Positions 1-64,000 of a DNA stretch of 64,000 nt are shown here, piece after piece. Position numbers and translations under genes: made by a program. The stretch lies in the sequence record OQ561750, one strand, 5' to 3'. Under the pieces are notes generated by a model, which ran no database searches, was not told the DNA's origin, and saw only the letters and a program-made list of their open reading frames with translations. Origin of the DNA: Escherichia phage LHE83. Every line of letters starts with the position of its first letter. Position 1 is the first letter of the stretch.

Positions 1-16
1 CCTTTAAGGAATCCGT

Positions 17-613
17 ATGAAAACGTATAAAGAATTTATCGCCGAAGCTTCTGTAGGAAAGGTCCAAGGCATTAATAAAGATGAGTGGACTTACAAAGGA
101 AACGGCGTTGACAACCCAGGAAACGGTTTTGACGCTAAAACAGCTCCTATTGAACGGTATTTAGCTACAAAGGCTTCTGATTTTAAAGCTTTCGCCTGGG
201 AAGGACTTCGCTGGCGTAACGACCTAAATATTGAAGCTGATGGACTTAAATTTGCCCATATCCAAGATGTTGTTGCTAGTAACTTGGACGCAGCTTTTGT
301 TAAAGCTGACGGTGACCTTCGTCGCTGGAATTTAAAACTGTTCTCTAAACAGAAAGGTCCTGTATTTGTACCTAAAGCAGGTAAATGGACTATTGATAAT
401 AAATTGGCTAAGGCGGTCAACTTCGCCGGTCTTGAATTTGCCAAGCACAAATCAGCATGGAAAGGTCTCGATGCAATGACTTTCCGTAAAGAATTTGCCG
501 ATGTTATGGCTAAAGGCGGCTTTAAGGCAGAAATAGATACCTCTAAAGGTACGTTTAAAGACGCTAATATTCAGTACGCTTACGCCGTTGCTAATGCTGC
601 CCGTGGTAATTAA
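17..613 (+). CDS. ipIII: internal head protein IPIII-like
   Basis: ORF track; N-terminal MKTYKEFIAEA capsid-targeting motif shared by T4 internal proteins; length and sequence resemble T4 IPIII (memory). Confidence 0.8.
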   Translation: MKTYKEFIAEASVGKVQGINKDEWTYKGNGVDNPGNGFDAKTAPIERYLATKASDFKAFAWEGLRWRNDLNIEADGLKFAHIQDVVASNLDAAFVKADGDLRRWNLKLFSKQKGPVFVPKAGKWTIDNKLAKAVNFAGLEFAKHKSAWKGLDAMTFRKEFADVMAKGGFKAEIDTSKGTFKDANIQYAYAVANAARGN

Positions 614-654
614 TAAAGCGAATACTCGGACCTATTTACATTTAAAGGAAACAT

Positions 655-957
655 ATGAAAACCTATCAAGAATTTATCACCGAAGCGCGAGTAAGTGCGG
701 GTAAATTAGAAGCCGCCGTAAATAAAAAGGCCCATTCATTTCATGATTTGCCCGATAAAGACCGTAAGAAACTTGTAAGCCTTTATATTGACAAAGAGCG
801 TATTCTCGCTCTCCCAGGCGCTAATGAAGGTAAACAGGCCAAGCCTTTGAATTCTGTCGAAAAGAAAATTGATAACTTTGCTTCTAAGTTCGGTATGTCT
901 ATGGATGACCTTCAGCAAGCGGCTACCGAAGCAGCTAAAGCAATTAAAGGTAAATAA
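655..957 (+). CDS. ipII: internal head protein IPII-like
   Basis: ORF track; MKTYQEFITEA capsid-targeting N-terminus; about 100 aa. Confidence 0.75.
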   Translation: MKTYQEFITEARVSAGKLEAAVNKKAHSFHDLPDKDRKKLVSLYIDKERILALPGANEGKQAKPLNSVEKKIDNFASKFGMSMDDLQQAATEAAKAIKGK

Positions 958-959
958 CG

Positions 960-990
960 GTTTATTTTTACGATAGTTGTGATATAGTGT
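960..990 (+). promoter_or_regulatory. early-type promoter upstream of denV
   Basis: GTTTAT then about 17 nt then TATAGT; inverted repeat AGTGTTCTC/GAGAACACT places the Shine-Dalgarno in the 3' arm. Confidence 0.4.
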
Positions 991-1017
991 TCTCATACAA
1001 ACATGGAGAACACTAAA

Positions 1018-1425
1018 ATGACTCGTATCAACCTTACCTTAGTATCTGAATTGGCTGACCAACACTTAATGGCTGAATATCGTGAATTACCACGTGTTTT
1101 CGGTGCAGTTCGTGAACGTATTGCCAAAGGGCAAGGCTTCTCTGATATCCCTAAAGACTTCCGCCTTGGTTCAGGGCACGTCAAGTTCTTTTATGACAAA
1201 ATTGGTTTTTTGTTCTTGCGACAAAATGCAATAATTGAGGAACTTCTGAAGCGTGGTTACCAGATTCAAAATACCCATGTAGACGTAGCGGATATTCCAT
1301 TACGGCTTATGAACGATTTCACTCCAACCGAAGCTGATATAGCTTTAAGCCAAGCTCGTCTGGACGAAAAAATTGCACAGCGTCCTACCTGGTACAAACA
1401 TTATGGCAAGGCTATTTACGCTTAA
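1018..1425 (+). CDS. denV: endonuclease V (pyrimidine-dimer DNA glycosylase)
   Basis: Start moved to internal ATG ([29 protein letters not shown]); near-identical to T4 DenV N- and C-termini from memory; track start is an upstream in-frame ATG. Confidence 0.85.
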
Positions 1426-1468
1426 TTAAATCCGTGATAGAATACTTCTATCAACTTAAGGAATAACA

Positions 1469-1768
1469 ATGAAAACTTATCAAGAATTTATCACAGAAGC
1501 CAAAGCTCCTAAAGCATTTCAAATTGGAGTTCAAGGCAATTTAGACCAAGAATATGTTGATGCTATTGTAGCAAGCCTCGGTAAACAGGGCGTACAAGTC
1601 GATTTTGTTGATTTTACCAAAGGTAATACTTTTAATATTGTTACATCTAAAGGTTCTTTAGCTAAAGTTAAAAAGGCCTTTGGCGTAGCACAAGCATATG
1701 AAATCGACCACTCCGAATTAGAAAATAAAGGTCGCCAGAACACAATTAGAGGTTCTGGTTCTTTCTAA
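1469..1768 (+). CDS. ipI: internal protein IPI-like (T4 IPI inhibits GmrSD-type restriction)
   Basis: MKTYQEFITEA capsid-targeting motif; 99 aa; CTATCAAC/AAGGA cassette upstream. Confidence 0.7.
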   Translation: MKTYQEFITEAKAPKAFQIGVQGNLDQEYVDAIVASLGKQGVQVDFVDFTKGNTFNIVTSKGSLAKVKKAFGVAQAYEIDHSELENKGRQNTIRGSGSF

Positions 1769-1929
1769 TAAAGGCAAGCCGGCCCTCTCCTCATGAACGT
1801 CGCGTCCTCTGAGTGATGGACCTTTCCCTACCTGTAATAAGGTCGAGCCCAAGTGCGGTAAAGGGTTTACATACGGATACATGGATGAATTATGTGCCAA
1901 GGAACGGCCCCACCAACTAAGAGACAATT

Positions 1930-2457
1930 ATGAAATTTTTAACTCCCATTTATCTAACCTTAATGCACGCCTTCGCTGAACGCGCCATTGAACGTTTAGA
2001 CTCAGACCAATACACCTGGTATGAACCCGCTTCAAGAATGCAAGAGTTTGGTACTCTGAGACTTGACGGTGGGCGACAAACAGGTAAAACAAGTGCCATT
2101 GCGCAGTTTGCTGCGGATTGGGTTTCCAAGGGTAATGATGTGATTGTTATGTCGAGTTCTTCGCATCGCTCGCGAGAAATTTGTAATGTAATAAAACAGG
2201 TTTCTAAGGCACACCCACATCTCCAAGTCGAAGGTCCTGGTTTTGTTGTCTATGATACTGTGCGCAGTTTCCTTGATGAAGACAATTTCCATAAGTATCG
2301 TGGACTATCTGTTACTCGATTATTGATTATTATCGAAGAGCCAATGCGCCTTCCAGCGATGGATAAGTTCTATGAAGCTTACCAGGTAATGATTAATAAA
2401 TTTATGTGCCAAGGCGACAAGCCTTTGCCTCTGTTCTTTGTGATAGGAATGCAATGA
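1930..2457 (+). CDS. hypothetical protein with P-loop-like motif (GGRQTGKTS)
   Basis: ORF track; Walker-A-like motif; follows a GC-rich noncoding island. Confidence 0.55.
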   Translation: MKFLTPIYLTLMHAFAERAIERLDSDQYTWYEPASRMQEFGTLRLDGGRQTGKTSAIAQFAADWVSKGNDVIVMSSSSHRSREICNVIKQVSKAHPHLQVEGPGFVVYDTVRSFLDEDNFHKYRGLSVTRLLIIIEEPMRLPAMDKFYEAYQVMINKFMCQGDKPLPLFFVIGMQ

Positions 2458-2750
2458 TGACTGATGAAGAACTTTTTGAGTTCTGTTATTTCTCACGTAA
2501 GGTTCGAAGAGAGGACCTTACTGCAAATTTCGAGTATGCTTATTTCTATCCATTAGAATATGTATTCATGACAGGGCCCTTTAAGGGCTCTCGTTTTAGA
2601 TGTCATGCCCCAAGCATCCGATTAATGAAACAGGTTCCTTACTTCACCCTCGAGTTCATCTCAGGGCCTTGTAAGGGTATTATAACTCGTAGTCTCTTGA
2701 CATATGACCAAGAGATTCATATGATTTCTGACTGGAAAAAATATGTCTAA
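2454..2750 (+). CDS. hypothetical protein
   Basis: ATGA overlap with upstream stop; track start 2406 lies inside the upstream gene. Confidence 0.45.
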   Translation: MMTDEELFEFCYFSRKVRREDLTANFEYAYFYPLEYVFMTGPFKGSRFRCHAPSIRLMKQVPYFTLEFISGPCKGIITRSLLTYDQEIHMISDWKKYV

Positions 2751-2961
2751 ATTGTCAATTGAAGGCTCTGATGAAGCTCTGAAGATGTTTGTTGATTGGT
2801 TCCACGAACAGGGCGAACAAGGCTTTTTGGAATGTTGGAATGGTGGACAATGGAACGGTAAAGAAACCGTTTATCCGAGCACATATATCTCTGTTCGTGG
2901 CGGACCCAACGGCCTTCGTTTAGTGGAATACGATATCGCAACTGGTGAGGAAGTAAAATGA
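2743..2961 (+). CDS. hypothetical protein
   Basis: ORF track; ATG overlapping the preceding stop. Confidence 0.5.
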   Translation: MSKLSIEGSDEALKMFVDWFHEQGEQGFLECWNGGQWNGKETVYPSTYISVRGGPNGLRLVEYDIATGEEVK

Positions 2962-3236
2962 TTGAAGATATCAAGGGTTACAAACCACATACCGACGATA
3001 AAATCGGTAAAGTGAATGCTATTAAAGATGCCGAAATTCGGTTAGGGCTGATGTTTAAAGCTCTAGAAGAAGAACATGTTACCTATTATATGAACTTAGA
3101 TACCGAAGAGGTTTCTGAACAAGAACTAGACCAGGCTCATGAACGCATTACCCAGATTCGTAATGCAATTGACCGTCTTAAAGAAGCTAGTATGTGGGCT
3201 TGTCGCTCTGTGTTCCAACCAGAAGAAAAGTACTAA
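2958..3236 (+). CDS. hypothetical small helical protein (vs-region)
   Basis: ORF track; ATGA overlap with upstream stop. Confidence 0.5.
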   Translation: MIEDIKGYKPHTDDKIGKVNAIKDAEIRLGLMFKALEEEHVTYYMNLDTEEVSEQELDQAHERITQIRNAIDRLKEASMWACRSVFQPEEKY

Positions 3237-3240
3237 AGCA

Positions 3241-3270
3241 GTTTACATCTCCTGTAGGTATGATACTATA
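3241..3270 (+). promoter_or_regulatory. early promoter cassette upstream of regB
   Basis: GTTTAC then 17 nt then TGATACTAT then CCTATCAAC; inverted repeat CTCCTGTAG/CTACAGGAG flanks the -10 and includes the Shine-Dalgarno. Confidence 0.55.
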
Positions 3271-3297
3271 AACCTATCAACTACAGGAGATTACAAA

Positions 3298-3756
3298 ATG
3301 TCAGAAATTAATTCAGAAGTATTCATCCGCCGCAATAAATTACGTCGTCAGTTCGAAACCGAATTCCGCGAACTGAATGCGTCCATCAAAAAAGCCGCCA
3401 TTAAGAGCGGAGTCCCAGCCTTCTTTATTAAGTACTCTAATCACTTGTTGGACCGTGCTATCCAACGTGAAATCGACGAAAAATACGTTTTTGCTTTATT
3501 CAAGCAACTCCATAACCATGTTAAAGAAATTCATGAATTTTTAATCCAGGAACCTCTGCCTGATGTAGAAGCCGAAATCATTCCTGGTAAAGTGTATCGC
3601 CCATTGCGTCTCGAAATTACCGATAAAACCTTATGGCTAGGTATGACTGTAGATCGTAAACATCCTGATAAAGGATACTCGTTAAAATGTCGTATGGCAT
3701 TTGTTAACTCTAAACGTTTAGAAGGTAAAACCAGCACGAAAGTAATCTATCTTTAA
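3298..3756 (+). CDS. regB: RegB site-specific endoribonuclease
   Basis: Internal ATG after the promoter cassette; MSEINSEVFIRRNKLRR...LLDRAIQREIDE resembles T4 RegB; track start 3139 runs through the promoter. Confidence 0.85.
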   Translation: MSEINSEVFIRRNKLRRQFETEFRELNASIKKAAIKSGVPAFFIKYSNHLLDRAIQREIDEKYVFALFKQLHNHVKEIHEFLIQEPLPDVEAEIIPGKVYRPLRLEITDKTLWLGMTVDRKHPDKGYSLKCRMAFVNSKRLEGKTSTKVIYL

Positions 3757-3768
3757 TAATGAGGTCTC

Positions 3769-4308
3769 ATGAAAAAAGTATTAGCCACTTTACTATTGAC
3801 AGTTAGTATGTCTGCCCATAGCGTAGAGCCTACTTTCAGTAATGAACAACTCGATAATTTACATTATGCGTATGCTTTCGGTGAACAATACCAAAAGTCG
3901 GGAAAGTTCAAAGAAACCCCTAATCAAAAAGGATTAGGATATATCATGGCCGGATTACTATGGCAGGAATCATCCGCCGGAATTAATCAAGGTTTAAATA
4001 AAGATAAGCACCATGCTTATGGCATGTTCCAAAATTACTTGCCTACGTTAAGAAGTCGTGTTCAACAGGTAGGTTGGAAGATGTCTGACAAAGAAATAAT
4101 TCGTATGGTCCAAAAACGACAGAACAGTGCCTCTTGGGCCTACATTGAACTGTCTTATTGGATTGATGTTCACAAAGGTGACCTGAGAAAAGCGATTGCT
4201 TCTTATAATGCGGGCTGGAACGCCAAAGCAGGCAGTAAATATGCTTCTGAAGTTCTAGAAAAGGCCAATTACCTAAAATCTAAAAAGATGTTTGAGGCGG
4301 TGTATTAA
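3769..4308 (+). CDS. secreted lytic transglycosylase-like protein
   Basis: N-terminal signal peptide; motifs LWQESSAG, AYGMFQ and SYNAGWN resemble the SLT-domain catalytic Glu-Ser and AYNAG motifs. Confidence 0.55.
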   Translation: MKKVLATLLLTVSMSAHSVEPTFSNEQLDNLHYAYAFGEQYQKSGKFKETPNQKGLGYIMAGLLWQESSAGINQGLNKDKHHAYGMFQNYLPTLRSRVQQVGWKMSDKEIIRMVQKRQNSASWAYIELSYWIDVHKGDLRKAIASYNAGWNAKAGSKYASEVLEKANYLKSKKMFEAVY

Positions 4309-4665
4309 ATGATTAAGCAGATGACTATAGCGCTTATGTTGATTGCTCCGGGAGTATTAGCGTCACAAGTTGATGATAGTAATAATTCAATTGTCGAGTA
4401 TGCTACCCGTACAGCAAAAGATTATTGTCATCCGAGTAATACTGAATGCATTATCGAATTCAGTTCAAAAATCACAGCTGCTTTTAAAGATGGCCAGAAC
4501 GACGTAGAGCATCGCCGAATGAAAGAGAAAACTCTTTCTAAAAGATACGAGCAACGTCTAAACGTTACTGAATGTATTCCATCTGATAAAAAGTACAAAG
4601 AAATGTGCGCGTCTATGGTAGACAGACTCGTTGATTCATACAACCGAGGATTAAACTCTAAATGA
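4309..4665 (+). CDS. secreted or periplasmic hypothetical protein
   Basis: ORF track; hydrophobic N-terminus; several Cys. Confidence 0.5.
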   Translation: MIKQMTIALMLIAPGVLASQVDDSNNSIVEYATRTAKDYCHPSNTECIIEFSSKITAAFKDGQNDVEHRRMKEKTLSKRYEQRLNVTECIPSDKKYKEMCASMVDRLVDSYNRGLNSK

Positions 4666-5129
4666 TTATTGATTATATTAAGGGCGATATCGTCGCCCTG
4701 TTTCTTCAAGGTAATAATGTTGCACACGGGTGCAACTGTTTCCACACAATGGGTTCAGGTGTAGCTGGGCAATTGGCTAAGGCTTATCCGCCTATTCTCG
4801 CTATCGATAAAACTACTTATTTAGGCAATTTGGCAAAACTTGGCACGTTTACTCAAGCTACAGGTAATAATGGCCAAATTTGCTATAATTTATATACCCA
4901 ATACGAACCAGGCCCTAATCTTGATTATGGTGCTTTAGTAAACTGTATGATAGAATTAAACCGTACCGCAAAAGGTCTTTTGTTTAAACCAAGAATTTAT
5001 ATTCCTCGCATTGGTTGTGGTATTGCTGGTGGTGATTGGGACAAGGTTTACCAATTGATTAATTTGTTTACTCCTGATATTAATTTAGTGGTGGTAGATT
5101 ATGAAAGCCCATTACCCGCATCCGTTTGA
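4662..5129 (+). CDS. macrodomain-like protein (putative ADP-ribose binding or hydrolase)
   Basis: GDIV...VAHGCNC...MGSGVAGQLAKA...IGCGIAGG pattern resembles macro-domain glycine-rich loops; ATGA overlap with upstream. Confidence 0.45.
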   Translation: MIIDYIKGDIVALFLQGNNVAHGCNCFHTMGSGVAGQLAKAYPPILAIDKTTYLGNLAKLGTFTQATGNNGQICYNLYTQYEPGPNLDYGALVNCMIELNRTAKGLLFKPRIYIPRIGCGIAGGDWDKVYQLINLFTPDINLVVVDYESPLPASV

Positions 5130-5313
5130 CCCTAAAAACAAAGCGGAAATTATTCGACGCTGGACCGAAACACGAGTAACTAAATGCCCTATAAAAAGTC
5201 AACACAACACCGATAAATGGTATATTGGTGAATATGTTGAATATACTTTTATAGATAAAAATAAACGTAAACAGCATGTAGAAGAATATTGCTTAAAGGT
5301 GCAATGGTTATGA
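5101..5313 (+). CDS. hypothetical protein
   Basis: ORF track; overlaps the 3' end of the previous gene. Confidence 0.4.
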   Translation: MKAHYPHPFDPKNKAEIIRRWTETRVTKCPIKSQHNTDKWYIGEYVEYTFIDKNKRKQHVEEYCLKVQWL

Positions 5314-5483
5314 GTCTGAGTAAAGAACAGAAAGATAAATTGTTTGAGCTTATCCATGAGCTTATGGAACTCAACATAGAATGTGAATTTGATAACTCTC
5401 TGGATTGGGATTGGAGAGGTGGTGAAGAGGATGAGTTTTCTAAAAAGGAAAATGAATTAATTGCTTATGTAAATAGTCTTTAA
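5310..5483 (+). CDS. hypothetical acidic protein
   Basis: ATGA overlap start chosen instead of track start 5289. Confidence 0.4.
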   Translation: MSLSKEQKDKLFELIHELMELNIECEFDNSLDWDWRGGEEDEFSKKENELIAYVNSL

Positions 5484-5492
5484 GAAGGTAAT

Positions 5493-6065
5493 ATGGCTCA
5501 ACTTTATTTTCATTATGCGGCGATGAATTCCGGGAAAACCGCTTCATTGCTAACGGCAGCTCATAACTACAAAGAACGTGGTATGGGCGTACTCCTTTTA
5601 AAGCCTGCGATAGACAATAGAGAATCAAGCCATAGCATTTCGTCTCGTATAGGGATTAGTCAAGAGGCTAATGCCGTGACTCCGGATATGGACCTATACG
5701 AGTTCTATCGTTGGGCTGAATCTCAAAAAGATATCCACTGCGTATTTGTGGATGAAGCACAGTTCTTAGAACCTGCACAGATAAAACAACTGGCAAAGAT
5801 AGTAGACAATTATAATGTTCCGGTTATGTGCTATGGGCTAAGAACTGATTTTCAGGGTAAACTGTTTCCTGGCTCTGCTGAATTACTCGCTACGGCAGAT
5901 AAACTCGTTGAGTACAAAGGTGTGTGCCATTGCGGCCGTAAAGCTACTATGACGGCTCGTATCCAAGATGGTATCGCAATTAAGGACGGAGCCCAAGTTT
6001 CTATAGGTGGCAACGATTCTTACGTGTCATTGTGCAGGAAGCACTGGATAGAAATAACGAGTTGA
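5493..6065 (+). CDS. tk: thymidine kinase
   Basis: AAMNSGKT P-loop, VFVDEAQF, Zn-ribbon CHCG...LCRKHW; near-identical to T4 Tk from memory. Confidence 0.9.
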   Translation: MAQLYFHYAAMNSGKTASLLTAAHNYKERGMGVLLLKPAIDNRESSHSISSRIGISQEANAVTPDMDLYEFYRWAESQKDIHCVFVDEAQFLEPAQIKQLAKIVDNYNVPVMCYGLRTDFQGKLFPGSAELLATADKLVEYKGVCHCGRKATMTARIQDGIAIKDGAQVSIGGNDSYVSLCRKHWIEITS

Positions 6066-6072
6066 GGGTACT

Positions 6073-6351
6073 ATGGACCTAAATTCAAAGATTTTAATTC
6101 TAGCGTTCGCTGTGGCTATTTCTTATATTGTTCTTTCGCCTATCATGGATGATGTGGCTTACAAAAGAGAGATAGAGGTTGTAGCAGCGACGTATAATGC
6201 TAATAATAAAGAGTGTCCTAATAAAAATGGGATGGATTTAATTAAAGCGCATTATATGCTTTCCATTACCTCGCCTATACAGAGGAATTGGGTTGAATAT
6301 AATTTTAACGACGTGTTCTATTCTTATTGTCGTAAGCTTAAAAAGCTATAA
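6073..6351 (+). CDS. hypothetical membrane protein
   Basis: ORF track; N-terminal transmembrane segment. Confidence 0.5.
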   Translation: MDLNSKILILAFAVAISYIVLSPIMDDVAYKREIEVVAATYNANNKECPNKNGMDLIKAHYMLSITSPIQRNWVEYNFNDVFYSYCRKLKKL

Positions 6352-6354
6352 ATA
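6347..6354 (+). promoter_or_regulatory. late-promoter-like TATAAATA
   Basis: Exact match to the T4 late -10 consensus, about 90 nt upstream of rI. Confidence 0.35.
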
Positions 6355-6443
6355 ATAATACTAACCGTAGAGCTTTAGCTTTTGGTAATCGCTATCGGTT
6401 AAGGCCGAAAGGCAAATAGTATAAAACAACAAAGGACTTTTGT

Positions 6444-6737
6444 ATGGATATTTTCCGTACAGCGGCTTGTATCCTTATGGCGGGATGTTTAAGCCCTACA
6501 GTTTCACTAGCAAATGACACCAACGATAAATTGATGGATGCATTTGCTAGTAGTGCGATGCCTGTTTATGCGCAAATGAGTAGACCTAGCATAAAGGCCT
6601 CCGAAGACTATTGGGCCTACCTTAATGCTTCTTGGAAGGTATCAAGTTGTCAGACTATAGAAGCGTGCTCAATTGAAGGTCGTGCCATCGGAGAGCGTTA
6701 TGCAAAACTAATGAAGGTGGAAGATGAAGTTCAATGA
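6444..6737 (+). CDS. rI: lysis inhibition regulator rI-like
   Basis: 97 aa; signal-anchor N-terminus; Cys pattern and size as T4 RI; sits between tk and the nrdC-region genes. Confidence 0.6.
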   Translation: MDIFRTAACILMAGCLSPTVSLANDTNDKLMDAFASSAMPVYAQMSRPSIKASEDYWAYLNASWKVSSCQTIEACSIEGRAIGERYAKLMKVEDEVQ

Positions 6738-7107
6738 TTTCGTACCCGGTCGAGGGTCTGAAGTGGATTCTTATATTGGTTGGCTACTGGTTTCTTTAGC
6801 CTATTTTAAGTCAGCCCATTTAGAAACCAAAAGCTATGCAAGACACAAAGCATATGACTTCTATTATGTAGAAGTTCAAGGACCACTGGACCAATTTAGT
6901 GAGCAATATCTTGGATTCAGTGGCAAAGAATATAAAGCATCATTACCGTCTGCTTCAGACTTGCCTAAGGACCCGGTAGATTTTCTTGACGAGCTTCTTA
7001 AAGCATCTGATAAAATCTATGATACACTTCCTAAGGCCATCCAGTCGACTTTGGACGATATCACTGGTGTCTTTTACCAGACTAAGTATTTGTTGACGTT
7101 AGAATAA
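6724..7107 (+). CDS. hypothetical protein
   Basis: ORF track. Confidence 0.5.
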   Translation: MKFNDFVPGRGSEVDSYIGWLLVSLAYFKSAHLETKSYARHKAYDFYYVEVQGPLDQFSEQYLGFSGKEYKASLPSASDLPKDPVDFLDELLKASDKIYDTLPKAIQSTLDDITGVFYQTKYLLTLE

Positions 7108-7110
7108 TCA

Positions 7111-7138
7111 AAGGTCTCACTTCGGTGGGACCTTTTTT
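7111..7138 (+). terminator. rho-independent terminator (UUCG-loop hairpin plus U-run)
   Basis: AAGGTCTCAC-TTCG-GTGGGACCTTTTTT. Confidence 0.6.
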
Positions 7139-7147
7139 CGTTTAGGT

Positions 7148-7180
7148 GTTTACATCCTCTAGGAACATGATACTATAGAC
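7148..7180 (+). promoter_or_regulatory. early promoter cassette
   Basis: GTTTAC...TGATACTATAGACCTATCAACT, then GAGGAG Shine-Dalgarno. Confidence 0.55.
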
Positions 7181-7204
7181 CTATCAACTAATGAGGAGAA
7201 CAGT

Positions 7205-7441
7205 ATGAAACTTACAAGTACTACGGTTTCATTAGAATATGAAATCAACGGTCGTATCCTTGAGATTAAGATATTCGACGACCGAAGTATCTTCGCTGAT
7301 TATCGAGGATACAGAATTCGTCTAGAAAAGGACGAGCTCAAGGAACCGTGGCTCCTTAAAGACACATTAAAGGGTTGTGGATGTAAACTGAAGACTACCC
7401 AAGCCCAAGAATTAATTTCTACTATCAACAAATACTGGTGA
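7205..7441 (+). CDS. hypothetical protein
   Basis: ORF track; canonical cassette and Shine-Dalgarno upstream. Confidence 0.55.
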   Translation: MKLTSTTVSLEYEINGRILEIKIFDDRSIFADYRGYRIRLEKDELKEPWLLKDTLKGCGCKLKTTQAQELISTINKYW

Positions 7442-7445
7442 TATT

Positions 7446-7628
7446 ATGTTAACTACTGAACAGATTGAACAAATCCTTAAACTAGCTACTGCTATTGAAC
7501 GTGATTCTTATGATAGTGCAGTAGAACATTGCGAAGGCTATTCATATTCCGGAATAGAGCAGTGTAAACGAGATTTGGCTAATTCTAAAGCGGCCTTGGT
7601 TGAGTATCTTAATGAGTTGAAAGCATAA
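7446..7628 (+). CDS. hypothetical protein
   Basis: ORF track. Confidence 0.45.
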   Translation: MLTTEQIEQILKLATAIERDSYDSAVEHCEGYSYSGIEQCKRDLANSKAALVEYLNELKA

Positions 7629-7749
7629 TGGCTGATGGCACAGGAGCCTGAAGATGATTTATTACTTAGAACCCTGGGCTTGGTCAACAATGATTATAGG
7701 CCCTATTTTAATCGGTTTATTCTTTTCATGGTTAGCGAGGAAATTGTAA

Positions 7750-7947
7750 ATGTTATACGATCCAAATGGTTGTTCTGAAGATGGTGTGATTGCCCTTTTA
7801 GCAGATGTTGAAGAATCTGACGATGACGTCTTTGTTAAAGATTGGGAAGAAAAAGGTGGAATTACGCTCCAACAAGAAAATGATATGATTTGTCTGAATG
7901 CAGACCAAGTCGAAGAGCTTTATAGTATTTTAAAACATAACCGTTGA
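7750..7947 (+). CDS. hypothetical acidic protein
   Basis: ORF track. Confidence 0.45.
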   Translation: MLYDPNGCSEDGVIALLADVEESDDDVFVKDWEEKGGITLQQENDMICLNADQVEELYSILKHNR

Positions 7948-7957
7948 GGAATAGAAA

Positions 7958-8518
7958 ATGATTATTGAAACAACTGAATTGTTTGGCGAACTGTCCGCTG
8001 AAGTAGTTAATAACGCAATTGAGCTTTCACAAGAAGACGATAAAATCGTACTGACTATCGCTGATATTAAACCGCTTTATGATTTAATGGTTTTAGATAG
8101 ACACGATTATCTTAACGGTCGACATAGCGCTCCTATCGATATCAATGATGGTGTGTTTGCCTATATCTATAAAAATGAAACTGGGTTTAATCTGGAAAAT
8201 GGTATTGAATGTCTGAGCATCAGCGATTCTGATAAATTCTTTGATTGTATTTTCAAACTGTTCCAGGAAGAATGCAAGCCAGAAGTTGAATGGAAAGTCC
8301 CAGGTCAAGATGCACTGATTCGTTCTAGTGAAACGTTTGAAGGCGATGAAGAGGAATTAGATTATAATACTGAACTGACTGTGCTTCAACATCAGGGTCG
8401 TGATTTGCTATCCTTGACCCAAAGACACGATGGTGAAAGTGAAGTGGTATTTACTAAGGATGAGCTCAAAGCTTTAGTCTCTTATCTGAACTCTGTTATC
8501 CCAACTATGAACTCTTAA
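7958..8518 (+). CDS. hypothetical acidic protein
   Basis: ORF track; GGAATAGAAAATG RBS. Confidence 0.55.
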   Translation: MIIETTELFGELSAEVVNNAIELSQEDDKIVLTIADIKPLYDLMVLDRHDYLNGRHSAPIDINDGVFAYIYKNETGFNLENGIECLSISDSDKFFDCIFKLFQEECKPEVEWKVPGQDALIRSSETFEGDEEELDYNTELTVLQHQGRDLLSLTQRHDGESEVVFTKDELKALVSYLNSVIPTMNS

Positions 8519-8528
8519 GGAAAATATT

Positions 8529-8981
8529 ATGATTATCAATGCAAACTCTTGGCACGTTAAATTACACGACCGTTTTTATGACCGTCATTCTCGACCACAC
8601 TCTTTGTGTGCTTACTTCTGGAAAATGGTTTGGGCTTGTTTTGCTTGTGCTGTTGTTGCAGGTAGTACGCTTTTTGGATTAACTGTTGCAGGTGTTGGTG
8701 TATTAGAGCATTTCTTTGTATTAAGTACCCCTGTTCTGTTGAGTCTAGGGTTTGTTTTAGGATTGGTTGCAATAGCTCTTATTATTGCGCTATCCATTGG
8801 TTTGGCATTCGGTGTGATGAATTTACACTCATGGTATGATTTACGTAAAGAAGAAAAGGAATGGCAACTAATTAAAGCTAAACGTGAAGGAAAGGAAATT
8901 AAAGAAAACATTGTTATCCAATATATCAAAGCTCGTAAATCTAAGGTCTGTCCGGTAATCCACTTCGAGGACAAAGAATGA
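8529..8981 (+). CDS. hypothetical membrane protein
   Basis: ORF track; multiple hydrophobic segments. Confidence 0.55.
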   Translation: MIINANSWHVKLHDRFYDRHSRPHSLCAYFWKMVWACFACAVVAGSTLFGLTVAGVGVLEHFFVLSTPVLLSLGFVLGLVAIALIIALSIGLAFGVMNLHSWYDLRKEEKEWQLIKAKREGKEIKENIVIQYIKARKSKVCPVIHFEDKE

Positions 8982-9988
8982 GAACAGTTATGAAAGGCTA
9001 CTTCGGTAGCCACCTTTATGGAACAAGTACTCCAGAATCTGATGTCGATTTTAAAGAAATCTTTGTTCCACATCCGCGTGATATTCTGTTAGGTACGGCT
9101 ATGAACCATACCAACCTGAACACGAATAACACTGCTTCCAAAAACACCAAAGATGATGTAGACCATGAGCTTTACAGTCTGAAATATTTCTTTAAACTAG
9201 CGGCTGAAGGTGAAACCGTTGCTCTGGATATGCTTCACACTCCACCTGAACTAGTGGTTAAATCTGATTTACCTGATGTATGGAAATTTATCCAAGACAA
9301 CCGTTCTCGGTTCTATACAACCAACATGAAAGCCTATTTAGGGTACGTCCGTAAGCAAGCTTCTAAATATGGTGTTAAAGGTTCTCGTCTGGCTGCTCTG
9401 CGTGGTGTACTGGCAATCGTTAACCAGATTCCTGAACAGTGGATTGATTACCAAGAAGATGGTTCTACTAAACAACGTCGCACTAAGGTAGAAGATATCA
9501 AACATCGACTCCCTGAAAATGAGTTCTGTGAATGGGCATTCCATAACCATGAGAAAACAGGTCCTCAAACGTTCTATACTGTTCTCGGACGTAAATACCA
9601 AACCACTCTGTCATTAATCGAGCTCAAGCAATCTCTGAATAAGCTTGATGCCGAATATGGTGAACGTGCTCGTAAGGCTGAAGCTAACGAAGGTATTGAC
9701 TGGAAAGCTCTGAGCCATGCTTATCGTGCTGGTTATCAGTTGAAGGAAATCTATCAAACTGGTGACCTTCAATATCCTTTACGTACAGCGCCGTTTATCC
9801 TTGAAATCAAACAAGGGCTTCATGCTTTTAAAGATGTACAGGCCGAACTTGAAGCTATCGTTGATGAAGTCGAAACTAATGCTATCTGGGCCGCTAAGAA
9901 CGGTATGCCTGAGAAGGTAGACATGAAGTTCTGGGACAAGTTCGTTGAGCAGGTTTACCTAGAAAACCATAACTCGTATTATAAATGA
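8978..9988 (+). CDS. nucleotidyltransferase-fold protein (Pol-beta superfamily)
   Basis: N-terminal GSHLYGTSTPESDVDFKEIFV matches the G-S...D-x-D nucleotidyltransferase motif; ATGA overlap start. Confidence 0.55.
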   Translation: MRTVMKGYFGSHLYGTSTPESDVDFKEIFVPHPRDILLGTAMNHTNLNTNNTASKNTKDDVDHELYSLKYFFKLAAEGETVALDMLHTPPELVVKSDLPDVWKFIQDNRSRFYTTNMKAYLGYVRKQASKYGVKGSRLAALRGVLAIVNQIPEQWIDYQEDGSTKQRRTKVEDIKHRLPENEFCEWAFHNHEKTGPQTFYTVLGRKYQTTLSLIELKQSLNKLDAEYGERARKAEANEGIDWKALSHAYRAGYQLKEIYQTGDLQYPLRTAPFILEIKQGLHAFKDVQAELEAIVDEVETNAIWAAKNGMPEKVDMKFWDKFVEQVYLENHNSYYK

Positions 9989-9990
9989 TA

Positions 9991-10010
9991 AAGGCCTTCG
10001 GGCCTTTTTT
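9991..10010 (+). terminator. rho-independent terminator
   Basis: AAGGCC-TTCG-GGCC followed by TTTTTT. Confidence 0.6.
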
Positions 10011-10029
10011 GGGTTTAGTGCAAAAAAGA

Positions 10030-10060
10030 GTTTACACTCTCGTAGAGCATGTTATTATGG
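10030..10060 (+). promoter_or_regulatory. early promoter cassette
   Basis: GTTTAC then 17 nt then TGTTATTAT, then CCTATCAAA. Confidence 0.5.
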
Positions 10061-10095
10061 ACCTATCAAATCTACTGAGTGAAATGGAGAATATA

Positions 10096-11076
10096 ATGTT
10101 AACTATCAAAATCAACAAAGGTATCTATCGCGGTAATGTAATCTCTGGTACGTTCATGAGTTCAGGTAAAACCTGGTTCCCTAATAAAATTCATGAATCA
10201 GAAGCTCACCTCGGTGACGGCAAGGTATTCGTACAGATTGATGGTGTTGAACGTGGTGTATGGGTGTTCAAATGTGACGTTGAAATGGAAGGTGCTGAAG
10301 CTCCTGCAGTTGTTACTGAATCCGCTGAAGAAATGAAACATCGCATTAACAAACGTTTTAAAGTAATGAACATGATGACCAACGGAATCATCGATGGTAA
10401 AATTCGTTCCCTTATCATCTCTGGTGCCGCAGGTATTGGTAAAACGTATTCTTTGGATAAAGCATTACAAAATGCCCACGAAAATGAAACTATCGAATAT
10501 AAATCAATCAACGGAAAGATTAGTGGAATCGGTCTTTACGAGCAGCTTTGGAATAACCGCGGCCCTAATAGTGTTCTTCTTATTGATGATGTTGATGTAT
10601 TCTCTGATATGGATATCCTGAACCTGTTAAAAGCAGCATTGGATACCGGTGAAAAACGTAAGGTGTGCTGGAGCACTTCAAGTTCTTACCTCGATGATAA
10701 AAACATCGATAAAGAATTCGAATACGAAGGCACCATCGTGTTCATCACCAACGTTGATATCGACCGTGAATTAGAGCGTGGAACTAAACTTGCTCCACAC
10801 CTCCAGGCTTTAGTATCTCGTTCAGTTTACTTAGACCTCGGAGTTCACTCTAACGAAGAGATTATGGTCCGTGTTGAAGACGTTATCCTGTCCACTGATA
10901 TGATGCAAAACCGTGGTCTGACTGATGCCGAGACTTATCAAGCACTGTCCTGGATGAAGGCTAATGTATCTCGTCTTCGTAACGTATCATTACGTACAGC
11001 TCTTTATCTGGCGGACTTCATTGCCACCGATAAAAATGACTGGAGCGAAATCGCTGAAGTTACACTTCTGAAATAA
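10096..11076 (+). CDS. P-loop NTPase (Walker A GAAGIGKT, Walker B LLIDDVD)
   Basis: Start moved to the ATG after the terminator/promoter; track start 9985 reads through the terminator. Confidence 0.55.
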   Translation: MLTIKINKGIYRGNVISGTFMSSGKTWFPNKIHESEAHLGDGKVFVQIDGVERGVWVFKCDVEMEGAEAPAVVTESAEEMKHRINKRFKVMNMMTNGIIDGKIRSLIISGAAGIGKTYSLDKALQNAHENETIEYKSINGKISGIGLYEQLWNNRGPNSVLLIDDVDVFSDMDILNLLKAALDTGEKRKVCWSTSSSYLDDKNIDKEFEYEGTIVFITNVDIDRELERGTKLAPHLQALVSRSVYLDLGVHSNEEIMVRVEDVILSTDMMQNRGLTDAETYQALSWMKANVSRLRNVSLRTALYLADFIATDKNDWSEIAEVTLLK

Positions 11077-11086
11077 AGGTGAAATT

Positions 11087-11428
11087 ATGTTCGAACAATT
11101 TATTTACAATCTTTATAACGCAGGTCAGACTTTTTCCAAAGCCATGAAACAGTCTGTTGAAGACTATATTAATGAATGTAGTACTAAGTTTTCTGAGAAA
11201 TTCTATAAAAATCCGTGTAGTGGAGGAGACTTCAGGAGACTGCGCTTGGCCGTTAACACCCGGGCCTTAATAAATCTAGACCGCAAGCAGGTAAAGTTGG
11301 CAGGCGACTTCCGAGATGAACTCTGCGCCATCAGGAATGAATATCGCATTCGTATTGAACACCAACGGAAAGAGAACACTCAATCCGCATGGTTTAGTGG
11401 TCAAGCCGGTGAAAAAAGTTTCTATTAG
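11087..11428 (+). CDS. hypothetical protein
   Basis: ORF track. Confidence 0.5.
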   Translation: MFEQFIYNLYNAGQTFSKAMKQSVEDYINECSTKFSEKFYKNPCSGGDFRRLRLAVNTRALINLDRKQVKLAGDFRDELCAIRNEYRIRIEHQRKENTQSAWFSGQAGEKSFY

Positions 11429-11430
11429 TT

Positions 11431-11460
11431 GTTTACATCTCCAGTAGAAATGATACTATA
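11431..11460 (+). promoter_or_regulatory. early promoter cassette
   Basis: GTTTAC...TGATACTATAGACCTATCAACT; inverted repeat CTCCAGTAG/CTACTGGAG. Confidence 0.55.
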
Positions 11461-11485
11461 GACCTATCAACTACTGGAGGTTATC

Positions 11486-12010
11486 ATGAACGCTAAAGAT
11501 ATTTTTTCACTGATTAATTTCAACAACGGTAATTTCAAATCTGAAAAACAAAGCAAGTTCTTTAATGATGTTGCTTGTGGTAATGAGATTACCGTATCTG
11601 GAGGAGAGATTTACAAAAGCCGTTGGAACTGGATTGTTATCATCGATTCAGTTGGTATTGTAGAGCTCTATAAAAACACTAACAAAAAACGTACTCTTCA
11701 CTGGAGTCGTGAAACCAATCAAGCTTATCAAGCTGAACGTAACAAACGTTTAATGCCTACCGAATCCGACCTGGCAAACGTTAAATCTGATATCGCTTAT
11801 TTCGATAATCTGATTGCAGAGGAACAAGCGGTTATTGATAAGTTTGACGAAATCAAAGCTTGTAAAGAGATTCCTGAATTTATGCGGGAATCAGTAAATG
11901 AACAGTACGCCCTCACTTCAGGTCGTATCGAGCAGTACAAATCGCAACGAGCTGAACGCCAAGCTCTGCTTCAGAAATTTGAAGAGCGTTTAAAGACGGT
12001 TCTCGCATAA
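11486..12010 (+). CDS. hypothetical protein with C-terminal coiled-coil tail
   Basis: ORF track. Confidence 0.5.
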   Translation: MNAKDIFSLINFNNGNFKSEKQSKFFNDVACGNEITVSGGEIYKSRWNWIVIIDSVGIVELYKNTNKKRTLHWSRETNQAYQAERNKRLMPTESDLANVKSDIAYFDNLIAEEQAVIDKFDEIKACKEIPEFMRESVNEQYALTSGRIEQYKSQRAERQALLQKFEERLKTVLA

Positions 12011-12073
12011 ACGCTTTATACCAAGGATGGTATAATGGTTTTAGGTTCTTAATTACTTACTGAGGAAATTATT

Positions 12074-12916
12074 ATGTCACAGGCAATTAATCAAATTCGT
12101 TCTGAAGTTAAAAAAGTTGTTAAATTTGGTCGTATTCCGAGTTCTAAAGAAGTGGTTGAAAAGGTTCTATATATGATGTGGGACAAGTTCAATGTTTGTA
12201 CTGTTAAAGATGACTTCACTAAAATCTTTGATAAGACCAGGTCGTTTACCTTAGAAGACCGGGTCATGAAAACTCTTCGTAAAACAGGTATGTTGTCTCG
12301 TGCTAATGCCAAAATTATTCTTAAAAATTATAACAAAGGCTACGACCTCTATGGTCGTTTAATCCCGGCGATGTCATTTGACGAAGTGGTTCAAGACCTT
12401 CATGCCAACCAACGACGTCTACTAGCACTAGGTGCTCGCCTTGCAAAAGGTCAAGATAAACAAATGACCTTTAAGACTAATGGTTCAGGTGATTGGATTA
12501 TCTTTAGTATTGTTAACCACCCCAGAAATGAAAATGAGTATACCATTTCAACTTTTAGTGGTTGTCAATATGACAACTGGAAGTTCCATCTCCGATTAGC
12601 CTTGTCCGAATTAGAACAGCACGGTGTTCTTGGTTTTGGTGATGCCGAAACTGGGGTGGGTCAGCGTATTAAACTTTATAAAATTAAAGACCTGGCTGAA
12701 GAGCATTCAGAACAAGCTCCTAAACCGGAACCTGTGCCAGTGCGCAGCAATGAGAAGCATCAAGCCCAGATTGAGTATTTTAGCAATTTGCTTACTTGCT
12801 TGAATGTTACAATTCAACAACAAGATGATGAGATTTTCCGACTCTCTGGTCTGAATGCTAAAGCCAAGGCTGAACGTCAAAAATATATCGATATCCTAAA
12901 TCTTCTTAAGGATTAA
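12074..12916 (+). CDS. hypothetical protein with C-terminal coiled-coil tail
   Basis: ORF track; start cassette duplicated at 19250-19283. Confidence 0.55.
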   Translation: MSQAINQIRSEVKKVVKFGRIPSSKEVVEKVLYMMWDKFNVCTVKDDFTKIFDKTRSFTLEDRVMKTLRKTGMLSRANAKIILKNYNKGYDLYGRLIPAMSFDEVVQDLHANQRRLLALGARLAKGQDKQMTFKTNGSGDWIIFSIVNHPRNENEYTISTFSGCQYDNWKFHLRLALSELEQHGVLGFGDAETGVGQRIKLYKIKDLAEEHSEQAPKPEPVPVRSNEKHQAQIEYFSNLLTCLNVTIQQQDDEIFRLSGLNAKAKAERQKYIDILNLLKD

Positions 12917-12918
12917 TT

Positions 12919-13134
12919 ATGGAAATTATTGGTTTTATTCTTGCTTATCTTGTGATAGGATTTATTACTGCTTTGATTGCGCATAAAACAGGCGCGTGGA
13001 ACCCGGTTAAAATTGAATCAAGCTATGATGCGGTATTCATTACATTTGTATGGCCAGTATTTTGCTTTGCCTGGTTATGTATGCTAATTCTGTGGCCTAT
13101 CGCTAAACTCTATGAAAAATTATTTGGACTCTGA
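12919..13134 (+). CDS. hypothetical small membrane protein
   Basis: ORF track; two hydrophobic segments. Confidence 0.5.
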   Translation: MEIIGFILAYLVIGFITALIAHKTGAWNPVKIESSYDAVFITFVWPVFCFAWLCMLILWPIAKLYEKLFGL

Positions 13135-13135
13135 T

Positions 13136-14005
13136 ATGAACATTAAAACACGTAAAGAATATTCCATCTATGACCATGACACGACTCGTCGTATCGCTAT
13201 CGATCGGCTGGCAGACTTTGGCCATATTTGTAATGGTAATTATACTTATGGTGTAGGTCGTAAAGGGACTTATATTAGTTCTTTGAACGATTATTGCCGT
13301 TGCCCTGCTCATTTATTTGGTGCAACACTGCGAGCTAATATCAAAGACCTCTTGGCTACCGCAGGACGTATTTCTACGGTTCCTGTCAATATCAAGAATA
13401 TTAATTTTACGGCTCGTAACCTAGTCATTAATATTCTGCCTGACGGTATTCAAGTTCGTTTCCGTCCCACCTCAAAAGGCAATAAGGCTCTTCGTGAAGC
13501 ATTCGAAACCTTATTCAGGGAAGCAATGACTCGTATTAAGGCAGTAGAATCATATAAAGTTACAACCGATGAATATGCTGATTGTTTTGAGCGGGCTGAT
13601 GCAGTTTATTTTAATATTAAACTAACTCGTGAATATCTTTTGTCTTATGCCCCTTATCAATCCCAACAAAAGGAACCACAAATGGAACGTCGTATCTCTG
13701 CAGTATCATGTGACAGCGTAGGCCAGTATGCAGCCTATGACAAATTCAAAACCACTGCTGTACCAAGCCCATTCAATTCCGAACCGTATCATTGGAAAAT
13801 TAAACCTGATAATTCTTTGGTTATTACTAACCCTACGATGAAACCTATCGAGAAGTATCATGAGGACCACCTCCAGGAATCAATCCACCGTTTAAACGGC
13901 CAGATCGAAGATGAGAAAAAGAGTATTCAAGACGTATTGATTCGCATCAAGAACATGGAACTCCAGCGTGACAAGCTCCGCGCGGCAGTATTAGCTCTAA
14001 AATAA
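13136..14005 (+). CDS. hypothetical protein with C-terminal coiled-coil tail
   Basis: ATG immediately after the upstream stop chosen over track start 13112. Confidence 0.55.
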   Translation: MNIKTRKEYSIYDHDTTRRIAIDRLADFGHICNGNYTYGVGRKGTYISSLNDYCRCPAHLFGATLRANIKDLLATAGRISTVPVNIKNINFTARNLVINILPDGIQVRFRPTSKGNKALREAFETLFREAMTRIKAVESYKVTTDEYADCFERADAVYFNIKLTREYLLSYAPYQSQQKEPQMERRISAVSCDSVGQYAAYDKFKTTAVPSPFNSEPYHWKIKPDNSLVITNPTMKPIEKYHEDHLQESIHRLNGQIEDEKKSIQDVLIRIKNMELQRDKLRAAVLALK

Positions 14006-14006
14006 T

Positions 14007-14040
14007 GTTTACATCCAAGGACGGATGGAGTATAATCTTT
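14007..14040 (+). promoter_or_regulatory. early promoter
   Basis: GTTTAC then TATAAT with about 19 nt spacing, then CTACTGAGGAG Shine-Dalgarno. Confidence 0.5.
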
Positions 14041-14063
14041 TTAAATCTACTGAGGAGAATATC

Positions 14064-15074
14064 ATGACTCGTACTGAATACATTAATGCCTTTACTACGT
14101 ATATCACTGCCAACACCCCTCCGTTAACCCCATACGAGGTAATAGTTTCTAATATCAATAAATGGGTCGACCAAATTGATGATGCATTATCGCGCTGTTT
14201 CAAAGCTGAAATCGAAAAGATTGCAGGCCGTTTGTGCATTCATGATATCATTAAAACATTTAAAGGTTCTCGACTGCTTTCGCGCCTGGTCAATAAGGAC
14301 ATCCTTTCTGAGTTCGGTAAAGAGAAATATCCAGGTTCCAACCGTGTTGTTAGCTACAAATGGTTTGGTGATACCATAAAAGGTTATATCAAAATTAAAG
14401 GTATGGACCCTAATAGTTTATTTCCGCAACGTTGGGTTAGCGAATTCAAGGCTAACTCTGCATTAATTCTCAAAGCGGCCTCTAAAACTATAGTTTCCGG
14501 TGATTGTCGTACTATTCACCCGATGGCTAATTGCATGATTAAAACAAATAGTTATAAAGGAAAAGCTATTATTTCTGTTATTTGGTCACCTAATAGGAAA
14601 CCTAAAGATGATGCGGAAGTTGTAAAGTATCAAGATATTGCTTACGATACCTTGAATACTATCGAACAAGCTTTAGCTCTGATGGATACCGTAGAGAAAT
14701 ATGAGACCCAAGAAGTTAAACACCACTTAGGCTGGAAAGGATATGAGGTCTTAGTAACAGTCCGTGAAATCAAATGTACCGTTCCAAAAACTGATGCTGA
14801 AATTTACAAAGAAAAATGTGAGGAAATTGTGAACACTGATAAAGAGCCTGCTACATTAGAAGATTTGATTAACGACTTGAACAGCCCTATCATGGCCCCT
14901 ACACCAATTACTAAATCCAAGTTACCGGAAGTCGTTGCCTTGGAAAAAGCGTATAAAGACGCCCTTGCTATCAACAAAAAACTGACTGGCCAATATACTG
15001 CTGCCAAGAAACTTTGGGAAGAGTCTACCAATCGTTTAGACCGTCTTGAACAGGCTCTGGAGCTGCTGAAATGA
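14064..15074 (+). CDS. hypothetical protein with C-terminal coiled-coil tail
   Basis: ATG after GAGGAG Shine-Dalgarno; track start 14025 lies inside the promoter. Confidence 0.55.
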   Translation: MTRTEYINAFTTYITANTPPLTPYEVIVSNINKWVDQIDDALSRCFKAEIEKIAGRLCIHDIIKTFKGSRLLSRLVNKDILSEFGKEKYPGSNRVVSYKWFGDTIKGYIKIKGMDPNSLFPQRWVSEFKANSALILKAASKTIVSGDCRTIHPMANCMIKTNSYKGKAIISVIWSPNRKPKDDAEVVKYQDIAYDTLNTIEQALALMDTVEKYETQEVKHHLGWKGYEVLVTVREIKCTVPKTDAEIYKEKCEEIVNTDKEPATLEDLINDLNSPIMAPTPITKSKLPEVVALEKAYKDALAINKKLTGQYTAAKKLWEESTNRLDRLEQALELLK

Positions 15075-15382
15075 AACAACGTTTAGCTGAAGATATTGCT
15101 TCAGCATCTAATACTGGTTTATTGAAATTTATTAAAGCCGCGGATGTTGAAGTTGAATTGGTTGGTAAAATTCATGGTTGTGATGATTATGATGATGCCG
15201 TTAATTGGGATGCTGTAATGGCTATGGTCGCACGACGAGAACAAGCTTCTAAGAATGTTCCTAACTGTCCTAAGTGCGGCACAGAACAGGTTCAATTGGT
15301 CCATTGGCAGACTAGTAATCTTCGTTACAAATGCCGCCATTGTAAACATAAATTTGAGCGAGAAGAAAATGGCAAAGCGTAA
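15071..15382 (+). CDS. hypothetical Zn-ribbon protein (CPKCG...CRHCKHKF)
   Basis: ORF track; ATGA overlap. Confidence 0.5.
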
Positions 15383-15605
15383 AGAATATGTAGAGGCTGC
15401 CGATAAGGCAGTCCGCGAACTTACTTTAGCTTATTATAAAGAGCATGGTAAATTTCCGGACAGTTATTCAGTATTGAAATCTGCTTTAACTCGCTCGTAT
15501 AATAATATACTATCTGATGTGTATAATTTAAAATATGAGCACATGGAAAAATATGGAACAGAACTTGACCGTTCTGAAGCATTCAAACAAATATTAGGAA
15601 TTTAA
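15369..15605 (+). CDS. hypothetical protein
   Basis: Internal ATG ([10 protein letters not shown]) of track ORF 15255..15605. Confidence 0.45.
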
Positions 15606-15606
15606 A

Positions 15607-15870
15607 ATGTTTAAAGTTTATGGTTATGATTCAAATATTCACCGTTGTGTTTTCTGTGATAATGCCAAACGTCTGCTTGATGTTAAGAAACAACCTTACG
15701 AATTCATTAACGTGATGCCGGAAAAAGGCGTATTTGATGATGAGAAGATTGCTCAACTCCTGGCTGCGCTTGGTCGCGAATCTCAAATCGGTTTGACCAT
15801 GCCGCAAGTATTTGCCCCTGATGGAAGTCATATCGGTGGCTTTGACCAACTGCGAGCGTATTTCAAATGA
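15607..15870 (+). CDS. nrdC: glutaredoxin/thioredoxin NrdC
   Basis: 87 aa; VFCDNAKRLL...QVFAPDGSHIGGFDQL near-identical to T4 NrdC from memory. Confidence 0.85.
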   Translation: MFKVYGYDSNIHRCVFCDNAKRLLDVKKQPYEFINVMPEKGVFDDEKIAQLLAALGRESQIGLTMPQVFAPDGSHIGGFDQLRAYFK

Positions 15871-16028
15871 TTGAATTAATGTTGGTTGTTTTGTATCTTA
15901 TCATCGGTATTGGTTATGCTAAGACCCTAGCTAAATTAGATGATTCAGGTGACTTTTGTTGGTGGTTGACGTCTATGATTTGTTGGCCTTTATTTCTGGT
16001 TGGTGCTTCATTCTGGAACTTCAAATGA
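15867..16028 (+). CDS. hypothetical small membrane protein (53 aa)
   Basis: Read by eye; ATGA overlap with the nrdC stop; hydrophobic; below the track length cutoff. Confidence 0.35.
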   Translation: MIELMLVVLYLIIGIGYAKTLAKLDDSGDFCWWLTSMICWPLFLVGASFWNFK

Positions 16029-16333
16029 TTGAATTAAACGAACAAACCATTTTTCTAGGTGATGGTACCGAAGATGACCTGGAATATAAACTATACGAAT
16101 ATATGGTTTGGTTGGCTAAAGCAGAAGGTATAGACTTTGCTGTAGCCCATCCATATGGCGAGAACACTGTTGTAATCGGCGGCACCGCTTACGAAGTCCA
16201 ATGGCAATACGTTGGCCTTGAATCTGAAGAATTTGAAGAAGATGAACACGGTGATTGGCATCCAGTCGGTCCTTGGTACTGGGAACACGGTGAACCTGAT
16301 TTTGAAGTAAGTAGTTGGTGGTGTGACCGTTAA
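16025..16333 (+). CDS. hypothetical acidic protein
   Basis: Internal ATG (MIELNEQ) of track ORF 15956..16333; ATGA overlap. Confidence 0.5.
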   Translation: MIELNEQTIFLGDGTEDDLEYKLYEYMVWLAKAEGIDFAVAHPYGENTVVIGGTAYEVQWQYVGLESEEFEEDEHGDWHPVGPWYWEHGEPDFEVSSWWCDR

Positions 16334-16390
16334 GCCATGGTATGTCGCTCGGTGGGATACGATAGAACCTACCGAGCCAGAGGAACCCGT

Positions 16391-16420
16391 TTACAACGAT
16401 TCCGAAATAGAGTATAATGA
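16391..16420 (+). promoter_or_regulatory. early promoter
   Basis: GTTTAC then 16 nt then TATAAT. Confidence 0.45.
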
Positions 16421-16452
16421 ACCTTCAAACAATGATTTAATTGATATGGAAT

Positions 16453-16650
16453 ATGGGTTTTACTATGAAAACTGAACTGATTTATACTGAAAAGTTAAAT
16501 GGCGGTAAAGTCTGGAAACTTCTTATTAAAGGAAGTCCTACTGATCAGTTTATGGCCACTTGTGTAGGGTTATACACCCGTCCTACTAAAAAGATGATTC
16601 GTCAATTTAAACGGTTGCATCGCTCGTTTTATAGTACATTTGAAAAATAA
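16453..16650 (+). CDS. hypothetical basic protein
   Basis: Track ORF starts with TTG at 16441; first in-frame ATG used; start uncertain (16465 is an alternative). Confidence 0.4.
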   Translation: MGFTMKTELIYTEKLNGGKVWKLLIKGSPTDQFMATCVGLYTRPTKKMIRQFKRLHRSFYSTFEK

Positions 16651-16655
16651 TAAAT

Positions 16656-16685
16656 ACCCTTATCTAATAATGGTAAGGGTTTATT
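16656..16685 (+). terminator. hairpin, possible terminator
   Basis: ACCCTTA...TAAGGGT inverted repeat followed by TTATT. Confidence 0.3.
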
Positions 16686-17159
16686 ATGTTGTTGACCGGC
16701 AAATTATACAAAGAAGAAAAACAAAAACTTTATGATGCACAATGTGGTAAGTGTTTGATTTGTAAACGTGAATTAAACCCTGATGTTCAAAGTAACCACC
16801 TTGACCACGACCATGAATTGAACGGGCCAAAAGCCGGTAAGGTTCGTGGTTTACTATGTAATCTGTGCAATGCTGCAGAAGGACAAATGAAGCATAAGTT
16901 CAACCGTTCTGGTCTTAAAGGTCAAAACGTTGACTACCTCGAATGGTTAGAGAATTTGCTGGTCTATCTGAAAGCTGATTATACTGAAAACAATATCCAT
17001 CCTAATTTCGTTCCTGATAAAACCAAAGAGTTCAGCAGGTTAGGTAAGGAAGAAATGATTGCTGAAATGCTTTCACATGGAATGACTTATAATGAATCTG
17101 ACACTAAGAAACAAATGGTCGATTCATTTAAAAAACAACTGAGGAAATCGCTTAAATGA
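16686..17159 (+). CDS. 49: endonuclease VII (Holliday-junction resolvase)
   Basis: 157 aa; MLLTGKLYKEEKQK...HLDHDHELNGPKAGKVRGLLCNLCNAAEG near-identical to T4 gp49 from memory. Confidence 0.9.
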   Translation: MLLTGKLYKEEKQKLYDAQCGKCLICKRELNPDVQSNHLDHDHELNGPKAGKVRGLLCNLCNAAEGQMKHKFNRSGLKGQNVDYLEWLENLLVYLKADYTENNIHPNFVPDKTKEFSRLGKEEMIAEMLSHGMTYNESDTKKQMVDSFKKQLRKSLK

Positions 17160-17265
17160 TTAATTTTTATGCCTTAACCGAATCCATGAATGATATTATC
17201 CGGCGCATGGGTGTTGAGTATCCTGCTCAATGGTTATTTGTTGTAACTAATACGTGGACTATCGT

Positions 17266-17481
17266 ATGAACAAATTTCGTAATGCTGTCTCTGATATCCT
17301 GGCCAATATTACATTTGTCTTGTTTATCGTGTGCCTTTTAATCCTGGTCGTCCCATTTGGATTGCTGTTTATGATTATTGGTGCCCTGAGTACTGAAAAA
17401 GGTCTTGAAGGGTCTGAGTTCGAAAAACGAATCCAGTCTGTCCATGGTGTTATTTCTAAAATGATGAAGGTGAAAGAATGA
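17266..17481 (+). CDS. hypothetical small membrane protein
   Basis: First ATG of track ORF 17254 (which starts at GTG); hydrophobic core. Confidence 0.45.
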   Translation: MNKFRNAVSDILANITFVLFIVCLLILVVPFGLLFMIIGALSTEKGLEGSEFEKRIQSVHGVISKMMKVKE

Positions 17482-17774
17482 AACGTTTTGAAGAATATGT
17501 AGCTACTAATTGGACCGCATGGGACAAATTCGGTGATGATTGGTACTTCCATGACTGTGACCTGAACCCGGAATTCTTTAAAGATAAGGAAGAAGACCTT
17601 AAAGACATCTATGTCCTGTCAGAGATTCATGGTATTAAACCGACTGTCTACTTCTCTTTTGATGACACCGGGTTCCTTATCCAGATTTACGTCCCGTATG
17701 GAACTAATGAGGACGAAGTTCTAAAAACCTGGGACTACCAAGGAGTTATTTCCTGTGGACCAAAAGTTAACTAA
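17478..17774 (+). CDS. hypothetical protein
   Basis: ORF track; ATGA overlap. Confidence 0.5.
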   Translation: MKRFEEYVATNWTAWDKFGDDWYFHDCDLNPEFFKDKEEDLKDIYVLSEIHGIKPTVYFSFDDTGFLIQIYVPYGTNEDEVLKTWDYQGVISCGPKVN

Positions 17775-18072
17775 AATTGAGATTTACGGTATCCCTGAGA
17801 CAGTCATGCGCTGTCCAGGGTGCATTGCTGTTCTATCGCTCCTAAATTCCCTTTCTATCCCACATACTTTCTATCCTGTGATTAATCAGACGCCGTCAGG
17901 CGCAGTATATGACAAGCCTCTTATAGTATCATTGGCCAAACGTGCAGGCTTCAAGAGCTTAGCGATACGCTATCCTGTCATATTTGTCGATAATAAGAAA
18001 ATAGAAAATATTCCTGCCTTCAAATCGCTTTTGATTGAACTTGGTTATGACCGAGATTTAATTGAAGATTAG
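17755..18072 (+). CDS. thioredoxin/glutaredoxin-fold protein (CPGC)
   Basis: GTG start with AAGGAG Shine-Dalgarno 9 nt upstream; CxxC after the first beta-strand. Confidence 0.45.
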   Translation: MDQKLTKIEIYGIPETVMRCPGCIAVLSLLNSLSIPHTFYPVINQTPSGAVYDKPLIVSLAKRAGFKSLAIRYPVIFVDNKKIENIPAFKSLLIELGYDRDLIED

Positions 18073-18131
18073 TATTTACTTCCTCTCCTCACGTGTTATA
18101 GTCTATCCTATCAACACATGAGGAGAACATT

Positions 18132-18314
18132 ATGACTATCCAAGATAAAGAAATTAAAGCCGACCAGTATTATTCAGTAAATGGCTACCCTGTTCAAATA
18201 ACAAAGGTAACAAATCTCGATGTATGGTATCAACCTTTGACTCACCCTGATGCTCCATTGATGGTGTGCGACCGTCCTTTATTTTGTTCAGTAGCTAAGG
18301 AAATTAAATCATGA
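18132..18314 (+). CDS. hypothetical protein
   Basis: ORF track; cassette with GAGGAG Shine-Dalgarno upstream. Confidence 0.5.
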   Translation: MTIQDKEIKADQYYSVNGYPVQITKVTNLDVWYQPLTHPDAPLMVCDRPLFCSVAKEIKS

Positions 18315-18565
18315 GCCTGAAATTACATTCAATGAAAAATGTCGTCACCCTTAATCTGGATGATGAGCGCCTGATTTTTCTCACCGTCACTGATAAGAAT
18401 ATTGAAATCGCCAACGGCCCGAAAACTTATTGCTGTCCTGTTAAGAATTGGAAACGTGTATCATTTCTTACTCTGACCGAACGCCTGAAAGATATTAAGT
18501 TAGATTTGGATGTCAAAGATGTCCAATACATTAAAAATCTTATTGGATACAAACTGCTGAGGTAA
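18311..18565 (+). CDS. hypothetical protein
   Basis: ORF track; ATGA overlap. Confidence 0.5.
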   Translation: MSLKLHSMKNVVTLNLDDERLIFLTVTDKNIEIANGPKTYCCPVKNWKRVSFLTLTERLKDIKLDLDVKDVQYIKNLIGYKLLR

Positions 18566-18567
18566 CT

Positions 18568-18861
18568 ATGGGTAAAACTATTCGTCGTAAAGAATTGTCT
18601 GTAAAAGATTTTTATTATTCCGGACGTCGTAAAGCACCGGACGGCGTAAGTCAGGAACTGGTTGAAGAAAATATCTTCCGTTCTGACAAGTGGAAACGTA
18701 TGCGCGGTGTTGATTCTGAAGTTAAGAACGAAATGAACCGCCAGCTTCGTAAAGAAGTGAGAAAGCTGAAAAAAGATGTTTACAATGACGATGAACCTGA
18801 TTACAATACTTCTCATCGAGTTGCAAAACGTAAATCAAACGAATGTTATCGTTATAGCTGA
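18568..18861 (+). CDS. hypothetical basic protein
   Basis: ORF track. Confidence 0.5.
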   Translation: MGKTIRRKELSVKDFYYSGRRKAPDGVSQELVEENIFRSDKWKRMRGVDSEVKNEMNRQLRKEVRKLKKDVYNDDEPDYNTSHRVAKRKSNECYRYS

Positions 18862-18868
18862 GGAAAAT

Positions 18869-19000
18869 ATGAATATCAAACGAATGCTTTTTAAGCAAGG
18901 ACTATACACTTTAAATGTTAGTCCAAAGGGCGATACAACCACGTGGTCAGTAAATGACTGGATTAAATTCATTGATAAACACGGAAACTGGAAAATTTAA
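18869..19000 (+). CDS. hypothetical small protein
   Basis: Internal ATG after GAGGAAAAT Shine-Dalgarno; track start 18776 lies inside the upstream gene. Confidence 0.4.
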   Translation: MNIKRMLFKQGLYTLNVSPKGDTTTWSVNDWIKFIDKHGNWKI

Positions 19001-19201
19001 ATGAATCCTGAATCTAAATTATCACAGCGAATTGCTGAAGCTCGTCGTCAGTTCTTTGAAAATATGATAGCCCAAGGTATTGATGACGAAGTTTTTCTGA
19101 ACTGGTTTTGGAACCACAAATATTCAAGTTGTTCAGGCGCTTTATTAATTTCAGCTGCATCTATGTACGAAGGCTGGAAAGGTGCAATGAGTCAAAAATA
19201 G
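19001..19201 (+). CDS. hypothetical protein
   Basis: ORF track. Confidence 0.5.
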   Translation: MNPESKLSQRIAEARRQFFENMIAQGIDDEVFLNWFWNHKYSSCSGALLISAASMYEGWKGAMSQK

Positions 19202-19232
19202 TTTACAAACTCTTGGGACCAGAGTATAATGG
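19201..19232 (+). promoter_or_regulatory. early promoter
   Basis: GTTTAC then 18 nt then TATAAT; GGACC/GGTCC inverted repeat flanks the -10. Confidence 0.5.
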
Positions 19233-19268
19233 TCCTACGGATTATAAATTTTAACTGAGGAAATTATT

Positions 19269-19598
19269 ATGTCACAAGCTATTAAAAACGTACTGAACTC
19301 TTTCGCTTTCGATAAAGTAAACGAACTGATGAAAACTGGTTTTGTAACTCCTCAGGTTCTTGACCAATGGGTTGCTGAACTGTTACCTATCATGCACTCT
19401 AAAGACCAGAAAATTGGTAAGAATGGTATTCGTGAAATCCTGGTTCAATATATCCTTGATGAATTCGATGTCGCTGCCTTTGGTGTCGAATCCAAAGCTT
19501 GGCACCCAGGTGAAATCACGGATAAAACTATCCGTCGTATGAAAAACCAACGTAAGAAAAAATTCGTTGACCTGAAAATTGTTAAGGCAGCGAAATGA
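19269..19598 (+). CDS. hypothetical protein
   Basis: ORF track; start cassette about 30 nt near-identical to that of 12074. Confidence 0.55.
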   Translation: MSQAIKNVLNSFAFDKVNELMKTGFVTPQVLDQWVAELLPIMHSKDQKIGKNGIREILVQYILDEFDVAAFGVESKAWHPGEITDKTIRRMKNQRKKKFVDLKIVKAAK

Positions 19599-19861
19599 TT
19601 AAAATAAAACTCTCTAATTACGATAAAAACTTGGAAATGATTGCTATGAAAGAAGAACTCTTGAATGATGTCCGCTTTACAGGTTATGCAGTTCAATTTA
19701 ATGGTGATGGGACTCTCCAGATTGAGGGTGACCACTTTATCATCGAATACGAATTTAAACAGTATTGGCTGTATGCAAAAGATGAGGTTGGCGGTGTTGA
19801 TTACGTCGACGAGTTCGATAACCTAGATGACGCATTGGAAGGAGCTCGATTCCTACAATGA
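19595..19861 (+). CDS. hypothetical acidic protein
   Basis: ORF track; ATGA overlap. Confidence 0.5.
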   Translation: MIKIKLSNYDKNLEMIAMKEELLNDVRFTGYAVQFNGDGTLQIEGDHFIIEYEFKQYWLYAKDEVGGVDYVDEFDNLDDALEGARFLQ

Positions 19862-20121
19862 AACCCATATCCACCACCCTCGCCTACGAAGGTCTCGGAT
19901 TTTTCTTAATAGATAACCGTATGGATGTTGAGTTTGTTTGTGGTGAGACTTCTTTAGTATGGAAGTCTCATATTTCCAAATACAACCATCGCGAATATCC
20001 AGGTCTTTTTAAAGAATTTTGTGGATATATGTCTGAACATGGATGTACTGATACAATTTCTTATTCCGAGTTCACACAAATCCTTGAAACCGTATTTCAG
20101 GCTTATTGCTTACTCCGTTGA
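19858..20121 (+). CDS. hypothetical protein
   Basis: ORF track; ATGA overlap. Confidence 0.5.
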   Translation: MKPISTTLAYEGLGFFLIDNRMDVEFVCGETSLVWKSHISKYNHREYPGLFKEFCGYMSEHGCTDTISYSEFTQILETVFQAYCLLR

Positions 20122-20178
20122 TGCTTTAAGCCAATTGGTATATAATAGATTCATTATTTAAATTAAAGATTAATCATT

Positions 20179-20874
20179 ATGCACTATTGTTATATGACCA
20201 CTATAAAATCCGAAAATGATACTTATTACTATTTCGGTAAACACACCGGATTTATAGATGACGGGTATGTCGGTAGTGGCAAATTCGTAGAAGATGCTAA
20301 GGCCTCAGGGAAATGCTCTTTTAATATAGAGGCCTTATGTTATTTTGAGACAAGTGAGCTTGCTTTTGAATTTGAAGAGCTTTTGGTAGAAAATGCCATG
20401 TCCGAAATAACTAACTGCGTCAATATGAAACCTGGTGGTATAGGTGGTTATGCTCCTCCGACACCGGAAAGACTTGAAGAACAGTCTAAAGAAGTTACCG
20501 AACGCTGGCAGGACCCTGAATATAAAGAGCGGGTTTCCAACTCTATTAAAAAGTCTTGGGAAAATGAAGAGCATCGAGAAATGATGCGTCGAATCCATAA
20601 AGAGTATAATGCTAATCCTGAAGTTAGAGAGGCCAAAAGTAAAAAGAACAAAGAATATTACTCTATAGAGAATTATTCCAAGTTTGCTAAAAATCCAACA
20701 TATGTATTATATGATGAGTTCCATGAACTTTGGATTAAGGAAGGACGCCCTAGTTATTCTAAATTCTGGCGCAAATGCTGTGAACTATGTTATCCATATA
20801 CGATAAATAATTTTAGACCACTAGTTGATAGGTTTAAGAGGGCTTATGAATCAGGTGAAGTTAACAAAAAATAA
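20179..20874 (+). CDS. GIY-YIG homing-endonuclease-like protein (Seg/Mob-like)
   Basis: YYYFGKHTG...YVGSGK GIY-(10 to 11 aa)-YIG spacing; basic C-terminal half; 3' end overlaps the gene 55 start. Confidence 0.55.
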
Positions 20875-21403
20875 TTATGTAAATAACAAGGAGCTTCTTA
20901 AAGCTATTACAAGTTGGAAGCAGGAATTATATGCTAACACCGACCCTAATAAAATCATTAGACAAAATGATACTATAGGATTGGCTATTATGCTTATAGC
21001 AGAAGGCCTCAGCAAGCGTTTCAACTTCTCAGGATATACCCAATCTTGGCGGCAGGAAATGATAGCTGATGGAATCGAAGCTTCGATTAAAGGTCTTCAC
21101 AATTTCGACGAAACAAAATACGACAACCCACATGCATATATCACTATGGCTTGTTTTAATGCCTTCGTTCAGCGTATCAAAAAAGAACGTAAAGAAATGG
21201 CAAAGAAATATAGCTACTTCGTCCATAATGTCTATGACAGTAATGATGACGACATGGTAGGTATTGCAGATGAAACCTTTATCCAAGATATCTACGACAA
21301 AATGACTCAGTATGAAACCTCTTTAACTAAAGCACCAGGGTCTGATAAGAGTGCCGAACCTAAAGTTGGTGAACTGGATTTTTTATATGGAACATCAGAT
21401 TAA
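20846..21403 (+). CDS. 55: late-transcription sigma factor gp55
   Basis: Internal ATG gives 185 aa; NYVNNKELL...[28 protein letters not shown] near-identical to T4 gp55 from memory. Confidence 0.9.
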
Positions 21404-21617
21404 TATCACTCCACTTTTAGATGGAATGGAAGACTTCGAAGCACTCCCTTATTTTATTAAATTGATATTACGGGATGTTAAAGGTCTTCCTATTGATATT
21501 GACCCACTTAACGTCAGGAATATTGAATTCACTTCTCCTGACAATAACGTAGATTATCGTTATCATGTTGAGAACGCTAATTTCTACTTCACTATTGAAT
21601 TGACTCCAAAGGATTAA
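21387..21617 (+). CDS. hypothetical protein
   Basis: Internal ATG of track ORF 21351; overlaps the gp55 3' end. Confidence 0.4.
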
Positions 21618-21618
21618 T

Positions 21619-21930
21619 ATGCAAAGCCATGACATTTCTCAATTGACTGATGAGCAAATTGAAGAAGCCCAGCAACGTTTAGAAGAGCACAATATTAAAG
21701 AAGCTAATTCTCAAGCGGCTAAGATTCTTAAGAAAAATGCTCGTGAAATCCGTCGTTTAAATCTCCATGCCCAAGGCGCTGTACTTGAAAACAACTTTGA
21801 AGCATATAAGTACGCTTTAATTAAATTACGTGGTATTTACCGTCAACCTGTTACTGATGAACTTGTTCAATTGATGTGGAAATCTACCCGCAAACAAATT
21901 TGGGAAATCGTCAATGGCCCTAGTAAATAA
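21619..21930 (+). CDS. hypothetical protein
   Basis: ORF track. Confidence 0.5.
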   Translation: MQSHDISQLTDEQIEEAQQRLEEHNIKEANSQAAKILKKNAREIRRLNLHAQGAVLENNFEAYKYALIKLRGIYRQPVTDELVQLMWKSTRKQIWEIVNGPSK

Positions 21931-22114
21931 ACCCTTTAAACGGCTTCTTATTGGAGCCGCCTTTAGACTTCGCTCATACGGTAATATCTGTATTAAGCAG
22001 TCCGAAACCGAATATAAAATGGTCGGCCAGTATTCCGATGGAATTTTTCGGATTGAGCCCGTAGCCAAGGTTTGGGTAGATTCTCATCAACTTAAGAAAT
22101 GGTGGCAACGATGA
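21914..22114 (+). CDS. hypothetical protein
   Basis: ORF track; weak RBS. Confidence 0.35.
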   Translation: MALVNKPFKRLLIGAAFRLRSYGNICIKQSETEYKMVGQYSDGIFRIEPVAKVWVDSHQLKKWWQR

Positions 22115-22172
22115 TAACGTGGACAGGCGGCTAATGAAAGACGAATACGAAAAAGTTTAAGAGGTTGTATGA

Positions 22173-22346
22173 ATGACGAATTCGATGGATTTTGATAAGA
22201 TTAAATCTGACAAAAATGAGATGATACTTCAATTTGAAGCCGCTCGTATTAAAGCAGAAAATGAAGGTACTATTACCTATAAGCCTATCAAGTTCAGGTC
22301 TTCTCACGAACCTCTGTACGGTGTATTGGTTGGTAAAGGAGCTTAG
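22173..22346 (+). CDS. hypothetical small protein (57 aa)
   Basis: Read by eye; AGAGG Shine-Dalgarno; stop codon sits in the terminator hairpin loop. Confidence 0.3.
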   Translation: MTNSMDFDKIKSDKNEMILQFEAARIKAENEGTITYKPIKFRSSHEPLYGVLVGKGA

Positions 22347-22358
22347 GCTCCTTTTTTG
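22336..22358 (+). terminator. rho-independent terminator
   Basis: AGGAGC-TTAG-GCTCCT followed by TTTTTT. Confidence 0.6.
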
Positions 22359-22400
22359 CTTTATATTTGGATGATAAAATGAACCAACTGAGGAGAACAT

Positions 22401-22544
22401 ATGGAACTACTTTTAGGATATGTCGTGTTATTCATGGCATTCTACACATTCACACGAGCTTGTTGGATAGGATTCTTTTCCACTCCTGACGGGTTCATTT
22501 CAATAATTTTATTTTGCATTGCAATAACGGCGCTTGGCTTATGA
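22401..22544 (+). CDS. hypothetical small membrane protein (47 aa)
   Basis: Read by eye; CTGAGGAGAACATATG Shine-Dalgarno; hydrophobic; ATGA overlap with the gene 47 start. Confidence 0.4.
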   Translation: MELLLGYVVLFMAFYTFTRACWIGFFSTPDGFISIILFCIAITALGL

Positions 22545-23563
22545 AAATATTAAACACAGGTGACTGGCACCTTGGAGTGAAGGCCGATGATGTGTGGGTA
22601 CAAAATATCCAACGTCAAGGTATCCAAGACGCTATTAATTATTCTAAAGCAAATGGCATTACTGTATGGATTCAATACGGTGATATCTTTGACGTTCGTA
22701 AAGCAATTACCCATAAGTGTATGGAATTCGCTCGCGAAATCTCCGATTTGCTTAAAGCCAACGGCATTACCATGTATACGGTCGTTGGTAACCATGATAT
22801 GCACTACAAAAACACATTGACTCCGAACGCTGCTTCTGAAGTTCTGGGTAAATACGACCATATCAAGGTTATTGAGAAACCTACTACGGTTAATTTTGAT
22901 GGTACAGAAATTGATTTGATTCCATGGATGTGTGAAGAAAACACGACCGATATCATGGACCATATCAAAAATACTACTGCCGATTTCTGTATTGGCCACT
23001 GGGAATTAAATGGTTTCTATTTCTATAAAGGAATGAAATCACATGGTTTAGAACCTGATTTCCTTAAGAAGTATAAGCAAGTATGGTCTGGTCACTTCCA
23101 CACCATTTCTGATGCAGCAAACGTCAAGTATATTGGTACGCCATGGACCCTGACTGCAGGTGATGAGAACGACCCTCGCGGCTTCTGGATTTTCGATACA
23201 GAAACCCATAAGATGGATTTCATCATCAATGAAACCTGTTGGCACCGTAAGATTCATTATCCAAATGCGACTATCGATTACAAAGATTTTACAAATATCG
23301 CAGTTCGTGTTATAGTCGATAAAATTGATGACGGCCTTACTAAGTTTGAATCAGAGCTTGAAAAGGTCGTCCATTCTTTACGTATTGTGTCTAAGGTAGA
23401 TAACAGTGTTGATATCGATGATTCTGAAGAGGAAGATGAAGTCAAGTCCCTCTTGGATATGATGTATGATTATATCGATGCTCTTCCTGATGGCCACACT
23501 GAAGACGATGTTAAAGCCCTTAAGACTATGGCTGCACAACTTTATAATGAGGTTACACGATGA
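22541..23563 (+). CDS. 47: recombination endonuclease subunit gp47 (Mre11-like)
   Basis: MKILNTGDWHLG phosphoesterase motif; internal ATG chosen; track start 22514 is TTG. Confidence 0.9.
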   Translation: MKILNTGDWHLGVKADDVWVQNIQRQGIQDAINYSKANGITVWIQYGDIFDVRKAITHKCMEFAREISDLLKANGITMYTVVGNHDMHYKNTLTPNAASEVLGKYDHIKVIEKPTTVNFDGTEIDLIPWMCEENTTDIMDHIKNTTADFCIGHWELNGFYFYKGMKSHGLEPDFLKKYKQVWSGHFHTISDAANVKYIGTPWTLTAGDENDPRGFWIFDTETHKMDFIINETCWHRKIHYPNATIDYKDFTNIAVRVIVDKIDDGLTKFESELEKVVHSLRIVSKVDNSVDIDDSEEEDEVKSLLDMMYDYIDALPDGHTEDDVKALKTMAAQLYNEVTR

Positions 23564-23823
23564 CTTTAGATGAATTCAAAAAATCAGGACTTGAACTGGA
23601 GCATGACTGCACAGTTATTGATGACGATAACCAAACGAATATCATTAAGTTCTGGTTTGAAGCCGTGAGCACTCGCGATACCAACGAGCTTATTAAAGTT
23701 TATGTTGCTACTGATTGGGCTGTGGAATTTAGCTTTAATGTAATGGTAGATGATACTCCAGAAACATTAATTCATATGGCTGAATCATGCATCAAGGATG
23801 CTTATAACGATGAAGACTTTTAA
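23560..23823 (+). CDS. hypothetical acidic protein
   Basis: ORF track; ATGA overlap. Confidence 0.5.
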   Translation: MTLDEFKKSGLELEHDCTVIDDDNQTNIIKFWFEAVSTRDTNELIKVYVATDWAVEFSFNVMVDDTPETLIHMAESCIKDAYNDEDF

Positions 23824-25492
23824 GTTAAAGAAAGTAACGTATAAAAATATTATGTCGGTAGGCCAGCAACCTATTACAATCCAACTTGACAAGGTCCAAA
23901 AGACCTTAGTCACCGGTAAAAATGGTGCTGGGAAATCTACGTTCCTTGAAGCCGTTACATTTGCTCTGTTCGGTAAGCCTTTTCGTGATGTTAAGAAAGG
24001 GCAGTTGATTAACTCAAGTAATAAGAAAGACCTTTTGGTCGAACTGTGGATGGAATATGATGGCAAAGAATACTATATCAAGCGCGGGCAAAAACCCAAT
24101 ATTTTTGAAATCTCTTGTGGCGGTGAACGTCTTGATGAATCTGCCAGCAGTAAAGACTTCCAAGCAGAATTTGAACAGCTTATCGGAATGTCATATACCA
24201 GTTTCAAACAGATTGTCGTACTTGGTACAGCAGGGTATACCCCTTTCATGGGTTTGTCGACCCCTGCGCGCCGAAAGCTTGTGGAAGACCTCTTAGAGGT
24301 TTCTGTATTAGCGGATATGGACAAGTTGAACAAATCTTTGATTCGTGAGACTAATAGCCAAATCCAAGTAATCGACGTTAAACAGGATTCTATTATCCAG
24401 CAAATTAAAATTTATAATGACAACGAAGAACGTCAGCGTAAATTATCAGGTGAGAACGCAGCACGTCTACAAACAATGTACGATGAGCTCGTTAAAGAAG
24501 CCAGGACTGCGAAGGGCAATATAGAAAAACTGACTGATGAATTACTCAATGTCATCGTCGATGATGACCCTAGCAACTCTATGAGTGACCTGAGCAATAA
24601 AGGATTTGCAATCAAGAATGATATGGCAACCTTTACTAAGGTCGTGAAATTATACGAAACAGGCGGCAGCTGTCCTACGTGTATGCAAGGATTGGAAGAG
24701 CATGGAAACATCCTTACTAAAATTAAGGATAAGAACTTTGAGCTTCAAAAATCTTTGGATAAGATTAATGAGCAGTACCAAGAACTCAAGCTCATTAAGG
24801 ACCAAGTAACCGAACAACGTAATAAAGCGCTGGCTATTAAATCTCAGATAGCTACTCATAAGCAACAGGCCATTACTGCTGTAGAGAAAGCTAAAAAAGT
24901 TAAAGTATTAATTGACCAAGCAGCTGCTGAGTTCGTAAGTAATGCCGAAGAGATTGCCGCGCTTCAAGCAGAGCTTGATAAAATCGTCTCTACCAAATCG
25001 TCCTTGGTAATGGAAAAATACCATCGTGGAATTCTGACAGAAATGTTGAAGGATACAGGTATTAAAGGTTCCATTATTAAGAAATACATTCCTATCTTTA
25101 ATAAGCAGATAAATTCTTATTTGAAGATTATGGAAGCCGACTACGTCTTTACCCTAGACGAAGAATTCAATGAGACGATTAAATCACGTGGACGTGAAGA
25201 CTTTAGTTATGCTTCATTTTCACAGGGTGAGAAAGCACGTATTGATATCGCACTACTTTTTACATGGCGCGATATTGCTTCTAAGGTATCAGGTGTTAAT
25301 ATCAGCACGTTAATTCTTGATGAGGTATTTGACAGTGCTACTGACGCTGAAGGCGTTAAGACCATTGCAACCATCTTGAATAGCCTTGAGGATACGAACG
25401 TGTTCATTATCTCTCACCGAGACCATGACCCACAAGCTTATGGCCAACATCTTCAAATGAAGAAAGTTGGACGATTCACGGTGATGGAATGA
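23810..25492 (+). CDS. 46: recombination endonuclease subunit gp46 (Rad50/SbcC-like ATPase)
   Basis: Walker A GKNGAGKST, coiled-coil middle, CPTC zinc hook, signature SFSQGEKAR, Walker B LILDEVFD; start at MKTFKLKKV by T4 alignment. Confidence 0.9.
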   Translation: MKTFKLKKVTYKNIMSVGQQPITIQLDKVQKTLVTGKNGAGKSTFLEAVTFALFGKPFRDVKKGQLINSSNKKDLLVELWMEYDGKEYYIKRGQKPNIFEISCGGERLDESASSKDFQAEFEQLIGMSYTSFKQIVVLGTAGYTPFMGLSTPARRKLVEDLLEVSVLADMDKLNKSLIRETNSQIQVIDVKQDSIIQQIKIYNDNEERQRKLSGENAARLQTMYDELVKEARTAKGNIEKLTDELLNVIVDDDPSNSMSDLSNKGFAIKNDMATFTKVVKLYETGGSCPTCMQGLEEHGNILTKIKDKNFELQKSLDKINEQYQELKLIKDQVTEQRNKALAIKSQIATHKQQAITAVEKAKKVKVLIDQAAAEFVSNAEEIAALQAELDKIVSTKSSLVMEKYHRGILTEMLKDTGIKGSIIKKYIPIFNKQINSYLKIMEADYVFTLDEEFNETIKSRGREDFSYASFSQGEKARIDIALLFTWRDIASKVSGVNISTLILDEVFDSATDAEGVKTIATILNSLEDTNVFIISHRDHDPQAYGQHLQMKKVGRFTVME

Positions 25493-25680
25493 GTGATTTT
25501 ATAACAGGCCAGCATTTGTTGGCCGTTCCTGAACTAAAGCGGTATGTTTTAGTTAATAACTTCTCTGGAGACGAACATCTTGTTACTGAAGATTATCTCC
25601 GAAATGCTTTTAAGTCGGAGTATGATAGAATCATGTCGAACAGGAATCCTGCCTGGTTCGTTTATGAATACTTTGATTAA
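25489..25680 (+). CDS. hypothetical protein
   Basis: ORF track; ATGA overlap. Confidence 0.5.
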   Translation: MSDFITGQHLLAVPELKRYVLVNNFSGDEHLVTEDYLRNAFKSEYDRIMSNRNPAWFVYEYFD

Positions 25681-25740
25681 ATTAAGTGCTTTAAAATATT
25701 GATTTATAATACATCTACCAACCAAATGAGAGAAAATATT

Positions 25741-26154
25741 ATGTTTGCTAACGCTATTACTGTTAAAGATATCCAAGTTAAAACCATTCGTACTGATTCC
25801 AACCCACATAATCAAAACCGTATCCGTAAATCATGGGTACTGAATATTGATACCGACTCTGCACGTCGTCTGCAGTCTCTTCCACAAGAAACTAAGTTCA
25901 TGCTCTACGGTATCATTGATAACGACGTATCCGATAAGTGGGTAGAAATTATGCGTCGCCACTATAATGATTCACTGGCCGCAGGTGCTAAACTGGTTAT
26001 CGACCGTGATGGTTCTGAACGTCTCGAAGATGATTATTGTGTAGATTTTGACGAACAACTGCTTGAAGCTGGTGCTATTGTTGCTTCCCAGATTCCAGAG
26101 TATATTGAATCTCTGCCTGAATCCATTCGTAAACAAATGATCGTTATTGCTTAA
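25741..26154 (+). CDS. rpbA: RpbA-like protein (by position between 46 and 45)
   Basis: Internal ATG after GAGAGAAAAT Shine-Dalgarno; syntenic with T4 rpbA; sequence not independently recognised. Confidence 0.45.
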   Translation: MFANAITVKDIQVKTIRTDSNPHNQNRIRKSWVLNIDTDSARRLQSLPQETKFMLYGIIDNDVSDKWVEIMRRHYNDSLAAGAKLVIDRDGSERLEDDYCVDFDEQLLEAGAIVASQIPEYIESLPESIRKQMIVIA

Positions 26155-26182
26155 TTAATTTTTGACTTGATAAGGAAACATT

Positions 26183-26881
26183 ATGAAATTCTCTAAAGAA
26201 ACTCTGAACATTCTGAAAAACTTCTCCAGTATTAACCCAGGTATCATGCTTAAGCCTGGTAACACTATTCTAACTCGTTCAGTAACGGGTGCAAGTTATG
26301 GTGAAGCTACTGTAAATGACACCTTTGATATCGAAGCCGCAATCTACGACCTGAACGGCTTCTTAAGTATTCTGTCATTGGTATCTGAAAGTGCTGAAGT
26401 TTCGGTAAGTGAAGACCAAACCACTCTAATTATTAAAGACCAACGTTCAACTATTAAGTGGCCTATTGCCGACCCAAGCACAATTGCATTCCCAAGCAAA
26501 GCTATTCCATTCCCGGTGGCTGAAGTTATTTTTGACCTTAAAGCCGAAGATTACCAGCAGTTGATGCGTGTGTCCTCTGGACTGAGTATTGATACATTTG
26601 CTATTACTGTAGACAATGGTAAAATTGTAATCAATGGCTACAAACAAGTTGATGATAAGGACCTGGCCCGTCCATTGTATTCCTTAGTGGTTGCAGACCA
26701 TGATGGCCCTGAATTCAAATTCATTATCAACAAAACTAATATGAAAATGATGCCTGCCGATTACCATGTATTGTTATGGGCCCGTGGTGAAGGCCAGGAC
26801 GCTCGTTTCGCAGCCAAGTTTGAAGGTTCACAAGCTTCTTATGTATTGGCTATGGAAGCAGGCTCAAGCCACTCGTTCTAA
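26183..26881 (+). CDS. 45: sliding clamp gp45
   Basis: About 230 aa; ILKNFSSINPGIMLKPG...PFPVA resembles T4 gp45 throughout. Confidence 0.9.
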   Translation: MKFSKETLNILKNFSSINPGIMLKPGNTILTRSVTGASYGEATVNDTFDIEAAIYDLNGFLSILSLVSESAEVSVSEDQTTLIIKDQRSTIKWPIADPSTIAFPSKAIPFPVAEVIFDLKAEDYQQLMRVSSGLSIDTFAITVDNGKIVINGYKQVDDKDLARPLYSLVVADHDGPEFKFIINKTNMKMMPADYHVLLWARGEGQDARFAAKFEGSQASYVLAMEAGSSHSF

Positions 26882-26887
26882 AGCATA

Positions 26888-26916
26888 GGGAGGAAATTCC
26901 TCCCTTGGAGTATAAT
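26888..26916 (+). promoter_or_regulatory. promoter region with perfect palindrome
   Basis: GGGAGGAAATTCCTCCC palindrome then TATAAT, upstream of gene 44. Confidence 0.4.
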
Positions 26917-26942
26917 GTAAAAACAAACCTGAGGAAATTAAT

Positions 26943-27902
26943 ATGCTTACAGTAAACAATAATGAATTCATGTGGGAACAGAAATATCGTCCAGGTACTT
27001 TATCTGAGTGTATTCTGCCTGCGCATGATAAAGAAACCCTCCAAGCCATTGTTAATAAGGGCCTAATCCCTAACATTATCCTAGTCTCTGCTTCACCAGG
27101 CACAGGTAAAACTACCGTAGCTAAAGCATTGTGTGCTGATACAAATTCAGACATGTTGTTTGTTAACGGTTCTGACTGCCGTATTGATTTCGTTCGTAAT
27201 GAACTTACTCGTTTTGCATCTTCCAAATCTATCGAAGGTAAGCGTAAGGTAATTGTTATCGACGAATTCGACCGCGCCGGTGTTGCTGAAGCTCAACGTC
27301 ACCTTCGTTCGTTCTTAGAAGCCTATTCCTCAAACTGTTCTGTAATTATTACAGCAAACAATATTGATGGTATTATCGGCCCACTTCAATCCCGTTGTCG
27401 TGTTATTAAATTTGGTGAAGCCACTCCAGCTGACCAAACATCCATGATGAAAGAAATGATTCATCGTGCTGTAGCGATCTGTAAAAACGAAAATATCGAA
27501 GTCGAAGACCTTAAAGTTATTGCTGCTTTAGTTAAACAAAACTTTCCTGACTTCCGTAAAACAGTTAACCAACTGGACCGTTACTCATCCAGTGGTAAAA
27601 TCGATACAGGCATTTTGAGTATTGTAATGAATACCAATTCGCCTATCGATGAAGTAGTGGCTGCACTTAAAGATAAAAACTTTAAAGAACTCCGTGCATT
27701 AGCTCCACGTCATGTCAACGATTATTCCAACTTTATTATGTCGCTGGCTAACGAACTCTATGGTAAATTGCCTGGGCCAAGCATTGTTAGAATGTACGAA
27801 ATTGTCGGTGAAAATAACCAATACCACGGTATTGCGGCTAACCCAGAAATTCACATGACTTATCTGTTCATCCAACTTGCTCTGGAGCTCCAATGGCTAT
27901 AA
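26943..27902 (+). CDS. 44: clamp-loader ATPase gp44
   Basis: 319 aa; SPGTGKTT Walker A, VIDEFDR, SRC motif; near-identical to T4 gp44 from memory. Confidence 0.9.
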   Translation: MLTVNNNEFMWEQKYRPGTLSECILPAHDKETLQAIVNKGLIPNIILVSASPGTGKTTVAKALCADTNSDMLFVNGSDCRIDFVRNELTRFASSKSIEGKRKVIVIDEFDRAGVAEAQRHLRSFLEAYSSNCSVIITANNIDGIIGPLQSRCRVIKFGEATPADQTSMMKEMIHRAVAICKNENIEVEDLKVIAALVKQNFPDFRKTVNQLDRYSSSGKIDTGILSIVMNTNSPIDEVVAALKDKNFKELRALAPRHVNDYSNFIMSLANELYGKLPGPSIVRMYEIVGENNQYHGIAANPEIHMTYLFIQLALELQWL

Positions 27903-28465
27903 GTCTTTTTGATGATGACGTTGAACTGAACGAACATGAAGTTGCTTGGAAATCACGTAACGACGCTGCAATTCAAGCCTTGGCCGATTCATTTAAAGAA
28001 AAGGCTGAAAACGAACTGTTCGCCATTATGAACGATATCACATATGGTAAGAACCAACGTAACTTGGCTCAGTCGGAAAACTACAATCAATTTTGGCTCG
28101 ATAATAGTTTGAGCCAACATGTGGATTGTATTATGCAGGCTGCAATGGTTAACTGTCTGAAACTTGATGACCAAAGTCATTTCAACTATCTTTTACACGC
28201 TGTTCCTAAGGGTAAGAGGTTTGGTAAATGGGCTAAGGCCCATGATGATGAAGTTAGTGTAGTTTTTATTACTCGTTTATTGATGAAATACCATTCAATT
28301 AATAATGATGACGCTTATCGTTATCTCGAGACTTATAAAATTAAAGGCCATCTTCCGGCAGTGCTTAAGAAGATGAAAGGGTTGGTTACGGACGAATTCC
28401 TGAAATCCGTAACTAAAAATGTTAAAGAACAAAAAGACTTGAAAAAGAAAGCATTGGAATGGTAA
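27893..28465 (+). CDS. 62: clamp-loader subunit gp62
   Basis: About 190 aa; overlaps the gp44 stop; C-terminal KNVKEQKDLKKKALEW as in T4 gp62. Confidence 0.85.
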   Translation: MAISLFDDDVELNEHEVAWKSRNDAAIQALADSFKEKAENELFAIMNDITYGKNQRNLAQSENYNQFWLDNSLSQHVDCIMQAAMVNCLKLDDQSHFNYLLHAVPKGKRFGKWAKAHDDEVSVVFITRLLMKYHSINNDDAYRYLETYKIKGHLPAVLKKMKGLVTDEFLKSVTKNVKEQKDLKKKALEW

Positions 28466-28471
28466 ATTAAA

Positions 28472-28834
28472 ATGATTGAAATTACTCTGAAACAACCTGA
28501 AGACTTCTTGAAAGTTAAAGAGACCCTAACTCGTATGGGTATCGCTAATAATAAAGAAAAGAAACTATATCAATCCTGTCACATTCTGCAAAAGCAAGGG
28601 CTATACTATATCGTCCACTTTAAAGAGATGTTGCGTATGGATGGCCGCCAAGTTGATATCGATGGTGAAGACTATCAACGTCGAGATTCAATTGCCCAGC
28701 TTCTTAAGGAGTGGGGACTGATTGATATCGTAGACGACTCTGAGCTGTTCGAAATCACTAATAATTTCCGTGTCATTTCCTTTAAGCAGAAAAATGACTG
28801 GGAACTACTGTCTAAGTATACCATCGGTAATTAA
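28472..28834 (+). CDS. regA: translational repressor RegA
   Basis: MIEITLKQPEDFLKVKETLTRMGIANNKEKKLYQSCHILQK near-identical to T4 RegA. Confidence 0.85.
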   Translation: MIEITLKQPEDFLKVKETLTRMGIANNKEKKLYQSCHILQKQGLYYIVHFKEMLRMDGRQVDIDGEDYQRRDSIAQLLKEWGLIDIVDDSELFEITNNFRVISFKQKNDWELLSKYTIGN

Positions 28835-28835
28835 T

Positions 28836-29051
28836 ATGATTCTTGAAATTGAAATGTGTGAACGTCTTAAAGAGGTATACGGACTTTCCCCAACTCAAAC
28901 TGTTTTTGACCTTTCCGAAGAGCTCCAAATAGAATTTCAAAAAGAACTCCATAAGTTGCTACATCCGGGTCAGAAAGTCTTCCAGGCTATGATTAAAACT
29001 AAAGACGAAGATGGTAATTCAACCATTAAACGTCAAACAATAGAAATTTAA
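28836..29051 (+). CDS. hypothetical protein
   Basis: ATG one nt after the regA stop; track start 28770 lies inside regA. Confidence 0.45.
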   Translation: MILEIEMCERLKEVYGLSPTQTVFDLSEELQIEFQKELHKLLHPGQKVFQAMIKTKDEDGNSTIKRQTIEI

Positions 29052-29054
29052 GCA

Positions 29055-29075
29055 AAGGGACTTCGGTCCCTTTTT
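29055..29075 (+). terminator. rho-independent terminator
   Basis: GGGAC-TTCG-GTCCC followed by TTTTT. Confidence 0.6.
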
Positions 29076-29133
29076 GGAGTATAATGATTCATCAACAAAC
29101 AAAAGACAATCACTCGTCTATAAAGGAAATGAA

Positions 29134-31845
29134 ATGCAAGAATTCTATTTGACAGTCGAACAAATCGGTGATAATATTCTCGAACGTTACATCGATAAAA
29201 ATGGTAACGAACGTAGTCGTGAAGTTCCATACAAGCCTACAATGTTTATGCATGCTAATCCAGAGCAAGCCGTAAAATACATTGATATCTATGGTAAGGG
29301 TTGTGTTAAGAAAGAATTCGATTCTATGCGTGATGCATCCCAATGGATGAAACGTATGGATGATATGGGTCTCGAAGCCCTGGGTATGGACGACTATAAA
29401 TTAGCCTATTTGTCTGATACCTATCGTAAAGAAATCAAATATGATTCTTCTAAGATTCGTATTGCTAACTTCGACATCGAGGTAACATCTCCTGATGGAT
29501 TCCCTGAACCAGCTCAGGCTAAACATCCTATCGATGCCATTACCCACTACGACTCGATTGACGATAAATTCTATGTATTCGACCTTTTAGTTTCGCCTTA
29601 TGGTACTGTCGAAGAGTGGTCGATTAAAATCGCTGAGAAACTCCAAGACGAAGGCGGTGACGAAGTTCCACAAGAAATCATTGACAAAATCGTTTATCTT
29701 CCGTTTAATTCTGAAGAAGAAATGATGCTTGAGTACTTGAATTTCTGGCAACAGAAAACTCCTGTGATTTTGACTGGATGGAACGTTGAGTCGTTTGACG
29801 TACCATACGTTTATAACCGTCTGAAAAATCTGTTCGGTGAGAACACTGCTAAGCGATTAAGCCCACATCGTAAAACTCGTGTTAAAGTTATCGAGAACAT
29901 GTACGGTGCTCGTGAAATCATTACATTGTTCGGTATCTCTGTTCTGGATTATATCGACCTGTATAAAAAATTCAGCTTTACCAACCAGCCTTCTTATTCT
30001 CTGGATTATGTTTCTGAATATGAATTGAAAGTAGGTAAGTTGAAATATGATGGCCCAATCTCCAAGTTACGTGAGACGAACCACCAACGATATATTTCCT
30101 ATAACATTATCGACGTATATCGTGTAGTGCAGATTGATATGAAGCGTCAGTTCATTCTTCTGAGTTTGGACATGGGTTATTATGCCAAGATGCAGATTCA
30201 GTCGGTGTTCAGCCCAATTAAGACTTGGGACGCTATTATCTTTAATAGCCTTAAAGAACAAGGCAAGGTAATTCCACAAGCTCGCTCACACGTGGTCCAA
30301 CCTTATCCTGGTGCTTTCGTTAAGGAACCGATTCCTAACGCTTACAAATATGTAATGAGTTTCGACCTTACATCTCTGTACCCGAGTATCATTCGACAAG
30401 TGAATATAAGCCCAGAGACCATCGCAGGGACATTCGCTAACGCACCGATACATGAATATATTGCCGGAACTGCTCAGCGTCCTAGCGACACCTACAGTTG
30501 CTCTCCTAACGGCATGATGTACTATAAAGACCGTGAAGGTGTGATTCCGACAGAAATCACCAAGGTATTCTTGCAGCGTAAAGAACATAAAGGTTACATG
30601 CTTGCAGCTCAACGTAATGGTGAGTTAATTAAAGAAGCATTGGAAAATCCTAATCTCTCAGTTGATAGTCCACTGGATATCGATTATCGTTTTGACTTCT
30701 CTGACGAAATCAAAGCCCAGATTAAAGCACTGTCAGCGCCTTCTTTAAGAGAAATGTTGAAGAAAGCCGAGCTCACTGAAGTTGCAGGTAACACTGCTCA
30801 GATTAACCGTAAGTTGCTTATCAACTCCCTTTATGGTGCACTTGGTAACGTATGGTTCCGTTACTATGACCTCAGGAACGCAACTGCAATCACATTGTTT
30901 GGTCAAATGGCCCTCCAATGGATTGAACGTAAGGTTAACGAATATCTGAATAGCGTGTGTAAGACTGAAAACCAGAAGTTCGTGCTCTACGGTGATACTG
31001 ACTCCATTTATGTTAAGGCAGATGCAATCATCAATAAAGTAGGCGAAGATAAATTCCGTGATACTAACCACTGGGTCGACTTCTTAGATAAATTTGCACG
31101 TGAACGTATGGAACCAGCTATTGATGCAGGCTTCCGTGAGATGTGCGAATACATGAACAACAAACAACACTTGATGTTCATGGACCGAGAAGCTATCGCA
31201 GGTCCTCCACTTGGTTCTAAAGGCCTTGGTGGATTCTGGACAGGCAAGAAACGTTATGCACTTAACGTTTGGGACATGGAAGGTACTCGTTATGCTGAAC
31301 CACACTTGAAAATCATGGGTCTCGAAACTCAGAAATCAAGTACACCTAAAGCAGTTCAGAAAGCTCTGAAGGAATGTATCCGTCGTATGCTTCAGGAAGG
31401 CGAGGCATCTTTGCAAGAATATTTCAAACAGTTTAATAAGGAATTTAACGAACTCGATTATGTAAGCATTGCAGCAGTATCCAGTGCTAACAACATCGAG
31501 AAATATAATGAAGGTGGATTCCCGGGTTCTAAATGTCCATACCACATCAAAGGTTGCTTAGCTTACATGCGTGCTTCTGCAGGTGATTTGACTATGCCTC
31601 GTATCGTTGATGGTGAAAAGGTATATGTACTGCCACTTAAAGAAGGCAACCCGTTTGGTGAAGCTTGTATGGCATGGCCGTCAGGTATTGAACTTCCGGT
31701 TCAGATTCGTGACCAAGTCCTCCGTTGGATGGACTACAACGTACTGTTCCAAAAGACCTTTATCAAACCTCTGACCGGTTTTACTGAGTCTGCTAAAATC
31801 GACTACGAGAAAAAAGCAACATTATTTGATATGTTCGACTTTTAA
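29134..31845 (+). CDS. 43: DNA polymerase gp43 (family B)
   Basis: Start at internal ATG (MQEFYLTVEQIGDN) after AAAGGAAATGAA RBS, giving 903 aa; exo motifs FDIEV and YNIIDV; pol motifs SLYPSI, KILINSLYGALG, YGDTDS; track start 29074 is TTG. Confidence 0.95.
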   Translation: MQEFYLTVEQIGDNILERYIDKNGNERSREVPYKPTMFMHANPEQAVKYIDIYGKGCVKKEFDSMRDASQWMKRMDDMGLEALGMDDYKLAYLSDTYRKEIKYDSSKIRIANFDIEVTSPDGFPEPAQAKHPIDAITHYDSIDDKFYVFDLLVSPYGTVEEWSIKIAEKLQDEGGDEVPQEIIDKIVYLPFNSEEEMMLEYLNFWQQKTPVILTGWNVESFDVPYVYNRLKNLFGENTAKRLSPHRKTRVKVIENMYGAREIITLFGISVLDYIDLYKKFSFTNQPSYSLDYVSEYELKVGKLKYDGPISKLRETNHQRYISYNIIDVYRVVQIDMKRQFILLSLDMGYYAKMQIQSVFSPIKTWDAIIFNSLKEQGKVIPQARSHVVQPYPGAFVKEPIPNAYKYVMSFDLTSLYPSIIRQVNISPETIAGTFANAPIHEYIAGTAQRPSDTYSCSPNGMMYYKDREGVIPTEITKVFLQRKEHKGYMLAAQRNGELIKEALENPNLSVDSPLDIDYRFDFSDEIKAQIKALSAPSLREMLKKAELTEVAGNTAQINRKLLINSLYGALGNVWFRYYDLRNATAITLFGQMALQWIERKVNEYLNSVCKTENQKFVLYGDTDSIYVKADAIINKVGEDKFRDTNHWVDFLDKFARERMEPAIDAGFREMCEYMNNKQHLMFMDREAIAGPPLGSKGLGGFWTGKKRYALNVWDMEGTRYAEPHLKIMGLETQKSSTPKAVQKALKECIRRMLQEGEASLQEYFKQFNKEFNELDYVSIAAVSSANNIEKYNEGGFPGSKCPYHIKGCLAYMRASAGDLTMPRIVDGEKVYVLPLKEGNPFGEACMAWPSGIELPVQIRDQVLRWMDYNVLFQKTFIKPLTGFTESAKIDYEKKATLFDMFDF

Positions 31846-31847
31846 GT

Positions 31848-31880
31848 GTTTACATACCACAAGGAACGTGGTAGTATCCT
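31848..31880 (+). promoter_or_regulatory. early promoter cassette
   Basis: GTTTAC...GTAGTATCC...CCTATCAAC; TACCAC/GTGGTA inverted repeat. Confidence 0.5.
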
Positions 31881-31907
31881 TCCTATCAACTACATGAGGA
31901 AATTACA

Positions 31908-32144
31908 ATGGAAGCTTTAATCGTTAGTGCTGGTGTTTTAGGATTCGGTTCTCTGGTTATTATGTTCATCGGTTACTTTTTACCATGGATTCTGGCTCTT
32001 CTGCGAGGCACTCGTAGTAATGTCGGAATTTTCTTCCTTAATCTCCTGTTAGGCTGGACGATGATTGGTTGGGTAGTGGCTTTAATCTGGGCTATCGTCG
32101 CTGAACGTAAATCAAACGCACAAATCATTATTGTTAAGCAATGA
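31908..32144 (+). CDS. imm: superinfection immunity protein Imm-like
   Basis: 78 aa, two transmembrane segments; FFLNLLLGWTMIGWVVALIWA resembles the Imm family signature; syntenic with T4 imm downstream of 43. Confidence 0.65.
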   Translation: MEALIVSAGVLGFGSLVIMFIGYFLPWILALLRGTRSNVGIFFLNLLLGWTMIGWVVALIWAIVAERKSNAQIIIVKQ

Positions 32145-32285
32145 AAATAATTATTTTATTTCTTATAATGACTGCCTTTACCATTTATTGGGCAGTGGCA
32201 ATTCCGCCAATGATTCCGACACTCATCATTGGATGGATTATTCTTATAGCACAAATTAAGTATAACTGTTTTAATTGAGGATATT

Positions 32286-32786
32286 ATGAAAAAGTTAATT
32301 ATCGCAATGAGTATGCTCCTATCAGGTTGCGCGGTCCAATATGGTGATACAGTTTCGGCTGATGAAGTTGGTAAAGCTCGTATCGCAGCTGAACAGAAAC
32401 AATTCGATGGCGAAATGAAATTCCGTGCAGGTTCTGGACTTGTGTACACCCGAGCTAATAATCAATGCGGTAATAACTGTGCAAAATATGCTCAACAAGA
32501 AATCGAATTCCAACGTGAACAAGAGTCCAAGCGTGAAGCGGTACTAGCCAAACACCAGGCAGAAATGAAGCGTCAAGATGATTTGTACAAAAAGCAGAAA
32601 CTGTATGCGATGTGCGTAAACCATATCAATCTACAGATTTCCATCCACGAGGCTCGTTATTACGAAATGCTCGAAACCGAGAGCTTCGGTAAAGCTCGTG
32701 ATTATAAGAAACAAATCGATAAGCTCAAGACCAAAGCACCGGCGGCAATAGAACAGTGTATTGAAATCGGTAAAGATAAGATTTAA
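32286..32786 (+). CDS. hypothetical lipoprotein
   Basis: Signal peptide with LSGC lipobox; charged helical remainder. Confidence 0.55.
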   Translation: MKKLIIAMSMLLSGCAVQYGDTVSADEVGKARIAAEQKQFDGEMKFRAGSGLVYTRANNQCGNNCAKYAQQEIEFQREQESKREAVLAKHQAEMKRQDDLYKKQKLYAMCVNHINLQISIHEARYYEMLETESFGKARDYKKQIDKLKTKAPAAIEQCIEIGKDKI

Positions 32787-32846
32787 GCAATACCAATTTA
32801 TTAAAAATAGTGTATAATGTACCTACATTCACTTGAGGAACAGATA

Positions 32847-34520
32847 ATGAAAAAGGTTGTTATTTTAGGCGCGGGTCTTGGCTCACGGTTGTATCCAATT
32901 ACCAACGAAATCCCGAAGGTACTGGTTAACTACAAACAACATACTGTATTAAAACATTTGTATGATTTGTATAGTAATCAATCAGATGAAATTATTCTGG
33001 TTATTCACAGCAAATTTAACGACCTCGTTAAAGGCTATATTAAATCCATTAACATGATTAATAGTGATAAGCCTAAATTCACTATTCGTAACGTTGATGT
33101 TGCCAATGGTTCGGCTCATGCTATCGATTGCATTGCCGAAGATATCATTGGGCACAATGTCTTGTTTAACTGGTGTGATATTATTCCTGAAGGTCATAAA
33201 GTTGAGTGGGATAACGACTACTGTTATACCTATGGGACCGACTGTCGTTTTACATTTGAAGAACCGTACTTGCGTGAAATTGGTACCGGTGGTGGCGTAG
33301 TTGGCTTGTATCAGGTGGCTAATTGGACAGGTTTCGACCGTTCTAATTATGGTGAAGACCTTGCTGACAACCTGGATTCAATGGTCCATTTGACTGAACG
33401 TAAGTTAGACTTTGTAGTTGATGTTGGTGACAAACTGAAACTGGCTAAGGCCCATGAAGATTCTGAAATTAACCGTGAATTTAATAAATTAGAGTTCACT
33501 GAGAATCTAGCTATTAAAGTACCTACAAACGAATTAGGTAAAGAAATCCAATCTAAAGAAATCAATTGGTACAATTCTATTGATTCTGAATTCGTTCCTA
33601 GCATTGTAGACTTTGCTCCAGGTGAATTCATTAAAATGGAACGTATCTTTGGTCGAACCATGGCAGATGCCTACCGGTTTATGTCTAAAGAAACTAAAGT
33701 CCTAATGGTTTATAAGGTTATTAGTGCATTACGTTCGTTCGGTGGAACTATCGATAATCCGTCCGATGAGCAATGGTATTCTGATGTTAAGAAAGAAGTA
33801 TTGGACAAGGTCCTTATTCGTAATGCTTCTATTGCCGGATTGATTGAAGGCTTTGCTCCACAGGGTATTACCCATGTTAACGACTTCAAGGTAGGCGACC
33901 CAGAAAAACTTCTTCGTCACGCCTTAGAAATTCTGTCTGAACATAAAGAACCGTACCAACTTATTCATGGCGACCCGCACTACAGTAATATTATGTTGTC
34001 GGACGAAGGTAATATTAAAATCATCGACCCACGTGGTTATTTTGGTAATAGTTCTAAAGGCCCTGCGATTTATGATGAAGCTAAGGTGCTTTATTCTATC
34101 GATGGTTATGACAAATTTAACTCTGACCCTCTATGGGGTGGCTTAACTCGTAACGGAACTCGTGTATTCGTTGATATTGAAAAGGTTATGCCTTTAGATG
34201 ATATTCCGATGTGTACATTTAAGCACAAGCTCTGGATTGCCGTTATTTGGATGGCATTGGCAGGTTACTTTAAAAATAACCCTCTGAAAGCTCTGGGCGC
34301 TTATTACAATGGGCTATATCAACTGAGTGTGCTGCTGAAGCGGCATCCTCGTAAGCGTAAGCTTATCACAGGTGAATTCGTTGATGAAGTTCGCGACCCT
34401 ATCACGGCTCAAATTATCACTCGTTGTCCTGATAAGTGGGTTTTGCTTGACCAGGAAACTGGTGTAAAATATAAACCTACAGGTTCTACCGAACTCCACA
34501 AACAATGGAAGAAAATTTAA
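32847..34520 (+). CDS. bifunctional nucleotidyltransferase / kinase (LicC- or MurU-like N-terminus, APH/choline-kinase-like C-terminus)
   Basis: ATG after GAGGA Shine-Dalgarno; N-terminal KVVILGAGLGSRLYPIT sugar-phosphate nucleotidyltransferase motif; C-terminal IHGDPHYSNIML...IIDPRGY kinase catalytic-loop pattern. Confidence 0.7.
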   Translation: MKKVVILGAGLGSRLYPITNEIPKVLVNYKQHTVLKHLYDLYSNQSDEIILVIHSKFNDLVKGYIKSINMINSDKPKFTIRNVDVANGSAHAIDCIAEDIIGHNVLFNWCDIIPEGHKVEWDNDYCYTYGTDCRFTFEEPYLREIGTGGGVVGLYQVANWTGFDRSNYGEDLADNLDSMVHLTERKLDFVVDVGDKLKLAKAHEDSEINREFNKLEFTENLAIKVPTNELGKEIQSKEINWYNSIDSEFVPSIVDFAPGEFIKMERIFGRTMADAYRFMSKETKVLMVYKVISALRSFGGTIDNPSDEQWYSDVKKEVLDKVLIRNASIAGLIEGFAPQGITHVNDFKVGDPEKLLRHALEILSEHKEPYQLIHGDPHYSNIMLSDEGNIKIIDPRGYFGNSSKGPAIYDEAKVLYSIDGYDKFNSDPLWGGLTRNGTRVFVDIEKVMPLDDIPMCTFKHKLWIAVIWMALAGYFKNNPLKALGAYYNGLYQLSVLLKRHPRKRKLITGEFVDEVRDPITAQIITRCPDKWVLLDQETGVKYKPTGSTELHKQWKKI

Positions 34521-34879
34521 TGCATCTGTGTTTTGATATCGATAATACCATTACTCACTGGCAAGATGACCGTGATTACGAAAACTTTAAACCGGACACC
34601 GAAATGGTGTCCATGATTAATAAGCTTTATGATGAAGGGTACGAGATTACCTTGTTCACTGCCCGTGGTATGACTTCATGCGGCCCGGGTCGAATCTTGG
34701 TTGAAGTAGTTCCTGCATTAGTTAAGAACCTTGAAAAGATTGGATTGAAATATCACAATCTGCTTACACATAAGCCGAGTTATACTTTTATCATCGATGA
34801 CCGAGCAATCCGTCCTGACCACTTTAAAGAAATGGTTCGTGAAGGAACTCTTGAAACCTATAAGGCATATCATCCGTGA
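34520..34879 (+). CDS. HAD-superfamily phosphatase
   Basis: TAATG coupling to the upstream gene; motif I FDIDNTIT (DxDxT) near the N-terminus; LFTARG motif II-like. Confidence 0.6.
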   Translation: MHLCFDIDNTITHWQDDRDYENFKPDTEMVSMINKLYDEGYEITLFTARGMTSCGPGRILVEVVPALVKNLEKIGLKYHNLLTHKPSYTFIIDDRAIRPDHFKEMVREGTLETYKAYHP

Positions 34880-35412
34880 AACCAAAAATCATTGTTATCG
34901 ACGGCCCGGATAATTCCGGGAAGTCTACTTTAATTGAATCACTTTTATCTGATAAGAAATATCGTCTTATTGATTTCCCTAAAAAGATTAATGGCAAATG
35001 CATTTCATTAGGGACCGATAATGACAAGGCTTTAGTCGAGACGTTGTATAAGTTTTTAGACCCTAATTTCGTTTACATCCTTGACCGTGGTTATCCAAGT
35101 AATATTGTTTACTCGGGATTCCTTCGCGGTGAAATGGACCCTTATGTAGAACTGGAAGATTGGAAAAGGTTTAAATCTGAATTCAATATTATTGAGGTTA
35201 TTTTAACCCGTAATCCACTGGATAAAGACTTTGAAGATGACCTTATTAAATTAACCAAAGATGAGTTCAACCTAACTATCCGGCAATATGAAACATGTTT
35301 TGAAAACGTGTTTAAAATCTTAAATCACGACGGCCATAATAACTTGCTTAACGTCGATATGGTAGAATTAAAACGTCTGAATGAATATATTGAAAATAAG
35401 GTGAATAAATGA
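34876..35412 (+). CDS. P-loop kinase (nucleoside/nucleotide-kinase-like)
   Basis: GTG start overlapping the upstream stop; KIIVIDGPDNSGKSTL Walker A resembles dNMP or small-molecule P-loop kinases. Confidence 0.55.
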   Translation: MKPKIIVIDGPDNSGKSTLIESLLSDKKYRLIDFPKKINGKCISLGTDNDKALVETLYKFLDPNFVYILDRGYPSNIVYSGFLRGEMDPYVELEDWKRFKSEFNIIEVILTRNPLDKDFEDDLIKLTKDEFNLTIRQYETCFENVFKILNHDGHNNLLNVDMVELKRLNEYIENKVNK

Positions 35413-36107
35413 AACACATTACCGCTGTTAGTTTTGAAAACGCGTTTAAGCAAATGAACGAAGAAATCCTGGAAGCTCCACAGTTTGCAGTTGATTCTCG
35501 TATCGGCCGTTGTTATGAAATTGGTTCTGCTTCGGTAGAAGTACTGGATGCAAGCACCTATAAATTCACCGACCCTCGTATTAATCGTATCAACTATGAT
35601 TATGCCGAATCTTTCTGGAAGTTTATGATTTCTGGTGGTACTGACGCCGCCGAAGCATTTAAGGAATACCCTAATGTTGCTAAGTTCATTGATAAGCCGA
35701 AAAGTGACGTATTGCCTGCAAACTTCAACACTTTCTATGGACCTAGAATTGTGGCCCAACTCCCAGCCTTACTTAAAGAGCTTAAAGAGAAGCCTAACTC
35801 AAGACGAGTTGTGTTCCAAATTCTCCAAGAACAAGACCAAGCCCTCCTTGATTCTGACGAATCCTTAGAATATCCATGTACTGATTCAGTGACATATTAT
35901 ATTCGTGATGGACGTCTTTATGCACATACCCATATGCGTTCACAGAACTGTGCTATTGTTATGCAGCTGGATTTCTATCTGCAGGGTAAACTGATGGCCT
36001 TTATTGCTGAACAGTGTGGTGTTGGTCTGGGTACGTATTCCCATACTATGGTTAGTGCACACGTATTTGAACGTGATTTTGACTACGTTCGAGGATTCCT
36101 GAAATGA
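35409..36107 (+). CDS. 42: dCMP hydroxymethylase (thymidylate-synthase fold)
   Basis: KPNSRRVVF, YPCTDSVTYYIRDG...HMRSQN and VSAHVFER align with T4 gp42 active-site segments from memory; syntenic position. Confidence 0.75.
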   Translation: MKHITAVSFENAFKQMNEEILEAPQFAVDSRIGRCYEIGSASVEVLDASTYKFTDPRINRINYDYAESFWKFMISGGTDAAEAFKEYPNVAKFIDKPKSDVLPANFNTFYGPRIVAQLPALLKELKEKPNSRRVVFQILQEQDQALLDSDESLEYPCTDSVTYYIRDGRLYAHTHMRSQNCAIVMQLDFYLQGKLMAFIAEQCGVGLGTYSHTMVSAHVFERDFDYVRGFLK

Positions 36108-36997
36108 GTTTGTTTATCGTTCCTATTTTCAGTATGCGTAGTTACGAAACAGGTGAATATGCCGTCCTTAAGGACGGTAATTTTCAACTCCATTTAAACC
36201 GTGCTTGCCCAGGTGATTATCTGGCTTATCCTAGAAATTCGAGCGATATCAAAGAATGCATTGAATTATTTCCTGAACTGAATTTTGTACCTCTTTGGTA
36301 TAAAGAAAATGCTTATGAAACTCGTAAACATTTTTGGTCTGAAAATGAGTTCGTTGTTGATTCGTTAATCGAATACTATGACTGCTCAGGATTGGTAACC
36401 GATATCACAGGTTATGATGGTGCTCATACCGTACAATTCAACTTTAACATTACAATGGACCCTGAAGTTCCTCGTTATTACATCGATGAGTTTATTGATA
36501 CCGACGTGGGTTCAGTTGAACGTTCGATTTATACCACAGTCCTGAATCAATGCCAGAAAGACGTCCTGGTGTCACGAGGTGCGTCCTCTGATAAGATTTT
36601 TGTAGACCAAAAGGTAATTAATCCGGCAGTAATTGAGCGTTACTCTGAAGGCCTAGCGCCTATTAAAATTGATGGTATTTTCCATCCATTCCGTATCTCT
36701 GATAAATGTTATCAATTCGAAAGAGTTGTAGACCAAGCTGCGGCTGAAGGTTCTCGCCTTTATATCACCGATCCGAATGATTCATTTAAGCGTGAAGACT
36801 ATCGTCCTGATGTAGAGATTATTAAATTCAAACCGAGTAAGGTTGAATATTATCAGATTCTGAAATCAAGACCTCATATCATTTATCATGAGAATCCCAG
36901 TTTAGTATTTCATCCTGGTCTAGCTGAATTCATTTATTTCGGTGCCCATATCCATTCTGAGCACGAAATGCCAAGTTATGAGGACGTGGTCCTTTAA
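36104..36997 (+). CDS. hypothetical protein in the beta-glucosyltransferase slot (putative DNA glycosyltransferase)
   Basis: ATGA-coupled to gene 42 and directly upstream of uvsX, where T4 carries beta-gt; no recognisable similarity to T4 beta-gt. Confidence 0.45.
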   Translation: MSLFIVPIFSMRSYETGEYAVLKDGNFQLHLNRACPGDYLAYPRNSSDIKECIELFPELNFVPLWYKENAYETRKHFWSENEFVVDSLIEYYDCSGLVTDITGYDGAHTVQFNFNITMDPEVPRYYIDEFIDTDVGSVERSIYTTVLNQCQKDVLVSRGASSDKIFVDQKVINPAVIERYSEGLAPIKIDGIFHPFRISDKCYQFERVVDQAAAEGSRLYITDPNDSFKREDYRPDVEIIKFKPSKVEYYQILKSRPHIIYHENPSLVFHPGLAEFIYFGAHIHSEHEMPSYEDVVL

Positions 36998-37074
36998 CGC
37001 TGTAAATGTGAAGTGATATAATTACCCTATCTTAAAACGTGAGTAAAATATAATGATGCCTATGGAAAAATATA

Positions 37075-38247
37075 ATGTCTGATTTAAAATCCCGTTTGAT
37101 TAAAGCTTCTACTTCTAAAATGACTGCCGACCTGACCAAATCTAAATTGTTTAATGGTCGTGACGAAGTTCCTACTCGTATCCCTATGCTGAATATTGCA
37201 TTAGGCGGTGCGTTGAATGCAGGCTTACAATCAGGTTTGACAATCTTTGCTGCTCCATCTAAACACTTTAAAACGTTGTTTGGACTTACCATGGTTGCGG
37301 CATATATGAAGAAATATCCAGACGCAATTTGTTTGTTCTACGACTCTGAGTTTGGTGCTTCAGAATCTTATTTCCGTTCGATGGGTGTTGATTTAGAACG
37401 TGTGGTTCATACACCAATCCAGTCAGTCGAACAGCTTAAAGTTGATATGACCAACCAATTAGAAGAAATTACTCGTGGCGAAAAGGTTATTATCTTTATC
37501 GACTCCATCGGTAACACTGCTTCTAAGAAAGAAACCGAAGATGCTTTGAACGAGAAAGTTGTAGGTGATATGACTCGTGCTAAATCACTGAAATCTCTGT
37601 TCCGTATCGTAACACCTTATCTGACCATCAAGGATATCCCTTGTGTAGCAATTAACCACACGGCTATGGAAATTGGTGGAATGTACCCTAAAGAGATTAT
37701 GGGTGGTGGTACTGGTATTCTGTACTCTGCTTCTACCGTGTTCTTTATCTCTAAACGTCAGGTTAAAGATGGTACTGAGCTCACTGGTTATGACTTCACA
37801 CTGAAGGCCGAGAAATCTCGTACGGTTAAAGAGAAATCAACGTTCCCGATTACAGTGAACTTCGAAGGTGGTATCGACCCATTCAGTGGATTGCTTGAAA
37901 TGGCTACTGATATTGGCTTTGTCGTGAAACCTAAAGCTGGCTGGTATAATCGTGCATTCCTTGACGAAACCACAGGCGAAATGGTTCAAGAAGAAAAAGC
38001 ATGGCGTGCTAAAGCTACTGATTGTGTTGAGTTCTGGGGACCACTGTTTAAACATGCTCCGTTCCGTGAAGCAATCGAGAATAAGTATAAGCTTGGTGCA
38101 ATTAATTCTATTAAAGAAGTTGACGATGCGGTTAATGACCTTATTAACTCTCGTGTCTCTAAGAACGTTGCTGTTAAATTAGGTGGTAATGCCCAAAGCG
38201 CCGCTGATATCGAAAACGATTTGGAAGAGATGGATTTAGATGACTGA
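37075..38247 (+). CDS. uvsX: RecA-like recombinase UvsX
   Basis: 390 aa; MSDLKSRLIKASTS...; Walker A APSKHFKT region; near-identical to T4 UvsX from memory. Confidence 0.9.
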   Translation: MSDLKSRLIKASTSKMTADLTKSKLFNGRDEVPTRIPMLNIALGGALNAGLQSGLTIFAAPSKHFKTLFGLTMVAAYMKKYPDAICLFYDSEFGASESYFRSMGVDLERVVHTPIQSVEQLKVDMTNQLEEITRGEKVIIFIDSIGNTASKKETEDALNEKVVGDMTRAKSLKSLFRIVTPYLTIKDIPCVAINHTAMEIGGMYPKEIMGGGTGILYSASTVFFISKRQVKDGTELTGYDFTLKAEKSRTVKEKSTFPITVNFEGGIDPFSGLLEMATDIGFVVKPKAGWYNRAFLDETTGEMVQEEKAWRAKATDCVEFWGPLFKHAPFREAIENKYKLGAINSIKEVDDAVNDLINSRVSKNVAVKLGGNAQSAADIENDLEEMDLDD

Positions 38248-38569
38248 TTTATCTGATTTAGATAATTTCGTTAAAGATACCGAAGAGGGTCCTAGTGACC
38301 CTCGTTATTATGAGAAATCGTTAGATATAATCCGTAAGTCAATGGGGTCTGTTAAGCAGGAAATTATGCTTACTTTACCCGATGGCACTGCTCACATCGT
38401 TTATGTGATGAATATTGTTATTGAGAAAGATGGAAAAGTGTCGGTTGATTTCGGAACACCTTCCGAAGACCGAAAAGAAGAGCTAGCGCTTCATGTAGAA
38501 AAATGTGTTACAATGCAAATACAAGAAGAACTGGATAAAATTAAATCTAAGAGGTGGTGGAAGTGGTAG
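38240..38569 (+). CDS. 40: gp40-like head vertex assembly chaperone (by position)
   Basis: ORF track; syntenic between uvsX and 41; size as T4 gp40. Confidence 0.55.
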   Translation: MTDLSDLDNFVKDTEEGPSDPRYYEKSLDIIRKSMGSVKQEIMLTLPDGTAHIVYVMNIVIEKDGKVSVDFGTPSEDRKEELALHVEKCVTMQIQEELDKIKSKRWWKW

Positions 38570-39993
38570 AAACTATTTTGGCTCAACTGCTAGGCAATAG
38601 TGATTATTTCACTAAGGTCTGGCCTTATATGAATGATTCTTATTTTGACCAGGGTCCTGCAAAGACCCTTTTCAAAGAAATTAAAAAACACGTCAATGAA
38701 TATAATGCAGTGCCTTCTAAGAACGCGCTGAGCATTGCATTAGATAACAGCACGCTTTCAGAAGTTGAACACCAAGGCGCTAAAGAGCTTTTAAGTTCAC
38801 TGAATGCCGGACCTGAAGACCAAGAATGGTTGGTTAAAGAGACGGAGAAATACGTTCAGAAAGCAGCGATGTATAATGCAACTTCAAAAATCATTGAAAT
38901 CCAAACTAATGCAGACCTTCCGGTTGAGCAACAAAATAGAAAACTTCCAGGTATTGGTGCTATTCCAGATATCATGCGTGATGCATTATCGATTTGTTTC
39001 GATTCTGAATTAGGTCATGACTGGATGGATGACTATGAAGAACGTTTCAAAAGTTATTCTGATAAAGCACGTAAGGTTCCGTTCCGTCTTAATATTCTGA
39101 ATAAGATTACCAAAGGTGGTGCCGAGTTTGGTACTGAAAACGTATTGTTGGCAGGAACAAACGTAGGTAAGTCTCTTGGTCTTTGTTCATTGGCTGCTGA
39201 TTATCTTCAATCTGGTTACGATGTTCTTTATATCTCCATGGAGATGGCAGAGGAAGTATGTGCTAAGCGTATCGATGCCAACCTTCTGGATGTGTCACTG
39301 GATGATATCGATGACGGCCATGTCTCTTGGCCTGAATATAAAGCTAAGATGGATAAATGGCGTTCAACTGCTACTTTAGGTCGTTTAAAGATTAAACAGT
39401 ACCCTACCGGTGGCGCTAATGCCGATACATTCCGTGCATTATTAAACGAATACAAACTCAAACAAAACTTTGTTCCACAGGTCGTTATCGTCGACTACTT
39501 GGCCATCTGTGCATCATCTCGTACGAAAGTTTTCTCTGAAAACAGTTACGGATTGATTAAGATGGTAGCCGAAGAACTACGTGGACTTGCAGTAGAAAAG
39601 AAATTATTGTTGTGGACTGCAGCCCAGACTACTCGTGGTGCGAACGTTGCAGCCGAAATCGATATGGCTGATATTGCTGAATCCTTTGGTATTGCACATA
39701 CTGCAGACTTCATGTTAGGTGTGGTCGAGACAGAAGAGTTTGCTCAGATGGGTATGCAGATGGTTAAGCAGCTTAAATCTCGTTATGGTGATAAGAGCTA
39801 CTACAACAAATTTAAGATTGGTGTTAAGAAAGGAAATCAACGTTGGTACGAAGTTGAAGACGATTCCAACCCAGGCCAGGTGAACACCGTTCGTGAGGCT
39901 ACAGGTGAGATGAATCGTCAAGCCGAGGTCAATCGACAGACGCTTGTTAATAGAAGTGATTTGGACGATTTAGCAGCATCTATCAAATTTTAA
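38563..39993 (+). CDS. 41: replicative DNA helicase gp41 (DnaB-like)
   Basis: GTG start chosen by alignment to the T4 gp41 N-terminus (MVE.IL); AAGAGGTGG Shine-Dalgarno; Walker A GTNVGKS; C-terminus as T4. Confidence 0.9.
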   Translation: MVETILAQLLGNSDYFTKVWPYMNDSYFDQGPAKTLFKEIKKHVNEYNAVPSKNALSIALDNSTLSEVEHQGAKELLSSLNAGPEDQEWLVKETEKYVQKAAMYNATSKIIEIQTNADLPVEQQNRKLPGIGAIPDIMRDALSICFDSELGHDWMDDYEERFKSYSDKARKVPFRLNILNKITKGGAEFGTENVLLAGTNVGKSLGLCSLAADYLQSGYDVLYISMEMAEEVCAKRIDANLLDVSLDDIDDGHVSWPEYKAKMDKWRSTATLGRLKIKQYPTGGANADTFRALLNEYKLKQNFVPQVVIVDYLAICASSRTKVFSENSYGLIKMVAEELRGLAVEKKLLLWTAAQTTRGANVAAEIDMADIAESFGIAHTADFMLGVVETEEFAQMGMQMVKQLKSRYGDKSYYNKFKIGVKKGNQRWYEVEDDSNPGQVNTVREATGEMNRQAEVNRQTLVNRSDLDDLAASIKF

Positions 39994-40013
39994 GGAGCTT
40001 CGGCTCCTTTTTT
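39992..40013 (+). terminator. rho-independent terminator
   Basis: AGGAGC-TTCG-GCTCCT followed by TTTTTT. Confidence 0.6.
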
Positions 40014-40022
40014 GTTTTAAGG

Positions 40023-40052
40023 GTTTACATCTCCTGTAGGCGTGATACTATA
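40023..40052 (+). promoter_or_regulatory. early promoter cassette
   Basis: GTTTAC...GTGATACTATAGACCTATCAACT. Confidence 0.55.
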
Positions 40053-40075
40053 GACCTATCAACTTGGAGAACAAA

Positions 40076-40393
40076 ATGAAAACCATCGACTGTAAAGCAG
40101 AATATAAAGTGTATTATCATGGAAGTTGTAGTGTCGCTAATATCGGTAATATGCTTTGTCCTCCTGAGGAAACAGGAGTTTTGTCTGAAACCGGTCGTAA
40201 GAAAAACCTAAATCGTGTGTTCTTTACTGAAGATATCGGTTTGGCTAAGATTTATGCTGGACGTGCAGCCCGTTCAGTGGGAGGAGAACCTCGTCTTTAT
40301 CGTGTAATTGCTCCGGTGGATGTGGTTTGTTTAAATGATACTAAAGGCGCTACGGTTTATCATGCTGAATGGGCCTTCTGTGAGGAAATCTAA
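40076..40393 (+). CDS. hypothetical protein
   Basis: First ATG of track ORF 40064 (TTG). Confidence 0.5.
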   Translation: MKTIDCKAEYKVYYHGSCSVANIGNMLCPPEETGVLSETGRKKNLNRVFFTEDIGLAKIYAGRAARSVGGEPRLYRVIAPVDVVCLNDTKGATVYHAEWAFCEEI

Positions 40394-40597
40394 ATGCCTA
40401 AATTAGAGAAAGTAGTGTTTATTGGTTGGTTTGAAAATGGTAATATGTTTACCAAAGAAACCGTTCTGGATGTTAGTGACCAAAATATGATTGAATGGGT
40501 TACAGTGCAGTATGCAGAAGTGAATAATGCGCTGGTGAAAGCCTTTGTTGATGACAATAAAGTTTTTGAGTGTGATTACCGTTCTAACGAAAAATAA
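40394..40597 (+). CDS. dmd: Dmd (antitoxin against RnlA/LsoA-type RNases)
   Basis: KVVFIGWFENGNMFTKE...QYAEVNNALVKAFVDDNKVFECD resembles T4 Dmd from memory. Confidence 0.75.
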   Translation: MPKLEKVVFIGWFENGNMFTKETVLDVSDQNMIEWVTVQYAEVNNALVKAFVDDNKVFECDYRSNEK

Positions 40598-40599
40598 CA

Positions 40600-40635
40600 G
40601 TTTACATCAAAGGGATAATGCAGTATATTATCCCT
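40600..40635 (+). promoter_or_regulatory. early promoter cassette
   Basis: GTTTAC...GCAGTATATTATCCCTATCAACT; GGGATAAT/ATTATCCC inverted repeat. Confidence 0.5.
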
Positions 40636-40657
40636 ATCAACTACCGAGGAGAACATT

Positions 40658-40951
40658 ATGAAAAAGTTATTAATCGCAGCAATTCTTGCCGTAGCATCAT
40701 GTGGTACAGCTCCAGTTACTGCTGGACTTGATAAAGACCTTTGTGAATGGTCTATGACTGCAGACCAAGAATCGGTCGAACATCAGATTTATGCTGATAT
40801 CATGAACATCACTAAACGTGACCGCCCTGATATGGTTAAAGAAGTGTCAGACCAATTGGCTTCAAGCGGCGTTATGCAGTATAACTATGTTCTGTATTGT
40901 GACGCTAATTTCGATAACAAAAACATCGTTAAAGAGGTGACAGGTGAATAA
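40658..40951 (+). CDS. sp: Spackle (periplasmic superinfection-exclusion protein)
   Basis: 97 aa; signal peptide; DKDLCEWSMTADQ...GVMQYNYVLYCD near-identical to T4 Sp from memory. Confidence 0.75.
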   Translation: MKKLLIAAILAVASCGTAPVTAGLDKDLCEWSMTADQESVEHQIYADIMNITKRDRPDMVKEVSDQLASSGVMQYNYVLYCDANFDNKNIVKEVTGE

Positions 40952-41384
40952 GATTAACAGAAATTTGGTTATCAAAAAACTTCGTTGTAAAAATCCAAAT
41001 GCACAAGCATACAGGATGTTTTGGAGCGACGACCACCAATACCTAGGTTATTTTCTTGTTGATAGCGATGATCGAATTACAATGGCTCATAAACTTCTTA
41101 ACAGAGAATTAAACCATTGGCAAGAACTTATTGCGGTGAGGTCTAAATTATTTTCATGCAATACAATGCACCAATTGGTTTATTTTTTCGCCGATGGTAT
41201 TCCTGACAAGGTTGAGTTTGATGGGTTTGAATTTAAAGATATCCACCCGGACAACGAATTGAACGACCGCGTTAATATAGATATCCCTAGCAAGTATATC
41301 AAAAACAGTCTGTTGAAAATTCTGGAAGCTCCGGTTTATTCAATTGACGACCAGATTTTTAATGCCTTTATGAATCGAGGTTAA
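40944..41384 (+). CDS. hypothetical protein
   Basis: ORF track (GTG start); start uncertain. Confidence 0.45.
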   Translation: MNKINRNLVIKKLRCKNPNAQAYRMFWSDDHQYLGYFLVDSDDRITMAHKLLNRELNHWQELIAVRSKLFSCNTMHQLVYFFADGIPDKVEFDGFEFKDIHPDNELNDRVNIDIPSKYIKNSLLKILEAPVYSIDDQIFNAFMNRG

Positions 41385-41385
41385 T

Positions 41386-41607
41386 ATGTTTGTTTTAACT
41401 CAATTCTCTAAAGCGGTATATGGTTACTCCTGCCAGTGGGAAGTCTTTATCGATTCTCCTTCACCTAAGTACGGTGTTTTTGGACGAGTAACTACTCAAG
41501 CTTATGTTGCACGGCCTACTAAGCGCCAGCTTCGTAAACTTAAAAAGGCCCATCGCCAACTGATTGAAAGAAGGGAACAATATGAGTGCAATGTGTACGG
41601 GCTCTAA
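41386..41607 (+). CDS. hypothetical basic protein
   Basis: ORF track. Confidence 0.5.
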   Translation: MFVLTQFSKAVYGYSCQWEVFIDSPSPKYGVFGRVTTQAYVARPTKRQLRKLKKAHRQLIERREQYECNVYGL

Positions 41608-41773
41608 GATTTCTGTATTCGAGTTATTCGAAGAATATGAAATCATATCAAAAGACCAAGAAGCTATCCATATTATTGCTGATGATGGTGTGACTTGGAT
41701 TATTCCACTTTACCACGAAGATACCTATGAAGTCACTGATGCAAATGGTGATAAAGCTATTTTCGTAATATAA
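41582..41773 (+). CDS. hypothetical protein
   Basis: Internal ATG after AGGGAA Shine-Dalgarno of track ORF 41564. Confidence 0.4.
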   Translation: MSAMCTGSKISVFELFEEYEIISKDQEAIHIIADDGVTWIIPLYHEDTYEVTDANGDKAIFVI

Positions 41774-41776
41774 ATA
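41769..41776 (+). promoter_or_regulatory. late promoter TATAAATA
   Basis: Exact T4 late consensus, 14 nt upstream of AGGAG and a small ORF. Confidence 0.4.
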
Positions 41777-41789
41777 AGGCCAGGAGCCT

Positions 41790-41951
41790 ATGAAATCTTT
41801 TAAAGAAGTTATGAACGAAGATATGGTCGCAGGCGATGCAGGTGGTAATCCTACTGCTATTGCCTCCGGAACTACCTCAGGCGCAGTCGTCAATAAAGGG
41901 CCTGAACAAATCCCATCTAAAAAGCGTAAAGAAAAATCCGAAAACGAATGA
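41790..41951 (+). CDS. hypothetical small Gly/Ala-rich protein (53 aa)
   Basis: Read by eye; AGGAG Shine-Dalgarno; below the track length cutoff. Confidence 0.4.
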   Translation: MKSFKEVMNEDMVAGDAGGNPTAIASGTTSGAVVNKGPEQIPSKKRKEKSENE

Positions 41952-41989
41952 TATAATGGCTCTATTAATTTAGAGCCTAAGGAAAAATA

Positions 41990-43018
41990 ATGTCATATGT
42001 CGATAGAGAATTTGCTGTACGTGCCTTGAATTACCAACCTAAATTCAGACAAGTAACTGGTAGTGATTTTAAATTAAACTGTCGTTGTCGTGTATGTGGC
42101 GACTCCCAAAAAGATGAGAACAAAGCTCGTTTTTGGGCCTATCCGGCTAATGACGGCTCCGTAATGCTGCACTGTTTTAACTGTGACTATTCAGCAGGAA
42201 TTAAGAAGTATCTATACGAATATGAGCCTGATTTATATCGCGAATATATTCTTGAGAAACATAAAGAGCAATCGTTCGGGAGACAAGCGGCACCTAAGGT
42301 GGAGATATCAGAAAAGATTAAAGCCAAGATGCCTGTCATCGAAAAGCTTAATTTCTGTGAACGTCTGGATAGAATGCCAAACGACCATCCTATTATCAAA
42401 TATGTAACACTACGTTGCATTCCTGAAAACAAATGGAATCGGCTGTGGTTTACTAAAGAATGGCCTGCATTAGTTAACTCTGTCAATCCAGGGACCTATT
42501 CTAAAGAAATGCCTGAGCCTCGTTTGGTTATTCCTATTTTCAATAAGGATAAACAAATAGAAAGTTTTCAAGGTCGAGCCTTGCGTAAAGATGCTCCACA
42601 AAAATATATTACAATAAAGGCTCATGACCAAGCTACAAAAATATATGGAATGGATACAGTTGACGAACGTCAGTTGGTGTGGGTAATGGAAGGTCCTATT
42701 GATTCATTATTCGTACCGAATGCAATAGCAATTACTGGCGGGTCGTTGGACTTGGCTATGGTTCCATGTAAAGAAACTCGTGCCTGGGTAATGGACAATG
42801 AACCCCGCCATCCCGACACAATTAAGCGTATGCAACGATTAGTTGATGCTGGCGAAAGGGTTCTATTCTGGGACAAGGCTCCATGGCCTTCTAAAGATAT
42901 AAATGATATGATTATGAAAGATAAAGCTGATATAAATGATGTACTGGCATATATGAAAGCTAATATAGCCCAAGGTCTAATGGCTAAAATGAGACTTTCA
43001 AAATATTCTAAAATTTAG
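41990..43018 (+). CDS. 61: DNA primase gp61
   Basis: 342 aa; Zn-ribbon CRCRVCGDS...CFNCDY; TOPRIM; C-terminal QGLMAKMRLSKYSKI as T4 gp61. Confidence 0.9.
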   Translation: MSYVDREFAVRALNYQPKFRQVTGSDFKLNCRCRVCGDSQKDENKARFWAYPANDGSVMLHCFNCDYSAGIKKYLYEYEPDLYREYILEKHKEQSFGRQAAPKVEISEKIKAKMPVIEKLNFCERLDRMPNDHPIIKYVTLRCIPENKWNRLWFTKEWPALVNSVNPGTYSKEMPEPRLVIPIFNKDKQIESFQGRALRKDAPQKYITIKAHDQATKIYGMDTVDERQLVWVMEGPIDSLFVPNAIAITGGSLDLAMVPCKETRAWVMDNEPRHPDTIKRMQRLVDAGERVLFWDKAPWPSKDINDMIMKDKADINDVLAYMKANIAQGLMAKMRLSKYSKI

Positions 43019-43215
43019 GCAGGAACTCCGCTAAAGAATCCAATTATGCTTAATACGTGTTCCATTGTAACCGCTGGTAAAATTATCCCTTGGCTAGCGG
43101 CTACAGGGACTACTAGAAGATTCCAAAGGAATACGTCTAGCGCAAGAAAACCTAACATCATTTTCTTGTCTTTCTTTTCGGCCAATTTCCAGATTTGGTA
43201 AAAAATACTGCCCAT
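43015..43215 (-). CDS. hypothetical small membrane protein (antisense to the early-gene direction)
   Basis: ATG preceded by AGGAGG with a 5-nt spacer on the minus strand; lies in a 288-bp + strand coding gap between 61 and 56; hydrophobic. Confidence 0.4.
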   Translation of the reverse strand: MGSIFYQIWKLAEKKDKKMMLGFLALDVFLWNLLVVPVAASQGIILPAVTMEHVLSIIGFFSGVPA

Positions 43216-43306
43216 GTTATCCTCCTGTTAAATTAATATTTATTCGCTTTAATCTAACAGTTTATAATTATCTAACTTACTAATGAATTGAAAAGGAAAA
43301 AATATA

Positions 43307-43828
43307 ATGGCACACTTTAACGAATGCTCACAACTTATTGCTGGTGTTGATAAAGCTGAGGAAGCTTATTTTAATGCTCTGATTCACGAAGATAAAGACC
43401 CTCTGCAGGTTATGCTTGATATGCAGAAATCATTACAGGTCCGTTTGGCTAAAGATAAACCTGAATATAACCGTCATCCTGATGACTTGGCTACTGCAGG
43501 TGAAGTTGTTGATTGGTTGCGCAATCAGAAAGATTATATTGATGATGAATTCCGCGAACTTCTGACTTCTCTTGGTGGCATGAGCAATGGCGAAAAAGAT
43601 GCGAGCGCTGTATGGAAGCCTTGGAAAGCTCAACATGCTGAACGTCGTGAAACCCTGATTAACGATTTGTCTCCTGAAGACCAGCTCGAAATTAAATTCG
43701 AAATGATTGATATTCTGCACTTTGTTCTGAATATGTTCCAAGGTCTTGGACTGACTGCTGAAGAAATCTTTAAACTGTATTACCTGAAAAATGCCGAGAA
43801 CTTTGCTCGCCAGGACCGAGGTTATTAA
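43307..43828 (+). CDS. 56: dCTPase/dUTPase gp56
   Basis: MAHFNECSQLIAGVDKAEE...DPLQVMLDMQ...EIFKLYYLKNAENFARQDRGY near-identical to T4 gp56 from memory. Confidence 0.9.
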   Translation: MAHFNECSQLIAGVDKAEEAYFNALIHEDKDPLQVMLDMQKSLQVRLAKDKPEYNRHPDDLATAGEVVDWLRNQKDYIDDEFRELLTSLGGMSNGEKDASAVWKPWKAQHAERRETLINDLSPEDQLEIKFEMIDILHFVLNMFQGLGLTAEEIFKLYYLKNAENFARQDRGY

Positions 43829-43830
43829 GT

Positions 43831-43838
43831 TATAAATA
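43831..43838 (+). promoter_or_regulatory. late promoter TATAAATA upstream of soc
   Basis: Exact late consensus about 30 nt upstream of the soc ATG. Confidence 0.55.
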
Positions 43839-43869
43839 CACCTGTAATTAAACAACAAAGGAGTTAATT

Positions 43870-44103
43870 ATGGGTGGTTTCGTTAATATTAAAACCTTTA
43901 CGCATCCGGCTGGTGAAGGTAAAGAAGTTAAAGGTGTTGAAGTATCTGTCCCGTTTGAAATCTATTCAAACGAGCATCGTATTGCGAATGCACACTATCA
44001 GACATTTCCTTCTGAAAAGGCGGCATACACTACTGTAGTAACTGATGCAGCCGATTGGCGAACTAAGAACGCGGCGATGTTTACGCCTACCCCAGTAGTT
44101 TAA
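43870..44103 (+). CDS. soc: small outer capsid protein Soc
   Basis: 77 aa; VNIKTF...AHYQTFPSEKAAY as T4 Soc; late promoter upstream. Confidence 0.85.
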   Translation: MGGFVNIKTFTHPAGEGKEVKGVEVSVPFEIYSNEHRIANAHYQTFPSEKAAYTTVVTDAADWRTKNAAMFTPTPVV

Positions 44104-44107
44104 TTAT

Positions 44108-44131
44108 AAGGAACCTTCGGGTTCCTTTTTT
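44108..44131 (+). terminator. rho-independent terminator
   Basis: AAGGAACC-TTCG-GGTTCCTT followed by TTTT. Confidence 0.6.
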
Positions 44132-44141
44132 GGTTTTAAGG

Positions 44142-44175
44142 GTTTACTTTCTAAGAAGGTTATGTTAAGATGGTC
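44142..44175 (+). promoter_or_regulatory. early promoter
   Basis: GTTTAC then downstream -10-like TATGTTAAGAT. Confidence 0.4.
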
Positions 44176-44197
44176 TTATCTTATAGAGGAGAATGCT

Positions 44198-44407
44198 ATG
44201 TTAAATCGTTGGATTAAACCAAATAAAACTTTAGATGAAATTATCGCTAACCACGTATTGAAAAAGTACTTTTATACGCCTTGGTATACCGAAGTTATTG
44301 TCCATTCATTTATGATGCATGAAGACGGTTCTATCGAATTTAATGCCGAAATCCGTCACGAGACTGATGATATTGATAAAGTTGAATTTAAACGAGGTTT
44401 CCTATGA
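44198..44407 (+). CDS. hypothetical protein
   Basis: Internal ATG after GAGGAGAATGCT Shine-Dalgarno of track ORF 44162. Confidence 0.45.
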   Translation: MLNRWIKPNKTLDEIIANHVLKKYFYTPWYTEVIVHSFMMHEDGSIEFNAEIRHETDDIDKVEFKRGFL

Positions 44408-44727
44408 TTCGTTGGCTTAAGAATTTTTTCAAGACCAAACCTGGTGAAGGGGTGGTTCCTATCTCAGGTCTGAAGGAATATGTTTATGTGGGCGATGGTA
44501 TGATGGAAGAAGTTATCCGTCAACCTGAAAAAGCCGGTAATGTAGGCCCGGGTGCCCTTCCTTTGAATTCTAAAAAGTTTAAAGAGCATCTAGAAGCTCG
44601 TCGCACAAGCCATATTGATACTACTCCTATTATGGTTGCGGCTGCTGTCAGTTCTTGGACTGGTGATTCTTCTTATTCGTCTTATGACTCAGGAAGCTGT
44701 GACTCATCGTCCGGCTCGTGTGATTAA
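44404..44727 (+). CDS. hypothetical protein with Ser/Cys-rich C-terminal tail
   Basis: ORF track; ATGA overlap. Confidence 0.5.
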   Translation: MIRWLKNFFKTKPGEGVVPISGLKEYVYVGDGMMEEVIRQPEKAGNVGPGALPLNSKKFKEHLEARRTSHIDTTPIMVAAAVSSWTGDSSYSSYDSGSCDSSSGSCD

Positions 44728-44927
44728 TGAAACCTTTATCATGGCTTAAAGATTGGCTGGACCGTCCTGGTGATTATCTTGATGACGGGTGGTTGGACCA
44801 AGCTAATGCAGAAATGAAACGCGAGTCCGAAGAATGGATTCTTAAAGGTATCCGTGAAGAACGCGAAAAGAAATTAGAACGCGAAGCTCTTAGAATTATG
44901 CGTGACATCTATGGGGATAAATCATGA
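44727..44927 (+). CDS. hypothetical protein
   Basis: ORF track; TAATG coupling. Confidence 0.5.
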
Positions 44928-45091
44928 CTACTGAAGAGGCCGAAAAACAAGCTAAAGAGGCACTGGATTTGCTTCTTAAAATTGGTAGTAAAATGATGAA
45001 AGAAAACGAGAAATACATCCAAGAAAATAAAATTCCGGATGGTCCTTTAGTAGGTAAACTAAGAAGAGGAAATCATAATGAAAGTTTATGA
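44924..45091 (+). CDS. hypothetical small protein (55 aa)
   Basis: Read by eye; ATGA overlap with the upstream stop. Confidence 0.35.
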
Positions 45092-45566
45092 ACTAGAATT
45101 CCATGTACGTGATTCATCTGGACAGACACGTCCTTATGATGCTACAGTGTGTCTTATCTTTGTCGACAATGGTACGAATTCTATAACCCAGTTAGAAACA
45201 CGATTAAAAGATATTAAGCTTCCAGAAAATATTATGATGAAGGCTTACCATAACAAAAATGTTGATGTTGCTGAAGATTGTCCTTTTAGCCTGGCTGAAG
45301 CATTACATATCAAGGGTTATCGCCATCCGGACCCGTATGGCGAAGGAACAATGGACATTTTCTATAAAGATACCGATAGAATGTCCAACGAACGTCTTAA
45401 AGGTCGTACTTATCTTATTTCCGCTACCGAAGACCTTATTGAAGTTGAACGTCAGATTTGGAAGCACTTTGATATTGGATTGCGCTTTACCATGACTGAA
45501 GACGCTATTCGTGATGCTAAGGTACGAGCTCGTATGTACGAGTACGGTCCTATCGGTGGTTACTAA
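45078..45566 (+). CDS. hypothetical protein (Mrh-like by position)
   Basis: ORF track; 162 aa, between soc and the ADP-ribosyltransferase pair as T4 mrh; sequence not independently recognised. Confidence 0.5.
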
Positions 45567-45754
45567 TGGACTTATTTGATATGTTTGTCATTCCGGACCC
45601 TGAGCCTGAAACAACTCAGGAGCCGCCTGTTGACCTTGTCAACGAACTTGATATGATTATACAGAAGCATGGTTTTAAGTTGCCTAAAGATGTTCTTAGT
45701 GACCTAGCTTCTTATTACTTAGACCCTCCACCCTGGGCTCCTTGGGTAAAATAA
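45566..45754 (+). CDS. hypothetical Pro-rich acidic protein
   Basis: ORF track. Confidence 0.5.
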   Translation: MDLFDMFVIPDPEPETTQEPPVDLVNELDMIIQKHGFKLPKDVLSDLASYYLDPPPWAPWVK

Positions 45755-45809
45755 AGTTTTACACCTCCTCCCTTCATGTTATAATGACCTCTAAATCACT
45801 GGAGGTCAT

Positions 45810-46379
45810 ATGAACATCGAACAAAAATGTCTTTATCAAGACCGAATCAATTCCAAATTCTCAAAACACGAACAGAATCTTTTAGAAAAATGTCTAGATG
45901 CTAAAAAGGACCCTAACTTCCATTACGACCTTGATAAGCTAGTTCGTAAGCATGTTACTTCAGCGGTTCCGGTAGAGCTTTATCGTGGGATTACCGCTAT
46001 GGAACTTGAGCAACTTGAAGTTCTTTCTGTTGGGTGCCAGTGGTCTCCTGGCCGGGTTACTTCTTTTAGTACACAATACTCACAGGCTCGTCAGTTCGCA
46101 GGGGCATGGGAATATGGAACCAGAACCATTTTAAGTCTCAGGAATGCACCGTTCATTTTCGACTACTATAACCATGCTATCGACCTTGTTCTTGCAGGGA
46201 ATGTAGATGAGCTTGAAATAGATGAAACCCGTATAGACCTCTACGATATGGTCGAAACTGAATGTGAGTTCATGGTCTCCAGCCAATCACGATTTGAGAT
46301 TGTGGAAATCGAAACTATCAAAAGGGACCCGTACGAAATCGAGTACAAAACAATTCATTTAAAAATGTTGGATTTTTAG
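45810..46379 (+). CDS. ModA/ModB-family ADP-ribosyltransferase
   Basis: R-S-E signature: YRG, SFS(T), acidic catalytic segment; syntenic with T4 modA/modB. Confidence 0.6.
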   Translation: MNIEQKCLYQDRINSKFSKHEQNLLEKCLDAKKDPNFHYDLDKLVRKHVTSAVPVELYRGITAMELEQLEVLSVGCQWSPGRVTSFSTQYSQARQFAGAWEYGTRTILSLRNAPFIFDYYNHAIDLVLAGNVDELEIDETRIDLYDMVETECEFMVSSQSRFEIVEIETIKRDPYEIEYKTIHLKMLDF

Positions 46380-46410
46380 TTTACAGGCAAGGAAGCTTGT
46401 GGTACTATCT
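46379..46410 (+). promoter_or_regulatory. early promoter cassette
   Basis: GTTTAC...GTGGTACTATCTTTCTATCAACT. Confidence 0.5.
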
Positions 46411-46433
46411 TTCTATCAACTGAGGAGAATAAT

Positions 46434-47048
46434 ATGTTATATCCAAGCCATAAATTAGCAGAATTTATCAACAACGCCAAATGCGATGATTTCCGTGAGA
46501 ATACTCAGATAGAAATTGATGAGGTGTATTCTGATTTAGAACAGAGCACGCTCTGGCAGTGTATGGAAAATAAACCAGATACTATCCAGGAAACTCTGAA
46601 CAAAATTATTCGTAAGAACCTGACTTCTGCAGTGCCTGATAAGTTGTATCGCGGAATTTCTAAGAAGACTATGGCATATCTTGAATCTACGATGTGCGTA
46701 GGTGCTGTAATTGAATTCGACCGTGTGATGAGCTTCTCAAAAGATTTCAATGTAGCTCGTAACTTCGCATCTTATAACTTCTACGGCACATTTAATATCT
46801 TTTGTATTAATGATGCACCATTTGTGTACAATTATCAGGAAGAAATCTTTAAAATGTTATGTGCCGCGCCCCCTGAAGAGTTCCCAGGTGCATTTCCTGA
46901 ATCTACCCGTGTAGCAAACTTACAATTAATCAATGATGAAGATGAGATGATGTTCCCTGCGGGAACTACGCTGAGCGTAGACTCTATTGAGAGAAATCCT
47001 AAATGGAATAATTACACCATTTGGAATCTTTCCGTTCTTTCTTACTGA
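46434..47048 (+). CDS. ModA/ModB-family ADP-ribosyltransferase (paralog)
   Basis: YRG, SFSK and EDEMMF (E-x-E-like) motifs; paralog of 45810. Confidence 0.6.
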   Translation: MLYPSHKLAEFINNAKCDDFRENTQIEIDEVYSDLEQSTLWQCMENKPDTIQETLNKIIRKNLTSAVPDKLYRGISKKTMAYLESTMCVGAVIEFDRVMSFSKDFNVARNFASYNFYGTFNIFCINDAPFVYNYQEEIFKMLCAAPPEEFPGAFPESTRVANLQLINDEDEMMFPAGTTLSVDSIERNPKWNNYTIWNLSVLSY

Positions 47049-47116
47049 ACCACCCGGTTTAATTGAAAGGCAAAGTCCTTGATTCATTATACCGTCGAAA
47101 ATTTAAAGCAAAAAAG

Positions 47117-47148
47117 TGTTTACTTTACCGAGCAACATGATACTATAG
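47117..47148 (+). promoter_or_regulatory. early promoter cassette
   Basis: GTTTAC...CATGATACTATAGACCTATCAGCT. Confidence 0.55.
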
Positions 47149-47186
47149 ACCTATCAGCTAATCGTCCGTAAGATGAGAAAAATATT

Positions 47187-47936
47187 ATGCCTACTATTAA
47201 AACTAACGATGAATTTGAGTTAAAGGTTTACAAACGTCGCGAACACACTAAAGCCTCTGCCAAAAAACGTGGTAAGGACTTTAACCTGTCTAGTAAGTAC
47301 GTTCGTAGACTTCTTGAACAAAAAGTGTGTGCATATTCAGGCGAGCGCTTTGATGAGAATTCAGATAAAGATAAGATTTCGTTTGAACGCTTTAACAACG
47401 ATATAGGTTATATCGAAGGTAATGTAATCCCGGTTAAAGTTAAGTACAACGGGTTGCGAGCTGATTTGTCTTTAGATGAATTGAAACGTGCACAGACTCG
47501 TTTAGCGTCCCGTATTTCAGGTGGTTCTAAAATGCCTAATAGTTTTAAAGTTACCCCAGATAATTATTATAAAATTCGTAAAATAGTTAAAAATATTAAA
47601 GATACCCAAAGAGGTCTTAAAAAGCGTGAAAAACGTCTTAAGGACCTTATTAAATCAGGAGCCACTGATAATACCCCTTCTGTCATCGCGGTTAAGGCCC
47701 GTATCCATGGTTCTAACGCTTCAATAGGTACTATGGAAAAGGGTCTTAAATCTTTAATTGGTGGGCCTGATTGGCGTGTCAAGTTTAAATTGTCTGAAGC
47801 AGAAACGCGTTACGATATGTATGATAAAATTATTCAAGGTCTGGAGCGTTTAGAACACCTTTCTTTTATTGACAAAATGAAGTTGAAAAAAGGTCTTCCG
47901 CTGAATGCTTCAATTTTTTCACTGATTAGAGGTTAA
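47187..47936 (+). CDS. srd: Srd-like protein (by position and size)
   Basis: 249 aa, basic; sits between the ADP-ribosyltransferases and dda as T4 srd. Confidence 0.5.
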   Translation: MPTIKTNDEFELKVYKRREHTKASAKKRGKDFNLSSKYVRRLLEQKVCAYSGERFDENSDKDKISFERFNNDIGYIEGNVIPVKVKYNGLRADLSLDELKRAQTRLASRISGGSKMPNSFKVTPDNYYKIRKIVKNIKDTQRGLKKREKRLKDLIKSGATDNTPSVIAVKARIHGSNASIGTMEKGLKSLIGGPDWRVKFKLSEAETRYDMYDKIIQGLERLEHLSFIDKMKLKKGLPLNASIFSLIRG

Positions 47937-47940
47937 CGTG

Positions 47941-48237
47941 ATGTACTATGCATACGTATTAGTTCACAAGGACAAAGACGGGTACGAAATTCCATTAGAA
48001 GAGGCCGGTGAAGTGACTTTGTATTCGACAAAGATTGGAGCCGATACCGCTCTATCCGTTTATGAAATGTCAACAAAAAGATATCTTCGGCTTGGACGCC
48101 TTGAAACGGTGTGCACACCTAGAAAATGGTGGTTTGATAAGTGGGAAACTAAAACAGTATATCCTACCGAAGAACGAGCCCGAGAACTTAAATTAGTTTT
48201 AGACACTTTATATGTTAAGCGAGTAAAATTGGCATGA
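47941..48237 (+). CDS. hypothetical protein
   Basis: ATG after AGAGG Shine-Dalgarno (track start 47938 is GTG). Confidence 0.5.
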   Translation: MYYAYVLVHKDKDGYEIPLEEAGEVTLYSTKIGADTALSVYEMSTKRYLRLGRLETVCTPRKWWFDKWETKTVYPTEERARELKLVLDTLYVKRVKLA

Positions 48238-49565
48238 TTACATTTGAAGACTTGAACAACGGCCAGAGGACGGCCTTTAAAGAAATCATTGAAGCTATTA
48301 AACGACGTAAGGGTGAATGGATTACATTGAACGGTCCTGCTGGTACAGGTAAAACAACCCTTACCAAATTTATTCTTGACCATCTAGTCAAGAATGGTGA
48401 ACTCGGAGTTATTTTGACTGCGCCTACTCATGCGGCCAAAAAGGTATTGTCGAAACTCGCAGGTCAAGAAGCATCAACAATTCATAGAATTCTAAAAATT
48501 AACCCTACTACGTACGAAGACCAGGACATCTTTGAACAACGCGAAGCTCCTGACTTGAGCAAATGTAATGTTCTAGTTGTTGACGAAGGCTCGATGATTG
48601 ACGGTAAGCTGTTTAAGATTATTGAATCCTCCGTGCCACCATGGTGTACTGTATTAGGGATTGGCGACAGAGCTCAGCTACAGCCAGTGGAACCTGGAAG
48701 TGATGGTAGCCCTCAGTTGTCTCCATTCTTTACACATCCAAAAATCAAACAATTACATTTGACTGAAGTGATGCGTAGTAATGCTCCTATCATTGAGGTG
48801 GCTACTGAAATCCGTAATGGTGGGTGGTTTAGAGATTGTGTATTCGAAGGACATGGTGTCCATGGTTTTAAATCCCAAACAGCATTAAAAGATTTTATGA
48901 TGAATTATTTTTCCATTGTAAAAGATGCTGATGCCCTGTTTGAGAATAGGATGTTTGCTTATACCAATAAATCGGTTGAAAAGCTGAATAGCATTATTCG
49001 TAAAAAGCTTTATGAAACCGATGCACCTTATATCAAGGGCGAAATCCTAGTGATGCAAGAGCCTTTTATGAAGGAACTTGAATACGATGGTAAGAAATTC
49101 TCTGAAACCATTTTTAATAACGGACAAATGGTTCGTATTCTGGATGTGAACCATACCTCGTTGTTTTTGTCTGCTAAGGATGTAGGCACTCGTCAAATGA
49201 TTAATTACTGGGACCTGCAAGTAGAATCTGTTGATGAAGACGACGAGTACTATGTAGAGCATTTAAAGGTTATCGATGAGGCTTCAGTTGAGAAGTTCCA
49301 TTATTTCTTGGCTAAGGTTGCTACAGAGTACAAAGCCATGCGTGGTAGTGGTAAGAAACCTAAGTGGGCTGATTTCTGGAAAGCCAAGCGAATGTTCAGT
49401 AAGGTTCGAGCTCTTCCTGTGAGCACTGTTCATAAATCCCAAGGACTTACAGTCCAAAACAGTTTCATCTATACTCCATGCATGCATATGGCTGATGCGA
49501 ATTTAGCTTCACAGCTGGCTTATGTTAGTATTACTCGTGCTCGTACTGACGCCTACTACGTTTGA
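48234..49565 (+). CDS. dda: Dda DNA helicase (SF1B)
   Basis: 443 aa; Walker A GPAGTGKTT, VDEGSM; C-terminal VSITRAR; syntenic. Confidence 0.9.
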   Translation: MITFEDLNNGQRTAFKEIIEAIKRRKGEWITLNGPAGTGKTTLTKFILDHLVKNGELGVILTAPTHAAKKVLSKLAGQEASTIHRILKINPTTYEDQDIFEQREAPDLSKCNVLVVDEGSMIDGKLFKIIESSVPPWCTVLGIGDRAQLQPVEPGSDGSPQLSPFFTHPKIKQLHLTEVMRSNAPIIEVATEIRNGGWFRDCVFEGHGVHGFKSQTALKDFMMNYFSIVKDADALFENRMFAYTNKSVEKLNSIIRKKLYETDAPYIKGEILVMQEPFMKELEYDGKKFSETIFNNGQMVRILDVNHTSLFLSAKDVGTRQMINYWDLQVESVDEDDEYYVEHLKVIDEASVEKFHYFLAKVATEYKAMRGSGKKPKWADFWKAKRMFSKVRALPVSTVHKSQGLTVQNSFIYTPCMHMADANLASQLAYVSITRARTDAYYV

Positions 49566-49572
49566 GGAAAAT

Positions 49573-49812
49573 ATGATTAAAGTAACTAAAGACCAATTTT
49601 ATAAGTTGAAATTCGAAACCGAACATATTATTAAAGTCAACCAAAATAATATCAGCATTAGGCAAAAGGCCCATACTGTCCTGAACTCTCTTAAAGAGAT
49701 TGAAAGTGATTTTATTGCAGTACAAAATCTGATGGACGACAATATCTCTTCGGTTTATATTGAAGACTACACCGTTGGCCAAATCCGAGACCTTATGAGG
49801 TACGTTAAATGA
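49573..49812 (+). CDS. hypothetical protein
   Basis: Internal ATG after GAGGAAAAT Shine-Dalgarno of track ORF 49522. Confidence 0.45.
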   Translation: MIKVTKDQFYKLKFETEHIIKVNQNNISIRQKAHTVLNSLKEIESDFIAVQNLMDDNISSVYIEDYTVGQIRDLMRYVK

Positions 49813-50483
49813 AAGATATAATTATTGACTTTGAAACCTTTGCCACTACTCAAAATGCAGCGGTTATCGACCTAGCCGTAATTGCTTACGACCCTAATCC
49901 AGAGGTTGTAGAAACGTTTGAAGAGCTTACTAAACGAGGCCTTCGTATTAAATTTGACCTCGCTTCTCAACGTGATAAACGACTGTTTTCTAAAAGCACG
50001 TTGCAGTGGTGGAAAGAGCAAGGGCCTGAAGCGCGTAAAAACCTGGCTCCATCTGAAATTGATGTGTCCACTTCTATTGGTCTCGGTAATTTCCTGGAAT
50101 ACTGTCGTAAAAACGAAGTAGACCAATGGAAATCCCAGATGTGGTGTCGTGGAATGTCCTTTGACTTTCCTATCTTAGTCGACCTTATTCGTGATGCTTA
50201 TCGTTCTGAAGGGGTTCCTGAGAATGAAATCGATACCAGTAAATTAGAACCGGTTAAATTCTGGAACCAACGTGACATCCGTACAGCTATTGAAGCATAT
50301 TCACTAACTCGTGGATTGAGCATGTGTCCTCTGCCTAACGGAACATTGAACGGCTTTGTTGCTCATGACTCCATCCATGACTGTGCTAAGGATATCTTGA
50401 TGCTGAAATATGCCCAACGTTATGCCTTAGGCCTGGAAGATGTCCCTGAGAATCCGGACCCATTAAGTATAAAAAATCGATAA
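49809..50483 (+). CDS. dexA: exonuclease A (DexA)
   Basis: 224 aa; N-terminal IIDFETF DEDD-type exonuclease motif; syntenic. Confidence 0.8.
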   Translation: MKDIIIDFETFATTQNAAVIDLAVIAYDPNPEVVETFEELTKRGLRIKFDLASQRDKRLFSKSTLQWWKEQGPEARKNLAPSEIDVSTSIGLGNFLEYCRKNEVDQWKSQMWCRGMSFDFPILVDLIRDAYRSEGVPENEIDTSKLEPVKFWNQRDIRTAIEAYSLTRGLSMCPLPNGTLNGFVAHDSIHDCAKDILMLKYAQRYALGLEDVPENPDPLSIKNR

Positions 50484-50487
50484 AAGT

Positions 50488-50520
50488 GTTTACTTCTCCT
50501 CATGACATGTTATTATCTAC
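50488..50520 (+). promoter_or_regulatory. early promoter cassette
   Basis: GTTTAC...TGTTATTATCTACCCTATCAAC; CTCCTCATG/CATGAGGAG inverted repeat includes the Shine-Dalgarno. Confidence 0.55.
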
Positions 50521-50543
50521 CCTATCAACATGAGGAGAACAAA

Positions 50544-51053
50544 ATGAAAATTTATCGAGTCGAGTCATCGTTCAGTATCTTAGATAACAGCGATGTTATA
50601 GCAATCACTCACCAACAGTGCCGCCAATTAACACCGTATAGAGGCTCGTTTGATGAATGGAGCGAAGGTTGGTTATTAGAAGTAGGTTTCGACAGACCCA
50701 ATTTTAGGCACCACCATACCAATAATAAAAATATTCCGCTACCAGGTCAAGACAAGTTGTTGGTGGAAAATTCTAATAAAAGCATTAGAACTAAGTGGAA
50801 CCAGCCTGATTATGAAGGCTGTGATGATTATATTCCAGGTTGGTTTGTTAATCTCTACCATTTTGCTTTTGCCAGTGAGTATGATATGATGCGCTGGTTC
50901 ACTCGTGAAGAGCGTGAAGAATTATCTTCTAAAGGATTCTATCTTGCCGTTTACGAAATCCCTGAAGATGAGGTTGTCATTGGTGGCCGCCAAGTAATGT
51001 TCCGCAAATCCCATGCTGAACTCGTAGATTTTATTGAATTGAGAACAATATGA
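50544..51053 (+). CDS. hypothetical protein
   Basis: ATG after GAGGAGAAC Shine-Dalgarno; track start 50502 lies inside the promoter. Confidence 0.5.
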   Translation: MKIYRVESSFSILDNSDVIAITHQQCRQLTPYRGSFDEWSEGWLLEVGFDRPNFRHHHTNNKNIPLPGQDKLLVENSNKSIRTKWNQPDYEGCDDYIPGWFVNLYHFAFASEYDMMRWFTREEREELSSKGFYLAVYEIPEDEVVIGGRQVMFRKSHAELVDFIELRTI

Positions 51054-51598
51054 AATTTAATTACAACCCTAAATACACCCCGAATCCGGCAGCTAAACTG
51101 ATTGATTTTGATGTTTTAAGCACTTATGTATGCCCTGTTAAACCACTGGAAATTAAGGAACCTGCTATGAATACTCAGACTATCGAAATCGGCAAAACCT
51201 ACAAACTGGTTGAACCTGAAATTAAAACTAAGGCCTTGATTTCCGGCCATAAAACCCTGACTGATGTTTTTGGTGAAGGCGAATTTATTGTTGAAGAATT
51301 TGCCAAAAGTGAGTGGTTCTCTAAAGCCTATATTCTCCACGGCCGTCGTTTAGACAATAACAAAATTGAGCAAACCCTGGTTTATGAAGATGAGTTCATC
51401 CTGTTCCAAGAAGTTGAAGAACAAGACCCTACCGACCTTCTAACTCGTGCTGTGTCTATCCGTCGTCCTTTTGATAATCCTATCTGTGGATGGGTAACAG
51501 ACCAGTGGGTTGAAGACGGTGTTGAGCTGCTGAACGTTGTACATGCTGGTGATTTTAGCGTAGTACCTCGTAGTGCAGTGGTTAATGTATTGAATTAG
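51050..51598 (+). CDS. hypothetical protein (tandem paralog A)
   Basis: ORF track; C-terminal TDQWVEDGVELLNVV shared with the next gene. Confidence 0.55.
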   Translation: MKFNYNPKYTPNPAAKLIDFDVLSTYVCPVKPLEIKEPAMNTQTIEIGKTYKLVEPEIKTKALISGHKTLTDVFGEGEFIVEEFAKSEWFSKAYILHGRRLDNNKIEQTLVYEDEFILFQEVEEQDPTDLLTRAVSIRRPFDNPICGWVTDQWVEDGVELLNVVHAGDFSVVPRSAVVNVLN

Positions 51599-51600
51599 TA

Positions 51601-51630
51601 GTTTACTTTATCGAGAGCCATGTTATAATG
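51601..51630 (+). promoter_or_regulatory. early promoter
   Basis: GTTTAC then 17 nt then TATAAT; GAGAGCCAT/ATGGCTCTC inverted repeat. Confidence 0.55.
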
Positions 51631-51671
51631 GCTCTCATGGAGAATAAACTTATTAACCAAGAGAGAAAATT

Positions 51672-52223
51672 ATGATTACTATCGGTGAAATTGTTCGTGT
51701 ATCCAAAGAATCTCGCTCAAAAGCCGCAGGTCGTTTTGTTGAAGTTGCAGGTATTCGTACTAATTTAGTAGGCGGAATTAAAGAAGTTAAAGTGCGTATT
51801 ATTCCTAAAAATGGCCATACCGAAACCGAATTTGCCTATGTGCATCCTAAATTCTTGGAATCGACTGAATTTACTGGACACATCGCTCCTGTAGTTGAAG
51901 AAGTTGAATCCCATGATGGGTATGTATGTGAAAGCAATGATATCCGTGGCGTAGTAGCTCAAGACGTTGAAACTATTGACCAATCTCATGTTGGTGTTGA
52001 TTTCAAATGGAAATTAGGTAAAGGTGTCTTTTTCGTTTCACCTAAACCGTTTGAATACAATTGCAAGTATGGCCCGACTTATGAAACCACTAGTATGTCC
52101 GGTTACATCACAGACCAATGGGTTGAAGAAGGTGTTAAGCTGTATAACATCGTGTTCCTTGGCACCTTTAAAGTAGTTCCTGAAAGTTTTATTGTTGAGT
52201 ACGCTGATATTCATTTTGCATAA
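51672..52223 (+). CDS. hypothetical protein (tandem paralog B)
   Basis: ORF track; C-terminal TDQWVEEGVKLYNIV. Confidence 0.55.
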   Translation: MITIGEIVRVSKESRSKAAGRFVEVAGIRTNLVGGIKEVKVRIIPKNGHTETEFAYVHPKFLESTEFTGHIAPVVEEVESHDGYVCESNDIRGVVAQDVETIDQSHVGVDFKWKLGKGVFFVSPKPFEYNCKYGPTYETTSMSGYITDQWVEEGVKLYNIVFLGTFKVVPESFIVEYADIHFA

Positions 52224-52295
52224 AGTTTAAAAACAGTATACACTATGGTAGGGTAGTGATACTATTACCCTATCAACAAATGAGAGGAAAATAAA

Positions 52296-52514
52296 ATGGC
52301 TAAAGTTACTGTGAACTCGACTCGTGAAGAATTTGAAGATGTTCTGTTCAACCCTGATTTAATCGTGGTTCAAAAGGAACATTCTGATACGTTTTCTCAT
52401 TTATCGTCGGTTTATGTATACGAAAACCAAGGTGACAAAAATCCTATCTATGCAGTGTTCCGTGAAATCACTGCTGAAGGCATTGACTACTGGAAGGAGA
52501 CTTATAATGTCTAA
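52296..52514 (+). CDS. hypothetical protein
   Basis: ORF track. Confidence 0.5.
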   Translation: MAKVTVNSTREEFEDVLFNPDLIVVQKEHSDTFSHLSSVYVYENQGDKNPIYAVFREITAEGIDYWKETYNV

Positions 52515-52911
52515 TGAAGCTAAATTTGAAGCCGGTAAATGGTACTATTTTAAAGATGAGGCGGCCGAAGCTGAATTCCGTCGTAGAGATATCAATAATA
52601 TTGTAGCCGATGTTATTATTGAAGGTGAAGGTTTTTCCCCGGTTAAAATTTCAAATGGATGTGTAATCAACTTCGACCTGGTTTACGGCGATAATAAAGA
52701 TATGGTTATATACGCTAGTGAGAGGAAATTTTTTACCGAAATGGTTGAAGTTGAGTGCGACGAAGAATTGGATGAAGACCGTGATTATGGCTACGATGAT
52801 AGTGATGATCTGTCCGAACTAAGTGATTTCCCTTTGACTAAAATCACTATCTCTAATAATTCTGAAGCCTGGTCAGTTTACCAGATGTTGAAAGCTCACT
52901 TTAAGGAATAA
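52507..52911 (+). CDS. hypothetical acidic protein
   Basis: Internal ATG after AGGAGA Shine-Dalgarno of track ORF 52414. Confidence 0.5.
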   Translation: MSNEAKFEAGKWYYFKDEAAEAEFRRRDINNIVADVIIEGEGFSPVKISNGCVINFDLVYGDNKDMVIYASERKFFTEMVEVECDEELDEDRDYGYDDSDDLSELSDFPLTKITISNNSEAWSVYQMLKAHFKE

Positions 52912-52912
52912 T

Positions 52913-53089
52913 ATGCCACTTTATGATTACAAATGCCAATCTGAAGACTGTGCAAAAGAATACGAAAAAATCAAGAAAATCTCTGAAAGAGATAATGATG
53001 TTTGTCCTGATTGCCATCGGCTGGCTGTTCGGTTAGTCTCGGCTCCTAAACATGTTAATGGCGGTTTTTACGACCTGCTGACTAAGTGA
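52913..53089 (+). CDS. FmdB-type zinc-ribbon protein (58 aa)
   Basis: Read by eye; MPLYDYKCQSEDC...CPDCH pattern; AAGGAA Shine-Dalgarno. Confidence 0.5.
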   Translation: MPLYDYKCQSEDCAKEYEKIKKISERDNDVCPDCHRLAVRLVSAPKHVNGGFYDLLTK

Positions 53090-53095
53090 GAAATT

Positions 53096-53356
53096 ATGAA
53101 ATATATTAATCGTTCTATTGCAGCTCTCGTATTAGCAGTTTCTTTGGTTGGATGTACTGATGCCGATAATGCTACCCGTGTATTGGATGCAAATGGCTAC
53201 GAACAAATCCAAATCACAGGATACAACCTATTTGGCTGCTCTGAAGATGATTTCCAACGTACAGGCTTTATTGCTGTGGGTCCGACAGGTAAAAGGGTTG
53301 AAGGAACTGTTTGTTCTGGATTATTCTTTAAAAAGTCGACCATTCGATTTGATTAA
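53096..53356 (+). CDS. hypothetical lipoprotein
   Basis: Signal peptide plus LVGC lipobox. Confidence 0.55.
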   Translation: MKYINRSIAALVLAVSLVGCTDADNATRVLDANGYEQIQITGYNLFGCSEDDFQRTGFIAVGPTGKRVEGTVCSGLFFKKSTIRFD

Positions 53357-53373
53357 GGGCTTCGGCCCTTTTA
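53355..53373 (+). terminator. rho-independent terminator
   Basis: GGGC-TTCG-GCCC followed by TTTTAT. Confidence 0.5.
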
Positions 53374-53422
53374 TGCTTTAAGTGAAATGGGATAATATTC
53401 TCCTACTACATGAGGAAATAAC

Positions 53423-55240
53423 ATGATTAAGAATGAAATTAAAGTACTGTCCGACATTGAACATATCAAAAAACGTAGTGGGATGTATATTGGCTCAAGT
53501 GCTAATGAAGCTCACGGTCGATTCCTGTTTGGTAATTTTACACAGGTAAACTATGTTCCTGGACTGGTTAAATTAATTGATGAAATCATTGATAACTCTG
53601 TCGATGAAGCTATTCGTACCAATTTTAAATTCGCAAATAAAATTGATGTTCAAATTAAGAATAACCAGGTTTCAGTTTCTGATAATGGTCGTGGTATTCC
53701 ACAAGCAATGGTCACCGACCAAAATGGTGAACAGATTCCAGGTCCTGTAGCTGCATGGACTATTCCAAAGGCAGGTGGTAACTTTGGAGATGACGCTGAG
53801 CGTAAGACAGGCGGCATGAATGGTGTCGGTAGTAGTTTAACTAATATCTTCTCTGTTTTGTTCACCGGCATCACCTCTGATGGTGAGAATGAGATTACTG
53901 TTAACTGTTCAAACGGAATGGAAAACAAAGGTTGGTCTACTAAGAAATCTAAAGGTAAGGGTACTTCGGTTATATTCACCCCAGACTTTAATCATTTCGA
54001 AGAAAATAGCCTGTCACAAATTTATCTGGATATTACATTAGACCGATTGCAAACTCTGGCCGTAGTTTATCCTGATATTCAATTTACTTTTAATGGTAAA
54101 AAAGTAGATGGCAACTTTAAAAAGTATGCTAAGCAATTTGGTGAAGACTTTGTAATCCAAGAAACCGATAATGTTTCGATGGCATTTACTCCTTCTCCGG
54201 ATGGATTCCGTCAACTGACTTATGTAAACAATATCCACACCAAGAATGGTGGCCACCACGTTGAATGTGTATTCGATGATATTTGTGAACACCTTCTGCC
54301 AGGCATTAAAAAGAAATACCGTGGAATTGAAGTAACTAAAGCTCGTGTTAAAGAATGCCTTACGATGGTGATGTTCATTCGTGATATGAGCAACATGCGT
54401 TTTGATTCACAGACTAAAGAACGTTTGACCTCTCCTTTTGGTGAGATTCGCAATCATATCCAAATTGATGCTAAGAAAATTGCTCAAGCCATTCTTAAAG
54501 TTGATGGGTTGATTATGCCTATCGTTGAAGCTGCTTTAGCACGTAAATTAGCAGCTGAAAAGGCTGCCGAAACTAAAGCCGCTAAGAAAGCTTCTAAAGC
54601 CAAGGTCCATAAGCATATTAAAGCTAACCTATACGGCAAAGATGCTGATACAACCCTGTTCCTAACCGAAGGTGATTCCGCTATGGGTCCTTTCATTGAA
54701 GTTCGTAATAAAGACCTTCAAGGTGGTTACCCATTGCGTGGTAAGGTTATGAATACCTGGGGAATGACAGCAACAGATATCATGAAGAACAAGGAACTAT
54801 TTGATATCTGTGCAATCACTGGATTGGTTATTGGTGAACCCGCAGATAAAACCAACTATCGTAATATTGCTATTATGACCGATGCCGATGTGGATGGTAC
54901 TGGTTCGATTTATCCATCATTGCTAGCCTTCTTTAGTCAATGGCCCGAATTGTTCGAACAAGGCCGAGTACGGTTCTGTAAAACTCCGGTGATTATTGCT
55001 CAGGTTGGTAAAGAACAGGAATGGTTCTATGATGTGCCTAGTTATACCAAAGCTAAGGACTCTCTACCAAAACACTCCATTCGTTATATCAAAGGACTGG
55101 GTTCTCTTGAGAAGGCTGAATACCGTCGAATGATTCAAGACCCTAAATTTGATGTGGTTCAATTACCTGAAGATTGGAAAGAACAGTTCGAAATGCTCCT
55201 TGGTAATGACCCACAACTCCGTAAGGCCTGGATGTCGTAA
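53423..55240 (+). CDS. 39: DNA topoisomerase II large subunit gp39, full length (GyrB-like; unsplit 39+60)
   Basis: 605 aa continuous ORF; GHKL ATPase motifs (IDNSVDEA, GMNGVGSS) and TOPRIM (EGDSA); C-terminal part corresponds to T4 gp60. Confidence 0.9.
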   Translation: MIKNEIKVLSDIEHIKKRSGMYIGSSANEAHGRFLFGNFTQVNYVPGLVKLIDEIIDNSVDEAIRTNFKFANKIDVQIKNNQVSVSDNGRGIPQAMVTDQNGEQIPGPVAAWTIPKAGGNFGDDAERKTGGMNGVGSSLTNIFSVLFTGITSDGENEITVNCSNGMENKGWSTKKSKGKGTSVIFTPDFNHFEENSLSQIYLDITLDRLQTLAVVYPDIQFTFNGKKVDGNFKKYAKQFGEDFVIQETDNVSMAFTPSPDGFRQLTYVNNIHTKNGGHHVECVFDDICEHLLPGIKKKYRGIEVTKARVKECLTMVMFIRDMSNMRFDSQTKERLTSPFGEIRNHIQIDAKKIAQAILKVDGLIMPIVEAALARKLAAEKAAETKAAKKASKAKVHKHIKANLYGKDADTTLFLTEGDSAMGPFIEVRNKDLQGGYPLRGKVMNTWGMTATDIMKNKELFDICAITGLVIGEPADKTNYRNIAIMTDADVDGTGSIYPSLLAFFSQWPELFEQGRVRFCKTPVIIAQVGKEQEWFYDVPSYTKAKDSLPKHSIRYIKGLGSLEKAEYRRMIQDPKFDVVQLPEDWKEQFEMLLGNDPQLRKAWMS

Positions 55241-55284
55241 TAAATATGTATGGTACTAATTGGTGCCATACAAAAGGAGACTTT

Positions 55285-55446
55285 ATGAGAAAGTACTGGG
55301 TTACGCTCGTCACCGGTGAATACGGTTATATCTGGACTGATACTAGACCTCAGTTTGCAGAATACGTGACTATTACAGTCGAGACATGGGACGGCGAAGT
55401 TTACCAAACCCGCGGACAAGTCTATAAGGTCGATTCAAGTAACTAA
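55285..55446 (+). CDS. hypothetical small protein
   Basis: Internal ATG after AAGGAG Shine-Dalgarno of track ORF 55246. Confidence 0.45.
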   Translation: MRKYWVTLVTGEYGYIWTDTRPQFAEYVTITVETWDGEVYQTRGQVYKVDSSN

Positions 55447-55447
55447 T

Positions 55448-55467
55448 AAGGGCCTTCGGGCCCTTTT
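55448..55467 (+). terminator. rho-independent terminator
   Basis: AAGGGCC-TTCG-GGCCCTT followed by TT. Confidence 0.55.
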
Positions 55468-55471
55468 CGGG

Positions 55472-55500
55472 GTTTACAACTGATTAAAAGTATGATACGA
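55472..55500 (+). promoter_or_regulatory. early promoter
   Basis: GTTTAC then downstream TATGATACGAT. Confidence 0.45.
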
Positions 55501-55519
55501 TTCTCTAAGAGGTGAGAAT

Positions 55520-55843
55520 ATGATTATGCAAGATAACAGTATAGTGAACACTGACAACCTGGCTCTATCCTTTATGGAAGCAGCCATTCGTAACTGTAAG
55601 GACGAAGGAGTAGTGACTACAAGCGGTAAGGGACTTGAATACCTTAAGGCTGTAAAATCTATTGCCTTAAAGATTAAAGATAACCAGGCGCTCTCTCCTG
55701 TTGTCCAGGAAAAGGTTTTAGAGATAATGTATCGCCACAGAGAGCACAAAAGTACAATAGGTTCTATGAGAAGAATTCTGGCTGAACTAGGTTCTACCAG
55801 AGAATATGTTCAACATGAGGTAGTTAAAAATGACAAACTTTAA
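55520..55843 (+). CDS. hypothetical protein
   Basis: ORF track. Confidence 0.5.
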   Translation: MIMQDNSIVNTDNLALSFMEAAIRNCKDEGVVTTSGKGLEYLKAVKSIALKIKDNQALSPVVQEKVLEIMYRHREHKSTIGSMRRILAELGSTREYVQHEVVKNDKL

Positions 55844-56033
55844 AGTGAATATTGATTTGTTTGATAAAGCTGTTCATAAAGAATTCCGGTTAATCCAGCG
55901 ATTTTTTGATATCAATGCAGCTGAGGATTTTAAAGAACGCTTTAAAGAAATCAGATATAAAATACTCAACGACATCGCTACTAAGGACGAGCTCCTTGAA
56001 GTGGCAAATATTTTCAAACGTAACCTGAATTGA
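55830..56033 (+). CDS. hypothetical protein
   Basis: ORF track; overlaps the upstream 3' end. Confidence 0.5.
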   Translation: MTNFKVNIDLFDKAVHKEFRLIQRFFDINAAEDFKERFKEIRYKILNDIATKDELLEVANIFKRNLN

Positions 56034-56040
56034 GAAAAAT

Positions 56041-58251
56041 ATGATTATTGAAACCGAAAAAGAACAAATCATTGGTAATGGTGCTAAGTCCACAGGCTTT
56101 ACTATCCAGGCATCGCCTAAGGTCTTTAAAATTTTGTCATCAGACCTTTATAGTAATAAAGTACGTGCTGTAGTACGTGAACTAATTACCAACATGATTG
56201 ATGCCCATATTCTGAATGGTAATAAAGAACGTTGGAAAGTACAGGTCCCTGGTAAACTGGACCCTCGTTTCGTGTGTCGTGATTTCGGTCCGGGTATGAG
56301 TGATTTCCAAATTCGTGGTGATGAAAACGAAACAGGTTTGTACAACTCTTATTTCGCATCATCCAAAACGGCTTCTAATGATTTCATCGGCGGCTTTGGC
56401 CTTGGTTCAAAATCTCCGTTCAGTTATACCGAAACGTTTAATATCACCTCATGGCACAATGGCGAAGTTCGCGGTTATGTAGCATATATGGATGGTGATG
56501 GCCCGCAGATTAAACCTACTTTCGTAGAACCTATGCAGCCAGGTGATAAAACAGGTATCGAAATCACGGTTCCTGTTGATGAAGAAGATTTCCGTAAGTT
56601 TGAAACTGAAGTTCGTTATATCATGCGGCCTTTCATTGGTCTTGGTGATGTAGACGGTGTTGAAGTTGATTATTTCCCTGAATTTGACGATTACCATCCT
56701 GTAACCACTACAAATTATGGCAGCTTCGAACGTTCAGGACTTTATGCAGTTTATGGTGGTATTGTTTATCCATTGGATTCCGCCTATAATAAAGGCACGT
56801 GGATGCGTACTCGCCATGATGTAGTTTATATTAAGTTCCCTATGGGTTCACTGGATATTGCTCCTTCTCGTGAAGTGTTGTCTCTTGATAAACGTACGAT
56901 GGAAAATATTGCAACCCGTATCGAAGCACTGGACGCAGTGGTCTTTAAAAACGATACACAGGAATGGGTTGAATCTGATAATCCACGCCATGTTTATCGT
57001 GACCTTTCTAACCTTGGTTACAGTGCTCGTGACTATCTTACCAAAAAAGGTGGAACTAGCCTGTTTACTACAGAAAAATTGACATATGAGAAATTATACC
57101 AGCGTTATACCCTTCAAAACGACCTTATTAATTTAGGTGTGGTTTACGAAGTCGTTTCAGACCCACGTTTGAAACGAATTAAGTCAAGTGGTAATACTTC
57201 TTCGGTAGCAGGACTTAGTAATTTATTAGGCATTAATAAGAAAGAAATCCATGTTGTTTATGATGATGAAAAAGGTCGTGTGCCATTAGTTCGAGGTCTT
57301 TGGGCTCTGGCAATGGACAACAGTGCTTCGGCTAAGAAAATTGTTAAAGAGAACAATATTCCTAAATACGGAACTGACCTTATTTTTGTCGACCCAAATT
57401 CAATGTTGCAAATGCAACAACTTGAAAAGGTTAAAGAACTTTTTAAAGGTGACACAATTCATTTTTATAAAGTCTCTGAACTGAATAAAATTGTTAAGCC
57501 ATGGATTCCGGTTACTGTCCGTTCATCAGAACCGCGTCCTAAAACACCGAGTGCTTATCGTTGGTTCATTAAAGACGGGCGCTGGCAACAAGAGACCATG
57601 TATTTGACTGCTGCCGAAGCAGAAGAAATTACAGGTTATGTTCTGTTTGGCAGTCGTTCTGATATTATGGGAATGGATGAAGCTTATGGTATCTTTGACA
57701 TCAATACCATTACCATGTGTCGTATGGCTAATTTGATTGGTGCTACCGAATTCCATATCATTCGCCCTCAGATTGCCAAAAAGATTAAAAAGTTAGGCCA
57801 ATGCGAATGCTTGATGGAAGCTACATTAGAAGCTTATGCTGAAGCCTTAGACGCGGTAGATGTTGATGACTACCTTGGTAGCAATACTCGAGCTCGGTAT
57901 TACCTTGAAATCATTGCTAAGTTCCCTCAGCTTAATTTCATGACCAAGTATTTCAGTGATAAGCCGGTAACTGAAGCATATACTCGTCTGAGTAATTTCT
58001 ATGATATATTCCGTTATATGAATTTCCATGGTTATATCACTGATGATAAGCTTTCCGTTATCAAGAAAATTTGTAACAATACTTTTTTTAAGTTGACTGA
58101 TAATGCTTCAAGCAACAATGATAAAATGACTGTACAGTTTGAATCTGATTACCATTTAGTTTCGGACTACATGTATCGTCGTGGAACATCCATTACCGAG
58201 GCTTCTGTAGCTCAAATTGTTAAATTCATGAAAGCCGTGGAAGCGGCTTAA
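56041..58251 (+). CDS. rIIA: rIIA protein (GHKL-ATPase-like membrane-associated protein)
   Basis: 736 aa; MIIETEKE...VRELITNMIDAH, FVCRDFGPGMSDF, GGFGLGSKSPFSY as T4 rIIA. Confidence 0.9.
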   Translation: MIIETEKEQIIGNGAKSTGFTIQASPKVFKILSSDLYSNKVRAVVRELITNMIDAHILNGNKERWKVQVPGKLDPRFVCRDFGPGMSDFQIRGDENETGLYNSYFASSKTASNDFIGGFGLGSKSPFSYTETFNITSWHNGEVRGYVAYMDGDGPQIKPTFVEPMQPGDKTGIEITVPVDEEDFRKFETEVRYIMRPFIGLGDVDGVEVDYFPEFDDYHPVTTTNYGSFERSGLYAVYGGIVYPLDSAYNKGTWMRTRHDVVYIKFPMGSLDIAPSREVLSLDKRTMENIATRIEALDAVVFKNDTQEWVESDNPRHVYRDLSNLGYSARDYLTKKGGTSLFTTEKLTYEKLYQRYTLQNDLINLGVVYEVVSDPRLKRIKSSGNTSSVAGLSNLLGINKKEIHVVYDDEKGRVPLVRGLWALAMDNSASAKKIVKENNIPKYGTDLIFVDPNSMLQMQQLEKVKELFKGDTIHFYKVSELNKIVKPWIPVTVRSSEPRPKTPSAYRWFIKDGRWQQETMYLTAAEAEEITGYVLFGSRSDIMGMDEAYGIFDINTITMCRMANLIGATEFHIIRPQIAKKIKKLGQCECLMEATLEAYAEALDAVDVDDYLGSNTRARYYLEIIAKFPQLNFMTKYFSDKPVTEAYTRLSNFYDIFRYMNFHGYITDDKLSVIKKICNNTFFKLTDNASSNNDKMTVQFESDYHLVSDYMYRRGTSITEASVAQIVKFMKAVEAA

Positions 58252-58265
58252 TCTAAGGAAATATT

Positions 58266-59231
58266 ATGTACAATATTAAGTGTTTGACCTCCGCTGAGCA
58301 AGTTGAAATCGTTAAGTTATATATTTCTGGTAATTATACTCAGAATGAGTTGGCTGACTGGTACAGTGTATCAGTTGATACAATCCGTAAAGTCCTGAAA
58401 AATGCTAAAGGAGCTGGACAGGCCCAGGTAGTTATTACCGGAAATATCAAAGTAACAGTTCCTAACGAGCCTCGTGAAGTTCCCGTTGAAGTTACTATTG
58501 GCGGCTCTCGCCCTGAAATTATCTGGAACGCGAGTTCTAAATTCGTATCCATCACTGAAGGTCGTACAGTATGGAACACCACTAATAAGAACAAACATTT
58601 TGATGCCATCGTACAGGCCCTTAAAGAATCCCGTTTTGACGACGCGATTAAACTGATTTCCATTAAAGAAGCTGTTAAGGCCTTCGTCAAAGGTAACGTT
58701 CGTATTGAAGGTGGTCGTCTGGTTTACCAAGGCATCGAATTGCGTTCAGGGTTGATTGACCGTATTATTACTTCAATGGAAAATGGTGAAGACTTCGAAT
58801 TCTACCTGCCTTTCCTTGAAAACCTGTTAGAAAACCCAAGCGAAAAAGCTGTACAACGTTTGTTCGACTTCCTGGTTGCAAACGACATCAAAATTACTGA
58901 AGATGGCCACTTTATTACGTGGAAGGTAGTTAACTCCGATTACACCGACTGCCGTACTGGTACGTTTGATAACTCACCAGGCAAACCGGTTAAAATGCCT
59001 CGTTCACGTGTAAACGATGACGATACAGTAACTTGTTCAAGAGGTCTGCACGTTTGCTCTCGTAGCTATATCGGTGCATTCGGTAATTCAAACAACCGTG
59101 TAGTTTCATGTAAAGTTAACCCACGTGATGTTGTTAGTATTCCTGTTGATTATGGTGATGCTAAAATGCGCGTATGTTATTATGAAGTTCTGGAAGACGT
59201 TACCGATCAGTTTAAATCAGATTTACGTTAA
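58266..59231 (+). CDS. rIIB: rIIB protein
   Basis: 321 aa directly downstream of rIIA; syntenic; MYNIKCLTSAEQVEIVKLY N-terminus. Confidence 0.85.
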   Translation: MYNIKCLTSAEQVEIVKLYISGNYTQNELADWYSVSVDTIRKVLKNAKGAGQAQVVITGNIKVTVPNEPREVPVEVTIGGSRPEIIWNASSKFVSITEGRTVWNTTNKNKHFDAIVQALKESRFDDAIKLISIKEAVKAFVKGNVRIEGGRLVYQGIELRSGLIDRIITSMENGEDFEFYLPFLENLLENPSEKAVQRLFDFLVANDIKITEDGHFITWKVVNSDYTDCRTGTFDNSPGKPVKMPRSRVNDDDTVTCSRGLHVCSRSYIGAFGNSNNRVVSCKVNPRDVVSIPVDYGDAKMRVCYYEVLEDVTDQFKSDLR

Positions 59232-59267
59232 AATTAAACGGAGGCTTCGGCCTCCTAAGAGGAAATT

Positions 59268-59465
59268 ATGTTAGATTACCAAGCACGTGTAGTTGAAGAA
59301 TACGACCAGTTGGTTCTTAAAATTAATGCTCTCGAAGAGTTTATTAAAGGCGGTGTTTTTGAAACTCTTGATATCCGTCAACAAGGGTTACTGATTTCAC
59401 AACTGGATGCGATGGGTGCTTATGCTCATTGTTTAGAGGTTCGTATTTCTTATTTCGGTGAGTAA
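59268..59465 (+). CDS. hypothetical protein
   Basis: ORF track; GAGGAAATTATG RBS. Confidence 0.5.
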   Translation: MLDYQARVVEEYDQLVLKINALEEFIKGGVFETLDIRQQGLLISQLDAMGAYAHCLEVRISYFGE

Positions 59466-59466
59466 A

Positions 59467-59766
59467 ATGATTAATTACCTGAATGTCGGTGAACGTGATA
59501 TCAAGATTTCCAATTTGCGTGGGTTCCATCGTGCAGGTACTGTTTATTGTGCTAAGCTCGTTAAACACCCTGGTGATGTTCATTACGCTTTTCTAGAATG
59601 CGATGAGGTGGTTGAAGGCGAGTTTCCTTTAGTAGATTCTGATACTTTAGAACCCGACGACCGAATTTATTACGGTGAACTTCATATTCGAGGCATTTAT
59701 GGTGAAGACGAACCCGGGACTACTCCGATTGGCAGCGATGCCGACATTTACCCTGAAGACATCTGA
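59467..59766 (+). CDS. hypothetical acidic protein
   Basis: First ATG of track ORF 59458 (GTG). Confidence 0.5.
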   Translation: MINYLNVGERDIKISNLRGFHRAGTVYCAKLVKHPGDVHYAFLECDEVVEGEFPLVDSDTLEPDDRIYYGELHIRGIYGEDEPGTTPIGSDADIYPEDI

Positions 59767-59779
59767 TTTAACAGGCGAA

Positions 59780-60256
59780 ATGAAGGTCAAGATTAAGGAT
59801 ACCGTATTGTATTCCTTAAGTCAAGACCCGTCCCAAGATAAGAAAGAAGTATTGACTCGGTGTGTCATTGCAACGTACGCCGAGTACATGGTTGCAGATT
59901 GGTTGAAAGGATATGTTAACAGTGGTCTGGAAGACCATGACGACCCTTATACCTATGCATGGGATGTTTTAGCTCATCCTATGTACTGTGGACTACGCGT
60001 AGAGGTCAAGACCCATCAGTCGGATTCTAAGTGGATTTCCTGCACTACAGGATACTCCGGTGACTTCCCTTATGGAACAGGGATTAACCTGGGCCCGCTC
60101 TTGAATCATAAAGTTGCAGACTGTATAATTATATTCGACACTTCAGTAAATGAGGCAGGCGACGTCCTGTTCACTCCTAAGTTCTCTGGCGACAGAGAAG
60201 CCATCAAAAAACTAGTCCGTAAGAGTAATTTCAACGGCTGGTATCTCGCCTTATAA
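59780..60256 (+). CDS. hypothetical protein
   Basis: Internal ATG after the upstream stop; track start 59675 lies inside the upstream gene. Confidence 0.5.
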   Translation: MKVKIKDTVLYSLSQDPSQDKKEVLTRCVIATYAEYMVADWLKGYVNSGLEDHDDPYTYAWDVLAHPMYCGLRVEVKTHQSDSKWISCTTGYSGDFPYGTGINLGPLLNHKVADCIIIFDTSVNEAGDVLFTPKFSGDREAIKKLVRKSNFNGWYLAL

Positions 60257-60271
60257 ATTTTTTAAATAAGT

Positions 60272-60305
60272 GTTTACATACACCAAGGATGGTGTTACTA
60301 TCTTC
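60272..60305 (+). promoter_or_regulatory. early promoter cassette
   Basis: GTTTAC...GTGTTACTATCTTCCTATCAACT; CACCA/TGGTG inverted repeat. Confidence 0.5.
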
Positions 60306-60329
60306 CTATCAACTTGAGAGGAAAACAAA

Positions 60330-60587
60330 ATGAAATTCTATTACGCCAAACATAAAATTACCCGTGAGTTTGTATCGTTTTCAACCTTTTCAGATGAAGA
60401 AGACTTTTGCATCACTGGTCTGGATTTATCTAAATATGAAACCGACCAGCCTTATTTGACCACTCATGACGAGATTCAACGTTTGGTGAACGGTGAGCTA
60501 AATAATTCTTACTGCACTCAAATTTACCCTGCTTTGAAAAAAGCTATCAATGCTAATCAGATTGAAATCATTGAGGTGGAATTGTGA
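60330..60587 (+). CDS. hypothetical protein (tandem paralog)
   Basis: ORF track; KFYYAKHK N-terminus shared with the next gene. Confidence 0.5.
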   Translation: MKFYYAKHKITREFVSFSTFSDEEDFCITGLDLSKYETDQPYLTTHDEIQRLVNGELNNSYCTQIYPALKKAINANQIEIIEVEL

Positions 60588-60850
60588 ATATCAAATTATA
60601 TTACGCTAAACACAAAGTTACGGGTACGGTTGTTGCCGCCATGTATGACGCGTCAGGTGATGGTGACGATATTACTACAGAGTTATCTCTTTCTGAATGT
60701 AAATTTCTCCGTCCTTTAATCGCATCAAAGGAAGATTTACAAAAACTTATCGATGGAAAACTGGATAATGTTGATGGCATAGATATTCTTTATGACCTTC
60801 GCACTGCATTGTACAGAGGATTGATTGAAATTAAAGAGGTAGTATTTTGA
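60584..60850 (+). CDS. hypothetical protein (tandem paralog)
   Basis: GTG start with GAGGTGG Shine-Dalgarno; KLYYAKHK N-terminus. Confidence 0.5.
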   Translation: MNIKLYYAKHKVTGTVVAAMYDASGDGDDITTELSLSECKFLRPLIASKEDLQKLIDGKLDNVDGIDILYDLRTALYRGLIEIKEVVF

Positions 60851-60995
60851 GTAGCAAAATGTGGTGCCTTATTTGGTTGACCTGTATCCCAGTGATTTGC
60901 GTATGTTTTAGTTTATTGTTGTGAAAATTGGCATAAAACAGTGTACATCTCCATTAATCATGATATTATAGACCTATCAACTAATGGAGATGATT

Positions 60996-61106
60996 ATGAA
61001 AAACTTACTTAAAGCAATTTGGAACATGTTTGTGTTGTTAATGGTATTGAGCATTTTCCCAATCGTTTTTATGATTGACCATGTACGTGTATTCTTTAAT
61101 TTCTGA
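60996..61106 (+). CDS. hypothetical small membrane peptide (36 aa)
   Basis: Read by eye; follows the promoter cassette at 60941-60990. Confidence 0.35.
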   Translation: MKNLLKAIWNMFVLLMVLSIFPIVFMIDHVRVFFNF

Positions 61107-61116
61107 GGAAAATATT

Positions 61117-61329
61117 ATGAAACTTTTTAAAGATGTCGCAGTTGGTGAGAGCTTTGTATTACATAACGGCCAACAACTGATTCGCATTTCTCCTTTGCAA
61201 GTTGGTACTGAATTACAACCTGTTAATGCCACAGACCTTTATGATTCAACTAAGCGTTTTTGTGTAGGCCCTAGTGTGCAATGCCTTACTGTTGATGAAC
61301 TGATGGCTATTTCTGTTGACGCTGAATAA
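61117..61329 (+). CDS. hypothetical protein
   Basis: Internal ATG after GAGGAAAAT Shine-Dalgarno of track ORF 61075. Confidence 0.5.
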   Translation: MKLFKDVAVGESFVLHNGQQLIRISPLQVGTELQPVNATDLYDSTKRFCVGPSVQCLTVDELMAISVDAE

Positions 61330-61339
61330 GGAAAATATT

Positions 61340-61684
61340 ATGTCTAAATTATTTTTTGGTAATCGCAACATTATGTTCTTTAAACAACTCAGCCTCCAAG
61401 ATGCATCGGTGGCATTCAATCAAAGTATGATTCCCGGTGTAGATTCAAAAATTATGACGAGTGCTGATTTCGTTTTCGTTCAAGACCCAGAAACAGGCTT
61501 TTATCGGTTCATTAAATTTCGTATGAGTATGGACCCAGGTTATCATAGTGCTTACTACGTGAGTTATGAAAACGTTATCAAAGAATTACGTGATACCTAT
61601 GGACGCGCTTTGAACCCGCTGAACAAGGTTTATAATGCTTCTTTTTATACGAGCGGATTTATTTTAGAACAGCTACAAAAATAG
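61340..61684 (+). CDS. hypothetical protein
   Basis: Internal ATG after AAGGAAAAT Shine-Dalgarno of track ORF 61316. Confidence 0.5.
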   Translation: MSKLFFGNRNIMFFKQLSLQDASVAFNQSMIPGVDSKIMTSADFVFVQDPETGFYRFIKFRMSMDPGYHSAYYVSYENVIKELRDTYGRALNPLNKVYNASFYTSGFILEQLQK

Positions 61685-61712
61685 TTTACAACCTCGAGAA
61701 TCGTGTTATAAT
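61684..61712 (+). promoter_or_regulatory. early promoter
   Basis: GTTTAC then 17 nt then GTTATAAT; inverted repeat around the -10. Confidence 0.5.
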
Positions 61713-61761
61713 GGTTCTCGTTGACTGGATAACAAAACATTAATCTACTGAGGAAATTGAT

Positions 61762-62211
61762 ATGAATACTTATATGACTCGCCGTAACGTTCTGTCTGCT
61801 GGTGCTACTACTGTTGCTTATGTTAAGAACGGTGAATACCAAAATGGTAAACCTTCTAAAGAAATCTCTGCTCAGCCAGGCTTCTACTTCTTTGTTAAAG
61901 GTGGTGCTGATTCTCGTGTCGTAGCGGCTCGTTTTTATGTCGGTAATCAACGTTCGGCCCAAGGGCTCGACGGTATCGTGGCTAACATTCGTAAGAAACG
62001 TTCTCAATCAGCTCGCACTATGGCAGTGAACGGTGTTGTGTATGAAGTTCTTTATGTACCGGCTTCTAAGATGAAACCCCTGACTACAGGTTTTGGTAAG
62101 GGTCAAATTGCAATGGCTTTCACTCGTAATCATAGTTCCGACCTCCAGACACTGGAAGAAATGAACCGTATGTTGGCTGATAACTTTAAATTCATCCTGC
62201 AGGCTTACTAA
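61762..62211 (+). CDS. ndd: Ndd-like nucleoid disruption protein (tentative)
   Basis: 149 aa; position upstream of stp; FYVGNQRS...[12 protein letters not shown]...MLADNFKF recalled as Ndd-like; unverified. Confidence 0.5.
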
Positions 62212-62288
62212 TGAGTAATTTCCATAACGAGCATGTGATGCAGTTCTATCGTAACAATCTTAAAACTAAAGGCGTCTTCGGACGCTAA
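62211..62288 (+). CDS. stp: Stp peptide (activator of host PrrC anticodon nuclease)
   Basis: 25-aa [28 protein letters not shown] matches the T4 Stp sequence as recalled; TAATG coupled. Confidence 0.7.
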
Positions 62289-62298
62289 TGAGGAAAAT

Positions 62299-62460
62299 AT
62301 GGTTATCCTAGTTTTTATTGAACTTATTATGGCTATAGTCTGTTCAGTTTGCTTCTTTTTAGGTGTGTGGGCCCCTCGTCCGATATTCTTAAGTTTTCTG
62401 CTTATTGGTTGGGTTCTTTCTACTTTTGTCGGTTTACTTAAGACGATTAAAAATGATTAA
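62299..62460 (+). CDS. hypothetical small membrane protein (Ac-like by position and size)
   Basis: Read by eye; 53 aa, hydrophobic; GAGGAAAAT Shine-Dalgarno. Confidence 0.4.
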   Translation: MVILVFIELIMAIVCSVCFFLGVWAPRPIFLSFLLIGWVLSTFVGLLKTIKND

Positions 62461-62593
62461 TAAAATCCTGGGCTACTCGTTAGCCCTTGCTGCTTTATTA
62501 GTAGCGCTGTATTACGGAGTAATGTTCGGACTTATCCAAGTTGTGCTTTTTATTTCCGATGTTATTATGGCTATTCATTCACTAGTATGGTAA
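62453..62593 (+). CDS. hypothetical small membrane protein
   Basis: Internal ATG of track ORF 62405; ATGA overlap. Confidence 0.4.
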   Translation: MINKILGYSLALAALLVALYYGVMFGLIQVVLFISDVIMAIHSLVW

Positions 62594-62597
62594 AATT

Positions 62598-63977
62598 ATG
62601 GCTGATGTAATTGATACCCTTTTTAAACAGGCTTTAGATGTTTACGATGATTCTTTCACTCGTCGTGACTTAAAAAGTATTATCGACAACGAAGCATTGG
62701 CTTATGCAATGTATACTGTCGAAAACCGAGCCATTCCAAATATGATTGATGGCTTTAAACCTGTACAACGTTTTGTAGTGGCTCGTTGTCTTGATATGGC
62801 TCGTGGTAATAAAGAAAAATTCCACAAACTGGCTTCTATCGCTGGTGGTGTAGCCGACCTCGGATATCACCACGGTGAAGGTTCTGCTCAGGAAGCAGGG
62901 GCTTTGATGGCTAACACATGGAACAACAACTATCCATTGTTAGACGGTCAAGGTAACTTCGGTTCTCGATTGGTTCAAAAGGCTGCAGCCTCTCGTTATA
63001 TTTTTGCTCGTATCGGAAGTAACTTTGCAAAAGTTTATAAGGACACAGAATATGCTCCGGTTCATGCGGATGTCGAACATAAGCCACCGGCTTTTTATCT
63101 GCCTATTATTCCTACTGTTCTTCTTAATGGCGTTTCCGGTATTGCAACTGGTTATGCAACTAATATTCTTCCTCATAGTTTTGATTCTGTTAAGAAAGCT
63201 GTACTGCAAGTTCTTCAGGAAAAACGAGTAACCAAACCCAAAGTGGCTTATCCTGAATTCCGTGGTGAAGTTGTTGAGATTGAACCTGGTAGTTATGAGA
63301 TTCGTGGAACGTATAAGTTCACATCCCGAACCCAAATGCATATCACGGAAATCCCATACAAATACGACCGTGAAACATATGTGGCTAAGGTATTAGACCC
63401 TCTGGAAGACAAAGGGTATATCACATATGATGATGACTGTGACGAGAACGGTTTTGGCTTCAAGGTTAAGATTCGTAAAGAATACGAATTGCCTACCGAA
63501 GAAAACAAGAAGCATGAAAAAATCATGAAGGACTTCGGGTTAATCGAACGTCGTTCACAAAACCTGACCGTCATTAATGAAAAAGGTAAACTTAAGGTTT
63601 ACGAAGATGCAGTTGAACTGATTCGTGATTTCGTTGAGGTCCGTAAGACCTTTGTACAAAAACGTATTGATGGTAAAATCATCGAAACCGAAGAAGCTTT
63701 TAAACTAGCATTGGCTAAAGCCACATTCATCAAAGATGTTATTGACGGGACTGTAGTTATCCAAGGTAAGACTCGTAAGGTTTTAACTGAGGAATTGGCT
63801 GGTAATAAAGTCTACGGCGAATACGCTGATAAACTGGTTGCAATGAACATTTTCCATATCACATCCGATGAAGCCAAGAAACTGGCCCTCGAAGCCAAGG
63901 CTAAGAAAGAAGAGCATCAATACTGGAAATCTACTGATGTGGTAACTGAGTATGTTAAAGATTTGGAGGCTCTATGA
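62598..63977 (+). CDS. 52: DNA topoisomerase II medium subunit gp52 (GyrA-like)
   Basis: 459 aa; N-terminus YAMYTVENRAIPNMIDGFKPVQRF (GyrA signature); active-site region SRYIFARI. Confidence 0.9.
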   Translation: MADVIDTLFKQALDVYDDSFTRRDLKSIIDNEALAYAMYTVENRAIPNMIDGFKPVQRFVVARCLDMARGNKEKFHKLASIAGGVADLGYHHGEGSAQEAGALMANTWNNNYPLLDGQGNFGSRLVQKAAASRYIFARIGSNFAKVYKDTEYAPVHADVEHKPPAFYLPIIPTVLLNGVSGIATGYATNILPHSFDSVKKAVLQVLQEKRVTKPKVAYPEFRGEVVEIEPGSYEIRGTYKFTSRTQMHITEIPYKYDRETYVAKVLDPLEDKGYITYDDDCDENGFGFKVKIRKEYELPTEENKKHEKIMKDFGLIERRSQNLTVINEKGKLKVYEDAVELIRDFVEVRKTFVQKRIDGKIIETEEAFKLALAKATFIKDVIDGTVVIQGKTRKVLTEELAGNKVYGEYADKLVAMNIFHITSDEAKKLALEAKAKKEEHQYWKSTDVVTEYVKDLEAL

Positions 63978-64000
63978 GCCTTGGAGTCGAGTTCTTGTTA

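Follow-up and report, generated by a model that had tools for sequence, protein, structure and literature searches.

The stp gene of Escherichia phage LHE83 and the C(UUCG)G hairpin at its 3′ end

Organization of the ndd-stp-ac region and identity of Stp

The window analysed here, a stretch of 64,000 nucleotides from Escherichia phage LHE83 (sequence record OQ561750), carries on its + strand the genes ndd, stp, an ORF at the position of ac, 52.1 and 52, arranged in the same order as in T4. The segment is 99.5% identical to the Escherichia phages WG01 and PSD2002 (Straboviridae, Tevenvirinae, Dhakavirus). The first gene, ndd (61762–62211; PF06591, 230 bits; PHROG 1102), encodes a nucleoid disruption protein of 149 aa with 64% amino acid identity to T4 Ndd, and is followed by the 25-codon stp gene (62211–62288). 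The ac-position ORF (62299–62460) is a diverged allele, with 36% amino acid identity to T4 Ac; it encodes a predicted small membrane protein of 53 aa and matches PHROG 9347, for which the function is unknown. Its ATG (62299–62301) closes a translation initiation region, TGAGGAAAATATG (62289–62301), in which GAGG (62290–62293) forms the Shine-Dalgarno sequence, and is located 12 nt past the hairpin described below. As in T4, gene 52.1 (62453–62593; 46 aa; DUF7396, PF24129, 78 bits; 96% amino acid identity to T4 gp52.1) shares its first 8 nt with the end of ac. Gene 52 (62598–63977) encodes the medium subunit of DNA topoisomerase II, as annotated in relatives, and shows 81% amino acid identity to T4 gp52. 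Upstream of ndd, a sigma-70-type early-promoter-like site was identified purely from a consensus scan (61685–61712, + strand; TTTACA, a 16-nt spacer and TG-TATAAT, with 11/12 matches), and this candidate promoter is likely to be the start of an ndd-stp-ac-52.1-52 transcript.

The stp reading frame extends from the ATG at 62211–62213 to the TAA at 62286–62288 on the + strand. Its peptide is identical to residues 1–25 of T4 Stp (25/25; reference NC_000866, 165505–165585; protein NP_049878.1), which has a total length of 26 residues. The match to the Pfam family PF08133, 'Anticodon nuclease activator family' (Nuclease_act), reaches 72.1 bits (cut-off, 25) and covers profile positions 1–25 of 26, and PHROG 6763 matches the peptide with E = 1.6e-20. 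A sequence search of the PDB with the Stp peptide returned no chain. The ORF is almost certainly the stp gene of a T4-like Dhakavirus. This is in line with the initial annotation, which had recognised the peptide as T4 Stp; the alignment with T4 stp that it proposed as a check found the peptide conserved rather than diverged. Within the genus, the stp gene of Dhakavirus JS10 (ACL78482.1) encodes the same 25-aa peptide, contains the same hairpin and is annotated as 'stp activator of host PrC lysyl-tRNA endonuclease'. The two genes differ by one synonymous change in codon 7, which is GAA in JS10 and GAG in the window.

At its 5′ end stp shares one base with ndd, whose TAA (62209–62211) overlaps the stp ATG to form TAATG. 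In view of this overlap and of the lack of a good Shine-Dalgarno sequence ahead of stp, the translation of stp is probably coupled to that of ndd, as had been proposed before. At the 3′ end the reading frame is closed by tandem in-frame stops, TAA TGA (62286–62291), whereas the T4 counterpart reads CAG TGA and yields the 26-aa peptide. The last residue of T4 Stp, Gln26, is absent from LHE83 Stp, with CGC CAG TGA in T4 replaced by CGC TAA TGA in the window. The loss of Gln26 is probably neutral, since the activity of Stp is contained in the N-terminal 18 residues and the C-terminal 8 codons can be deleted with moderate loss.

In T4, Stp acts as an inhibitor of type IC restriction enzymes, namely EcoprrI and EcoR124I (PMC3014915, PMC12707154). 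In prr+ hosts it unmasks the latent anticodon nuclease PrrC, which cuts tRNA-Lys 5′ to the wobble base, and the cut tRNA-Lys is mended by T4 polynucleotide kinase and RNA ligase 1 (PMC3014915, PMC12707154). The activity of Stp maps to the N-terminal 18 residues, with a cluster of suppressor mutations at residues 4–14 (PMC3014915). Deletion of the 8 C-terminal codons lowers both activities only moderately, and the Stp tail is polymorphic among T4 relatives (PMC3014915, PMC12707154). In LHE83 the active N-terminal part is identical to that of T4 in 18/18 residues, which suggests that its Stp would likewise act as an inhibitor of type IC restriction and as an activator of PrrC. It would bind and inhibit type IC enzymes such as EcoprrI and EcoR124I, as known from T4; in prr-carrying hosts latent PrrC would be released, with cleavage of the tRNA-Lys anticodon loop, and the phage polynucleotide kinase and RNA ligase 1 would then repair the cut tRNA. 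The tRNA repair genes pseT and rnlA, both located outside the window, are annotated in the 99.5% identical WG01, so that the nearest sequenced relative encodes the full Stp/Pnk/Rnl1 set. The initial annotation had grouped stp with dmd, ipI and the ADP-ribosyltransferases as host-defence-interaction genes of the window. For dmd and the ADP-ribosyltransferases this agrees with the matching stretch of WG01, in which modA, modB and dmd are annotated; for ipI the correspondence is limited to an internal virion protein annotated in WG01 near the stretch that maps to the first bases of the window.

Structure of the 3′ hairpin and its relation to other UUCG hairpins

The 3′ end of stp contains the hairpin GGCGUC-UUCG-GACGCU (62271–62286, + strand), which spans codons 21–25 (GVFGR) and extends to the first base of the stop codon. 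The 5′ arm GGCGTC (62271–62276) and the 3′ arm GACGCT (62281–62286) enclose the loop TTCG (62277–62280), and the stem consists of five Watson-Crick pairs (GCGTC/GACGC) and a G62271·U62286 wobble pair. The minimum free energy is −9.3 kcal/mol, a stability reached by none of 200 shuffled sequences (z = −3.47), and in a 280-nt context the pair probabilities are about 0.99 (0.88–1.0). Over the 131-nt region taken together there is no unusual degree of structure (z = +0.29), and the structure signal is confined to the hairpin. The element at the stp 3′ end is real and highly stable, and is a C(UUCG)G tetraloop hairpin such as is typically encountered in T4 mRNA. In T4 itself the sixth pair is G-C and the hairpin reaches −11.5 kcal/mol, compared to G·U and −9.3 kcal/mol in the window. 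T4 and the window thus have in common residues 1–25 of Stp, the position of the gene between ndd and ac, the TAATG overlap, the 3′ hairpin and the sequence TGAGGAAAATATG following it. According to the activity map of Stp in the literature, the part of the peptide encoded by the hairpin falls entirely within the dispensable tail.

The GCGTC-TTCG-GACGC stem and the missing U-tract correspond to the initial description of the element. The stop codon had also been placed inside the hairpin; this needs correction, as the TAA abuts the stem, with only U62286 able to pair (as the G·U wobble), and is directly followed by the in-frame TGA at 62289–62291. No U-tract is present 3′ of the hairpin, where the flank reads AAUGAGGAAAAUAUGG, no + strand match was obtained at the stp hairpin in a terminator scan, and an Rfam scan of 61000–63000 (E ≤ 1) identified no family. 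Because it lacks a U-tract, the stp hairpin is not an intrinsic terminator, as had already been suggested in the initial annotation.

A role as transcription terminator or attenuator after stp has been assigned to this hairpin in the record of phage G10400 (MK327937), where it is labelled 'putative transcriptional terminator, -10.30' on the stp strand and the stp gene itself is missed. Seven other UUCG hairpins of the window are indeed terminator-like, but each of these has a U-tract. Apart from the flank and the empty + strand scan, such a role is contradicted by the arrangement of the region, in which the next three genes follow at a distance of at most 12 nt, with no strong promoter-like site ahead of them. 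The scan flagged a reading on the − strand (GCGUC-CGAA-GACGC followed by CUUUAGUUUU), but Gaprivervirus has another flank and does not conserve it. A terminator or attenuator function is thus very improbable. The same − strand element was considered as an antisense terminator and rejected: its loop is not a stable tetraloop, the hairpin is weaker (−6.8 kcal/mol), and the T-rich flank is lost in Gaprivervirus.

UUCG hairpins whose stems have 5 bp or more are strongly enriched on the + strand of the window, with 13 observed against 1.8 ± 1.4 expected from a first-order Markov model; the − strand contains 2. Ten of the 13 are located at or just past the end of an ORF, one lies just inside an ORF start and two are within ORFs. 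In seven of them the stem is followed by a T-run and then by a TTTAC-type, −35-like sequence, so as to form terminator-promoter cassettes. The stp hairpin is unlike these seven in that it has neither a U-tract nor a promoter behind it, and it is one of four UUCG hairpins without a U-tract (8996–9011, 35525–35540, 59240–59255 and 62271–62286). C(UUCG)G tetraloop hairpins of T4 mRNA were reportedly the subject of work by Tuerk et al. in 1988. The stp hairpin resembles the T4 hairpins in its C-G-closed UUCG loop, its short G+C-rich stem, its presence on the sense strand and its location at a cistron boundary, but differs from them in lying within coding sequence (codons 21–25) instead of in an intergenic spacer. 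It is a member of this known class and not particular to LHE83. Hairpins of the C(UUCG)G type, which are exceptionally stable, were originally reported from T4 mRNA (PMC4371310).

Among the hairpins of the window, the one at 59240–59255 is closely similar to the stp hairpin, and it is the only other intergenic UUCG hairpin without a U-tract. It follows a 321-codon rIIB-like ORF and ends 12 nt before an ATG, and a GAGGAAA Shine-Dalgarno sequence comes after it.

Codon choice, conservation and possible exchange of the stp 3′ end

Given the peptide GVFGR and the codon usage of the window, the probability of obtaining five Watson-Crick pairs together with a UUCG loop is 1.9e-4. The hairpin requires four minor codons (GGC, 0.20; GTC, 0.13; GGA, 0.15; CGC, 0.10). 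The low codon-choice probability, about 2e-4, argues for selection on the structure. The stem is kept in 20/20 distinct Straboviridae stp sequences of the GVFGR type, collected from records of Tequatro-, Dhaka- and Gaprivervirus as well as from contigs of IMG/VR and metagenomes, and in Gaprivervirus it persists though stp has diverged at no fewer than 12 other positions. Stem changes among the 20 sequences are limited to two kinds, A→G facing U and C→U facing G. These are compatible with pairing, but they are uninformative, since any third-position transition would preserve the pairs. No compensatory (double-sided) covariation is observed among the 20 distinct sequences, and third positions vary at a similar rate in the hairpin codons (3/5) and in the rest of stp (12/20).

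Comparison with stp genes that do not have the hairpin indicates how far peptide and structure are linked. The Kagunavirus tail, ...KTKGVFGK, is encoded without a hairpin and differs at 6–7 of the 15 hairpin nucleotides, versus 6–7 of 60 elsewhere (Fisher p 0.005–0.02). Since Kagunavirus keeps GVFGK in this way, the nucleotide pattern is lineage-specific and not forced by the peptide. In the T2-type stp, with the tail NFGILGFKK, the hairpin is absent in the same operon context, and the hairpin must therefore be dispensable to the operon. Genes with and without the hairpin alike encode the tail motif G-[VI]-[FL]-G-[RKF]; the peptide motif is therefore primary and the hairpin a lineage-specific overlay.

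More distant homologues of Stp, searched for with degenerate DNA patterns, occur in siphophages, including Citrobacter phage Stevie (AIX12335.1, annotated as Stp) and contigs of Kagunavirus, Skatevirus and Drexlerviridae. These peptides of 25–31 aa conserve the N-terminal motif M-S-[NS]-[FW]-H-N-E-H-[VI]-M-Q-[FW]-[YWH]-R, but have different tails, no UUCG hairpin and another genomic context. In the Drexlerviridae, the 3′ end of stp overlaps a different, repeated element of 22 nt. The homology in Kagunavirus, Drexlerviridae and Skatevirus is restricted to the 75-nt stp ORF, which is sometimes found beside a polynucleotide kinase gene.

The stp gene of the window forms an island of high identity to T4. 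Synonymous differences amount to 2/23 of the amino-acid-identical codons in stp, compared to 41/90 in ndd and 159/348 in gene 52 (46% in the flanks). Sliding identity to T4 is 93–100% across most of 62149–62296, with a dip to 73–77% around 62180–62220 at the ndd/stp junction, versus 45–80% in most of ndd and 23–47% in ac; precisely at the ac ATG it falls to 47% or below, and in 52.1 it is again about 87–90%. The 13 nt following the hairpin, TGAGGAAAATATG, are invariant in 20/20 hairpin-bearing loci, and at least five unrelated ORF starts occur after the ATG. In addition, T2 has the ac allele of T4 with a different stp tail, while the window has the stp of T4 with a different ac. The simplest reading of these patterns is recombination, in which ac would be a hypervariable cassette flanked by conserved sequences, with stp and the initiation region before it and 52.1 behind it. 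The conservation of the hairpin among T4-like genera may then result from recent recombination rather than from selection on the structure, and because of the identity island, conservation counts for less as evidence that the hairpin has a function.

These observations also bear on the view that the hairpin itself is functionless, in which the peptide motif G-[VI]-[FL]-G-[RKF] predisposes the RNA to pairing and the stp cassette has recently been exchanged by recombination. A 5-bp stem is formed by 8% of the GVFGR codings at the codon usage of the window if G·U pairs are allowed, and the full stem of 6 pairs by 4% of the 768 synonymous codings when these are weighted equally. The identity island, the scarcity of synonymous differences in stp and the absence of compensatory covariation agree with this view, as do the T2-type, Kagunavirus and Bas95 homologues, which keep a G-x-x-G tail without a hairpin. 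It does not account well for the all-Watson-Crick stem with its UUCG loop and four minor codons, nor for the persistence of the hairpin in the diverged Gaprivervirus genes, and the hairpin fits into the strong, strand-specific excess of the same hairpin type at gene ends in this genome. On balance a hairpin without function is rather unlikely.

The same exchange pattern can be described at the DNA level, with the stp 3′ end and the ac initiation region serving as a homology anchor which, together with 52.1, would let co-infecting T4-like phages swap ac alleles. The abrupt loss of identity at the ac ATG with its recovery at 52.1, the unrelated ac starts behind a single invariant junction, and the reciprocal combinations of stp and ac in T2, T4 and the window are all consistent with such an anchor. 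It explains why the block is conserved, but gives no reason for the block to form a hairpin. Such an anchor is quite improbable; being compatible with every other explanation, it is no true competitor to them.

Possible functions of the hairpin

By analogy with its class, the hairpin may act as a post-transcriptional boundary for decay or processing, which would separate the ndd-stp message from the ac-52.1-52 message. This plausible reading, which agrees with the RNA stability or processing element put forward in the initial annotation, is favoured tentatively, at somewhat less than an even chance. The hairpin would block 3′-to-5′ exonucleases, and in this way protect the ndd-stp RNA. Alternatively, or in addition, cleavage in the A/U-rich sequence CUUAAAACUAAAG just upstream would leave the stem-loop at the 5′ end of the ac-52 RNA, where it could be protective. 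In the literature searched, no RNA-end mapping or half-lives pertaining to the stp hairpin were found. Considered as a whole, a stp gene with a C(UUCG)G hairpin of the known class and a possible post-transcriptional boundary is the best explanation of the locus, and a probable one.

The close spacing of hairpin and ac start raises the question of an effect on translation. One proposal is that the hairpin and the invariant TGAGGAAAAUAUG together form a translation-initiation module for ac. In such a module the hairpin, once refolded, might stop the backward sliding of ribosomes that have terminated on stp and promote reinitiation 10 nt downstream, or it might fix the structure just 5′ of the Shine-Dalgarno sequence. 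This would fit with the invariance of the 13 nt past the hairpin in all 20 loci in spite of completely different ac alleles, and with the hairpin at 59240–59255, which likewise ends exactly 12 nt before an ATG and is followed by GAGGAAA. The spacing pattern, however, consists of two cases only, and T2-type phages express the ac allele of T4 without a hairpin. Moreover, the predicted accessibility of the Shine-Dalgarno sequence and AUG is equal with and without the hairpin; for the ac Shine-Dalgarno sequence it is 0.34 in the native RNA versus 0.30 ± 0.08 in 40 synonymous variants with a broken hairpin. A translation-initiation module for ac is improbable. For a role of the hairpin as an insulator of the ac ribosome binding site, the partition function calculations gave no support, with unchanged accessibilities of the Shine-Dalgarno sequence, the AUG and the initiation region in the 40 variants.

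Translational bypassing of the T4 gene 60 type was also considered. In gene 60, the take-off GGA is located directly before the stop codon and a UUCG hairpin 3′ of it; a landing GGA matches the take-off codon, and the ORF that follows is conserved (PMC3014915). The stp 3′ end contains two in-frame GGA codons (62280–62282 and 62292–62294) which flank CGC TAA TGA, but the geometry is wrong: CGC separates the first GGA from the stop codon, the hairpin is situated around this GGA and on its 5′ side, not on its 3′ side, and the frame after the second GGA has 9 codons and is not conserved in T4. Bypassing was rejected on these grounds.

Returning to the decay or processing boundary, a more specific form of this reading can be proposed, in which the hairpin with TGAGGAAAAUAUG would be a selected RNA boundary module between ndd-stp and ac-52, and stp would separately be a minimal and often exchanged anti-restriction cassette. 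This combined proposal is rather unlikely. The near-identity of stp across T4-like genera and its ORF-only homology in siphophages would be marks of such exchange, and this distribution would imply that type IC/PrrC-like pressure is felt in a far wider range of enterobacterial phage families than expected from the T-even model. The T4 stp gene is a convenient site for testing UUCG hairpins that are not terminators, because synonymous mutants in which the hairpin is broken should leave Stp activity intact.

Stp, its mechanism and the C(UUCG)G hairpins of T4 mRNA have been described since 1988–1995. All three are thus already known from T4, and stp has been annotated in the same genus. The practical value of the present analysis is in annotation, with respect to a missed 25-codon gene and a mislabelled hairpin: the 25-codon stp is unannotated in the WG01 RefSeq record and in many other records.

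Identity around stp and its annotation

Comparison of the window with T4 reveals an island of 93–100% nucleotide identity at positions 62149–62296, interrupted by a dip to 73–77% across the ndd/stp junction. The island comprises the final ~20 codons of ndd, the whole of stp (62211–62288) and the initiation region of ac, whereas its flanks are much more divergent from T4, with identities of 45–80% in ndd and 23–47% in the hypervariable ac; in 52.1 the identity is back up to about 87–90%. The same local conservation is evident at synonymous positions, where stp differs from T4 at 2 of 23, and ndd and gene 52 at about 46%. On the basis of these alignments, the identity pattern around ac looks like a recombination mosaic.

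In the majority of T4-like records among the tblastn matches stp is not annotated. It is likewise unannotated at 166127–166213 in the RefSeq record of phage WG01 (NC_031928), which is among the closest relatives. In the record of phage G10400 (MK327937) the stp hairpin, at 166542–166557, carries the label 'putative transcriptional terminator', while the stp gene itself was missed.

Stp homologues outside the Straboviridae

Homologues of Stp are also found outside the Straboviridae, in phage records and metagenome contigs of 40–60 kb (retrieved loci L004, L005, L011–L017, L024–L028, L030 and L032–L072). These peptides share the conserved N-terminal motif MS[NS][FW]HNEH[VI]MQ[FW][YWH]R. They occur in Kagunavirus, in Bas95, in the Drexlerviridae phages Lg3, Stevie, N5822 and BHUENT9, and in the Skatevirus/Deseoctovirus phages seszw and S192. 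The Kagunavirus peptides end in the tail GVFGK, and the first 60 nt of their genes show about 88–90% nucleotide identity to T4 stp, with flanks that are unrelated to those of the T4 gene. Stevie and N5822 also carry a polynucleotide kinase gene, 0.5–1.2 kb downstream of stp. The name Stp is already given in Stevie's own record; a full-text literature search found no paper in which Stp and the Drexlerviridae are mentioned together.

The stp genes of the Drexlerviridae overlap at their 3′ ends with a 22-nt element, AAATAGCAC(GAA/TTT)TTG(C/T)TAAAAC, of which at least five copies are present, each after an early gene. In Citrobacter phage Stevie these lie at 728–749 and 1563–1584 of one retrieved locus (L014) and at 1153–1174, 2273–2294 and 3644–3665 of another (L075). 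Downstream of every copy there is an inverted repeat that surrounds a TATAGT/TAAAGT-like hexamer. The element is retained in N5822 even though stp ends there in a different frame, using the TAG of the element as its stop codon. This arrangement is reminiscent of T4, in which the stp tail enters a repeated intercistronic element type.

Two metagenome variants (L024/L049, on a 4022-nt contig, and L036) have lost the stp stop codon. In one, a Kagunavirus-type Stp (…GVFGG) is joined to the downstream ORF in a 74-residue fusion; in the other, a T2-type stp reads onward into the ac region. These variants may be either real fusions or assembly errors.

In the window, the in-frame sequence GGA CGC UAA UGA GGA (62280–62294) lies beside the UUCG hairpin. 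Its likeness to the T4 gene 60 bypass signals is superficial; both the geometry and the fact that no extended frame is conserved speak against bypass of any kind.

Other UUCG hairpins and promoter-like sequences

Seven further UUCG-loop hairpins in the window (7110–7135, 9990–10007, 29054–29073, 39992–40009, 44108–44127, 53355–53370 and 55448–55465) lie directly 3′ of ORF ends and are followed by a T-run, after which most show a GTTTAC-type −35-like sequence. They look like cassettes of a terminator and an early promoter, and resemble the 'PeSL' cassettes known from T4-type hyperplastic regions.

The UUCG hairpin at 59240–59255 (GGAGGC-UUCG-GCCUCC, −12.2 kcal/mol) is a second one that lacks a U-tract, and lies 8 nt past the stop codon of the 321-codon rIIB-like ORF. 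Its 3′ end is exactly 12 nt away from the next ATG, and a GAGGAAA Shine-Dalgarno sequence comes after the hairpin, a layout geometrically identical to that of stp/ac.

A strong sigma-70-type promoter-like site, comprising TTTACA, a 16-nt spacer and TG-TATAAT (11 of 12 matches), is present at 61685–61712, 50 nt 5′ of ndd, and is the top match of a consensus scan within 60500–64000.
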